A stretch of 64,000 bases of DNA from assembly GCA_964234715.1 (NCBI GenBank), contig OZ174275.1. One strand, given 5' to 3'. The notes below the pieces were generated by a model. The model was not told where the DNA came from. It was given only the letters and a program-made list of their open reading frames with translations, and searched no databases. Shown in pieces: positions 1-64,000 of this stretch; position 1 is the stretch's first letter; each line of letters opens with the position of its first letter. Origin of the DNA: Podarcis melisellensis (Eukaryota). Position numbers and translations under genes: made by a program.

Positions 1-557
1 TCTCTTTCTAAGGAGCTCACTTGGGAAGCATTAGTGCAGCAAAATATTGCTTCATATATCATCTGCGTGCAAACACCTTAGTATTTTGGAACAAATTTGT
101 CACAGGGCTGGCAGTAATGGCGCAAACAGTTATTGAGCCTTAAACGCTGGAAAAGAATCATGGTCAAATTACCTCTGATTTCTAAATAAACAGAGTAGAT
201 GGCAAAGACCTGAGTGATGTTTGGTGCTAGTCCAGTGAGGTCAGTAGAGCTAAAATGTAAATTAGCTTTAAAATTTTAATGAAGCAGCCAAGAAATAGAA
301 TTAAGATGTGTCTGCCTTTGTTTACATCAGTGCCCTGCAGAATAATCTGTGGTCCAGATGAACTATTAGGCTTAGCTGTAGTTTAATTGCCTGAAAACTT
401 GCAGTTTTAAAATCACTAATAGTTCAGAATATATGCCGCTTGATCCAACCCATTTCTAGGAGTCCAGTAGTCATATTTCTGTTTATGGGAATGTCCTGTT
501 TATCATGAAGAGTTGAAGTACCACATTTTGTGGAACATGGCAGATTCTATGCCTATT

Positions 558-776
558 CAGTGGTACCTCAGGTTACAGATGCTTCAGGTTACAGACTCCG
601 CTAACCCAGAAATAGTACCTCAGGTTAAGAACTTTGCTTCAGGATGAGAAAAAGAAATCATGCAGCGGCAGCAGCGGGAGGCCCCATTAGCTAAAGTGGT
701 ACCTCAGGTTAAGAACAGTTTCAGGTTAAGAACGAACCTCCAGAACGAATTAAGTCCTTAACCCGAGGTACCACTG
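558..776 (+). mobile_element. Non-autonomous Tc1/mariner (Tigger/pogo-like) MITE, copy 1
   Basis: TIRs CAGTGGTACCTC(A/G)GGTTA; TA at the right flank; highly similar to the copies at 23571 and 34670. Confidence 0.85.
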
Positions 777-1514
777 TAGTTTCCTGTCTGGGAAACCTTA
801 CTTGTCTTTGGGCTGGTTCACCTGATCTCTAATTCTATGACAACCTGTGGCCATTCTTTTAATTAATGATTTGGCAAGCTAGAGTTGAACTTAGTTGTAA
901 AGGGAAAACCACCACTGGTTCTTGGCTAACTTTCTTCCATGACAGTGTAAGTTAACACCAGCAAGGGAACAGAATTTTTCTAATGGGTGGAGATTGCGAG
1001 CCCATCAAGAAAAACAGGAGAGGCCTTTTATAGACCAAAGATGGATGTGATAGGTAAAAGTGGCTCATCTCGATTCATAATGGTTTCACTCCTCTTGGAA
1101 AGCTGTAGGGAAAAGATCAGGCTTTATCAAAGACTTCTTCAAAGCTGAGAAGGCTCTGGACAAGGAGAATTCCTCTGATGCCATCACATCTCCCTGCTGC
1201 CAGTTTTCCTCCTTTCCCTTTCCACACTTTCCCAAATATACTAGCTTGTGAGAGCTCTTCCTACGTTATCATGGTATTCTGAAGATGCCAAGCATCTCCA
1301 CTGCTTCCAGAAAAGACTACATGGGACCTGCTGTATGTATCTCACCTCATGTCTCCTCCTCCCTATTAAGACCAAAGGTAGCCTCAGGAAGATAGGTTAA
1401 TGACCAAAGTACTAGATACTGGGGATGGGGGTAGTTTCCCACTCAAGTCTTCCCCTAGCGATGGCAGAAAAATAGTTTGGGTACCCAAAATAGCATGGGA
1501 ATATATTTCTTTTG

Positions 1515-1612
1515 TTACATTTATATTCCACCTTTCTTCTATTATGGAACCCAAGGCAGTGCCTGTGTCCCAGGTGGTCACTAATCCAGGGACTAATCAG
1601 ACCCAAACATGC
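1515..1612 (-). mobile_element. Degenerate 5S rRNA-derived SINE-like fragment
   Basis: tcccaggtggtcactaatccagggactaatcagaccc resembles the reverse complement of the 5S internal control region, next to a SINE/LINE-like tail. Confidence 0.35.
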
Positions 1613-4600
1613 AAGGTGGTAGCCTAGTGAACCTTCAGACCATACCCTGGGAAACAGGTTTTCCCTGCATGGGGGAAAGCTATTGAACAAGAATGTTCAG
1701 CAAAACACCTACAGCAGGCAGGGCAGGGCAGAAAGGTCAAAGGGCCCCTGCTCCAGTTGCTAATGGTCCTCTGGTTAAGAGAATGAGTTTTCTGATGCTT
1801 TTAACATAAAACATGGAGGGAAAGATGCATGCACCTGTATATTGTGTATTTTAAGCAAGGATCCCATTTACCCAAATCTTTTGCATTGAATCAACACATG
1901 AGAGGAGAGAACAAAGACAAGTATGCTTCCATGATCTGGCCCCCTTGCTCCCCTGTAACCCCCCCAAGGGTTGGAAAGTCAGGACACTACATTGTGTGGG
2001 GAGCCTACATGAATAGGCAAACACCCATTTATCAATGTGTGGATGATGGTGATGGGGATTGCAGTGGTGTGCAAAGGTTGTGCACTTGTCTCTGCTTTGC
2101 ATGTGGATTAAACCAAGGGGGGGTGGAATCCTGAAATAAGGCTAAAGTGAGAAGAAGCGGGGGGCATTTTACATGCCTTTCAAATGAGTGAAATTAATTT
2201 CCACTTTGCATTGGAACATAGGCAGGGGAAAAATGTGTCTTTGTATGTTGGATAAATATTACGGATGCAAAATGAATTCATACAGACCATCACTTAGATC
2301 CACACGCTCACATAAACACTCCAGTGTAATGGAGAAATGAGATCTCAAACAAAGAGGGAGAGAGAGAGATTCTCTGCAGCATGCCAAAGGAATAGGGTTG
2401 TGGATTTTTTTCCACACTGTTTCTTCCCTACTTCCCCTGTCACAGTAAAAGATAAATGAACTTAGCTGACACTGTTATTGTTTCCTATAATTGCAGCTAT
2501 GTGCTTATACTAAGGAAGATGAAATACAGAATCTTTGCTTCCCTAGAGACTTCTGGGAGACAAGGGAGGGAAAATGCAACAGAATACAGTAATGTGTGCA
2601 TCATTAAGGGAGGCACTGAAACTGCCTTGAATCAACATGCATTTTTCAGCAACACATTCTGTCATCTTGAACGAGCGATCAGGATGGCAAGGAACAGACA
2701 AGCGGGGTTCCACTGAGGCCATGTTGGGTGAGATTTTCTCTTAACTAGCCTGTAGTTGAAAAAAGGAACAGAAAGCTCTAGGGCTAATCAGCGATGAGCA
2801 GAAATGGCATACCAGACCATGTTAAATGAATAAAGAAGATGTCACAGGAATCCTAAGGCTCCCCCCACAACTCAATTCCCTTCCTGTAATGCAACTATTG
2901 CTTGAAAGAGTCCTATATTTGGGGCATTCTATGAATAGCAGATGACAGTGAGCCTGTAGGCTGTACAGTGAGAGATGCGTTGTTTGTGCACATGTAGTTT
3001 GTAAGACAGCTTGGATAATTGTGCTTATGGGTGTCCCCCTGAGTACAGTACAATGTGCTTAATTTTCTTTCCATGCCAGTCCTTTAAAAAAAACACAAAA
3101 CCCGCTATGTTTAGATCTAATAAAATAATATTTCTTTGGTGACCTACAGAATATTCTGGAATTAAAAATAGAAGCTACACACGTTGTTAATGAAAGACTA
3201 GGCTGCTTCGCAGATGTGGCAACTAAAATATGAATGGGTCAGTGACTGGCCTAAATAAAGGGAATTAAAAGTAGGGGAAATAAAATGAGAAACGTAGAGA
3301 GCCAAGGGGTGCAGTGGTTTCACATAGCGAACACTGCAAATTCTATGAAGATCGCAGGGCGGTTCACAAAGTAAATTTACAAAATGAGTACACAAAATAC
3401 ATAAAGAAAAACACCAAAGCCAAACCAATACCCACCCCCCCACTCCCACAAATACATTTAAAAGGCTGTAGGTTGTTTAATGAGACCTGGTTATAGAGAA
3501 ACATTTTTACCTGGCCTCTAAAGAAGCATCGCTGAAACCAAAGAGTAGGAGGCTTACACTCCCCATCCCCAGCTGTAGGTTCTGTTGCATAGGATGCCAT
3601 TTCGGGCCATCACACAAAGCAAAACAAAACCAAAAAACCTGTTGTTGAAGACAAATGAGAGGAAACGACATAAGCGATTGCTAATTTGCAGTCTGCCAGG
3701 TTTTATTCTGGGCACAGCCACAGACAGAATATCTGCTAAATTTGTAATGGGACGTGTTTCAACTTTCAAACTTAAAAATGTTCTACATAACTAGCAAAGC
3801 TCCTCTTTATTTAGCTTTGGTATGCGTGCTTTACAAAAATCCACGCTTCACATTTCAGCTGTCTCGCTATATAAAGGTCTGTAGGTCTGTGCTTATTTAG
3901 AGACCTAGATTTATCCCATTAAGGCTTGGCATCTTCTCTTTGTGTGAATCACATCCATCAGAAATCAGAATGAGGTTACAGTGAATTCTCTCCAGGGGCT
4001 TACAGCAGTAAGTCTCTACTGAGAATTTTAACTAAATTTTCTGGCTACATATTTATAAGGGCTCTGTTGTGATTGTGCAGCAACAAAATCTTGCAGGGTT
4101 TTGCCCTTCTGCCCTCCTTTGTTCTGCTTCTTTGAATTACCAAATGATCATTCTGAAGAAGAATTCGGCTGTGAATTGGTGCTGCTCTTACAAGATGTTG
4201 TCATAGGAAGTGGTGTGGGAATCAGCAGCAAAAGAAAACGCTTAGAAAGAAGAAAACAGGATACTGGCTGGTCTGCTCATATTGTACAGTTCTTCTCACT
4301 CACTCGGCAAACACAAATATTTGACATTCTGTCAGCTGTAAATTTAAGAAACCCAGTTTTCTAGTCCTCATGTGACTCAAACCCTGTGAATCCACAGGCA
4401 CTATCTGAGGATGTTTCAGAAAATAGGTGGAGAATGAACCTGGATTTCCTTGAATATCCCATCTATTTCATAATTTTCAGACCCAGTTTATTGTTTTGCC
4501 TGCCAGTTCTAAAACAAGAAGTTAGCTAATGTTTTATCCAATAGAGGACATGTACAACTCTGTGAACGAAGGTGCAGTCAGGTTGTTTGACCGGCTAGGG

Positions 4601-5654
4601 ATGTGGAGAGCAGGGGTTTCAACCCTGCTATCAAACATCTGAAAAGTTTGGCCCTATTTCATTTGCAGGGTTATGCATATGCAACCATGGCTGCTTGTTT
4701 GGTCTGTGAAAACTTGCTTTTTGCACTCATAATTTCTTACTCATCTTGCTTCTCATATGTATGGTCTTTAAGTGGATTGCATAATACTGTATACTTCTCT
4801 GTATGCTAAGAAAAAGGCTAGAAAGGGAAAGGGGATCAGTCATAGGAATGATGCGAATATGGTTGACATGATCTGTGCTGTTGAAATGAGCATATAAAAT
4901 CTATGTTATATGTGGACGGCATAACTGTTCCATGAAATAAAGCTAAGTAAGGGCTTAGTGAAGTCCATAATATGTATTGAATCTCATCCCTTAAAAAAAC
5001 AATCAAGCTTAATGTGAGATGGAGGGTGTCCGGAAATTTTAAAAGAGGTTCAAACACAGGCATTGTAAAAATAAATTGCATAAACCTGCTTCATATTTGT
5101 ATAAGTAATTCATATGTGACTTTATTGCAATTGAAACAAAAGGAGCATAATATAAATTAAATGGTTAGTTTTCCTTTCGACTGCTTTTCTTTCCTGCATA
5201 ATTCAATTTTGAGATGGAATTACAGTTGTTCTGTTTCCAGCACAGATGGCGCATAAAACAGGCAGTGCATACACTTATTTTTTTAATAGGTCATTTTAAA
5301 TGTTTCCCTTCCACCACTTAAAACTGTGTGGTTCTCAAATTCAGGCAAAATGTGCCTGTTGCTGAAAACAATGTGGCCATTTTTTCACACCTATTTAAAA
5401 AGAAGGTGAAATGTGTCGCTTATATTCTGTTAATCTATGATATCATAGGTTAATGCAAATTCTTCAAAGGAGGGTTAGAGCAATCGTTTGCAACTTAGTG
5501 TGATGGTTTTCACTTTTTTCAGGCTCTTGTGAGAGGAACTTCTAATGGGGAAAGGGCAAGACCACAAAGAACAACTGCACTGCTTTGAAGTTCACATTGT
5601 ACTTCACACCTGAAAAACTGGTTGTGACCTACAAGCTGAAGACAGCAGACCACC

Positions 5655-5704
<50 letters not shown>
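5655..5704. repeat. (TAA)n microsatellite
   Basis: About 16 perfect units; the source of spurious poly-I and poly-Y ORFs. Confidence 0.99.
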
Positions 5705-5871
5705 TGGTTTAAGGGAGTCTACAAGGCACTGAAGGAAAGTTCTCTTGTGGGCTGGCTTCCTAGAACTGACAAAAATGTAACCTAAAGGCCACAAAACGTT
5801 GCTGCAGATCACAAGTTGTGCAGTACCTATTTTACATTGTGTCATCACTTCTGCTGTTTGCATTAGGCTTG

Positions 5872-6420
5872 CCAGCATTCCCTGAACTGGTGTCCTCCAG
5901 ATGTTTGGGACTACAACCCCACCATCCCCAAGCAATTGGCCATGGCTAAGGAGAGTTATTGACCGAAACATTGGTGGAACCAATGGTGTAGCATACGGGG
6001 GGGCAGTGGGGCCATTGCCCCAAGCACACAATCGTGGGGGGACAGGAATGGATGAACCAGGCATCCCTACAGAGATCCCAATGGCGCACCCTCTGCACCC
6101 CGCCCCTGCCTGGTATGCAACCGCCCACCTGGTGGCAACGAGGGCTGGGGAGTGGAGGGTGAAGATCACCCTCTGCACACCATCCCTGACTGCCACACGA
6201 GTGCTTGCCCAGCAGGAGGGCCAGGTGAGTGGAGAGGCTGCTCTTCACCCTCCACTCCCTAGCCCTCTCTGTCGACGGGGGGGGGGGGGCAGAGAAGTGA
6301 GGATAAGCAGCTGTGGCAGTGTCTTCCAAATTCTGGGGAGATCATGTGAGAGGCCCATGAGATCTCGCTGGAACCTGGAAACCGCTTCCACAGCTGCACG
6401 ACCCAGCAAGTGAGGCTTTG
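5872..6420. mobile_element. Half of a hAT-type palindromic MITE followed by a GC-rich non-autonomous element
   Basis: 5872-5950 matches the left arm of the 18787 family (cctccagatgtttgggactacaac); a GC-rich block with internal repeats starts at about 5981. Confidence 0.45.
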
Positions 6421-6443
6421 GCAGCGATGCAGGCTGGTACCTT

Positions 6444-6605
6444 GCCACTCAAAGAAAATAAGGAGATAGGGTACTGCTTGGACAGTCTGGACTGGATTGT
6501 AGGGATAGCTATATGAGCTCTGACTTCCTCCAGACTACCTTTGTTCATAGTCTGTGTAATGCTGCCGTACCTTTTTTAAAAAAAGAACCTTTCCCAAGTA
6601 ATCCC
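6444..6605 (+). repeat. Unclassified ~160-bp dispersed repeat, copy A
   Basis: Colinear similarity to 8583-8737. Confidence 0.8.
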
Positions 6606-7089
6606 ATCTGTGTGGCCCACTGCTATGGAGCAAAGCCCCTCTAATTATATCTAATTGTGTTCGTGGATTTCCCACCTTTTATTTGAAGCACACCTAAAAG
6701 CTTCGATCCAGCAGCTTAAAGGGGACACAGGTAAGCATCAGGATGCTAATGAGGAGATACATCTGTATTTAAATGGTCGACACATCTGGAAAATTGCTGC
6801 TGTGTGCTGACATTCTTTACTGCATTGAGGTAAATGCAATTGCAGCCATCGTAGACACTATGTCTACTAGAGTGTCTCATTTCTGTGTGCATATCACAAA
6901 ACATTGGAAGATGACTGTGGTTGCCTTTAGAAATGGGTGTGAATTACGGTAGTCTGACTTTGAATGGCATGGCTTTGATATAGCATCAGCAGCTTGATAA
7001 CTGTGCAAACATAATAGGGAGACTTCTCTGTGGCAGCACAAATGACTCCCATGGTTCAGTGATGCTCTTTTTAAAAGTCCATAGATGGT

Positions 7090-7562
7090 TTAATTAGCCA
7101 AAGGCCTGGGAGAAGAGGAATATTTTTGACTGGCACCTAAAGATATGTGACAAAGGCACCAAGCGAGCTTCTCTGGGGAGAGCCCCTGTTGAAACGGCCC
7201 ATTCATTTGCAAGTACCATCTAGGCTTCTCATGTAGGGGGCACACAAAGAAGGACCCCAGATGATAATCATAGGGTCCAGGTTGGTTCATATGGGGAGAG
7301 GTGGTCTTTGAGGTATTGCGGTCCTGAGCTGTTTAAGGCTTTATTGGTTAAAACCAGCACTTTGAATTGGGCTGGAAACTAACTGGCAGCCAGTGTAGTT
7401 GGTCTAGGTGTTATAAGCTCAATCTGTCTTGCCCCAGTGAGCAACCTGGCCACCAGATTTTCCACCTGCTGAAGTTTCCGAACCACCATCAGATGCAGGC
7501 CCACGTATACCACATTGCAGTAATCTAGCCTAGAGCTTGTCAGAGCATAAATGACAGCCCAG
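7090..7562 (-). mobile_element. Old L2 LINE ORF2 3' fragment
   Basis: Encodes ALTSSRLDYCNVVYVGLHLMVVRKLQQVENLVARLLTG, homologous to the L2 at 12321-13676. Confidence 0.85.
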
Positions 7563-8582
7563 CACACCCACTGCCACAGCTGCAGATGTAAAGGAAAAGT
7601 TGAGTTAATTGTCGTGCAAAGAGGAAGATATGGAGTTTCTTTCAACTTTTCTAAACTATGGCTTGAGGAAGCTCAAAACTTGTTGGTATTTCAATAAAGA
7701 ATTTTTTCATCCAAAAAAAAAACCCCTAAAAAAAACTTGTTGGTCCAAAAAATAAATGTGTGCACCATGGGGAATAATAGCACTACAGAGCATTTTCCGA
7801 GTGTCTGATAATCATTTATATCCTGAGTGTTGTGGTGTGTATGTGTGTGTGTGTGTGTGCGTGCGTTTTAGTGGAGTTCAGCTCCATGTATTGAATAAGT
7901 AGAGAGGCCTCTTACAGCCTATTTATCTCATAGGCTTACATAATAGCCAGGGGAGAATGACCCTCATCACTTAGGTCTAGCATCAGACACCAACTGATGT
8001 AAGAGAAAATTCCAGATCTAATCACACCCAGTCTTCATGCCAGAAGGAAGGATCGGCGCAATATGGTCTTCTAAAGGACAATGGAGGATTAAGAGGAATA
8101 CTGAGGTGAGAGACCCTAGGGAGTCTCCTCTGCCTTACACTTACTGTAATTAACACACTAGCTAATTTGATCCTGCCTTTTAATTTGCACACAGTCTCAC
8201 ACTGTTGTTCTAAGCTAATGGAAACTGATGGGACAGAACTGTAGACTGATAATAAGATACCAGCGGGAAGTTTTGGAGGGCCTTAGCAGTGTGCTGAATG
8301 ATCTAATAGAAACAGGTGAAGCATGCTTCAAATAAAAGGCAGGAAGTCCATGAATACAATTAAATATAATTAGATGGGTTATGCCCCATAGTATGTGATA
8401 TCACAAAGCTAACAGAGGCGGACTTTTTTATGCATTGTGAAGAAGACACCTAGCTGGTTCTCTCTTAGTTAAAAGGGCACATACAAGAAAAGGTGGGCCC
8501 TGTCAATCTAGTGTGGGGCTCCTGGTCCCATGAAGGATTCCTCCTTCTGCCATATTGCTTGAGGCAGTGGGCAACACAGATG

Positions 8583-8737
8583 GCCACTCAAAGAAAACAA
8601 GCAGGTAGGGTAATAGGATTTCTGCTTGGACAGTCTGCACTGAATTGTAGGGATAGCCATACGAGCTCTGGATTCCTCCAAATTACCTTTGCTCATAGGC
8701 TGCCCTACCTTTTTTTTAACCTTTCCCCAATAATCCC
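8583..8737 (+). repeat. Unclassified ~160-bp dispersed repeat, copy B
   Basis: gccactcaaagaaaa...ctgcttggacagtctg...ttgtagggatagc...tacctttg...aacctttccc...taatccc shared with copy A. Confidence 0.8.
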
Positions 8738-11700
8738 GTTTTTCATGCACTCATGTTTCCACTTTATTTATTTTGTTATAGCTGTGACAACTTGGAACTT
8801 GTTCATTATAAATTAAGAAACCAGGAAAGGAAATAAAGGAGGGTGGGCCGTAGCCCAGTGGCTACGGAGATGGGTCGGCCATGGAAAGTGTCCTGTACCA
8901 ATCTTGGGCCTTGACTCAATCATGGTTTCCCCTTGTAGGTTTAGGTATCTTACTCTCCCTCAGCCTTTCCCACTCCCACCTCTAATGTGGCAAGACCACA
9001 AGGCTGAGTAAGGATTACTGAGATGGTATGTGTTCTTTCAGCATTTAATGGAAGCAGAAGAGTTTGGGCCACTGCGTCCCCCAACCCCACCCTGGAGGAA
9101 CCTGCTGCATGTATTCTGGCTCCCTTCATGACGTAAACTCCTGCACAGTCCAGATTTCACATCACAGAAGAGTCTACACGTATAGAACAAGCTCTCATTT
9201 AGAGAACTCCTCCTCTCTCCAAAAGGTGAATGGAGGAGGATGAGGCCAGTAGGACTTGTGGGAGTGGAACTAGCAGTCTTGCTCTCTCACTCCATGTGAT
9301 TGTTGTGAGGAGGAAACCCAAATATGGCTTATATCTTCATGAAGTTTTATTTTAAACTCTTTTTTTCTATTTATTTTGTGCCATTATAAGTCTATCTATC
9401 CATCCGTCTGTCTGTCTGTCTATCCATCTATCCGTCTATGTTGTTAGAAGTTTTAAATGTTAGGGACATGAGGCCAAGAAGGATGTCTGTATAACTGAAA
9501 GTAACTTCCCTCACCTATGGAAATGACAGAAGGCAGCAGCTGAGTTATGTGATACTCCAAATCTCTGAATCAACTAACACAAATGGTGTGTCTTATGTCT
9601 GAGAAATAAAAACATAAGGAGATTAAAGGGGCATATTGAGTGAGAGACAGAGGAACACAGATTGACCTTGGTTAACTTCGGAAAGCTTCTTTAGAAGAAG
9701 AAAAGTATGTTGTACAGTTACAAGTCCAACTCGGTGAGATGGGCTCCCTTTCTAGTGCTGCTTATCAGAAACAGGAGGTATTGGTGTAGCAAATGATCTT
9801 ATGAAGAAACAGGTGTTTTAAACAGTCTGGATTACCCCCATTAATCTGCTTATCCTGAGTTAACTGAAGAGATTGGCTGCCATGTAGCGTCTAGCTTGAT
9901 TCACAATCCAATCTTTTATTTATGCATGAGGATAAAAAATGAAGGGAAATGTGCATTTGTGGTACCGCAGTGTATACAGATGCCTGACTTGAAGTTGGGT
10001 CAGTTGTATTTGCGTGCATGTGCAGAGGAAGCAATACTGCCATCATTTCCATACATTCTGGGTTTATTCAGCACCTTCGGGGGAAAGTAATGCATGAGCA
10101 AACCCTAGCTTTTTTGTCATCAGTGAGTACGGTAGCTATTATTTGGACATGCAGTTGCAATCCATAAGGGAAAAGCAGCTGCTGTGCTAAGTGAAAACTT
10201 TTGGTGGCCGTTATCAACTCCTCTCACACCACCCATTTCTGAAAGAAATTACGGACTCCTAAATTAAGCACAACAACTACAGCTGTAGTGTGATATCACA
10301 AAGTGGAACAGGCACACTATTAATTTGACCTGCAAAAGCCTCCGGTTGCTAGTCTGGCTGCCAGGTTCCTTTCTCAGCCAAACCTATGTGAATGAAAAAG
10401 CTTTGCTGGGATATAAACATATGGAGCCAAAGAGGGGGAATGCAGGTAGGATTCTACCCAGTTGTTCCGTAGGAAGTAAATCTTGTCCCCACTTTCATTG
10501 AAAGGATAATGAATTTACAAAAAGGCCATGGGGTGACATATCTGGCATTTATTTTAAAAAGGAATTGGATTCTTGAAGGACAAGTTTTAAAAATATTTGG
10601 ATGTACCTTAAACTTTCCCTGTTCTCTGTTGCTGCAAATGGGCAGAGCCTATGACTTATGTGTCAATGAATATAAGTCTAAAAATAGCAGTGTCTTGCAG
10701 CATCTTAGAAACAAACAAATTTATGATGTCATAAGCTGTTGTGGACCACAGCTCACTATAAGGCATTCATATAACATCTCCATCTGCTTAGAGTGGCCAT
10801 GTATCCTACCCTACAGAGGACAACCCTCTAGTTAAAGGGCTGTCCTCTATTTGATGGAGTCCTCTTTTTAAAATTCTGTCTGGTCCAAGTCTAGTTTAAA
10901 GATAAAGAACCATACAAAGGGAGTTACCCTTAAACATCTGGACATCACCCTGAATGTGATGTCATAGTCATAGTCTTCCCTACAGTGGTGGTGCATGGTG
11001 CATAAATTGTGCATAAATTGTAATGATAATTCCTAAACTTTCACCACTACATATAAATACATATATTTGTAGGTACATATTTGAATGTACAAATTTAATG
11101 CAAATCTTTGCTTTTTTGGTTCTCTTCTTCATGATGCACACATAATTCAAGCACTGACAGACGTTTAAGCATCTGAAAGACCCGCTAGGCAATTTCTTGT
11201 TTCTGGCATAAATTTTAGGAATCTTTACACAATTGTGATGGCTGAAACCTTGGTGTAGTTAAAAAAAAAGGAAGCTCCATTCTCAGAGTCCCAAAACATC
11301 TACATGATTTTTTGTTACCTGTGTGATGCCAAACAGAATCCTAAACCCTACCTGAAGCTTTTGTAAAACTGAGAGGCAGAAATTTCTCTCTCCCACAATC
11401 ACATTGAGAAAACATGGTTAAACCTAGCCGTGTTTCTTCCATGACTACGGAGGGGAAAGACATGATTTAACAACGTCAAGGCCTTAGTCATAAAACACAA
11501 TTGCTGGAGTGTTTAAAATATTCAGAGAGCAGTAAGCATTAACAACACCAGACTTCATCTTATAAAATTCTGTAATGCAAATTGAAACAAAGTGCTCCAT
11601 CCTAGATCCTTTTAAAGGTTAAGTGGCTGTGGCAAGAAGTGTTAAAATTGTGCATAAAGTGACATTTTCTAAAAATAAATATTTAGAGCGTGGGCATTTT

Positions 11701-12320
11701 TATTATTAAGACCTAATCAGTCTTCTAGAAAGTTGCTTTTTATGGCAGAAAAGCAGGGTTCTGAGAACCCCAGATTCTGGGCACTATCCCATTCAAAAGC
11801 TTCTAGTACTGGAAGTCACCATAACAGGAAAAGCAGGGCACAATCCACTCAGGATTACTGTACAGCCCTAAAGAAGCCTGCTCAAAAGTATGTCCCATTT
11901 AGTTCAATTGGACTTATTCCCAAGTATAACACAATGGGCTTAAGCACTTTGCAGTGCCATTGATATCAGTGTTAAGAATGTGATTTAAATCACCACAGCT
12001 GAAATGTTTGGCACTTCAAAGCACAGAACTTCAGTGAGATGATGCCCAAACACTATGGCATAAATGGAGAACTCCCAGCATGGAACTGAATATTTTCTGG
12101 ATATTTTTTGCTCACAGCATGATTATTGATGTAACCTAATTATCACATTTTTAATCTGCCTTAGTCATGAATCAGAGTTTTGAATAGGATACATTTTGCT
12201 CCTTAAACTTTTGTCATGAAGTCACTATGAATGCAAGGTCTTCTGAATTTGATAGACTACATCTGACACATGGCTGACTTTGAAGAGAATGCACCTTTTG
12301 TTAAGTACTAATGATAAGCA

Positions 12321-12368
<48 letters not shown>

Positions 12369-13676
12369 TTATTATTTATACCCCGCCCATCTGACTGGGC
12401 CTCCCCAGCCACTCTGGGCGGCTTCCATAAAAACCAAAAATACAGTAAAATCACACGTTAAAAACTTCCCTGAACAGGGCTGCCTTAAGATGTCTTCTGA
12501 ATGTCAGGTAGTTGTTTATCGCTTTGACATCTGCTGGAAGGGCGTTCCACAGGGTGGGCGCCACTACCGAGAAGGCCCTCTGTCTGGTTCCCTGTAGCTT
12601 TGCTTCTCGCAATGAGGGAACCGCCAGAAGGCCCTCGGCGCTGGACCTCAGCGTCCGGGCAGAATGATGGGGGTGGAGACACTCCTTCAGGTATACTGGA
12701 CCGAGGCCGTTTAGGGCTTTAAAGGTCAGCACCAGCACTTTGAATTGTGCTCGGAAACATACTGGGAGCCAATGTAGGTCTTTCAAGACCGGTGTTATAT
12801 GGTCTCGGCGGTCGCTCCCAGTCACCAGTCTAGCTGCCGCATTCTGGATTAGTTGTAGTTTCCGAGTCACCTTCAAAGGTAGCCCCACGTAGAGTGCATT
12901 GCAGTAGTCCAAGCGGGAGATAACCAGAGCATGCACCACTCTGGCGAGACAGTCCGCAGGCAGATAGGGTCTCAGCCTACGTACCAGATGGAGCTGGTAA
13001 ACAGCTGCCCTGGACACAGATTTAACCTGTGCCTCCATGGACAGCTGTGAGTCCAAAATGACTCCCAGGCTGCGCACCTGGTCCTTCAGGGGCACAGTTA
13101 CCCCATTCAGGACCAGGGAATCCTCCACACCTGCCTGCCTCCTGTCCCCCAGAAACAGTACTTCTGTCTTGTCAGGATTCAACCTCAATCTATTAGCCGC
13201 CATCCATCCTCCAACCGCCTCCAGACACGCACACAGGACCTTCACTGCCCTCACTGGTTCTGATTTAAAAGAGAGGTAGAGCTGGGTATCATCTGCATAC
13301 TGATGAACACCCAGCCCAAACCTCCTGATGATCTCTCCCAGTGGCTGCATGTAGATGTTGAAAAGCATGGGGGAGAGGACAGAACCCTGAGGCACCCCAC
13401 AAGTGAGAGCCCAGGGGTCTGAACACTCACCCCCACCACCACTTTCTGAACACGGCCCAGGAGGAAGGAGCGGAACCACTGTATGACAGTGCCCCCAGCC
13501 CCCAGCCCCTCAAGACGGTTCAGAAGGATGTTATGGTCGATGGTATCAAACGCCGCTGAGAGATCCAGCAGAACTAGGAAACAGCTCTCACCTTTGTCCC
13601 TAGCCCGCCGGAGATCATCAACCAGTGCGACCAAGGCAGTTTCAGTCCCATGATGAGGCCTGAATCCCGACTGGAA
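12321..13676 (-). mobile_element. Young 5'-truncated L2 LINE (RT domain to 3' end) with a (TTA)n tail
   Basis: RT motifs FQSGFRP, LLDLSAAFDT, GVPQGSVLSP, YADDTQLY and SRLDYCN; one frameshift at about 13430; stop at 12451; short 3'UTR and (AAT)n at 12321-12368. Confidence 0.96.
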
Positions 13677-14089
13677 TTATTATTTAAAACATGTGCAAAC
13701 CCCCTTTTAATAAAACTTTTTAAAATTGCAGCTCATAATGATGATTTCAGACTTTTGCTTGCAATTTTAAAATAGTGTTACAAAATAAATAGACAGCAAA
13801 AGGGCTTTCTAAATGCTCTTTCAAAATCATGATGATGATGAGACGTTTTAGAGCACATTACTCACATGCTCTGGGATGAAGACCCAAGAATGTTATGGGA
13901 CTAACAAATGGTCACAACTTAAAGTGATCTACAATGAGATAAATATCTCTGCAGGAGCCTTAATTCAACCCAAAAGGTGTGGACTCCTAACTCTTAAAAG
14001 GAGAACTGGGATGACCTTGTGTCTACCTTAAATGAGAAAATCCATCCTGGCTCCAAGAAGATGGACTTTTGGCCTCATGCAGGAGAGAT

Positions 14090-14660
14090 CTTCCTAACAA
14101 TGGTAACTTCAAGACTAGATTACTGCCCCATACTTTTTGTGTGGCTTCCCTTACAGCTGGTCCAAAATGTCAGCCTTCCATGTCATCTCTCACACTCCAA
14201 GCCTTGGGAGCAGACTGTAAGGGGGACAGGGAATCAGCAAAAGGGGCTCCCCTTTCTATTCATGAAAGTCTCTGTTCTGATGGATTAAATGATTACTTCT
14301 GAATGGAAGGGGAGCACTGAATACAACTTCAAGCCATTCAAGGGGTGTTGGTTAAGCTTCAAGAATGCTTGAAAGAAACTGATTGATCCATTCCAGGCTG
14401 GGTCTGGGGCCAGTTTGGCACTGAAACCACCTTGGTAAATGACATTTGTTGAGGGAGAGATCATTTCTTAGGAGAGAGATGTGGGGTCTGCAACCTTGCT
14501 CATTCTCCTTGAATGAGTGGTTTCCAGTACCATTGACTTTCTCCTTGAGTGGCTTTCAATACCACTCAATACTTGTGGAATGTGACAGGGAGGCGAGGGT
14601 CAGAGGCATTGTACTTCGGTTGTTCCGTACCTACCTCAATAATAGTTTCCAGAGAGTAGT
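14090..14660 (+). mobile_element. Degenerate L2 RT fragments
   Basis: VTSRLDYC...LQLVQN at 14100-14170; decayed DPFQ..GTET and LFRTYLNNSFQRVV at 14385-14660. Confidence 0.7.
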
Positions 14661-16493
14661 TATAATAATAAACTGAGGTGGAATCTTGAAAAGGGAGAGA
14701 TGTTATGTGTTCCAAGTTCTCAAGTCTGGGAGGTGGGGAGATATCCTGTTCATGATCCAAAGGCAAGGTCAGGCAGAAGTCCATGAGCAATGCTTTATGG
14801 TGAAGGATAGGTAATAAATCAAATTAATAATAATAATAATAATTGTAGATGGGTGCCTGTGAAAAATCAGCATTGGAATTAAAGCCTACTGTGTAAATAC
14901 ATGAACACCGTCGTCAATAAGTTCTTTAATCACCCTATGCAGCCTTTTAGCCCTTGCCTTTAAGTTCTGCCTTGTGACTCTCCATTTCATCCTAGATTAT
15001 GTTTATATAATGCACTTTAGAATCTGAAAGAGAAAACACGCAGTCAAAGAGAACATTTCTGAAGTTGAGAATATTATGCAATTTGTCATTTTTGAGATGA
15101 CTGAGGATAATTCCAGCTAAAAATCGGGGCAAAGAATTTACTCTTCAATCTACAACAACACTGTTAAGCGCTGTTCAGTGTAAACACAAGACTTCTAAAT
15201 TTTTAAACATACTTGGCTGGGCGTGGGAATCAGGGAGAACAAATGAATGTTGACTGGAACAGGGCCTTGAACTCTTCTGTGTTCATCTCTCTTTGGTTAT
15301 ATTGAAAGAATCTCCCATTGGGACAAAAGTGTTGGCAGCAACTAGAGATAGGGGACAATTAATGTCCCCAGAAATGCCTCTCTCCATATTCCAGTCCTGA
15401 TCAAGATTCTGTAAAAGTTGGGCAAAAACATATCCCCAGCCATCCATTGTTGAAATAACAGCTGGAAGCTCCCAGGTTGTTACCTTATATGTCCAATGGG
15501 CCAGAGAATGGGAACGTGTGACTTCCTTGTCCAGGGCTTCTGTTGACAAGCACTCATTAGTTGAATCCTACTCATTGGTCTTCAAAAGGCATTTAAAGAC
15601 CATTACTGTCTCCAGCTCATCAATTACCTGAGAGAAGGCATTTCAGAGAGTGGGTACTATCACTTTTGTATTGCTACCAAGTGACAACATGACAAATATA
15701 TACGGTACTTGTTGTTGATGTTCAGTGTATATATGGTATATATATATTTCTGATTTCAGACACATCTGAGGAAGGCTGAGTATAAAAATAGCACACCTGG
15801 GTAACCTATTTAGTTTGCTGCTCGGTTCATTTCACATACACACCAGGGGGCCTTGAGGCTTCCTTTCAATCTTTTTTATAGCAGTGCATTCAATTATCAG
15901 TGTGTGAAGGATAGGATTCTATTGGGTTGAGAGTGGGGGCAGGGAAGGAGGGGTAAAGAGGAACCCTGAAAAAGAAGGTTGCTGTTAAACTATGGAAGGA
16001 ACCAGGAAAAATGCTTTACTCTAGATGAGAAGAATTGGATCGGTTTTTCAAAGCTTCCCTCTGCAAAAAGCCTTTTTGGTTCCACCAGATGGCATGCACT
16101 CATCAAATCAGGCTGCACTGTGATCATATATACTTGCTCCAAGAAACAGCTGTCAAAAAGGATAAAGCCGTACATACTAAGCTTTAGGACCTAAAATAAT
16201 TTGTCACAAGAGATTCTATTATGCTACACTTGATTTCTGTAATCCTTTTAACATCTCACAGAAAGGTAGCACATCCTCAAAAATGAAGGGCTTTAGGGTG
16301 GGGGTTGTTTTGCTTTCATCGTCTAGTATCCAAATGGCTCTTAATGGGATTGCTCCTTCTAACTAATGAAAGCAGGCTACGCCTAATGACTCTGTAAGGG
16401 AGATGCTGCCTGGTAAGAAATCACAGTGATGATAACAACCCTAATTAGAATTGTTGGGGTTTTTCTTGAGGGGAAGGTATTAAGTATGAAGGC

Positions 16494-16495
<2 letters not shown>

Positions 16496-16569
<74 letters not shown>
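16496..16569. repeat. (GA)n microsatellite
   Basis: About 37 perfect units. Confidence 0.99.
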
Positions 16570-16572
<3 letters not shown>

Positions 16573-16910
16573 ATTTAGGAAATAAGATGTGTTAATGACA
16601 TGGAGCTGTAGGATCAGGCAGGATAAGTGTGCTTAAGTATGGCACTCAGTATTGTACTATTACAATCATTCCATTAGTGCAAGCATTTCTCCTTACTAGA
16701 CGGGATAATCTCCTTTCACCTCCTCTGGTATACTGTTCTGGGGGTTCTCCTGGACACACTCGCATCCCAAGCCAATTTGGGGTGGGGGTGCACAGGGGGG
16801 AAAGAGGAAGAAAGGTACAGTTGCACTAGCGAGGCTCATTGCAGTAGCTCTCACTAGCGCTAGTACAACAGTTTCATTGAATCTGGCCCTAAGGCAGCAG
16901 TCTTGGACCC

Positions 16911-17021
16911 CAGCCTTCACCAACCTGGTTCCTTTCATATGTTTTGGACTAGAACTCCGGGCCAGGGCTGATGGGAGATGTAGTCCAAAAACATTTGGAA
17001 GTAACCAGGTTGGTGAAGGCT
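16911..17021. mobile_element. Palindromic hAT-type MITE
   Basis: Inverted ends cagccttcaccaacctggtt / aaccaggttggtgaaggctg; core shared with the 18787 element. Confidence 0.75.
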
Positions 17022-18786
17022 GCTATGCCCACTTCCCTGGGAGAAAGCACCACTGAACTTAGTGGGACTTAGTTCTGAGTATACATGTGGAGGACTGCAT
17101 TGCTAAGATGCTTCACTCAAAGCCCAAGTTAGGTAATATGGGTCAAGCAACCACATCCCTAGGGATTGCTGCAGTTGCCTCTTGAGCTCACCTTACCTCT
17201 GTGCCTTAATTATAATACTGAACTGAGATAAGTGCACGGTCAGTTCCATTAGGAATCAATTTTCCTTATCCGCAGCTGCCTTGGAATGCAGCCTCACCTG
17301 TGGCCAATTGATCTGTCCTGAGTTCTCTGCTTCTAGCCTAGTTAGGAACCCTTACAACGAAGCAGGAAGATACTGCTGACAGTCTGGTCTACTAGGGCAG
17401 GTAGGACAAAGTTATATTCTGTTACTCTTTGTCCCTCCCTGAAACTGTAATCTGCCTGATTGGTTGGCCTGTTTGGTCTTTTGCACAGTTTCTCTAGGCC
17501 CAGCACAAACTTGAAACATGGGAGTGGGTGGGCCTGAAAGTTCAACACACACATGACTTAGAGTGCTTCTGAATTGTTAGGAGAAATTCAAGCACAAACC
17601 AGAAATTTAGGTTTGCCCAGTTAAAGTGGATTAAAGCAACCAGTCACCCTAGCACACAGTTGTTGTTTTTAAGGTGCACACATGGCAGCTAAGAGCATAA
17701 CAAGGAGATCCACTGAAAAGTGTGGGTGAATGAATGTTTAATGGTAAGGTGTATAAGCACCCCACAAGCAAATCAGGATGAATGGTCATTGTATAACTGC
17801 TGTGTAAACCAATCAGAAGATGCTAAATAAAGACTGGACATAGTCTAACTACCACATAAGATTTGTGCAAGCAAATCAGGACAAATGCTCAATGAACAGG
17901 TTTTCTCGAGGAATCCTCAAATGTGCATGCTAACCCATGGGACAGTGATGGGACTGGGAAGAAATGGATGCCATCATGGTGGGGGTGGAGATGTATTCTG
18001 GAAGTCCCTGACAACATGCTTTGCCCCTCTTCATGCAAATGATGCACAAAGGGGGCCTGTGTTTGTCCTTATGAAACCTGAAGCAGTGATTTCACTGAAA
18101 TGGCACCAATGTGTAAAAATGCAACATTGTATTCCATGTGAAAAGCGCAACTATTGCACAGATGTTCAAGATTGCTATCAAGGATCAGACTAGTAGACTA
18201 TTGTGAGTCAGAGAAACCCAAATTAGAAATTGTATCAGTGCCAATCCATTCAAATTAACCTTGGTAAACAAATATTGCCTAGCTGAAACCAGTGATGCTA
18301 TGAGGGACTTAGGAGTCAAAATCAGGCCACAGGCTTATAACGTTAGTCTAATATACACAACTGGAAGTAATGTATATGAAAGGGATGATGTTCAATAACT
18401 GCTTGACACAGCAAAGGCAATCTAGATTTCCTTGGATTCACAATCATCCTGACTAGCAATTCAGCACCACAACAACCGTGCTGGTAGGCTGGCCATCATT
18501 TTATCTTCTCTGCCATGTCTGGACCACACAGCCTAGCATTTCATACAGGGATAGCCCCAGGGATGAGAAGGCTGTAGGCAAAGTGGCATCTAGATTCTCC
18601 TCTGTTGGTCTGCTCTATCAGGCCTGCTTGGTGGCTGCAGCACTCTGGTCAGTACTGGAAGCAGGATCAAGTGCCTGAGTCTTTCTGCATTTTAACTTCC
18701 CACAATGCTCCAGAGTGATACTGCATCAGGGAGATTGTAGGAAATTAATATGTCAGTGAAATCCAACCACCCAGCACTGCAAAGAG

Positions 18787-18922
18787 CAGGCATAGACAAA
18801 CTCGGCCCTCCAGATGTTTTGGAACTACAACTCCCATCATCCCTTGCTAACAGGACCAGTGGTGAGGGATGATGGGAGTTGTAGTCCCAAAACATCTGGA
18901 GAGCTGAGTTTGCCTATGCCTG
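18787..18922. mobile_element. Palindromic hAT MITE with an 8-bp TSD
   Basis: Arms of about 60 bp are nearly complementary; TSD GCAAAGAG/GGAAAGAG. Confidence 0.88.
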
Positions 18923-20559
18923 GGAAAGAGCATCAAGCAATTTTCTTTTTTTAATGTGGGGCTCAGGGCAAGTGGCAGCAGTAGGTCCTGCTGGAGCACT
19001 GGGGCCATAGCAATTTCCCATTGTTGGGTACCCAGCAAGTATTGATACCCACCCTGAATTCATAGGCCCTGGCTCTCTCCACACTCACCATTTGAACGAG
19101 CACTTGCTATATATCTATGTATTATAAGATCTCTATCCGATCAATCAATCAATCAATCATTAGATAGAAAGTCAATAATATATACCTTGTGTGCAGATCC
19201 AGTAGTTTAACCTATGCATGTTTCATTAGACATATGTGTCATTTGAAACACAGAAGCTCTCACGGAGTAAGCGAATGGGCCAAACAAATAATCTCAGTAT
19301 TTATCTTGGCTTTAGTTGAGCTAGCAGAGGGGGGAGCATTTGGATAGGTTTCTATTCTGCAGCTAAGAATCTCCTGGCAGCATCTATGAGAAGCACAGAC
19401 AACAGCAGCCAAGGAAAGAACAGTGGAAACATGCTTAAATCCCATGTAATAAAATGCAGATGTATGAGAAGAATCTTGAGCAGTCGTTACTTCATAGTTC
19501 ATATTTATTCCAAGTCACTGCTAGGAATGGCTACCCCTCGAAAGGATGCCTTCCTCTTATGTTTTGCTGTCCTTATTAATGGATCTGAACTGTTCACACA
19601 TGGATCTAAGATTCACCAGAATGCTGGAGTGCTACAAGTCAAGGTCATTTGGGCAAATACAGTACTGTATTTGTCTTTTTCTTGGTAGGCGAAGGCAGAA
19701 CTTCAATACTTGAGCCATCTGGTGCTACAGCTCACATACTCAATGACCGGTGTGCAGTGGACCTCACCAAGTTCTGCATTTTTTCAGTGGGGTTTTAATA
19801 TAGATTTTGTTTGAGGTGGTTGTGGAAGAACCTAATCAAGACTTGAACTTGATCAGCATATTCCACATTGGAGCACATTCTCGTTCCAAAATTGTTTAAA
19901 ATAGCTGCATTGTTTTTGATACTGATGATAAAAGGATAGATAAACAATGGTGCTTTTCACGTTGCACAAATAGTTTTAACTCATGTGTCCATGATGGTCA
20001 GTCTTAGGGATGAAAAACCTTCTCTCATTAGTTTATTCATCTTCTCCAAGGCATATGCTCAAAGTCCACTATTTTACCCAAAGTGTATCAGTTTCCTTGT
20101 GAAACGTTACCATTTCACTGGAGGCAATTTACAGCAGACAAGTTTCTTCCAACTACGATATAAACATATCTGGCATAGGAGATGTAGTGAAATGAAGAAG
20201 GAACAGGCTTAGAGTTCATTTGCTTTGCAGATTACAACCCTCGTCTCCAATTTATGTTTTTCCCATCAGTATTAAGATGGGATGATGGCCATTTCTTTTT
20301 TGTTGGCAATAGCAATGAGTAGCAATAGCAATGAGTACACTCATAGAAGTTACGATTTTTATCTTTATTTCCTTCCATGTTGGTTTATATTAAAATCAAT
20401 ATAGTGGAGCACAACCTTGCTTTTGTTTCTTCTCTGTGGCTTCTGTTACCATTGACTATGATATCCTCCTGGCTCCATGGAATGGAAATTGTGGCCCTTG
20501 TGTTACAGTAGTTCTGTTCCTATCTAAGGGACCAAGTCCAGAGAGTAGCACTTGGGGAG

Positions 20560-20915
20560 TACTTTTTGGGCCCCACGCAGTTACTACCCTCAATTCTGTT
20601 TAGTATCTGCATGAAGGTGCTGAGAATTGTCACCAGGAGTTTGAAGCAAGGTGTCGCTCTATTTCATCACAACCTCTGGATCAGGAGAGGCAGGGTGCAA
20701 TGTTGGGATGGATGAGGGGAAATTGGCAGGGCTTGACTCCTGGTAAGATGGGTGGGTGAGGGGGTCCCATGTTCAAGAAGTTGGTCAGTTGTGTGCCCTC
20801 AACACGGTTGCAATTGCCCTGAAGGAGCAGATATGCAGTTTGGTAGTGGTTTTGGATTCTTCTCTGTCACTGGAGGCCCAGGTAGCCTCAGTGGCGAGAA
20901 TTGCCTTTTAGCAGC
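20560..20915 (+). mobile_element. Old L2 ORF2 fragment
   Basis: Decayed LKEQICSLVVVLDSSLSLEAQVASVARIAF versus LKDQVRSLGVILDSQLSMEAQVKSVSRAA in the young L2. Confidence 0.75.
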
Positions 20916-23358
20916 CAGCCACTGACCTGCAATCCGCCGCATGTAACAAAAATGTCCAAAATGTTCATAAACTTGCCTGTTGCAGCTGAACTAGAGCTCA
21001 ATGCTTCACCAGATTCTGAGTAAATATAGACAACCGTTTAGCAACCAATTCGTGTCCCTGAGAAGCAACCATCTAGAAAGGTTATTAAGAAAAAGTCTTC
21101 TTTGAAAGAAAAGGATGCCAGAATTTATTGCCCCTGACAAAGTTATTAAACCAAATATTGTTTTAATTATGAACACTTCAGTGCTGCTATTCTACCCTGA
21201 GTTTCCACCCCCCAAATGTATATTGTGCTTACTTACTTACCTTAGCCCCGTGGGCTGAAATCCCCAGAAAAGCAGCCACAGTGTTTCTGTATCTTTTCTG
21301 CAATTCATTGACCTAATACAGTTTCTTTGGAGACTTGGACATTTGCAGTTGCAACTAATACAAGATTCTGAACGAAAGAATTTTGATACCATGGTTCTAA
21401 AATCAAAGAATCCTCTTTCAAAATGCAGGCTCATTTAAACAAGACAAATGTCCAGGAAAACAATGATGTGTGAATGGTTCAACAGCACATACAAAATGAA
21501 GATGGTGCTGACAGAAATGAATCCACATTTTACAAGGCATATTGTGGGGGGGGGGGGGAGACAGCTTGCTTAGGCTAAATGTTGTCACATATGCATTTGG
21601 AAATTGTGAAGAGTGTACTGTGTGACTTTATTTCCAGGATGATAAACTTCCCAAGCCACGTTGCTGGACACTCATGGAGAAGTGATTCAGTGCCCCTTGA
21701 ATTAGAACAGAGATCTGAATATGGATTTTCTGATTCTCAATAAATTTCTGCAGAAAGGGTCAAGTTGCTAGGCTTTAGGGAGTTAAACATCATAGAAACA
21801 AAGTCACAAGATAGTCTTCACATTTTCCAAATGCAAACTTTTTTTGTGAAAGCATGTTTTTCTTCACTTCCAAGCCATTTCATGGAGGGCAGACAGTCAT
21901 CATCATCCTGCTCAAATCCTGGTGATTCTTATCTCATGAGTTGCACAATGGAAAAGAACAACCTTAACATGAATAGACAAACAAAAACTGATTTGTCTTT
22001 GATGTCCCCTTATGCTTCATCTCCTTCCTTTTATGCAGACGTTTCTTTTATTCAGGGTGTTTTGTTTTCTTATGTATGGTGTGGAGAGAAAAGTTCTCTC
22101 ATTGTTCTAGATCTGGAAGCTGAATGCTGGAAAAGTCAGGAACCACAATCCTTGTCTTTGTGTGAAGCAGTCTCTTTCCCATCCATGTTCATTCTTGGGT
22201 ATTGGTATTTAGGCAACACGTTTTCTGTTGAACCTCAGTTAATGTAAGCAGCTCTGACGCAGCAATGTTCAGATGTGTTGGCCGACAGAGACACAGAGAT
22301 GCAATCTATAATAAGTTGAGCCTGAGCTGTAAACAACTCGTGAAATACTTCAGTTATCACATAAAGTAGAATTGTTGGGCGCGCAAGCCTTATGCTTGAT
22401 TTTGAGGCTCATTAAAAGTTTTTGGTCTCATTAAAGTACATATTTCAATCTCATTAAAAAGTTAACGTTTGGGGCTGGCAGCTGTGATGAGGCAGATGGC
22501 ACCATAAAAAGAAAAAAGAAAAGAGAAGGCTATACCTCAGATTCTGAAGAACGTGGTTAAAGAGCTACTTTGAATCACGCCAAGCTGGCTCCACATCACT
22601 CAAGCAGGAAGTCTTTAGCTTCAATGCAGTGGCTGAATTGAAAGACTTAGGAATTGGGAGAACTCCGGAAGAGAAGCACTGCTCTCACCCAACTATCTAT
22701 GCATTCTTCTGATTCTTTCTGGCTTTTTGAACAGTACTTCCTTTTTCTTTTCTTCAGTGAACATTTTCTCTGGTTGTTTGCTGTGTCCCAAATGCTTTGC
22801 TGTGGAGATCCGATTTGTTCAGTCCCTCCTAATGTTTCCATTTGCTTTTCCAAACTGGTTTCTGTCAGTGTTTATATAGGCATGTTCATTTCCCCCCTCC
22901 AATTTCTCTCATTTTAAGAAATTTTCTCCGATTTCTTGTATTTGATTTTTTTTTAGATCAGTGGCAAGTGGTGTCTGCCACTGTCCTCGGATATCAGTGT
23001 CCTCTAAGTCCCTCCAGCCAGAATGGCCAATGATAAGAGTTGTACTCTAAGAAGATCTTCTGGGCCAGAGGTTCAACACTCCTGTTTAGATTTTAAACAC
23101 ATGGAGAAGACTTTATCTTAGTTTTAAATTTCTGTGCAGAATATAGTTGTGTTAGCCATATAATAAGTAATAATATTTTAGCTCCTGTATTTAATATTTT
23201 AGCTTCCAAGGAAGGAAACCTACAAATAATTTTGTAACACTAAGAAGTCATGGTGAACAACATGATAGTAAACTGGTTGATTTCTCCTTTGTGACAACAT
23301 AAAGTCTTGCATACTCCAACCTTACAGTGTCTTAATTTCCCCTGCTTCTTTTATTTAG

Positions 23359-23498
23359 TGCCAACAACATGCCAAAGCAGGTAGAAGTGCGAATGCATGA
23401 AAGCCACCTGAGTCCAGTGGAGGTTCGGAAGAAGAACATATGTGTGCGGCTCTGCCTTTCGCTCAGAAAAAATCTGCTCCTTTCACTTACTGTATTTG
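23359..23498 (+). CDS. SLC1A2: SLC1A2 exon 2: (G)[46 protein letters not shown](G)
   Basis: Acceptor ttttatttag|T, donor G|gtaagt, 140 nt. Matches the EAAT2 N-terminus; this reading frame is not in the ORF track. Confidence 0.97.
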
Positions 23499-23570
23499 GT
23501 AAGTAAAATTCTCTGGTTCATAAATGTAATTCTTTTTTGCAGCTGGATTGTTTCCTCTTATAATCCTATA

Positions 23571-23784
23571 CAGTGGTACCTTGGGTTACAGATGCTTCAG
23601 GTTACAAACACTTCAGGTTACAGACTCCGCTAACCCGGAAGTAGTATCTCAGGTTAAGAACTTTGCCCCAGGATGAGAACAGAAATTGTGTGGCAGCAGC
23701 GGGAGGCCCCATTAGCTAAAGTGGTACCTCAGGTTAAGAACGGACCTGTGGAATGAATTAAGTTCATAACCAGAGGTACCACTG
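23571..23784 (+). mobile_element. Tigger/pogo-like MITE, copy 2
   Basis: TA|CAGTGGTACC...GGTACCACTG|TA. Confidence 0.88.
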
Positions 23785-23819
23785 TACCTCCCTTTCTGTT
23801 ATCATTACAGTAGTGCAGC

Positions 23820-24174
23820 CAGCAGTGGAGCAAAGCGATCGAGCGTCGGGGGCCGCACATGTATCCTGCTCCCAGGGGCATGGCCAGCTATCTGTGGGGC
23901 GGGGCGAACCGGGGCAGAATGCTCTGCGGGGCCTCTGGAATCTGCCTGCCTTCTCCCACTCAGCCGCCCTATAGGTGAGGGGGAGGCAGTGGGTGGACTG
24001 TTTGAGCAGTATTGGAGCCTGCGCATGCCCAAGCCACAGTGTCTCTCTCAGGGGAAATGTGTGGCTCGGGCATGCTGCAGGCCCCACGGTGAGTGCCACC
24101 CGGCATTTTGCACCCCCCTTAGTGGTGACACCTGGGGCAGACCGCCTCCACCGCACCCCCTTCCTCTGTCCCTG
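23820..24174 (+). mobile_element. GC-rich non-autonomous hAT-like element
   Basis: CAG...CCCTG ends with a degenerate 8-bp TSD (AGTGCAGC/GGCACAGC); subterminal ccccc..tgacacc.ggggca motif shared with the 33108 element. Confidence 0.55.
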
Positions 24175-26710
24175 GGCACAGCTAGTTAATTTTGGACCCT
24201 GGATGGGAGCTTTAGATGGCTATGTGTATAACTTCAGTTGTGAAGCACACCATTAGCATTTTTCTTTTCCTCTTTGCTCCCACACCTCTGGTGTAGCAGA
24301 TGTAGAAGCAGTTACGTTAGAGCCAAAAATAAATGGGGGGAGGGAGCAAAAAAAAAAAGTTGGCAAGCCTGGTAAAAAAGAAAGAAATACTCTGAGTGTG
24401 TGCAGTTTCAGTTTTTTAATTCACATAAATCTTAGCACCATTGCGAGTAATGAAATAAAATGAGGTATATTGTACTTCTGATGCATTTATTTGGGAATAA
24501 ACATCATTTTGTGGTAGAAAATCAGGACTATTCCAGTCATAAGGCAGAATAAGACAATTTTCTCCAGTGGTGGGTTTCCCTGGGATGCTTACTTCCCACA
24601 TTATTACCCGCAACACAAGACAAGGCTCTCCTCCACCACTGTCAATTCCATATTCTCCTTCCTGCCTCACATCACTTTGTGAAAGGACACAGAATAGGTC
24701 CTTCTTCAGAACTGAGGCATTCTGGGTGAGATGGCTAGGAGAATGTTTGCACTGCTGCCACAGTTTGGTAGATTTTCTTAAAAATATATTTAAAAAAACA
24801 TAAATTCAGAGGTTACAAAGCTACCTGATGCAGAAAACTAGGATGGCATTAGCAGGCTTTTGCCCAGAAGGCCAGACTTTGAAGAAGGATCCCCACTGAA
24901 AGTGCTGTTGTGGTAGCAGGACCTGTTGAGTTGCTAGCTCAACAACTTAGTTGAATCCAGACCATGGTTTCTAAGTGCCTCATGGACATGGCTGGAAGGG
25001 ATGTTTGGTGGAGAGAGAATGAACACAATCGAAACTGAGTGTATATGGGGTATGAAAGAAGGATGTCAATCTTTATCTCCATTAATAAGAGATGGAGAGG
25101 AGATGCAGATGATTGGTGGCAGGGTAGCCTGCCACAAGCAAGACGTTTAGTTACCATCCAATGCATTCAAGTTAATTATGGTGGACCTCTGTGGAATACT
25201 TTTTTTTTTAATGGCAATCTCCCCTAAACCCCATTTTATCACTGTGTTAGGTATTATTCTCCCTGCTGTTCAGTTTTAAGCTGTTAAATTAGGGTAGTTT
25301 ATTTGTATTGTTTATGCAAAGACTGATTTATTTATTTATTACAATTACTTATTATTAGTTCCTGAATCACTGTTTTCTAATTATTTCTGTTCAAAAATTG
25401 TTATATTTGTTAATCTGATATCTTGTGAGCTTCATTGGGATCAATTTTGTGGGAAAGTGGCATACAGTAAGACCAATGATGGTGATGATTAAGTGTCCCA
25501 AGGCCATGACAGGATTGGAGATTGGTTGCCTTCTCACTCTCATAGGCCACCAGCTTAACATCACAGCCTAGATGAGCAGCCCTGGAAATACTGGGTGGAA
25601 TTCAGCATTGCACTAAGGAGATCAACACAAGCATTTTTACTTGCCCAATGGAGTGATCTGCCCTCTCCTCCCTCTGCATGTTGATCAAAGCATTCTCCTA
25701 ACCCTCCTAAGCAGATTTGGGGTGGGCACAGGGGGACTCATGGTGCTGGCTTTTGCTAGCCCAACAACTTAGTTGAATTTGGCCCATTGATAGAAATGTA
25801 AATCCCTGTCCTTGTTTCAGAGGAATCCTATAGTGGAACAGGCATGCTAGGCATCAAAATTCAAATACTTTTTCTGTTCTCTAGGAAATTCAATTTAGTT
25901 CATTTCACCAGGGCTGAAGATGGAGGCGAGGGAGAGATCTCTCTTCTGTCAGGAGAAAGGAGGAAGAAAAGAAATTTATCCCTGGTCTTTCCTCCCCTTA
26001 CAAGCTGCTGATACTTTTTAGCTCGCTCTTTTGCTGTGCACTAGGGACTAGGCCAGTGATACAGTGATCTAGTTTTCTCAGTTGCCTTCTGGGTATCGCA
26101 GCTTCCAAATATGGAGCAGTTTGACATTTTAGTGTGGTTCACTGGCTTCATGCCCAGGCTTACTAGATTGTTTTTTCTTTTTTCTTTTAATGTTACAGTA
26201 CAGTGAGCCTAACAGCCAAACGCATGGCCTTCACAGAGCCTGCCTTTATTCACTTCAGCTTGAATGGACAGCTGTGCTGTTAGAAGAGAAGGCTGTGTAG
26301 ATAGCCTGAACTAAATATATTCCTGTCCTGAAAGATTTTGAAATGGTGTATTTATTTTGACATCAAGCTTTTGGCTCAGATTGATAGTTGTGAGATATCT
26401 GTGAGCCTTTCCCAGCAGGATCCCACAACAATTATTTTTGGTTAGATTAAAGCTGCACCCTGGGAAATCTACACACCACTCTAATGATGGATAGCCCTGT
26501 TGTGGAGGCTACTGCATTTTGAGCCTGTGAAGGAGGGGTATAGAAATCACAGGCACAAAATTCAGTTTTTCAGAAATTGACTGAGGGTGCATGAGTTTGC
26601 TACCTTATTGAAGCTAAGGGTGCTGCCTGATGGAGTTGTGACTGTATATGTGAGATCAGTGCTCCTCATGCATGCATGAGTTACTGATACCACAATAAAA
26701 AAATAAAAAA

Positions 26711-26886
26711 TTGTCCAGTAGCACCTTAGAGACCAAGTAAGTTTGTTCTGGGTATAAGCTTTTGTGTGGGTGCATACACATGAAAGCTCCATACCCAGAA
26801 CAAACTTAGTTGGTCTCTAAGGTGCTACTGGACAAAAAAAAAAAATCTGACTGCATCAGACCAACATGGCTGCCTACCTGAATCTG
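26711..26886. mobile_element. Penelope-like element remnant (inverted pseudo-LTR palindrome)
   Basis: ttgtccagtagcaccttagagaccaa...gttggtctctaaggtgctactggacaa palindrome at 26711-26835 plus a one-sided tail to 26886; the pattern is recognised as reptile PLE termini. Confidence 0.7.
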
Positions 26887-26965
26887 ATATCACAATGACA
26901 GCCCATGTTTTTCCTCATTTCATTCAGATTTAACCGTCTTCTCTATACAAAATCCAATAATATTC

Positions 26966-27480
26966 AAGGGAGCTTGCCTCATACCAAGTCTGACAATTGA
27001 TCTATATAACTCAGTACTGTCAACCTGGGGACGCGGGTGGCGCTGTGGGTTAAACCACAGAGCCTAGGACTTGCCATTCAGAAGGTCAGTGGTTCGAATC
27101 CCCGTGACGGGGTGAGCTCCTGTTGCTCGGTCCCTGCTCTTGCCAACCTAGCAGTTTGAAAGCACGTCAAAGTGCAAGTAGATAAATAGGTACCACTCCA
27201 GTGGGAAGGTAAATGGCGTTTCCGTGCGCTGCTCTGGTTCACCAGAAGCAGCTTAGTCATGCTGGCCACATGACCCGGAAGCTGTACGCCGGCTCCCTCG
27301 GCCATTAAAGCAAGATGAGCGCCACAACCCCAGAGTCTGCCATGACTGGACCTAATGGTAAGGGGTCCCTTTACCATCTACTCTGGCTGACAGTGGCTCT
27401 CTACCATTCCCAGCCCTACCTGGAAATGGTAGGGATTGAGCTTGGGACAATGATCTTCCACTGAGCTACAATTCTTTCTC
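26966..27480 (-). mobile_element. Squam3-like tRNA SINE split by a Sauria SINE insertion
   Basis: 26966-27025 and 27376-27480 join into a copy colinear with 27567-27750. Confidence 0.7.
27028..27375 (+). mobile_element. Full-length Sauria SINE (lacertid POM/Squam1 type)
   Basis: GGGACGCGGGTGGCGCTGTGGGTTAAACC head, B box GGTTCGAATCC, characteristic body and CCCTTTACC tail. Confidence 0.93.
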
Positions 27481-27566
27481 CAACTCAATGTTCTGGTCAC
27501 TGCTAGACCCTGGGGCCATGGCACCCCACTCATCTCCTCTTCATTTCAATGTCCTCTGAGCAATAA

Positions 27567-27750
27567 CACAGGAGGCTGTGAATGAGCCAGGCCATTGGTC
27601 CATCTAGCTCAATATTGTTTACACTAACAGGCAGCAGCTCTTCAAGATGTCAGGTGGAGTCTCTCCCAGTTCCTATCTGGAGACAGCAGGGACTTAAACT
27701 GAGACCTTTTGAATGCAAAGATACCCTGCCACTGAGCTAAGGCTCTTCCC
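27567..27750 (-). mobile_element. Squam3-like tRNA-derived SINE
   Basis: The reverse strand reads GGGAAGAGCCTTAGCTCAGTGG (A box)...GAGCTAGATGGACCAATGG. Confidence 0.75.
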
Positions 27751-28580
27751 ATCTGGTATTTTCTCATTCACCCCTATTGGAACCATGGCCTAGGAATGGG
27801 TATTGCTTTTATTCATGACCGTCATTTTTCCAACTGCTGTGTAAAATCCCTAGAAAATCCCTACATTTTCTGGAAGTCCTCTGTGTATATAGTTAGTTCC
27901 TGGGTCAAGGGGAAGTAATTGAAGAGGGAGCTTGCTGTAGAGGTAAGTGAAAGCAGGAAGCCAGGGTCTCCCTGGCTGGAAAAGAAAAAGCTGTTCATGT
28001 GACCTTTCATCTCAGATAGCTCCCTTTTTCCTCAGCTCATATAAATAGGCACTGCTGGTTGCTATACAACCTTCTGGTTTAGCCACATTGGAATGCTTGC
28101 CATTATGGTTGGACAGAATAATATAAATAGCTATTAGGAGGAAGATGGAATTGGTAATTTTAGGAGGACACTGAAGGCTGAACACCTACCCAGTCACGCA
28201 GTGCAATCCTATATGTCCACCCAGAAATAAGCTCCACTGTGTTCAGTTTTCCAGCTGTATATAGGATTGCTTTATCCTCAAGTACCTGGAGGTGATTTCT
28301 CTGAGGTGGTCAGAAGTGACTGGTGTCACTCCTTGGGACTGTTAGGATGGAAGGCAGGGAGACCAATAGTAAGTGGAGCCAGAGCCAATAAAAGACAGTC
28401 AACTGATTGTAATTTTATCCCTATCCTCCTCACTGCAGATTTCTGGAGGAGAAAGCAGGGTTAGCCAAAGTTGTGTGCCCCTCAGATGTTTTGGACTACA
28501 AAACATCAGCCTCAACCAAAATGGCCATTGGAGAGGGATAGTGAGAGTCCACAACATTCAGGGTTAGCCGGGATTTATTG

Positions 28581-28630
28581 TTGGTGAGCGGACCTGAGGG
28601 AAGCCTGCCTCCCTCAGGTCCGCTCACCAA
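28581..28630. repeat. Perfect 21-bp inverted repeat with an 8-nt loop
   Basis: TTGGTGAGCGGACCTGAGGGA / TCCCTCAGGTCCGCTCACCAA. Confidence 0.97.
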
Positions 28631-28929
28631 GCCATGTCCCCTTGAGGCCACTGCGGATTAGCTCATTTGAATCAGTGGGCTTGACGGGGACCCGTGAGCC
28701 TCTGCAGAGGCCGAGGGGGACGTGCTGCACACAAAATGGACCGTTGCGTCCGGGCAGCAAGGGAGGGAAGGCTGCAACCACCGCTCACCGAGGAGGATCA
28801 GTAAGCAGCCATTATTGGCACAGCTAGCTCTGGTCCAAAACTGTGTTTTGACAGGATTATTCTATTATATGGTGAATTGAAACTCAATTACTCAAATCCT
28901 TTCTTCTGTGCCCTCCCTTTCTTATCCAG

Positions 28930-29082
28930 GTGTCATCATGGGCGCATTGTGTGGGGCACTTCTTCGCATGGCAGCACCTATTAATCCTGATGTCATCATG
29001 TTGATAGCCTTCCCAGGAGATATCCTGATGCGGATGCTAAAAATGTTGATTCTTCCTTTAATTATCTCAAGCTTAATCACAG
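28930..29082 (+). CDS. SLC1A2: SLC1A2 exon 3: [51 protein letters not shown](G)
   Basis: Acceptor cttatccag|GT, donor AG|gtgaga, 153 nt; lies within ORF 28908..29114. Confidence 0.98.
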
Positions 29083-29753
29083 GTGAGATCTGTTCTAAAC
29101 AATTAGAAGGTTAATCTTTTGTGAGAGATTAAGACCTATAGAGTCATGTTCACAGCTTTATACACTCTCATAACAGTGTGTGTGTTCTTCATATTAATGT
29201 ACCGGCATTAGCCTTGAAAATTGTCTCCAAAACACCACTAAGTAACTCCTTGTGCAAGAGGAACAACTTCTGCTTGTGCAACAGGACTTTCTCCTTCCCC
29301 TCACTCTGTGCACTTGCTAAATCTTTTCTGAAGCTCCTCCCAACTCTCCAGAGTTGGAAAAAACTCCAAAGTCCACAGTTGTGTACTACCCTTATTAAGA
29401 TCAATTGAAAGGATTGCAAAATTTTGGCAAGCTTTTGAGTTTGCCAGAACACTTCATCAGGCAAGATGTTACACAAATATGTTACATCTAGACATCAGGG
29501 TTATAAGTCGGGATTTATTTTCTCAAGAAGAGTGAAAGCAGCCATTGATTCTTTATCCCAGAATCTTCAGTGTGTAACCTTATGGATGTAGTACCTAACT
29601 CAGCCTGTGATCTCCATCTTAGAACTGTGCGCAAGCTGACCTCGTGGTTTTAATAGCCAGAGTAATTGTTCTACTTTGTTGTTGTTTTCCTCTTCCCATC
29701 GCTCCCTGCCTGATGTTTTCATATGCGTCCAAACTGCAGAACAACATCTTTAA

Positions 29754-30125
<372 letters not shown>

Positions 30126-30825
30126 TAAATTTAGCTTGTTTTATACTTATCAGTACAAAATAACAAATATCAGTGCTTCTACTGAGTTCCTCATTCTTTG
30201 CACTGTTCAGTTTGCATTGTAGTTTATTTTAGTGCTTCATTCTTGATAAAAACATTCTTCAGTTTTTTCTTTACTACTCCATATAGCTTCAGAATTTATT
30301 TTTGTTTCCCTGCAGCTTTAAAAGTCTGTCTTTTGTGTGGAAGGAGAGGAGAAGCACAGAAATACTTTTGATTTCCATGCCATTTGCCGAGCTTTTCAAT
30401 TAAAGATTTTCCGTCAATGAACATGCGCTCTGAACTAATTTGCCTGGTTTTAATTAAAGTCAGTTAAGCTTAATATGATTAGCTTTGATTGGATCCAGAC
30501 CTGCCCTATCACTAGGCAGAGTGAGGCAGCCAGTTCTGAGCATTGTGGAAGGGCAGCATACTGCTAATGATCTAATTTATTATTATTGTGTTTGTATTGC
30601 CAGACTGGAGGTGAAGTGTTTGTGAGGGGTTTTTTCTGCCTTAGGTAACTAAATAACTTCACAGGTCTGGTGTACTTGGAGGGCAGGCAGGCCCAGTTGC
30701 TTCCCGGGCAGCAAAATGTCTTGGGCCGTACATATCTGACCAGAGCATGCTTTATATCTTACTCCACACAGACATTTGTTTTTCATATATTTCGGTTAAC
30801 AGGGCTGAGAATACAGTATATTCTT

Positions 30826-31430
30826 ATTTTTTTATTATTTTTTTAAAAAATAATAATTTCATTTATAAAGAAATAAAGTGATAGGAGAAAAAGAAAAGAA
30901 GGGTTTGGAAAATAAAACTGCAGAAAGTACAGTGTAATACAATTAGTATAATCAATTACATTTCCACATATTGGTATATAGATATAAACAATATTATTAT
31001 CTTACTACATATGTGGTTATTAATAGCCTACTGCATTCTGTATAAACTCATAACAAATGTCAATATGTTCATCCAGACAAAGCCTGTGTCTATAAGCAAT
31101 CCGTTCATAAGTTGTGAGTGTTGTCAGGTTGTCAATCCATTGATTAAAAGGGATCATATCTTTATTCTTCCAGTTCATCACTATCAGTCTCTTAGCCAGC
31201 ATTAGGGCACATGGAATCCATTTTTGTTGTCCCATTCTCTGCTTCCATGTAATAGGAATATAATTTAAAAGAATGGTCTCTGAATTTTTTTAACTTTTTC
31301 CGTACAATCATATTTATATAGTCCAGCACTTTCTCCCAGAAGTTAGTAATTATAGAACACTGTAAAGACATAAAGAGGCATTATCCTTATTTCATCTCCA
31401 GCAAATAACTACTTTAGGGCTGGGGATATA
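30826..31430 (-). mobile_element. L1-clade LINE 3' end (ORF2 C-terminus, 3'UTR, A-rich tail)
   Basis: The minus strand encodes decayed CWR*...NFWEKV followed by ALMLAKRLIVMNWK...FNQWIDNL...YERIAY, typical of non-mammalian L1 ORF2 ends; T-rich tract at 30826-30844. Confidence 0.75.
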
Positions 31431-32220
31431 TTAAAATTATTCGTACAGAAATATCTGTAAAATCTGATGCATTGAAGGCTGTTTCTATTCTTCAGCACAT
31501 TGCTTAGAGAATACAATGCCACCGTGGCCACTGTTGCACGGGGGGAAACAATTTGATGTCTGGAAGAAAAGTGCCCAAGCAGTCAAAAGTTCTTGGCACT
31601 GAGCAAACCTATGGTGGGTGTATTCACCTACTTAGGGCTGAGGCATGTCACAGGGTGATTGCTGGGGAGGGAAGGAAGTTTTTCCTGCAGTTGCCTATTC
31701 TACTCTTACTAAGTAGATAAACATTTCAGGCTGTAGTCATATTTCATCAGAAAAGTATATTAAGATGATTTTTTTAAAGGTGTTATGAATGTTAGCCATG
31801 TTGTTCATGCTTTCAGCTCTACGCACATGTATGAGCAGCCTTTTTCCTGAAGCTAAATTATTTGACAGTTACACAGACTTTTTTTTTATGATCCAAGCAA
31901 GATCCACTGCCAAACCTTTGCTAAGTATGCCTGAATGGCACCATTTAAAGGATTTTAAGTGCTATGTTATCTGAGGTTGTAGCTCTAGGCTGTACCGTGT
32001 GGGTGGGGAGCAAAGGAAGGACAGGACCACATAGGGAGACAGATGCAAACTGCTGCAGAACTAAGCTAGCTGCATTTTCCCTCTCTCTTACCTTGCACCC
32101 AAGAGCACCTAAAAGCCCGGTCCTAAACTATGTTTACCAAGAAGTAAAGTTAACAGATTATAGTGGGGCTACCTTCCATGTAAACGTGCTTAGAATTGTA
32201 ATCAAATCTGAGTAGCTTTA

Positions 32221-32740
32221 AAGGGCATGTTTATTCGATATACCATCAAAAGAAGAGTCAAATATGTAGAGGCAGTACGTTCCCAAAATTAGAACAGCAT
32301 GCATTAAACGCTGAAATGAACTCTTCCCTTCCAGCTAATTGTATTTTACTGAAAGTGATAACTGGGCCCCTCGATGGGTAGAAAGCTGAGGAATGGGATA
32401 GTGGGCTGAAAGGGGAGCAAGTAGCTAACTTACATTAGCCCCATCAGTCCTTTTATCACCCTCCCGGTGCTTATAATATTGAAAGACATGTTTATTCACG
32501 GTATCATCAAAAGGAGAGTCACATGGGTAGACAGTGTGTTCCAAAAAGGAGAACAATGTGTGTTCTGTTGCGCTGGTCTCTCCCTTTCCAGTTAATTGTG
32601 CTTGAGACGATGTGGGAATCGCCCCCTTGACTGGTAGAAAGCTGAAAGACTGGCTAAATGGGCTGACTGGGAAGCAAGCTACTAACTTCTTATATTGGCA
32701 CTCTCACTCCTTTTATAAATCTCAGGGCGATTGTAATGTT
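32221..32740 (+). repeat. Old tandem duplication, two ~261-bp units
   Basis: catgtttattc at 32226 and 32487; colinear catcaaaag, ttccag.taattgt, ggtagaaagctga, gggctga, agcaag and tccttttat. Confidence 0.85.
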
Positions 32741-32841
32741 AATGTCTTCTGGCAAGCAGCTCCTTTCAATTACTTCACTATTTTTTGGAGCTTTCTTTGT
32801 TCGTCGACAGTCACTTCGGTCAAGTATTTGTTAAGGTTAAG

Positions 32842-32917
32842 ATGGATAGCTCAGCTGGTTAAGCACGACACTCTTAGTCTCAAGGTCGTGGGCGTGAGCC
32901 CCATGTTGGGCAAAAGA
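32842..32917 (+). mobile_element. tRNA-Lys(CTT)-derived SINE head / tRNA pseudogene
   Basis: tagctcagctggttaagcacgacactcttagtctcaaggtcgtgggcgtgagccccatgttgggc is colinear with tRNA-Lys-CTT, but the B box is mutated; followed by aaaaga, as in the 53574 copy. Confidence 0.8.
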
Positions 32918-33107
32918 CCACAGTCATGGACCTAGCTTAGACATGTTTATTAATGTCAATGGGTCTACTCAGAGTAAAAGCTAGCAGAATACTACTCCCT
33001 GCCCACACTGTGTGTCAGCCACGATCTACAGAAGTGGGGAAAGACAGGCTTGGCCTCGGATCCAGGTTCTGTCATGTGGTGGCATTGGTTGTGATTGCTG
33101 CAGCAGC

Positions 33108-33360
33108 CAGGGGCGTTCTGAGGCGGGGGCAGCATGCCCCGGGTGTCATTCCAAAGGGGGGGGGAGACAAAATGCTGACCTCTGGTTGGCAGCACCTCCC
33201 AGGGCATGCACCGCTCACCGCACGCCCCCCAGGCGTGCACCACGCCCCCCGGGCAGCTCACCACACCCCTGGGACGTGCACCGTGCCTCCCACGGGTGGT
33301 GTGCCATGCCCCCTGGGACGAGCGCCGATCCGGGTACCAGAGCAGGTTGCTCCGCCTCTG
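33108..33360 (-). mobile_element. GC-rich non-autonomous hAT element with an 8-bp TSD
   Basis: CAGGGGCG...CGCCTCTG ends; TSD GCAGCAGC/GCGGCAGC. Confidence 0.8.
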
Positions 33361-34669
33361 GCGGCAGCTGTAGACTGGCACAACTACCTGTTTCCCCAGC
33401 TCCACCTCCAGCCTGCATGCTTGGCTGGGCTCTGGATAGGATGGTTGTCACAGCCCCTTCTATTGGGTTGTGTCTGTGGTAAGGGTTAGAGTTGAGCCGT
33501 TAGCTTTCATTGGCGTTTACTCGCAGGTCAGCATGTTTGCAGCCCTAAGCAAGTGGCAGCCCAACAAATAATATTTGCATTTTGACCCCTTTTTAACTCC
33601 AGAATTTTACTTATTAAAATAAAAGAATCCCTTGCTGTACGTACCATCTTATGAACCTTCTTAAGACAGACATTAGGCCAAATGGCTAAATTTCTTTCTT
33701 CTGGGCCTATGAATTTGCCAATCTATACAACCATGTTTCCTGTTTTATCTGATCATGTATACAATTTTACCTGTACATAAGGAAAAGGCTTATTGGATCC
33801 TTTCTAGGAAAGATGTTAGATTCAGCTTGGTGGCCAACAGAGGCCCATCATGTGCACTCTTACTGCCAGTCTACACAATAGCTTAGTATTCATAGTGGTG
33901 GCTGCAGAATCCTGGAGTACTTTCTAGGGTCCCTCAACAAGAAAAACAACTTCCTTGCCTTATCAGTTCACCTGCAGGGACAGTGATGTACAACAGGCTC
34001 AGTATTCTGTATGAACTGAGTGTCACCCTTGAACTCTTCCAAGAATCCTGTGTCAGCACTAAACCCTCCTTGAAGCTCAAAAAGTTGAGAATTGTGGTTT
34101 TAGAAAAATCCAAGAATAACAGTACTTGTCTCCTGCAGGTAGACATACCTGTCAACAGTGGCAGCCAGTGAGGTCGTTTGTTAGAGGGGGAAATACTATT
34201 GCTGTGGTTGCAAAGCAGTAGAGGGAGAAAGGGAATTTCCACTTTCACCTTTTGGCACCAGGAACTGGAGGTAGGGATTGGTCTGGGCCCTAGACATTTG
34301 GTTGCCTGAGGGAACTGGAAATGCACTGGCAAGCTGGGTTACATAATATCCATTATTAAGATATTTTGACATGTGAGACTGAATATTCTACAAGCATCTC
34401 TCCCTTTCTGACTGCAGAAATACAATAAAAAAATGAAATAGCTAACCACTTGTTGCCATTTCATGAGGGACAGGTGTTTACTCTGTCTAATGTTAGGGCC
34501 AGATGGTGCAATTTCTGAATGGATAATTCCTCAGATTTGAGTTCAGGGTGCTGACATCAGCAGGGGTAACTCCAGTCTTCAACTCTGCACTTGCATATGA
34601 CTGACAGTGGGACTTCCCACCTCCTCTGGTGCCTAATGGTAAGGCTCTAGCACAACTTTTAATTTTATA

Positions 34670-34895
34670 CACTGGTACCTCTGGTTACGAACTTAATTCG
34701 TTCTGGAGGTCCGTTCTTAACCTGAAACCGTTCTTAACCTGAGCTACCATTTTAGCTAATGGGACCTCCTGCTGCCGCCACACCGCCGCTGCATGATTTC
34801 TGTTCTCATCCTGAGGTAAAGTTCTGAACCCGAGGTACTACTTCTGGGATAGCGGAGTCTGTAACCCGAGGTGTTTGTAACCCGAGGTACCACTG
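34670..34895 (-). mobile_element. Tigger/pogo-like MITE, copy 3 (inverted)
   Basis: TA-flanked; reverse complement of copies 1 and 2. Confidence 0.88.
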
Positions 34896-35128
34896 TACTT
34901 TGCAAGAGTTAAACTTTGCACTCGCCATCTGTTGGATCCCACACATTGTGGTAGTAGTAATAGTGATCATAATCATAACCATAATCATAATATACAGCCT
35001 TCTATTTCAAGAATAAATGTTTTCCAAATAGGCTTACAGGGAACTCAACAGAAGCCCTTGTCTCAATGATTTTCATCACCTGCCTAGCATAGGTACTGGG
35101 TAAACAGTTAAATGGCAATGCACCTCTA

Positions 35129-35184
35129 GGGGAAGGGCTGTAGCTGAGTGTTAGAACTTTGCCTTCAAAGGGTCCCAGGTTCAA
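35129..35184 (+). mobile_element. Squam3-like SINE head fragment
   Basis: gggaagggctgtagctgagtg...ggtcccaggttcaa. Confidence 0.55.
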
Positions 35185-38154
35185 GGGCAGGAATTTACCT
35201 TTTCCTCTCTTCCCACATGATTTCTGTTAGCAGTTTTACCTAGCAAGCCACTTTATCAGCTGCTTCAGCTTTTGAAAATTCAACAGGGTGAGTTTGACTC
35301 ATTCCTAAGGACTTGATGTCTGTGGCCCTTTGCCCCAGGATAATTGGAGAAAAGACTAGTGGGTATGGTTTTGTAATCTTGGCCTTTATTCAAGTCATCT
35401 CCCTAAAGTCAAGATAGTAAGAAACTGCGATACTTGAAGGGTGAGCAATGAATGTCAACTTACTACGGTGTTTAATTCTAAACTATGCGTCTCCCGCTTA
35501 ATTGGCAAACAAAGGGAATAGTTAAGTAATTAGCAGTTAACTACTTGAAAATTAAAGTCCTGCTAGACCTTCCTACAAGACCTTGAAGCTGAACTATTTA
35601 GCAGCTCCAGTATAGGAAATATCTTCATCCACAAACAGACAAATCTGCACAGCTTGCAAGAGTTTTCAGAGTGCCTTAATTTGCTTTGAACTAGCACTTT
35701 CTTCCATTTCCTGTGACTTTAACAGGTGCAAGTTAATTAGAAATTCAGGAGATACATTTCCCATCCCCAAATACACAGCAAGAGAAATTTGAGGCTGGGC
35801 TTTTTTATTCCAGAAAGATCAAAATATCTCCATGTCCTGCTTGTTTGTGGACTTCCTGTAGGCATCTGGTTGGCTGATGTGAGAACACGATATGGGACAT
35901 GGGACCGAGGACTCTTGTTTTGATCCAGCAGGGCTCTTCGTATGGTACTGAGTCCAATAAGTAATTTAACATTTTGTCTACTTTTGTCCAGAGTATCAAA
36001 TGGAAGGGACTGGTTGACGAGGAGACGAACTAGAGCGCCCTGTATCTAATACAAATTAATGGAATTTCAAGCTGCGTATCAAAGCCTTAGTGTTGTTAAG
36101 AGAAGTTTAAGACAAGGCCCTGTATTGTAGTTACAGGGGAGGAAAGCCTAACTTGTGTTGACTCCCAGACATTTTTGCACATTCTGGGACATTGGTATGC
36201 ACTTGTAGCCGCTGAATTTTTATTATGGTTCCTGTCAGTATACCAGGAATTAAAACCAGCCTGCACTGGGCATGCATGACTGACTCAGCGCGTACTAGAA
36301 CAGGTGGAAGTCAGTGTGACCAAAGCTTTTCCCACAGCTGCATACAGTGCCTTAGTGATGAGAATAAATCCTGATATGACAGTCCCTGATAACGACAGGC
36401 CTGGTCTCACCAAGGCTGCCAAAACTTCATAATTTTGCTTTGTTTCCAAGAAGGTCTTCCTTCAGTTGCAGGAAATTCTCCTGTTCTCAGAACCTTTGTA
36501 ATGTTTTAAAGATGACAGAATTCTCAAGATAATAATCAACTCCATGAAAATATGTAGGAATTTTGGCTTGCTTAAGAGCTTCTGCTTTTGCTCGCTGCAT
36601 TTCAAAGCCACACATTTCCGCAGGGTGCTCAAGCACATTTTTTTAGATTATTAATAAGATGTGAATGTAGTAAAATGGTTAGCGTAATCTGCATTGTTCC
36701 CTTAATCATTCATGATGCCGCTATGACTGGCAGCTTAGCAGAAAGAACAAATATAACTGTTGGCTGATTTTGCTAACTTTGCTATCTGACTAAATTGTCT
36801 GGTGAATTAACTCTTCCCCTTTTATTGAGCAAACTGCATGGGTGATTTCAACAAGACAAAATCAACTTTGCCCAGACGCTTTAGGAAGTACCTCCTGCAG
36901 ACTTGAATGCCTTGCATTCCCACTGCATATTAAGAAGGGCACACAGCATTTTTTAATGAATGGTAACCTATTTTTGAATATACACTAGATTTAGAAATTC
37001 TGCCTCTGTTCCATTGCCAGCTAGACCTTTCAAGTCATTCTTTGAATGGACTTCGTAGATTATGGCTTGTATAAAATAATGTTGTCTGTTTGCACAAAGA
37101 CACCTGTTTGCTCAATGAAACTTTCCCTTCCTCTCCTCTCCCTATGTGCCCCCCCCTAAATATGTTCTGGAAGCTTGGGGGGAAACTCTGAACAGATTTT
37201 GGGGAGCTCAGAGGGATGACAGGCATGGGAGATACCATCGTACATGTGCGTATCCTTGTGCGAATGGGATTACTTTCTTTGATACAACCCAAACTATTTA
37301 TCCACTTCTCACAGAAATGATAGATAAAAATATTAGTACATGCAAAGATGAAAATAAACATTGTGGGAGTCTTTGTACCTGCATTTGGATTTGTTCCCAT
37401 ATAATTCCCTCCTGATTTGGGTAGAGTTATTGCTTTATTATAGTGATGTTTCCCCAAGGGTGGTTTTTAGGAAGGATCAGAGATGTCTTGTGTTGTTGTA
37501 CTTTCTAATGGCAGAGTTGGATTTGTGTCTCAGTCCACAGACCTTAGCACAGAGCAGCCAGGTACATACACAAAACTGGCAATGTCCAGGGCTCCCCAAA
37601 CCACAAGAGCCCTGAATGACCACCCAGAGAGCAGCAGATGATGGAGGCAGTAGCAGACAGGCCCTGCATCATTCTGGGACCAACATCTCGGCCAACAAGG
37701 GCATGCTGGGACTGTCACTCACCACCACCACAGCATCCTTTCCTTCTTTTATTTAACATCCTTTTATAGTTAGGCAGCAGCCAAGCATGTCCATGGTTAC
37801 AGATGCTCATGTTATTTTTACTTTAAATAGATATTATTCTTTGTCTACAACAAAATGGTGCTGAATCTCGAGTTTATCATCAGGGCAGCCGAAGCACAGT
37901 ACATTTTCTTTCTGTAGTCATGATGATGCTAATTAAATGAGTTCTTTAAAATGGGAAACGGCACATGTTCAAAGTACTTATTTTTTATTAGGGCTGGCAA
38001 ACTGCTTTTTGTTTAATTTTTGCTCTAACATAACAAGGATACAAAAGCTCTTGTAAAGCATGGAATGGAGATGGGGGAAGAAGCAAATGGTGTAATTGTG
38101 TACTGCAGTAACATAGAGCTATGTAAATGTGTTTGTGCAAGGTTGCTAAATTTA

Positions 38155-38616
38155 CCGTATTTTTCGCCCCATAGGATGCACCGCCCCATAGGACGCACCT
38201 AGATTTTTTGGGCGGGAAATAAAGAAAAAAAATTATTTCCCCCCCAGGCCCAAGCTTCCTCAGCCCCCAGAACAGGCTGCTGCCTGCAAGCCTTGCGAGC
38301 CCGGCGGCACCTCCCGCCGGGCACGCGAGGCTTGCGGACATCTGCCCAAAGCACAGGGCGTGCTCCGCAGCATGCCCCATGCTTCGGGATGCAGGCTGCC
38401 ACCCCAAGCCTTGCGCGCCTGGTGGGACCTCCCGCGGGGTGCGCAAGGCTTGCGGATATCTTCCTGAAGCCTGGAGAGCAAGAGGGGTCGGTGTGCACAG
38501 ACGCCTCTCGCTCTCCAGGCTTCAGCAAAAGCCTGCATTCGCCCCATAAGACGCACACACATTTCCCCTTCATTTTTGGAGGAGGAAAAGTGTGTCCTAT
38601 AGGGCGAAAAATACGG
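38155..38616. mobile_element. Tc2/pogo-like MITE with three internal hairpins
   Basis: TA|CCGTATTTTTCGCCC...GGGCGAAAAATACGG|TA, TIRs of about 27 bp; CpG-rich, so probably young. Confidence 0.9.
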
Positions 38617-38755
38617 TACCTAGTTGCACTGGTGATTTGCAAGGGCAGGTGCCAGAAGAAGCTTAGAAGGGGGATTTCAGGCTCAGAGTTTGCACTGCTT
38701 ATGTAGCAGGCAACTTTACACCTGAATTTGCAGCCCTGTATTTTGATTCTTTCAG

Positions 38756-38918
38756 ATTCAAACGGTCACCAAGAAAGTGCTTGTCCCTCAAGAGATCGAT
38801 GAACCAGCCAATGCAACAGACTCCATCTTTGACATGTTGAATGAAACAGAAGTGACACCAGAACCTCAGCTAATCATTAAGAAAGGCCTCGAATTTAAGG
38901 ATGGCATGAATGTCTTAG
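38756..38918 (+). CDS. SLC1A2: SLC1A2 exon 5 (glycosylated extracellular loop): [54 protein letters not shown](G)
   Basis: Acceptor ttctttcag|ATT, donor AG|gtatgg, 163 nt; NAT and NET sequons present. Confidence 0.97.
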
Positions 38919-39792
38919 GTATGGAAACACTTTTAGTGTATGTGTGCTTCACAGTTATTATTGTAGCAATATTGTGCATTGTTTTGAATATATTGCTATC
39001 TTGTCATAACCCACCCTGGGACCTTAAGGTAAGAACGCTAACTAAATGATTAAATGTTTTATTTCATTCATATTATATATGCTGTAAAATGCCTTCAGAC
39101 TTTTTAATTTAAAATATATGTAAAGCAATATTCAAGTCCAATAAATCATATCACATATCCTTTACATATTCATTTTTGCATATCCTCCTCTGTTTATCTG
39201 TATGGTGGCAGGAGAATCCAAATCTGTTCAGGAAAATAGAACTGCCAATCATTGAACATTTACACACATATACAGATGAATGGCTATCCATCTACAAGCA
39301 GCATATGTTTATATCATTTGGTCATCGTGGCAATCTTTTATATTATGATAGATTTGTTAGGAGATAAAATAAGAACAGTACATGCCTGAGTTTTCCTAGG
39401 AACACTGTTCTTCCTAGCATGGGGCAGGACTGATGGGAGTTATAGGCCAAAACACCTGAAGAGACCAAGTCAGGTTAACAGGTTACAGCAAGATATTAAT
39501 AGCAGTGGGTTGTATCACACTTGTGCAAGGGAAATTTGCCATTATCTTTTCCCCACTCTGTTCCTTGTGCCCCCCCCCAAAGCTTCTCCTGAGAGTAGAG
39601 GAACACTTAGGGCCCATCCAGACCGGAGTTTTACTGGGGGTGTATTCTGCAACATGTTCATGACACAAAAATAGCCTGAGCTGACTTGAAGCCTGATTTA
39701 GTAAGATTTGCTTGTTTGTTTGTTTATATTTTAATTAATAAGATTGCAGGAGTGTGGGTGCTTCATTTTGACAGAGCCTCAGTAGCGTTTAA

Positions 39793-39942
<150 letters not shown>

Positions 39943-42103
39943 TGAGTCAAAGTCATCATCTGCCAAGACACCCTAAATCCAGTTGTATTCTGGACATCAT
40001 TTTGTAGCTTTTCTGTACTTTCTGCATGACCTACCTCCCTATATTGGTCTGAAGCTACAGCAATTATTTCGATGGTTTTTGCTTTTCACAATTGTATCCT
40101 GCCCTTAGCCCACAAAGCTCAGAATGGCATAAACAGGAGCCCCCACCCCAACAGCTAGGCAGCCGGAGCAGAATGTGTGAGGTTGGACCAAACTCAACCT
40201 GGGGAGTTAACGGGATGCTGAGAGATTTGAGCTGAGGTCTTGTCAGTTCAAGTTCAGAAGTGCCACACCACACCTCATTTGGTCAGAAAATCAAATGAGG
40301 CTGTTGCTATGTTTTTGCATATTTAATTTACTGCGGATGCTCGTGGCTTTCTTCTATCAGAACACACTGGATTGGCCTCAGAAGAACTTGATCTTCGCAC
40401 AGCCACTGTCCCTGCATCACTGCTGGGACCGATTCCTAATACGATGCATCAAGAGAAGGCTTACCTTCAACCCATGGCTCTTGTTCATTTGCATAGAAGA
40501 GAACATCTAGTCTATGGAGACACATTCCTTTATTTCATATCCAAAGGGACATTCTTTCCTATTATTTATGGCTACTCTCTTAGGAAAAGATCCACCCCCT
40601 CCAGCAGCTTTGGTGATTTATGAAACTCTTGTGAACACCATAATGACATAAAACAAAATTGGGCATCTGCTAAGGATGTTTCGTAACCCTTATTTAAGGA
40701 TTATCCTCAGTGACCATTTCAGGAAGCAGACTGCCTGGCACCTGAGAAAACTGTGCAAAATGGGGATTGTGTGAAGCTAATAGAAGCTTCTGATTGATTT
40801 GCTGCTTCTGGGCAATGCTTGGATGGTTCATGAGAAGGTCAGATGGAGAGCAGACATTCCTTTTTCTAAAAAGCCCAGTTCCAGTTTTGCTTCCTAAATC
40901 TATCTCTCTATGAAAAAGTAAGTTTCAGATTGCAAAAAAAGAAAGTTAATATAGAGTATAAGAGTGGAAATTCCTTTAAGCCACCTGCTGCTCAGCAAAA
41001 TTAATAATCATCAACAATAAATAAAGCTCTCTCTGACACAGTAACCCTTGTTGGTGGGTAGGCACCAGAAATTGCTTGGGAGCCTGTATATAGCCCACAG
41101 GACATGGGGTAGCCACTCCTGCTTCAAGGCCATTGTTGAAACCTTCACCTCTGTTCCTGTCTGCATGGAATCCCAGCTGGAAGCTTCTCAGTAGCTTGAG
41201 TCCTGGGTATGGGCAGGGCCAGTAAGTCTCTTTGTGGGAGGTCTGGCAAGCCACCCATTCACTAAGTGGTGTCATTATGAACTGCTGGAAGGAATGGATC
41301 ATAGGAAAGAAAACAACCAAACAAAAGGCTTGCTTCTACGATATTATCAGCATGTATTAGGTTTCTCAGCAAGCAAGATTTCGGCTGGTCTGCAAAACAT
41401 TTTAATGTCTGGGCACAAGCCATGTACTGGCACAAGCAATGAAAAGCTCAGCTGAGTCAGTTAACCATCCTAACTGCCTGGCAAAAGCCACCACTAGACT
41501 TTTAGGAATTGTAAGGGAGTGGCTTTCTCTGGTCCATGAAATTATCAGGCCTCTAATAATACAGTACTGCTTCTGTCGTAGCCTCTCTCACAGTGCTTAT
41601 CTATTAGGGGTGGATAATTTTCCCCCCTTCTATCAAGAGCCCTTGACACACAGAATAAATCAACTACTGCTACCAGCACCCCCTGCACACAAAGGGGAAA
41701 ATGCATCTGCCCTGTCTCAAAAGGGCTTTAAAATTTGGCAGTTTGTGCTGACGGAAAGCCAGCCTATTTGCACTTTCACCTCTGAAGGCACAGATCAGTT
41801 TTCAAACGTGCCAATCCTCAGGCAGAAGAGCTCTGAAGATGCTCCGGTGGCTGAGAGCCACCCCCATCTGCTTCTTCAAAGGTAAAAGTGGATCTGGTCC
41901 CCTATCAGTCAGCCACTTTCAAAGCTGTCCTCAAAATTGTGGACTGAATCCAGCCAACAGGATAGTGTCAGTTTCTGCAGCATAGGGCCATGCAGCCCCT
42001 GGTCCCATCATTCAATAGTGGGGGTGTTTGGGGCTGAAAGGTTTTCCATCGAAAGGTGGTAATTTCAAGCTGCATGGTATAGCTTTATCAACTGCCTTTA
42101 TGA

Positions 42104-42415
<312 letters not shown>

Positions 42416-42742
42416 TGAAATGCAGAGTTAGCAACACGTTCAGGGCCATTATAAATACTTTGCTAACAAGACTTACTCAGCTGAATGTGTGAATACTTAT
42501 TGTGTGGATTAGCAATACCTGTGAGCTGATCAATTAACCTAAAAATGAAGAAAAGGTGTAAACTGGATTTCACGTGCCCACAAACTCAAACCTGGTTCAT
42601 AGCATTAACTGCTGTGATTCCAGCTACTTGGTTCAGATGACATCTGTTCCCTCAGGGATTGCCTGCAGGAATTGGGGGCTGGGTGAAAGTCTTCTCCAGG
42701 GCTGGCCTAGACCATAAAATGCTGCATTGGAAGTATCATTTT

Positions 42743-42868
42743 CAGGGCTTTTTCCCAGTCCTGAACTGAGTTCTGGAACCCCTCAGGTGGTGCCATTGCC
42801 ACTCTAAGAGAATGAGGGAGGTATTCATGGTGAGTTCTGGCACCTCTTTTTCTAGAAAAATAGCACTG
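42743..42868. mobile_element. Short hAT MITE
   Basis: CAGGGCTTTTT...AAAAATAGCACTG ends; TSD ATCATTTT/GTCATTTT. Confidence 0.8.
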
Positions 42869-43928
42869 GTCATTTTACTATATAACATCTAAATGCCTTG
42901 TTAGTCCATTCACATCATTCGTATGATGAGGGATTAATCTCATATAAGATTACAAAGGTGAATGGCGATCATTCATGACAGAAATCCTTCCATAAGCCCA
43001 GCACCCCAGGCCTAGATCACCTGCCCTAAATCCAGTCCTAGACTTGTTTTTAGCACCAATAACTGCTGGGGCTTTTCTAGTTTTCCTCTTCAGAAGTCTG
43101 AGATCTCTCACCAATCAGGCAAGGCTTTCCACTTTGACTTTTAGTCATGATCTTCTCTGCTTTTCCAACAGAACCTTCTCAGGTTTCAGACATATGCCCC
43201 CCCCCACTATAGCTAACAGGAAGCTGTCATCTCCCTCTCTTCCCAAGGCACTTCTGCCAACTGACCTTTTCTTCGCTGAGTTCTTTAGTCCCTATGACAA
43301 CCAGGAGTAGTTATGTTATTAGAAATCATATCAGAGTTTTTAAAAATATTGTACAATAGCATGCATTGGGGGAGGGATTTTCTTCTGAACATGGGGGAGT
43401 GAGGTTTAATTCTTTCCTCCCCAGCTGCATTCCCAACAAAAAATTGTCCTGCAACTAAAGATTGTCATTCCCAACAAAAATCGTCCTGCAACTTAAAAAC
43501 TAAAGACCTTATTGGAGCCAAAGTGAGATTTTACTTTGTGGCTCATTGCCATATGCAAGGGGTACAGTTTTTGTTGGAATTGTAACTAAGGAAGTAAGGG
43601 TTGCTGTGCTTCAGATGAAATATTCCATCATGCCTGCTATCAATTTTGGGTTGTTTAAATAAATTATCTGCCTTGGTTTCTAATGGCACATGTTGTCACA
43701 TCTGGTTTTACCCTCATTCAACAACTGTCAAAATATATACATCTACAGGGGCATGCAGAAGCTTTGATCAAAACACTGTGCATAAGCAGTTTTACAACCA
43801 TAGAATTTACATGCTTACATCAGTTCCAGGACGGAAGAGGCAGACGTTGAACTGTGGACAGACAGAGACCTGATGAATGTGTGTGTAAGATGCCTGGTTG
43901 CTCCCCCAGAGTGTCAATAGAGCTATCT

Positions 43929-43977
43929 GAATCATAGAATCATAGAGTTGGAAGAGACCACAAGGGCCATCGAGTCC
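43929..43977 (-). mobile_element. CR1-type 3' tail
   Basis: gaatcatagaatcatagagttggaagagacc is the reverse complement of the CR1 (ATTCTATG)n end; lies 70 nt upstream of exon 8. Confidence 0.8.
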
Positions 43978-44009
43978 CTGTCGAGCAGGAAACGTCCCAG
44001 GAAGTCTGA

Positions 44010-44279
<270 letters not shown>

Positions 44280-44844
44280 TGAACATTACAGACCTTGCCT
44301 ATTGCAAAGCAGTTTAAAGTTGTGAGCCTCCATTGTAATAAACAGTGAAAAGCCTTGGCTGCTTTTGCCAGTTCCCAAGTAGAGCATCACGTATTGCAGC
44401 CTACATGGGAATTACACAGTTTTCTACATGAAGTAATTTCTGTGTAGGGATTTGTAAGACATGAAAGCAGACCTTGATTTCTGTCTATAACCTGGTTTCA
44501 GAGGCAGTGTTAATGTGTTGTGTAGAGATTTTCATTGTACTTGATTATAAATAATGGAAAATAAATATACTCAAGTTAGCATGAGTTAAATGAATCACAT
44601 ATTGCTTTAATCAAAAATCATTATGGAAAACAAATGATTTATTATTATTTTTTTGCAAAATCAAAAGACTGGTGTGTTAATAAAACTAAACTCAGTCAAA
44701 ATCTTCTAAATTACAATATTAGAGGCTGCACTGAAATAACAGGGAATGTGTTCCTACAGAAGTTGGAGTGATCAAGCAGTTCCCATATTTGTAAGAGAAA
44801 CACTAACTAAAAGAAGGCCCAGCTAAACAAGTGGATGTGTTTAA

Positions 44845-44988
<144 letters not shown>

Positions 44989-45920
44989 TAAGTAACATTA
45001 AAGAAACATGTCACCTTTCTCCAGACAGTGATGTTGTGGCTTAACTACCCACTCAGGTGTCAACTCCTTCATGATCAATAATGCTTGCTGCAAGAAGCAC
45101 TCCTGCATGTGCAGCAGCTGACCAATGTTTATGCAAGAAAGCATTTAAAGGGAATGCACACAGATTGTTTCTGATACCCAACTGTAGCGAAATTGGAACG
45201 GAGCAGAAATCGGCAAGCATTGTTTGCAGACAGTAGGAGGATGTTAACTTAAAGCATGTGGTTGTTTGCTGTTTCAAGGAAATGTCATTGAAGTAAAAAC
45301 ATTTCACTTGATGGAGATGTCCTGCCTCCTGAATGGACAAAGCCATAATTCAGCTGCAGAGGCAAGGTGTTAGCGAGGGGGTAGGGCTAAGGGCTTACCA
45401 TTGTGTTTCTGATCATTCTCATGTGGTAAAAAATCCCTGTCCCCTGAAGTAAGCCCTGTGGCGAATTGTGCTGCTGACATTTGCTTCTTTAGAAAAGGTC
45501 AGATTGAGCAAGACAATATCATGGCAGCGCAAAGGAAAAGGAGCTCAAACCTTCCATAGTGGAATTAATGCCATAGAGGAATTGATGGGAGTATCTGGGC
45601 TTTTCACAGCACAGTCCTAGGCATCTCCTGAGAAATAATTGAGAGATTTCACACTGATTCACACAATCTTCCCTAGGCCTTCTTTCAAATTAGTTTCACT
45701 TTACCATGCGTTTGTGTGTGTTAAGAGTGCACTGTACAAAATACTCAATAAAATACTGTTTGAAATAATTGCAGCTTTATAGTATGGTCATGTAATATAC
45801 AGACCTTCCTCTCTTCTTTTTCTTGTAAAGGCTATTTCACCCTAAAAATAATTCTTCTGAGACAGGTCTTCTGTGCACTGGTTTTAAACGTGCAGTGGCC
45901 CATGATTAGTCTACTTAGAT

Positions 45921-46205
45921 CAGGGTGCCCAAACTTTTTTCAAAGAGGACCAGATTTGATGTGAAGGCCGACCAAGTGTGAGGGCCGACCAAAGTTGTTG
46001 AGCTTTTTTGTGAAATGAAATTGAATTTTTTTGTGAAATGAAATTGAATTGAAATTGAAATTACAATTTTACCCCAAAGTTCTTAAGCTTTTTTGAGGAT
46101 TGAAGTTTACCCCAAAGTTGTTGAGCTTTTTCTTGGATTTTACCCCAGAGCATTTACTGCTATGGAGGCTGGATTAAATTGACTGGCAGGCTGGATTAGG
46201 CCACC
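45921..46205. mobile_element. hAT-Charlie-like MITE with internal tandem repeats
   Basis: CAGGGTGCCCAAACTTTTT start; repeated ttttttgtgaaatgaaattgaa and ccaaagttgttgagcttttt. Confidence 0.55.
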
Positions 46206-48084
46206 GAAACAGAAAAAAGAGAGAAGAAATAGTAAGAACATGTCCCCAGTAAGAGTATTGCTGTTATGCATGTTATGTCTAGATTGCAGGTAGTCTGGAT
46301 TCCAGTAGATCTTCCCATTGGTGCTGGTGGGGCAGCTTGAAATACTTTCCCAAAGGACTATTGTATCTAGCAATTATATCAGTGCACCTTGTCAGTCTGT
46401 TACTGTTACTGAATAAAGCAGAAACATATTTTATTGTTGAGAAGCACCCAAGCAAACTTCTTACAAGTCCTGAGGTATAAAATATGTCTGGGGTTTTTAA
46501 AGTACTTTTGGTATGAGCTAAATAGACTGACATGAATGAAATCTGGGAAGAAGGGAAAAAACATGAAAAAAAACATACAAGGGTAGTCATTCTTCATTAT
46601 GAAAACTGAAATATTAAGAAACCAGGTCATTCACTTAAAATTTATCAGGAGTAAACCTTTTCCAATTTGTTATACTGTGTCAATCTTGATTCAAAATTGC
46701 TGTAATACTGGGCTGCAAACTCCATCTTTAAAACTGTATAAAATATGCTGGATTTTATTTTATTTCTTTTGCTCTGTTTAGTGTAGGGAAGATATATACA
46801 GTCTTCACAAGGAAATCTTTTTTTAAGTGTTCTGATCTCCTGCTGTTCCTCCACTCCAAAGTGAACAAAAATGGCATTTTAAAGAACAGTGTTATTTGTC
46901 CACAGCTGGAATTAATCCAGAGTCATTAGTGGTAGCCAAGAACTGCAAGTTTCCAAAGGGGAAATTGACAAGCTTAGCAAATGTCACGGAAAGGTCTCCA
47001 GCACAGAGATGCTATGCCCAAAGAAATGGAGAATTAGAAAGGGCCTTCTTGTGTAAATGGTTCATGTTCAGCTTCTAAAATACTTGCTGAAATGTAGAGC
47101 TACCACTGCAAATTTAGCGTGAACACCTGATTTTTCTTCCCTTTTAGCGTTCTGTGAAACCAAGCCAAAAAAACCATGATTTATGTCTGAAAAACGCCTG
47201 GGGGAATCACATTTTAATTTTTAGTACTTAGGCCTGGTGCTAAATAATAAATTGAGAAACAATGAGGGCCTATGTAAATGAAATGGACATACCATGAAGG
47301 TTGTCTGAAATTACTTTCTATGGTAGCTTTCTCCACATAGGAATGTTTCAGTATGCAGTGCAGCACCTCACAGGAGGATGTTTCTCCATCTCACTGCAAA
47401 CTTACAAAATGATTGTTGTGGATTGAAGAAAACCACCTGATTGGCACAATGACTGGCTGCCATGATACACAGATACAGTCGCCATGGGATGCAGTTGAAT
47501 TAAAGGTTCTCTGACCCCTATTAAAACTGAGCTGGTAGTAAGTGAACCACCACACCTACAGATGCCAGGCTTGTTTGGGGCAAGTGTTTCACAATGTATA
47601 CTTCATATCCACACATCATGATAAGGATTGGGTGCTGCAAGTGGATTGTTTCATGCAATCTAACTGAAATTTATAACTGACCTGCTGCTGAACGCTATTT
47701 TGGCACCTGTTTATAGAAGGTTCGGCATTGGTCATCTACCTGTTTTTTTTTCAGTAGGACAAAATCTACAGTCATGTCACTATTTGATTACATAGATGAA
47801 CCTTTAAAAGAAAAAGAGTTGCCACATTTTTTTCACTTTATCATTGGATTTCTCTCTACAAAATGAGCATGTGCAGCTTCTCAAAAATCCCAAGAGACAG
47901 TGGGAACTACCCAGTTTTTCCTTTGCAGCATCAGGGTGATGCAAATTACGAGATCTCTTGACTATAATTCTTTTTCAAATGTTCAAAAGAACATAAAGCT
48001 AGTAAAGGTTAAAGGAACCACTTTAGGTGTAAGATATGACACTCAGGTCTACTTTAACCTCCTGCTGGTGCTTTGCTATTGCAG

Positions 48085-48316
48085 AGATCGAATGAGAACC
48101 TCTGTCAATGTTGTGGGAGATTCCTTTGGAGCTGGCATTGTCTATCACCTCTCCAAGGCAGAGTTGGAAAACATTGATGCCCATCACAAAGGACACGAAG
48201 ATATTGAAATGACCAAGACACAGTCCATTTATGATGACATGAAAAACCACAGGGAAAACAACTCAAACCAGTGTGTTTATACAGCCCACAACTCTGTCAT
48301 AATAGATGAGTGCAAG
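48085..48316 (+). CDS. SLC1A2: SLC1A2 exon 10: [17 protein letters not shown]...[11 protein letters not shown]
   Basis: Acceptor ctattgcag|A, donor AAG|gtacct, 232 nt; lies within ORF 47900..48355. Confidence 0.98.
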
Positions 48317-48355
48317 GTACCTTTCACATTTATGGATATTGAGACTTGCATCTAG
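48317..48355 (+). CDS. SLC1A2: GLT-1b/EAAT2b C-terminal extension (exon 10 read-through): [12 protein letters not shown]
   Basis: The frame stays open past the exon-10 donor to TAG at 48353-48355. Nearly identical to the rodent GLT-1b tail as recalled (PFPFLDIETCI); ends in a T-C-I PDZ ligand. Confidence 0.92.
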
Positions 48356-50355
48356 TCAATCATACCTCATCTTCCTTTGTTTTTTAACCTGCATGTATTT
48401 TTTAAAAAAATGTATCACTAATAATGGGACAATGCTGCATGCTATGTTGATCAGTTTAAAGACATGGGTACATATATTGTTTGCTTTCTTTGAGTATTTA
48501 AATTGCTAATGCATGCCATGTTTACAAATAACATTGTGTTCTACAGGGTGTTTTGGAAGGCAGTGCAATGCAATGGGGGAATATTGTCCAGTTAAGCATT
48601 CTTATATCTTCCCATTACAAGAAAGGTTGTAAATCCAGTTAATAAGGCCTATAGATAAATAGGAGAATTGATGTGGCAATGAAAACGGTTAAAACTGCCT
48701 AAAAACAAACAAACAAAAAAATCTCCACCATTTTCTCCTCCAGATCAGAGCAATTCTGTTGCCTTTGTGTGTTTGGAGAATCCATGATGGACCAGCTACC
48801 ACATTTAAAGCCCTGTTGCGTAGCTATAGCCTGAGCAGGAGGCTTTTCCTCTCTGTTGGCATCTTCTGTTTCTTTCCCTCCCCTCTCATGGACCGCAGGT
48901 GGGGAAGGGGGTCAACAACACCAATTCCAGGGGTGACATAGTTTGGGGGCTTTTGGGGGAGTGTGTCAGGGGAACGAGGGGACTTGAAATCCTGTAGGTC
49001 CATGACCTCCCCCAACATGCCTCTTGAACTCCATGATTCAGACCACACCACTGGTGGAACACCACTGACAGGCCATACCAGAGGATCTCCAGCATCGTAA
49101 GTGTCATTCTGCTGGAGGCCTTCTCTTTCCACTGGTGGAAAGGCACTTCCTCCATTTCTTCTCATCCCTCGGCCAACCAAATGTGATTTTGGCCTTTTAA
49201 ATGATATTTAAAAGTGACAGTTCAGAGTGCAAGATAGTTAACTGTTTGGAAATAGAAGTTCAGTCAAATCCAGAGATTTTTCTTGTGCATCCCACAGGGA
49301 GGGGCAGAAGCAACACAAAAGTCATTTGTTTCAGTGGGTTATGTTCCAGGAGCCTGCCATTTTCCCGAGTAGAAAAAGGCAGAAATTGGAAGCACACTTC
49401 CTTGCTTCTTTTGAAATCAACGGCAGATACTTCCAAGTGAACGTAATTAAGATCAGGCTGTAAGGAACCTGGAGGAGAAAATATGAAGCTGTTTCTATTT
49501 ATATACAGTTAGGGGAAGCAAAGATAAGCACAAGAAAGAAGCACATTCTCATGCTTCCCCTGACACCCAAATAAATGCAAAGCCTGTCCTTTTGTGGATC
49601 GAGGCTTTCCATGACACACTGTAGAGACACATGCACTGTACCTCGTCCTCAGCAACTGAGAGCTCTTGTGCTCGCCATAATATTTATGCTTTATTTTCAT
49701 TTTCATTGTGGGCCATTCCAATGCCATTTTTGTGATTTCTGTCTATTGCTGTTTGTAAATTACTCGGTTTAAGAAGAGATTATAACAAGAATTGTCCTGA
49801 CCAAGAGTTACCATGAACTTGAGGAAACTCCATGGCTGAATGAGAAACTAATTTGGATGCTTTGCATCTTGCTTCCAAACTCATCCTTGTGGACGCATCA
49901 CTGTTGTTCAGCATGATGTCTGAATGCAGCCATTGACGAGACTGGGCTTGGCTGGAGAATTGAACTGAACAAACGTTTTTCTTTAGGTAGATCTACAGTT
50001 TTCCCTAATGTGCTGTCATTAAAGGATTTCCATAGCCATTTCAGATTTTGATTAATGTTTCAGCTGGATAGTCATCAAGCTCACTTACTTGCTACTGATA
50101 TTTCTAAGTCCCAGTAGGGAGAACAGGGGAGAGAAACCATTGATGGCTGCGTACAACATCAGGTTTCTAAAATCACACAAGTAATTTAAAAATAACAAAG
50201 CTTTGCTGTAACTAAAAACAATCTGACAGAAAGGCTTTATAAATATGCCAGTTCTAAAGAAAGGCACCATTGCTCTGACATTATGCCTAGGACCTGAGTT
50301 TATTTCTCTGAAGTAGGCATCTGCTGTTTTAAACATTTCTCAGATCACATAGTTA

Positions 50356-50369
50356 TGTATAATAATAAA
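50356..50369 (+). terminator. Candidate poly(A) signal for the GLT-1b transcript
   Basis: TGTA at 50356 followed by AATAAA at 50364-50369, between the b stop codon and the c exon. Another AATAAA lies near 49570. Confidence 0.35.
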
Positions 50370-50577
50370 GTGTAGAAGAATCCCATGGTTAAAAAATTGA
50401 GCCCCTTTGAGTTAAGCACATAGTTCAGTCATGCTCATTTAAATACTGCATATTGAAAATCTGGACAGAAAAGTTGTTGAGCCTATTCAAAATTATTATT
50501 TTAAGTTTTGACCAAACTTTTTGAGTCTTTTTGCATGCAAAGTCTCAACAAACATCGCCGAAAATGACAATGTCAAC

Positions 50578-50692
50578 AGGGGTTGCCATATGTCCGGATT
50601 TCCCCAGACATTTCAGCAATTCCTGCCCAGACTCAGTTTCCAACTGCTGATTGCCAGCTATGTACAGGAAATTCCAGATGCGTGCAACCCTA
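50578..50692. mobile_element. PIF/Harbinger-like MITE
   Basis: gggttgccatatgtccggattt...aaattccagatgcgtgcaaccct inverted ends. Confidence 0.55.
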
Positions 50693-51166
50693 TTACATTT
50701 ATCTCGATTATTCTTGATAAGTTTAAAAAATTACAAGCAGCGCAGAAAAGTATGTGAATGAAATTGTAGAAAATGTCCTGCAAGAGAAAAGTTTGCTGCA
50801 ACTCTGGTCAGTGGTTGTTGTTGTTGTTTCTTTGTCTCAAGTATTAATATAATGACATGTCATTTCTACTTAATATTCTAAACATCTTCCTAGTTTGATT
50901 GCTTTGCACAGCTAATATATGCTTTATTAGCAAGCTATGTCGATTGTTGTTGCATGGGCTGTTTTTCTGTATTATTTTTTTAAAAAATCACAATTCACAT
51001 TACTTCCTTTGCAAACTAACCTATAATTTCAGTTCCAAATATGTGGTGTATTCTGTTCTTTATAATGCATGTGTTTCCCTTTTAATTATCTAAGAAAGAG
51101 GCTGGCTTTGTTTCAAACATGGGTACATTGTCATGATTTCATGTCCCAATGCTCCCATGCGTCCAG

Positions 51167-51202
51167 TTTGTCCATCATGTGGAATATCAGTCCTGTCTTT
51201 AA
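51167..51202 (+). CDS. SLC1A2: Putative GLT-1c alternative terminal exon: FVHHVEYQSCL*
   Basis: Acceptor gctcccatgcgtccag|TTT is in phase 0 with the exon-10 donor; 11 codons plus TAA. Resembles the recalled mammalian GLT-1c tail ending VEYQSWV. Confidence 0.78.
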   Translation, partial: FVHHVEYQSCL

Positions 51203-51903
51203 GTTTTCATGCGAAGCTGAGGACAGTAACATGAAAGGTAAGCTAGGAAATAATGGGGTTCTGTTTAGAATTAGATGAAAGACTCCCTTACTATGTAAAG
51301 GTCCAGTTCATTTCTGCCCAGTCAAACAAGCACATTGGCCATTTTGGCTTATCTAGCCATGCATAGCACATCTCCACTGGGGAAAAAAGATGGCGCTTGG
51401 CTGGCTGTGGGGTTGTTGTTTTTTTCCTTTAGAAAAAATATTGACTGCTGAGATGTTGCTTACAAGCCAGTATTTCCCATGGAATGATTTAACATTCTTG
51501 GTCTTCCACAATTGTTATCAAGTTAACATTGAAGTGTGAACCTTTAGCTGAGACTCTGATACGGCTGTTTGTGGTTTTGTATGTAAAATGCAGCCTAGTT
51601 AAGTATGGTTTGACTCAGTTGTAACTGCACCTTCAACATTACACGATCGGACACAGTAGTGAACAGTGATGTTTCCCAGCAGGTCCTTGTGGAGGATCAA
51701 TTCTGCCGTTTACTATTTAGCTTTTTGTAACATATGTGCATATGTATGTGTGTATGATTCACATATGTATGTGTATCTCTGTGCACATCAGGCCTATAGA
51801 CCTGATTTCTCAACATTCTGCTTTGTGGACAGAGCACTATTGTAATTTTGAGTTCTTCCTGCAGATTGAGAAACATTGAAAGGGCAGAACTGATTCAGTA
51901 CAA

Positions 51904-51909
51904 AATAAA
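51904..51909 (+). terminator. Candidate poly(A) signal for the GLT-1c transcript
   Basis: AATAAA between the c exon and the exon-11 acceptor, with U-rich sequence downstream. Confidence 0.3.
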
Positions 51910-52042
51910 AACACGTATGTATATTTTCACACATAGATTTAATGTAAATCTTGTAAATATTCAGTTTTGCTGTTTAATTCTTGACATTTCTCGCAAAAGT
52001 GCCTTGATCTTTAAGTTAGGTGTTGATGACAATTATTTACAG

Positions 52043-52117
52043 GTCACCCTGGCAACAAATGGCAAATCTGCAGACTTCAATGCTGTTGAAGAAGAACCTT
52101 GGAAACATGAGAAATAA
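52043..52117 (+). CDS. SLC1A2: SLC1A2 exon 11 coding part (GLT-1a tail): VTLATNGKSADFNAVEEEPWKHEK*
   Basis: Acceptor attatttacag|GTC; stop TAA at 52115-52117. Confidence 0.97.
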   Translation, partial: VTLATNGKSADFNAVEEEPWKHEK

Positions 52118-53573
52118 GGAAGGAACAATCCAAGTCCACCTCTAACAAGTCCCAGAAGTTGTATTGTGGTAAAAGCTGGTATCAAGATTCAAGAAGATTT
52201 TTCACTGTCTTCATTTAGTATAAAAACTATTCGCTTATTTAATGCTCTTAACGGAAACTTAGAAACAGTCTCATAAAGTCATTGCTCCTTTAGCATCTTT
52301 GCCAAATAATTCATAACCATCTCTCTCAATTGTGTCACCATTTGAATGGATGTGGCTGAAGGACACCCTGTCAGTTCAAGAGATGTATTTTTGCTGGGCT
52401 TCCTCTGTTCAACTCAAGACGTAGAGAATGTAGATACTGTACTGCAAAAGAGGAAAGATCAGAAAGCCCCAATGACTGGTGAGACTCTGGCTAATAAGCA
52501 TTAAGTATAATGTAAAGGGTGCAGTCTTTTGCAATGCCTCTTCTCCTGCTGTAGATGTCAACCAGCACCTTGGTGCATATCAAATACAGTTAGCACTGTG
52601 GACTGTAATATATGATCACTGTAAATGTTTTATATGTGCTTTATTAATACGTGGCATATGATATTCTCAGTTCCCTATTATTCATGCCATCCTCACATCG
52701 ATGGTCATATCCCAGTTCTTTTAACCATCCAGAGCCCCATGCATGCCAGATCCCAGGGGATATCGTCATTTTCATCACCCAAAACTTGAAGATATAGGGA
52801 AAATGATTTGCAGTTTATAGTGGTGGATGGGTGTGAATGCCTGTGTGCATGGTCCCCAAAAATGAATTAACCCCTGGGCAGCATGTATACATGGCTTGAC
52901 CATGATTGGTTTTTTCTCCAATTGAGTTCAATGGACTGTATTGCCAGTATATAAATTTAGGTGTGAAATATGTAGTTTTCAGAGCTAATAAACCATCCCA
53001 GATTGTATGCTATTCATACTAGCAACTAGCACAATTCTGATTATCCATACAAGGAGAAACATAGACTGCAATATGTGACTGTCTCAATCCAGCAACGTCA
53101 AAGTACCATATTGATGCATATCACTGGTATTTCAGCAGGAAAATCTGCAGCAAGTAATATCTTGTCACCCTTTTGCTGAGACCTGGGATGGAACAAGGTG
53201 CTATTCTTTAGGGATAAAATGTCTGCAAATGAATCACATCTTTTGCATTCATTTTGCTAAAAACAAACTTAGCAAGTTTAATATTGTTTAACAGCTGGAA
53301 GCTATTTATACACTGGCGAAAATGTTTTATATGTTCGGTCCTTGTGAACAGAGAACTGAAACATAAGATATGGTAATAATCTTGTCAGTTATATCTTGGT
53401 TTGTACAAATGGGTTTGGGTAAAGAATATCCATTCAGAATTGTAACAGAATTATATTTAGAAATTGTTGTGATGCCCAAACTGCAATAATTCCTTGACAA
53501 CCCATCATAAAAGGACACACTGCCACAGCAAATATCTGTAAATTGGAGCAGGAAAGATTTAATCTCGTTGACA

Positions 53574-53712
53574 GATCATAGAATTGCAGAGTTGGAAGAG
53601 TCAGTGAGGGTCATTTAGTCCAGCCATCTACAATGCAGGAATCTTTGCCCAACATGGTGCTAGAGCCAAAAATATTGAGATAAAGTGTCACATGCTCTAC
53701 TAACTGAGCCAC
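53574..53712 (-). mobile_element. tRNA-Lys-derived SINE with a CR1-like tail, antisense in the 3'UTR
   Basis: Minus strand reads GGCTCAGTTAGTAGAGCATGTGAC...CATGTTGGGCAAAGA...CTCTTCCAACTCTGCAATTCTATGATC. Confidence 0.75.
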
Positions 53713-55747
53713 TCTGAACATGTTTGCCTTCCTGCAGACTTATACAGAGTATTATCCTTCGCCAAACAGGCATGAAGGATTTCCCATAGGTTTCAACAGA
53801 ATCATGTTTCTCCCTTTTGCTCTGTTCATACATGAACGTAACTTCGCAGGCTGGGTCAAAGGAGGAGTGGCTTTGTCTCCCGTTAAACCAGCCTGCGCAC
53901 CCATACTTCTTGTTCACCTTGAATTCTGGAGGTCATATAATTTAACTAAGTGGCCAGAGATGGGGTGGGGTAGGCTGTGTGGGAGAGCTGTGCTCATATC
54001 TTTCAATTCCCAACTAATTTGACACACTGAAGGGAGAGAGGAGAAACATCTCTGCTGATTCCTTGACATAAAGGCAGTGTGCTCTTGTAGGGAAGGAATC
54101 TACCCGTGGATTTTTATATGCTGATATTATACTTTTCATGGAATACATACATTTTGTAGAATTGAAGGCCCTACCCCATCTTTTGTGCACATGCTCATGT
54201 TAACATCAATGAGGTACCATGGGGATTGCTTACATACGTATTTCTATTCTTCCCCACATCACTTTATACTTGGCGGCTGTTCAGTGCACAATTAGAATGA
54301 GCAAACAAGGTACTGAGCTAGCAATGTGATTTCCAGACCCCTGTCTAGGGTAATGGTTTGAGCAACACTAATAAAAAAATACCCCATTGCTTTTATTTCA
54401 TTTTATAAACTAGGAAGACGTTCTCAAATTGAAATGGGGATAAATTCCGCATGTGTGCAGAGTTAAGATTTTTTGAATGGATATCAACAGAAAGAACACC
54501 TTTTACAAAACTGGGGGGGGAGGGAGGGATTTTTGTATGTTTTATAACTCAGGGAATTTCAATCTTACGATACTCCTTTCCCAACAATATAAAACAGGGA
54601 GAGGGAAGCAACTATTATATTGGAGGCCTGCATATTTTATCTTCTAGATAAATGCTATTACATAATTCTGTTGTTCTAACTGGTCAACTGACTGTCCACA
54701 AGTATTTCTATTTAATTATGAAGTCTACATATCCTTAGCTGCCATTTCATAGTTTGCTTAGCCAATATGAATCTAGGTTGCTAAACCGGGGGGGGGGGGG
54801 GAATGAACCCTGTAAGTGGTCACAATACTAACACACATTCCTTTTTTTAATAGACACTTCTTTCAACTTGCAAATGTTCTATATTTTCAACATGAATTTG
54901 CACACTATGCTTTTTCCTACTAGCCTGAGGCATGCCATCTTTCAATACTATGTTCCATTCCTCTCTTATTAGGATGCAGCTTCTACCAAGGGGCATGTAA
55001 AATCAATTGTAATCATCTCTGCAACCTAATCTCCCATCTCCAACTGTCCCTTCTGCCCAGACTTGTGATAGTAATCTAGACAGAATCAGGGACAGGAAAC
55101 AATTAAAAGTATCATTTGTAGGAAGTTATACGGAAGACCCTGACATTTCACCAACACTTCAAGCTCTTTCCAGCATGAGTGTGTGTAGTAAGAGCATGTG
55201 TGTGTTTTAGTGCTTTCCCTGCTTAGGCTCAAAACCTTTCCCTTTTTGTTTCAGTCATTCTTGGGCAGGTGAATGCTTAAGTAAGTAGCAGGTGAGAAAC
55301 AATTTCCACTTCATTTGCTTCTCTTGACTAATTTTGCACCCGCACTTTGGATGAAATGATTTCTTTGCTCAGGTCTCGCTTGCTAGTCTGCATAATTAAG
55401 AGGACCTTGCTTTTACCTCTTTGTAGATTCTTTATAAAAGGGATCTAAGATTTCAGAATGCTGATAATCTGCCTCACATTGTCGTCAAGGGAAATGAAGG
55501 ATGTTGAGCACTTTGCATTGGACCTTCTCTAGCATCCCATTCACTTGAAAAAAGGTGACCAGGTTGTAATTTTGTATTGCTCTTGGGTGGCTTGGCTTTG
55601 TTCTTTGGCTAGTACCATTTAAGGACTTCAGAAAATAATTAATGGCATAAGGTGACATCCAACATGAGTCATACTCAGAGCAGACCCATTGAAATTGAGT
55701 ACATTGATTTGCATGGGTCTGCTTTGACTATAACTAATGGGTGGGTA

Positions 55748-55926
55748 CACTTAGGCTCCCTTGCACCCTTGGCAAGGAGACACATCCCCCTCTTATCTTG
55801 CACCCTTGCAAGAGGATCCTGCACATGTCGCCTGGTCTCCCTGACCAGGGAAGAAGCAGCCTGGGGAGTGTGTGGACAGGCAGGTGGGCTCCTACTTAAC
55901 TTGACCAACCCCTAGATACACCCCTG
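55748..55926. mobile_element. hAT-like insertion with a perfect 8-bp TSD, at the end of a small palindromic MITE (55652-55747)
   Basis: GGTGGGTA at 55740-55747 and 55927-55934; right end ...ATACACCCCTG. Confidence 0.65.
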
Positions 55927-57983
55927 GGTGGGTATCTTCCTTAGATTTCAAGGAGAGCAGGCTGAGGTTTGGTCTTTGCTGGTGGCAATTCCATTGATGT
56001 TCTGCTTTCAGTGGATTTCCATAGGGCACAATCAGTAATTCATACTTGTATAAGTAAATCTATTGAGTGTGGGGAAGGATCCAAACTCTTGTGCCCTATT
56101 CCTATTTACTTTAACCCTCCTCTTCCCAAGAAACTGGAGTTTCTCCTCTTCTTCCCATAGCTCCTTGGCTCTCCTCCCCTCTCGTTTGTATCTCCTCTAA
56201 TCTTTTCTTCTACCAAATGTCTCCCCTGTACTTCTCTAGTTTCTCAAAGCAAAAAAACAAACAAAAAAAGCCCCCCCCCCTCTTCCTGCCCAGACATGAC
56301 CCTGGGCCTGGAGCTCCTTCTATCTTTCTCTTGCTCATCATTGTGATACCTGTTATCTTGTAGCTACTAACATTTTTTCAAGCAGCCACTCTAGCCATGT
56401 AACTCCATCTCTAATGCTCTTCTTTTCTCTACATGGAGAGAGAACTTTATGATGTCTGGGCAGAGGTTCATTGAGCTATGTAATGGGCTGGGCTGGGCAG
56501 AGGTTCATTGAGATATGTAATGTAATGGAGGTATGAAATATGTAATGATATGTAATATGTAATGGAGGTATGAAGCAATGAAACGGAATGATGACAGTCC
56601 TCCAGTGTTACTGGTCAACATTTGTCACAATTAATCGTACTGTTTTCCATTTATTGTCCACACAACTTCAGTGGGGTAGCATTTTATGTCACTAATTTGG
56701 GTTAAAATGGCTTGAGTTCGGCATAATACATGTGTAGTTATCTAGTCACCAGTATTACATTCGTTCTGATTATGTGACTAAGCCAAGCTCTTAGCCAGAC
56801 CAAGCATTGTGTTGCTGCAAGTTTGCCTAATATGCACTGAATGGCATCACACACTTGCTTGGATGTTGGGTTTTTAACACAAGTCAACCTACCTACATTT
56901 CAGCTGACTAAAAGCAGCCTCTAAGCCACCCAACACTCTCTCAGTTGTCTTGGAACAGCCTTAACCAGCAGATAAAGAGAATTCATTATCCAACCCAGTC
57001 TTTGCTGGGTTTATTACAGTATTTCCTAAAAGGCAAAAAGCAAATATGTGCACATAGGACCTCTACATATTCAGGGATTCCCATTCCATTAACTGGAGGG
57101 ATCTGATTTATTCCTTCAAAACTGATCTATTGCTGGAACAAGAAGATTATTTGAAATTAAGTTCCTTTTCAGTCAGTGGCACACAGATCCCTTAACTATT
57201 GTCTTTAAAACCAGGGTTTGTGCACATTTATTCAAGACATGGACACAATTTAATACTGTGAGTCTTTCACATTAACAGTATTTTGTACATAACACATAAT
57301 GCTTCACAGGGATTTTTTCATTGATTTTCTACAGCTTTGAAAGCTTATTTGCAAATCTTGATTACCAGTTGATATTTTTCAGTCAGTGCTGTAGATTCCA
57401 ACATTCCATTTTTTAACTTCTTCCAAGCTTCTTCTTCAAGCTTCCTTTTGAATACTGCAACAACAAAAATCCCCTTCTTTCCTGTCCTTCCTAGTGTGAA
57501 CTGTAATTTATGGAATGCATGAGGAAAATATGTATTTCTACTTCTAAATACATCTTCAATTCTAATGTAGGCATTTATTCATACCTTTTGTCCAGCAGCC
57601 ACAAACTACAGTGTAGACTGAATTAACAAATTTAGTATCTGTAATTTGCAGACATACTGATATTTTCTTATACTGTTTACAGACATACCAATATTTTGTT
57701 ATACAACCTTATAAGACAGAGAGAGAAAGCTACAATATTTACAGGGAATCCATATTAAAGGGGAAATGGAAAATTTTCTTATAACATATATAGATTAATA
57801 AAAATTATCTGTGTTATATTAAACTAACGTAACCCTGTAAACTTTATTTATAACCTCTAAGCAAAGCACAAATAGGAAATAAAGGTGTCTTTAAATGCTG
57901 CAGTTCATTATGGAACACTATGTTGTTATAATAATCTTAAGATTGATCAGATGAACAAATGATTGATCTGTTATTTTTGATAC

Positions 57984-58080
57984 TTACAGTGTAATCCTAT
58001 GCATGTTTACTCGGACAAAAGACCCACTGTGTTAAACAGTGCTTACTCCCTAGTAAGTGTGTTTAGAATCACAGCCTTAA
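57984..58080. repeat. Short imperfect-palindrome repeat family (related copies at about 17025, 28198, 32113, 58625, 61168)
   Basis: Shared aatcctat.catgt.tactc.ga..taag.ccca.tg..ttcaa..gg.acttact...gt..ataggattgc pattern. Confidence 0.6.
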
Positions 58081-61000
58081 CCTGGTGTCTTTACCAGGAG
58101 AATTAGGAAGGGTCTCCATCCTGCAATATACAAAGCGTCTGATCCAGAATAATTTATTCACCAGTATATTTTGTCCCCTAACCCTTCTCCTTACTGCATT
58201 TTCCTGTAGTCCCCAATGTTTCCAATGGAATCAATTACAAAGTCTGTGTACTTTAGGATTGCAGCTTCTGAAGAAGTCCCTGATCCAGCTGTAGTCATGG
58301 GCCATCAGGCATAAGAACTGGTGTCCTGTAATTGGCATCAAGTGATGCATCCAGCTAGTTCAAAGTGGCTTGGGTGAGAATCATAACGTGGAAGGAGATG
58401 AGCATCTGTATTTATTTATGTGCACAGACGACGTTTGCTGGATTGGCCAGAAGCCTTCAGAGACCAGGCCTGCAGTTCCTCCACAGTCTTTTCTAGACTG
58501 GCTAAAGTAACAGGCTTTGTCAGTTCACTCAAAGCCAGATCACAAGTTTTGCTGCTCGACAAATACTGTACAAGAAAGGAGGCGGCAGCAAAGCCAATAA
58601 GGGGTCATAGTTATTTAATGAATAACAGCCAAAACTTAGCCATGTGTACTCAGAAGTGAGTCCTGTTGAATTCAAGGGGGGTTATTCCCGGGTATGTGGG
58701 TTCTTATGCAGGGGGAAGGGAACAGAAGACAGGCAAATGGCCACATTCAATGGCCTGCTGAGCTCTTGCTGGTGTAGTCAGAAGTGAGGTTGGAATGGAT
58801 CTTTTGTTTTTCCTTGTCTTCTTCCTGACCAAGAATTTATTTTAGGCTAGGACACAAAGGTTTCCACAGGGAGAGTATCAACGAAGTTGGATCTTCCTCT
58901 GGAGGGCAGAGCTTTGCCCTTATAGTGTGGAATTGAATCGGTTTTATGGCCATGGAACACCTCAGTGATCATAGGGTTGCAGGGTCTGTCACGTAAAATG
59001 ATATTTATACAAGTTCAGACAACGTAAGGAACTGCAGAACTGTGTTTCATGTCTTTGCCTTTGTACAAAAGGACCAAACAACATTCTTATGGGACCATGT
59101 CAATCGACTTGCACATATAGAAATACCTCCTGATTTTTAAGACATTTATAAGAAAGCAAGCGGTATATTTTTCACCAGGATGAATGAGATCTGTTTTTCT
59201 TTTATTTCCTTAGCAGTTAATTATAAAGTATCTCTAGCCCTATGGCCTTGCTATTACCCAAGCACATTGAATGAGCAAATAAGAGTTATTAAAACCTGAG
59301 GAACAGCTTAAATACAATGTAGATGTTGTCTCTTGGCACACCAACTGCACAGCACACACAGCAGAGGATATGCACTGAAACCATCAACGATCCATGAAAC
59401 AGGTATATTTAACTAGAGAAACCTGTTGTACATGCCTTGCGTTTGGGTGAGCAAACTGTACAGTAGATCTAGAATGTTGTCAATGTAAACTTATTTTGTA
59501 ATCCTCTTCTATTTTAAAAGCAGAGTTTTCAAATACTCTCGTAATTAGAGCCAAATGTGTTCTAGTGGTAAGATAAAAGTACTAATAATAGCTGTCAAAG
59601 CATGACACTCTTAAGAATACCAGTCTTGGTGCGTTGTGTTCCGCATGAAGAACAGTGCCTCTCCGCACTTTGTGTAGATAATGTAGCTTATCTTTGTGTA
59701 ATTTCAGTGAAATTGTGTATACAGTATTAATAGTTGCCATTTGGTTTTTAATTTAACATCAGTTATGCTGGAGTAGAAACTTTATAATATGTTCTGAAAA
59801 GAATTTGGGTTGGGTTGGCTGCTTGTCAGTATTTCCATCCCCAGGTATTTATCAGAATAATCTCCATAGGCAGATAACTGGTTTTATATGTTGATAATAT
59901 AAACACGTTGGTGCATGTCAAAGTCTGAATAATTGTTGGAACCTTTTATTGCAGCCGACTCATTGTACATATGTTAGTCTTTGTTTTTATATATCTAACC
60001 AGCAGCATGCGAGTGTGTGTGTATGTTTGTAAATCCCTGGCACTTAGTGAATGTGACTGGCCGTCTCATTTTGCTGCACTGTGAATGCAATATCACTGCT
60101 ACATTAAAGAATTAATGTAGGCATATTATTCTAAGTTTATAATATTAATATATTTTCGTCTGTATACCTGATATGTTGGAAACGTAGAGACATGATTATT
60201 AGTAAGTTGCTGCATCAGTTAGCTCATTGGTCAGAAGTAAAAACAAACCTTGCTGTACTCTTTACTTTGGATGCCATGCTTACCGTTTGCAATTGCAATG
60301 TCTGTTTCTGCTTTGCAACATGGACTCCTGCTGTCATCCAACAACATTTCAAGATTCCTCTGATGTTCATTTGCTTTCAGTGAACGACAACAGTATCCAC
60401 TGAAGAATCTGCATAACCTGAGCCTGTCATTCTGCTTTAAATCAAGGCACAGACATGCCTGTTAACTATAGACACTGGACTGTTTCCAGCTAAGTTTACT
60501 CAGAATAGACACACTGAAATTAATGGACCCAAATTGGCCAAATCCATTAATTTCAATGGATCTACTCTGGGTTTATCTAATGCTGGATGCAAGCCTATCA
60601 TTATCATTCTTAAGATTTGTGTTACACCAGCTAGCCAGAAGCACAGAGACAAATACTGCTTCCATTTTTCAAAAGTAAGCATATGAAAAATTATAACAAA
60701 TCCCATTCATGTCAGTTTTGGAAACAAACAACTGTGTTTTTGAGGTGTGCTTTACCTGTTGTGTTTATGTGCAGTTGTATCTCGGAATTTCCATGCACCA
60801 GTAATCATACTTTTTATATATTAAGAATTTGAATGTCTCTGATAATAAAGAAGCTCTCTGAAAAAGAGCTACTAGTGGAAAGGCTGGCAGGATTCACTGT
60901 TGCTTTCACTCAATAAATGTAGCACCTTTACTGTGGCATATTCCATGGGATAAAATATCCCATACGGAAGCTAGTTGTCATCTGCCTTAAAAGTACTCTA

Positions 61001-61748
61001 TAACTATTCCTTTTTTCGATTCCGGCTTACCTATTGTGAATTGCCTTTAGCAATTGCTGAAGTGGCAAATCACTCTGAGCCTGATGACCGCAAGTGTGTG
61101 AGACAACAAAGGGGAAAGCCACAAAATCTCAAGATCTGTGCATGTGTTCTTTTTCATATGCAACTATGGGTGAAATCCTATACACATTCATGTGGGGGTA
61201 AGTTACATTAAACTCAATGGAACTTACTTCCAAGTAGATATGTATAGGACTGTGCTGTTTAGGGAAATTATTGCGCTCAGGGCCTTTGAGATCATGGCCA
61301 TTGTGTATATGATCAATTTGCAGTTCTTCCCTTGAAATGTGATGTGATCCATTTAGAATACATCCAAAAGAAACCATAAGCCTGGTCTTTGACATTGATT
61401 GGAAGTGTTCATCTGGGAATCGAAATGATGTACTTGTACAGTTCCTGTACCACATTTTGTGTAAAGACTAATGAATGCAGATGCGAAAACTTTCTATTAA
61501 CTCTGGTTATTTTCTTGTATATTGTAATGGGAATGCCTCATTTACTGAGTATATTTTTTTTGTAGTTTATAGTTCTAATTCTCCTAATCTTTATCTATAC
61601 CTCCTTTAGTAACTACAGTATTTGCTTTTAATACTTTCTTACTGTGTGAACTGATTTCTGTAACTTATGTATAAAACAAAACTGGACATTCTTTATATAC
61701 TGGAAATAATCAGCGAAGACAATATTTCACTAAGTGTTGTACTTTTTA

Positions 61749-61860
61749 TGTACATATCATCAATAAATGTGGATTCATAATTTTAACGGTTAGAGCGAGT
61801 GTCAATTATTACTTTTCAACTCTGAAAAGAATATGTGATGTGTTTGTGCAAAGTATTTTA
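61749..61860 (+). terminator. Distal polyadenylation cassette (GLT-1a)
   Basis: TGTA at 61749, AATAAA at 61762-61767, U-rich upstream sequence and a GU-rich tract (atgtgatgtgtttgtg) at about 61833-61848. Confidence 0.65.
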
Positions 61861-64000
61861 TTCCCCAACACCATTTCTACTTAGTATATGTAAATCTCTA
61901 TTTTAAATTACTTATACCTGGGGAGCTTTTTGAGTATGACTCAGCTAAGGAAGTCTGTCCTTTTCTGGCAAAGAGGTCTGAAACCATACGTCTGACACAA
62001 CCAAGCTTGCCATGTTACTTAAATTTTGTGGTTTCGATATGCCATAGTTGATCAGAGAATAAATAATCTAAAATCAAAGGTTTCCAGTTGTCCCAGTGCA
62101 ACGTGCTTTCTGGGCCAACGCTGTCCATGCACCACAGACTGTTACATCAAAGCAGGTGAACCAATGGCAGCTGAAGGACATTGCACTTGGGTAGCAGACT
62201 TGTCTCTTAAGCAGCTAATTATGTCCAACACAGAAGCGGAAAACCAAATTTTAAACTCCTAAGCAGTGATGCTTCAGTCAGGGAGTTGGTGAACAAAAAA
62301 GGGCTGGAAAACTACTTTTATTATTTTATTCATGTCAGGACCAGGGATATTGGGTGTTTTTGTTTAAAGGATATATCATCTGGCTTCAACTTAGAAAACA
62401 ATGGAGATTATTTTCTGTAGAAGAAAACTGCCAAGCTTCAGTAAGTGTTTATAACTTTTGGAGACCACCAGTGTCCCTGATACAAATGGGAGGGGGGGGG
62501 GAGAGAGCAATGAAATAAATAAGCCACAGCTGTTTGAATATGCTCGCTAGAAGAAAATCCTCTGCCAGTGACTCAAGGACATCTAAAAGACGTCTGCTGA
62601 CACCACTGTGCCTTGGAAAGGGAGTGAATGAATGACATTCTAATTGTTCCCACATGACACTAAAACAGTAAAAATGGTTCTCTCCACGTGGAAAGAATCC
62701 ACAGGAGTGGGGGGTTTTAAAAGGTGGGTTCAAAAAGAGGGTATGCTGCCAGGAATCCATAGCATTTCTGACTGTAAAGAAAACTAGGATTTTGCAGTGG
62801 CAATGGTGAATAAAATAAGAAACAATTCGTAGTGTTATTATCTGACAAGGTGCAAACATGTTTAAACAGCCAGAGCAAGGTGGAGGGCTGATGTTCGTCT
62901 ACACAGTGTAGTGTGATCCAGATTAACAATGTGGTACAGATGTCAATGCTTACCCCGAGCTGTAGCATTGATGCATGGAACACTCCTTCCACAAACAGGC
63001 CTACATTTCTGCATTGGTATGATAATGTGCATGGTGTTAATTAGGAAATAATTAGGAGTTTTTAGTTTTTTAAAAAAATATGTCTCTTAAGAAAATTGGA
63101 CATAAGAAGAACAAGGAACTGTGGTGATATATTTGCAACTATTTACTGTTATTCGGCTTCATAATATTTGTGTTTGATTTTCTCAGAGATTTTTATGTTA
63201 GTTTCTTCTTAGTCCTACAGGTGAGTTGTATTTCTCATAGCATTTGTCATGTGTAACCAACAGGCCATTTATAGCTTTCTACTGGAAAGGAAGCGATCAT
63301 TTGCTATTCATCTCTGTGGCATATGGAGACTGCTGTGGTTATTTTTATGTGCCCGGTGCAGTCAAATGAAGTGTCTGAAGGAAAGGTTAAAACCCCTCTC
63401 CAACATCATGTTGCAAATATGATTCAGGTAATATGAGACGAATGGACTGTGTGCATGCTAGTTTCCTAAGAAGGAACATATTCTCAGCAGAGTGCCACCA
63501 CCACCATAGTGATGCTTTGCACAAAAGCAACTTATTGCCCACACATGGCCTGCTAGGATGGGAAATGTGTATGCAAAGGAATGCTGTACATGTGTGGTTC
63601 TTGGACCTCTGAATGGTTCTTGGAGCTACCAGTAGCAGACAGTGTGTTGCAGCAATGGCACTCACCTGACCTCTGATCAGCCACATTGCTGCTGCTTTCA
63701 GGAAAGGAGAGTTAAGTGTGGTGCAAATGTACCAGCAGAGCCAATCTCGCACCTCTGCTAGTGTGTCTGCACTGCACCAGCCTCCCCTTCTTCCTAGTAA
63801 GCAGCTGTGATACAACTTGTGAGTGCCATCACCCCACCCAACCATCTAACTAGGAGTTACATGTGCTGTTTCTGACATTAGGCTGGCAGCCATGCATGGA
63901 ACTCCAAAATGGAAAGAGTTATTTGAAGTAGACACAACACCCAGACATATACGGCTTCGATTCAGACCCCCAATTCATTGGAAACATACAAAGGATCCCA

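Follow-up and report, generated by a model that had tools for sequence, protein, structure and literature searches.

The glutamate transporter GLT-1 (EAAT2) removes most of the synaptic glutamate, and its C-terminal variants set the scaffold partners and the location of the transporter. One of these variants, the mammalian GLT-1c (EAAT2c), was reportedly described by Rauen et al. in 2004. EAAT2c is composed of exons 1-10 followed by a unique exon taken from intron 10, and it carries a PDZ motif at its end (PMC6033743, PMC3872404). It has been found in the retina and photoreceptors of rat and human and makes up about 1% of the hippocampal transporter (PMC6033743, PMC3872404), and in the mammalian retina the GLT-1c protein was documented by antibodies (PMC3872404). 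According to a review, exon 11 is lost from the mammalian EAAT2c (PMC6033743). In our study the mammalian tail sequence was taken from database proteins. The tail SLHYVEYQSWV, which the initial annotation of this DNA had given as the approximate mammalian ending, was found letter for letter in NCBI models of Rattus rattus, Vulpes/Canis, Peromyscus and Molossus and is invariant in these four, and the opossum model ends in SLHLVEYQSWV.

Like GLT-1c, GLT-1b (EAAT2b) gives the transporter a short alternative C-terminus with a PDZ-type end. It differs in being made by failed splicing at the exon 10 donor, with no added exon, and in having a tail that is far more conserved among vertebrates. The GLT-1c exon is annotated as coding in birds and mammals, and no paper on GLT-1c outside the mammals was found in our literature search. 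Here we describe a short segment in intron 10 of a lizard SLC1A2 gene which, as the best explanation of our observations, is probably the lacertid orthologue of the GLT-1c (EAAT2c) alternative exon.

SLC1A2 and the putative GLT-1c exon of the lizard

The window, by which we mean the whole stretch of 64,000 nucleotides that was analyzed, carries the 3' half of SLC1A2 (EAAT2/GLT-1) on its plus strand. Exons 7-11 translate as EAAT2, and the proteins matched by the exons of the window are named EAAT2 proteins with PF00375, which places the gene in the sodium:dicarboxylate symporter family. The protein encoded by exon 10 is identical to the EAAT2 of Podarcis and Zootoca, and RNA contigs end or join precisely at both borders of this exon (Table 1). 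The exon 10 donor, AAG/GTACCT (gtacct from 48317), is weak, and reading through it gives a GLT-1b tail that recurs in a skink, a stork, a placental mammal and numerous further vertebrates. Exon 11, with its acceptor at 52041-52042, joins exon 10 in phase 0 and encodes the GLT-1a tail and its stop; this tail does not differ from the one in Podarcis raffonei isoform X1. The exon 10 and exon 11 matches together mark the DNA as lacertid. Among the fragments returned by the protein search, the GLT-1b tail or a near-identical version of it was encountered from fish to mammals.

Table 1. Features of SLC1A2 intron 10 and its neighboring exons (positions in the window; a slash marks a splice border)
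Feature	Positions	Strand	Remarks
SLC1A2 exon 10	48085..48316	+	ends ...GAT GAG TGC AAG (DECK), phase 0
GLT-1b tail (12 residues)	48317..48355	+	read-through of the exon 10 donor
Conserved island, intron 10	51063..51250	+	about 100 nt of upstream intron, cassette exon and donor
3' splice site of the cassette	51140..51166	+	moderate pyrimidine tract (0.70 pyrimidines), CAG end at 51164-51166
Putative GLT-1c cassette exon, 71 nt	51167..51237	+	71 nt also in skink, stork and placental contig
Coding part, FVHHVEYQSCL-stop	51167..51202	+	TAA at 51200-51202, 35 nt ahead of the donor
5' splice site GTAAGCTAGGAAA	51238..51250	+	AAG/GTAAG the same in 8/8 amniotes
Lacertid 50-nt cassette exon, tail IEKH-stop	51865..51914	+	cag/ATT GAG AAA CAT TGA...AACAC/gtatgt, TGA at 51877-51879
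Exon 11 coding part, GLT-1a tail VTLATNGKSADFNAVEEEPWKHEK-stop	52043..52117	+	RNA contig joint 48316^52043

The putative exon lies in intron 10, 2850 nt past exon 10 and 805 nt ahead of exon 11. The letters that the initial annotation had pointed out were confirmed: a CAG at 51164-51166 (AG at 51165-51166) is followed at 51167-51202 by TTT GTC CAT CAT GTG GAA TAT CAG TCC TGT CTT TAA. Since the exon 10 and exon 11 junctions are both in phase 0, DECK-FVHHVEYQSCL-stop is a legitimate reading, and the claim that the segment is in phase with the exon 10 donor stood. At a 48316/51167 junction, also in phase 0, the 11 codons and the TAA would replace the GLT-1a tail, and the joined reading of exon 10 and cassette is predicted to end in DECKFVHHVEYQSCL. 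As had likewise been noticed, the lizard tail has the length of the mammalian one (11 codons each), shares H-x-VEYQS with it and keeps an S-x-hydrophobic end, SCL against SWV. As a pattern, the end S-C-L fits the class I PDZ form S/T-x-hydrophobic.

The segment had been taken for a 36-nt terminal exon, a description for which that of a 71-nt cassette seems the better one, because a donor identical in eight of eight amniotes lies 35 nt past the stop and no poly(A) signal is near. In the lizard this donor has the consensus letters AAG/GTAAGC, with the border at 51237/51238. Neither AATAAA nor ATTAAA occurs between 51203 and 51903, the next such signal being 700 nt downstream, and a terminal exon with its own poly(A) site was rejected on this ground. 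The cassette is favored by the invariant donor, by snake and Anolis gene models in which this donor is joined to exon 11, and by the lack of AATAAA and ATTAAA in 51203-51903. Going by its letters, the exon looks like a stop-carrying cassette of 71 nt that would turn exon 11 into 3'UTR. In the placental contig an AATAAA is found about 117 nt past the donor, and in the stork an ATTAAA is found 34 nt past it; terminal use through donor read-through is possible in these two lineages.

In the mechanism that we propose, the cassette would be included between exons 10 and 11 and translation would end inside it. FVHHVEYQSCL would then replace the GLT-1a tail, which by the lizard count has 24 residues, exon 11 would become 3'UTR, and the new end S-C-L would have the form of a class I PDZ ligand, like the mammalian S-W-V. 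By an established rule, the threshold for nonsense-mediated decay is a distance of 50-55 nt. As the stop is just 35 nt ahead of the last junction, below this limit, the mRNA should escape nonsense-mediated decay. Inclusion would probably be rare or tissue-restricted, as it is in mammals, where the form amounts to about 1% of the hippocampal transporter and is enriched in photoreceptors.

Copies of the exon in mammals, birds and other reptiles

The lizard and mammalian tail peptides are identical at 6 of 11 positions. About 0.5 matches of this quality are expected by chance in the six frames of the 64 kb window, and two were seen, the second at 59600; the peptide similarity is thus weak by itself, and the DNA alignments are decisive. 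Taken alone, these counts would suit a chance short ORF behind a chance AG, with no relation to GLT-1c. We consider such a coincidence extremely improbable, and it was ruled out by synteny and by alignments with a common acceptor, stop and donor, since highly significant syntenic matches were obtained to mammal, bird, turtle, gecko and skink DNA. In blastn the 189-nt island at 51063-51250 was 75% identical to positions 4342-4530 of the placental contig L006 (E = 5.6e-30), and it matched stork (E = 1e-42), turtle (E = 1e-62) and gecko (E = 5e-54), each time between exons 10 and 11. Over 48000-53500, lizard and placental DNA can be aligned at four places only: exon 10, the island, exon 11 and a small part of the 3'UTR. 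When the two are aligned base by base, the CAG acceptor, the TAA and AAG/GTAAGCTAGGAAA coincide.

The placental Logan contigs L006-L011 were reached via exon 10 fragments among the proteins, and they carry the ORF SLHYVEYQSWV-stop about 3.1 kb past exon 10. Contigs L006-L015 were judged to be non-human on two grounds: exon 10 departs from the human entries at two residues, and the exon 11 tail is that of orca and narwhal. Human sequences entered the tail counts as protein entries, and all contigs compared were non-human. The reptile and bird Logan contigs (L001-L005) are short and end ahead of the exon site. When short proteins were searched with exon 10, only GLT-1b read-through fragments and one GLT-1a were returned, with no GLT-1c tail among them.

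Judged by intron position, phase, acceptor, stop and length, which all agree, the lizard segment and the mammalian GLT-1c exon are orthologous. It follows that the GLT-1c exon is older than the mammal-sauropsid split. The same age had been claimed in the initial annotation, and it is borne out by the DNA orthology to the placental, by the annotated bird exon and by an intact copy in a skink. The GLT-1c exon is therefore not peculiar to mammals. It occurs across the amniotes as an element with fixed borders, and comparison among them can be used to ask what it is for. This is a modest addition, and the current understanding is not overturned.

The exon of the mammalian GLT-1c (e.g. Rattus rattus XP_032759686.1) and that of the lizard share the SLC1A2 intron, the phase, the 11 codons and stop, alignable DNA with acceptor, stop and donor, the core H-x-VEYQS and an S-x-hydrophobic end. 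The two differ in 5 of the 11 residues, SL.Y...WV in the mammal against FV.H...CL in the lizard, and the lizard exon is known from DNA alone. The mammalian exon, according to the review, replaces exon 11 as a terminal exon, whereas the conserved donor of the lizard suggests a cassette.

Bird EAAT2 isoforms were also found to carry the exon. The NCBI models of Ciconia (X3) and Anser (X2) both end in FIQHGEFQLCL, that of Mycteria (X4) ends in FIQRGEYQLCL and that of Heliangelus (X3) in FVQHGESQHCL, and a Porphyrio model from another annotation source (isoform 2-T3) ends in FIQHGEIQLCL. Stork genomic DNA (L017) has the bird exon where the alignment puts it, and its acceptor, stop and donor agree with those of the lizard. 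The bird isoforms are like the lizard reading in having an exon that, at the DNA level in the stork, is orthologous, with 71 nt, the same borders and the pattern F-[IV]-x-[HR]-x-E-x-Q-x-C-L, but their position -2 is L or H instead of S, so that the class I PDZ motif is absent. An upstream acceptor that lengthens the tail by 15 residues is annotated in birds as well. Mycteria isoforms using it add CILSCFHVPMLPCIQ, which matches the lizard reading of the upstream intron, ...FHVPMLPCVQ, but in the lacertid a stop precedes that reading and closes the frame.

Lacertids and skinks are lineages that are widely separated within the lizards. In the skink Lerista (L016) the sequence is CAG/TTTGTCCGTCATGTGGAATATCAGTCCTGTCTTTAA, with the reading FVRHVEYQSCL-stop, and the donor is GGAAG/GTAAGC. 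Lacertid and skink are alike in 35 of the 36 ORF bases and in acceptor, stop and donor, and this is the place of top identity in the 1.6 kb that could be aligned. Their identity is 0.95-0.97 on the island and 0.97 on the exon, compared with 0.93 for the coding part of exon 11 and about 0.5-0.75 for most of the other aligned intron.

Eight amniotes were compared, these two lizards together with the stork, the placental, the rattlesnake Crotalus horridus, the garter snake Thamnophis, Gekko japonicus and the turtle Chelonia mydas. The donor AAG/GTAAG is identical in all eight and a canonical in-phase acceptor is present in four, the CAG being retained in lacertid, skink, stork and placental contig. 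These are the intact lineages, and in all four the exon has 71 nt and its stop precedes the donor by 35 nt. In the rattlesnake (L018:28322-28395) the acceptor site has become CAA and in the garter snake (L019:24624-24700) TAA, and earlier stops in the two snakes leave the shortened ORFs FVHHVE-stop and FVHHVEY-stop. A 16-nt deletion in Gekko (L020:59430-59575) has taken out the acceptor and the first codons, and Chelonia (L021:40097-40260) has TGG instead of CAG; both sequences come from old drafts, in which such changes are possible assembly errors. Gekko and Chelonia retain ...HVEYQSCL-stop and the donor, and an in-phase AG is absent from their open stretch. The conservation in other reptiles to which the initial annotation had looked was therefore met with in part: acceptor, frame and stop in the skink, frame and stop in gecko and turtle, but not the acceptor in the two snakes, Gekko and Chelonia.

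Peptide, splice signals and selection

It was proposed in the initial annotation that the PDZ ligand of the tail is under selection. Our comparison does not support this, as the birds end in LCL or HCL, the substitutions are nearly all amino-acid-changing and the flanks are equally conserved. Over the 33 coding bases the lizard differs from the mammal at 6, of which 5 are amino-acid-changing, and from the stork at 6, all of them amino-acid-changing. Conservation is as high in the non-coding 35 nt of the exon, and in about 100 nt of the intron ahead of it, as in the ORF. The tail ends in S-x-V in mammals, in S-x-L in lizards and turtle and in L-x-L or H-x-L in birds; because of these differences the comparison does not show a conserved class I PDZ ligand. 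Selection on such a ligand is made doubtful by the loss of the acceptor in two snakes, gecko and turtle and by the bird tails that have no serine. What has been conserved may not be the peptide. More generally, the invariant donor and the 35-nt stop spacing of the intact lineages, together with a variable peptide and an acceptor that was repeatedly lost or re-invented, argue against a simple conserved-PDZ reading.

An island of this kind could have been kept mainly as an RNA-level regulatory element, the ORF being a by-product from which little or no protein is made, an explanation that we regard as unlikely though by no means far-fetched. It was in this connection that only the donor AAG/GTAAG and blocks such as GAAGCTGAGGA were seen to be identical in eight of eight amniotes, with the acceptor lost in four of the eight, and that the upstream intron and the non-coding part of the exon proved to be conserved to the same degree as an ORF whose changes are nearly all non-synonymous; spliced lizard RNA for the GLT-1c exon was not seen either. 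In its detailed form, which we hold to be unlikely to the same degree, the element would be a strong U1-binding 5' splice site or a decoy exon in intron 10, which is the 3'UTR of the GLT-1b mRNA, and it could steer the choice among the GLT-1a, GLT-1b and other ends. Such an element, however, would need neither the frame nor the stop nor the 11-codon length, which have been kept in mammals, birds and lizards (frame and stop also in turtle and gecko). Moreover, the peptide is invariant in four placental models, and antibodies have documented GLT-1c protein in the mammalian retina. RNAalifold gave no convincing conserved structure for the island (-11.8 kcal/mol, with a covariation term of +1.5), which also speaks against the element, and a conserved RNA structure was rejected as evidence because of this positive covariation term. 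We prefer to see in the island an orthologous GLT-1c exon together with its splice signals.

Lizard transcripts, the lacertid IEKH exon and annotation

Spliced SLC1A2 is present in all three sets of RNA contigs, X1 and X2 on the one hand and X5 on the other, which represent two related species of lizard; the depths given here are contig depths. It had been suggested that a 48316^51167 junction be sought in lizard RNA. None was present in the three sets, in which retina was not knowingly sampled, nor was there any joint at 51167 or 51237 in the X1, X2 and X5 contigs, which come from unspecified tissues and are of a kind that drops rare forms. One X2 contig runs unspliced through 51014-51484 at intron-level depth. 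Use of the GLT-1c exon by lizards is unproven.

In the same RNA, exon 10 is spliced to a different small exon of intron 10, which is spliced in turn to exon 11 (Table 1). The joint 48316^51865 has a depth of 95.5 in X1, 55.9 in X2 and 5.3 in X5, and the joint 51914^52043 has depths of 129.5, 64 and 6.5, compared with 34.1, 27.5 and 9.1 for the direct joint 48316^52043. The resulting IEKH form is the main alternative in the lizard RNA and, by crude contig depth, the major form in X1 and X2; according to the RNA contigs, lacertids mostly use this other, lineage-specific exon to truncate the tail. It corresponds to the 553-aa NCBI isoforms (X1 in Lacerta, X2 in Podarcis and Zootoca). The GT of the IEKH donor is absent in skink, gecko and snakes, and the IEKH exon is for this reason held to be lacertid-specific. 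Like the GLT-1c exon, the lacertid DECK-IEKH exon is a small stop-carrying cassette of intron 10, its stop lies 35 nt ahead of its donor and exon 11 becomes UTR. It differs in its location, in its lacertid-specific splice sites, in its 4-residue tail with no PDZ motif and in being abundantly spliced. An AATAAA lies inside the IEKH exon at 51904. Elsewhere in intron 10, a short repeat-like stretch at 50576-50621 is matched by a large number of unrelated RNA contigs and reads that hang loose at either end; the raw-read run X23 touches the window there only and gives no coverage of SLC1A2.

The GLT-1c exon could also be a relic among squamates: whole in lacertids and skinks but out of use, it would be decaying as in snakes and gecko, and in lacertids its early-stop role would have passed to the newer 50-nt IEKH exon. 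Loss of the acceptor occurred separately in snakes and in Gekko, the IEKH exon prevails in the lacertid RNA contigs (joint depths of 95.5 against 34.1 and 55.9 against 27.5), and the GLT-1c exon is used by no lizard model or contig that we have seen. In rattlesnakes the remnant has even been turned into something else: a small insertion creates a new internal acceptor, TAAG/GTT, and between this and the old donor lies an in-frame exon of 36 nt, VLFLKLRTRTWK. A relic that is not used would, however, be expected to drift like the intron around it, whereas lacertid and skink keep 35 of 36 ORF bases with acceptor, stop and donor. We think that mere decay of this sort is very unlikely, and that a takeover of the early-stop role by the IEKH exon is just as improbable.

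A further possibility, which we put forward as speculation and think quite unlikely to be the full account, is that selection over 300 million years has acted on a small stop-delivering exon and not on the GLT-1c peptide or its PDZ motif. If this were true, the invariant parts would be the donor and a stop kept precisely 35 nt ahead of it, a distance from the last junction at which nonsense-mediated decay would be avoided, and the exon would serve to strip part of the EAAT2 pool of its GLT-1a tail. Each lineage could have re-implemented it freely, the birds with a new motif and a second acceptor, the snakes with an in-frame insert, and the lacertids with IEKH-stop, which has the 35-nt spacing and is now the major form.

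Returning to the exon as an orthologue of GLT-1c, the surmise that it may be unannotated in squamates was upheld in the models seen. None of these models, among them 15 of the 31 proteins in the main squamate cluster, has a GLT-1c-type tail. The lizard models were those of Anolis, Pogona, Lacerta, Podarcis, Zootoca, Sceloporus, Hemicordylus and Phrynocephalus, the gecko models those of Gekko, Heteronotia, Paroedura and Sphaerodactylus, and several snake species were included; the protein search left out proteins of 136-324 residues. The lacertid gene models seen have the IEKH-stop or the GLT-1a tail only. An exon that seems to be missing from lizard gene models is hereby flagged for annotation.

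Some squamate models do make use of the GLT-1c donor. Both the Crotalus tigris X1 model and the older Anolis model G1KCV6 join it to exon 11, and the insert of Crotalus tigris X1 is exactly the VLFLKLRTRTWK framed in the rattlesnake DNA. A cobra model ending in HHAERIWLHFIFQY is, from the protein model alone, probably a case of the same exon. Finally, the EAAT2-like protein P0060 (302 aa) was seen to have a 9-residue insert, TDHNRDHFQ, between the equivalents of exon 10 and exon 11, and this insert may represent another small intron 10 exon in a non-amniote.
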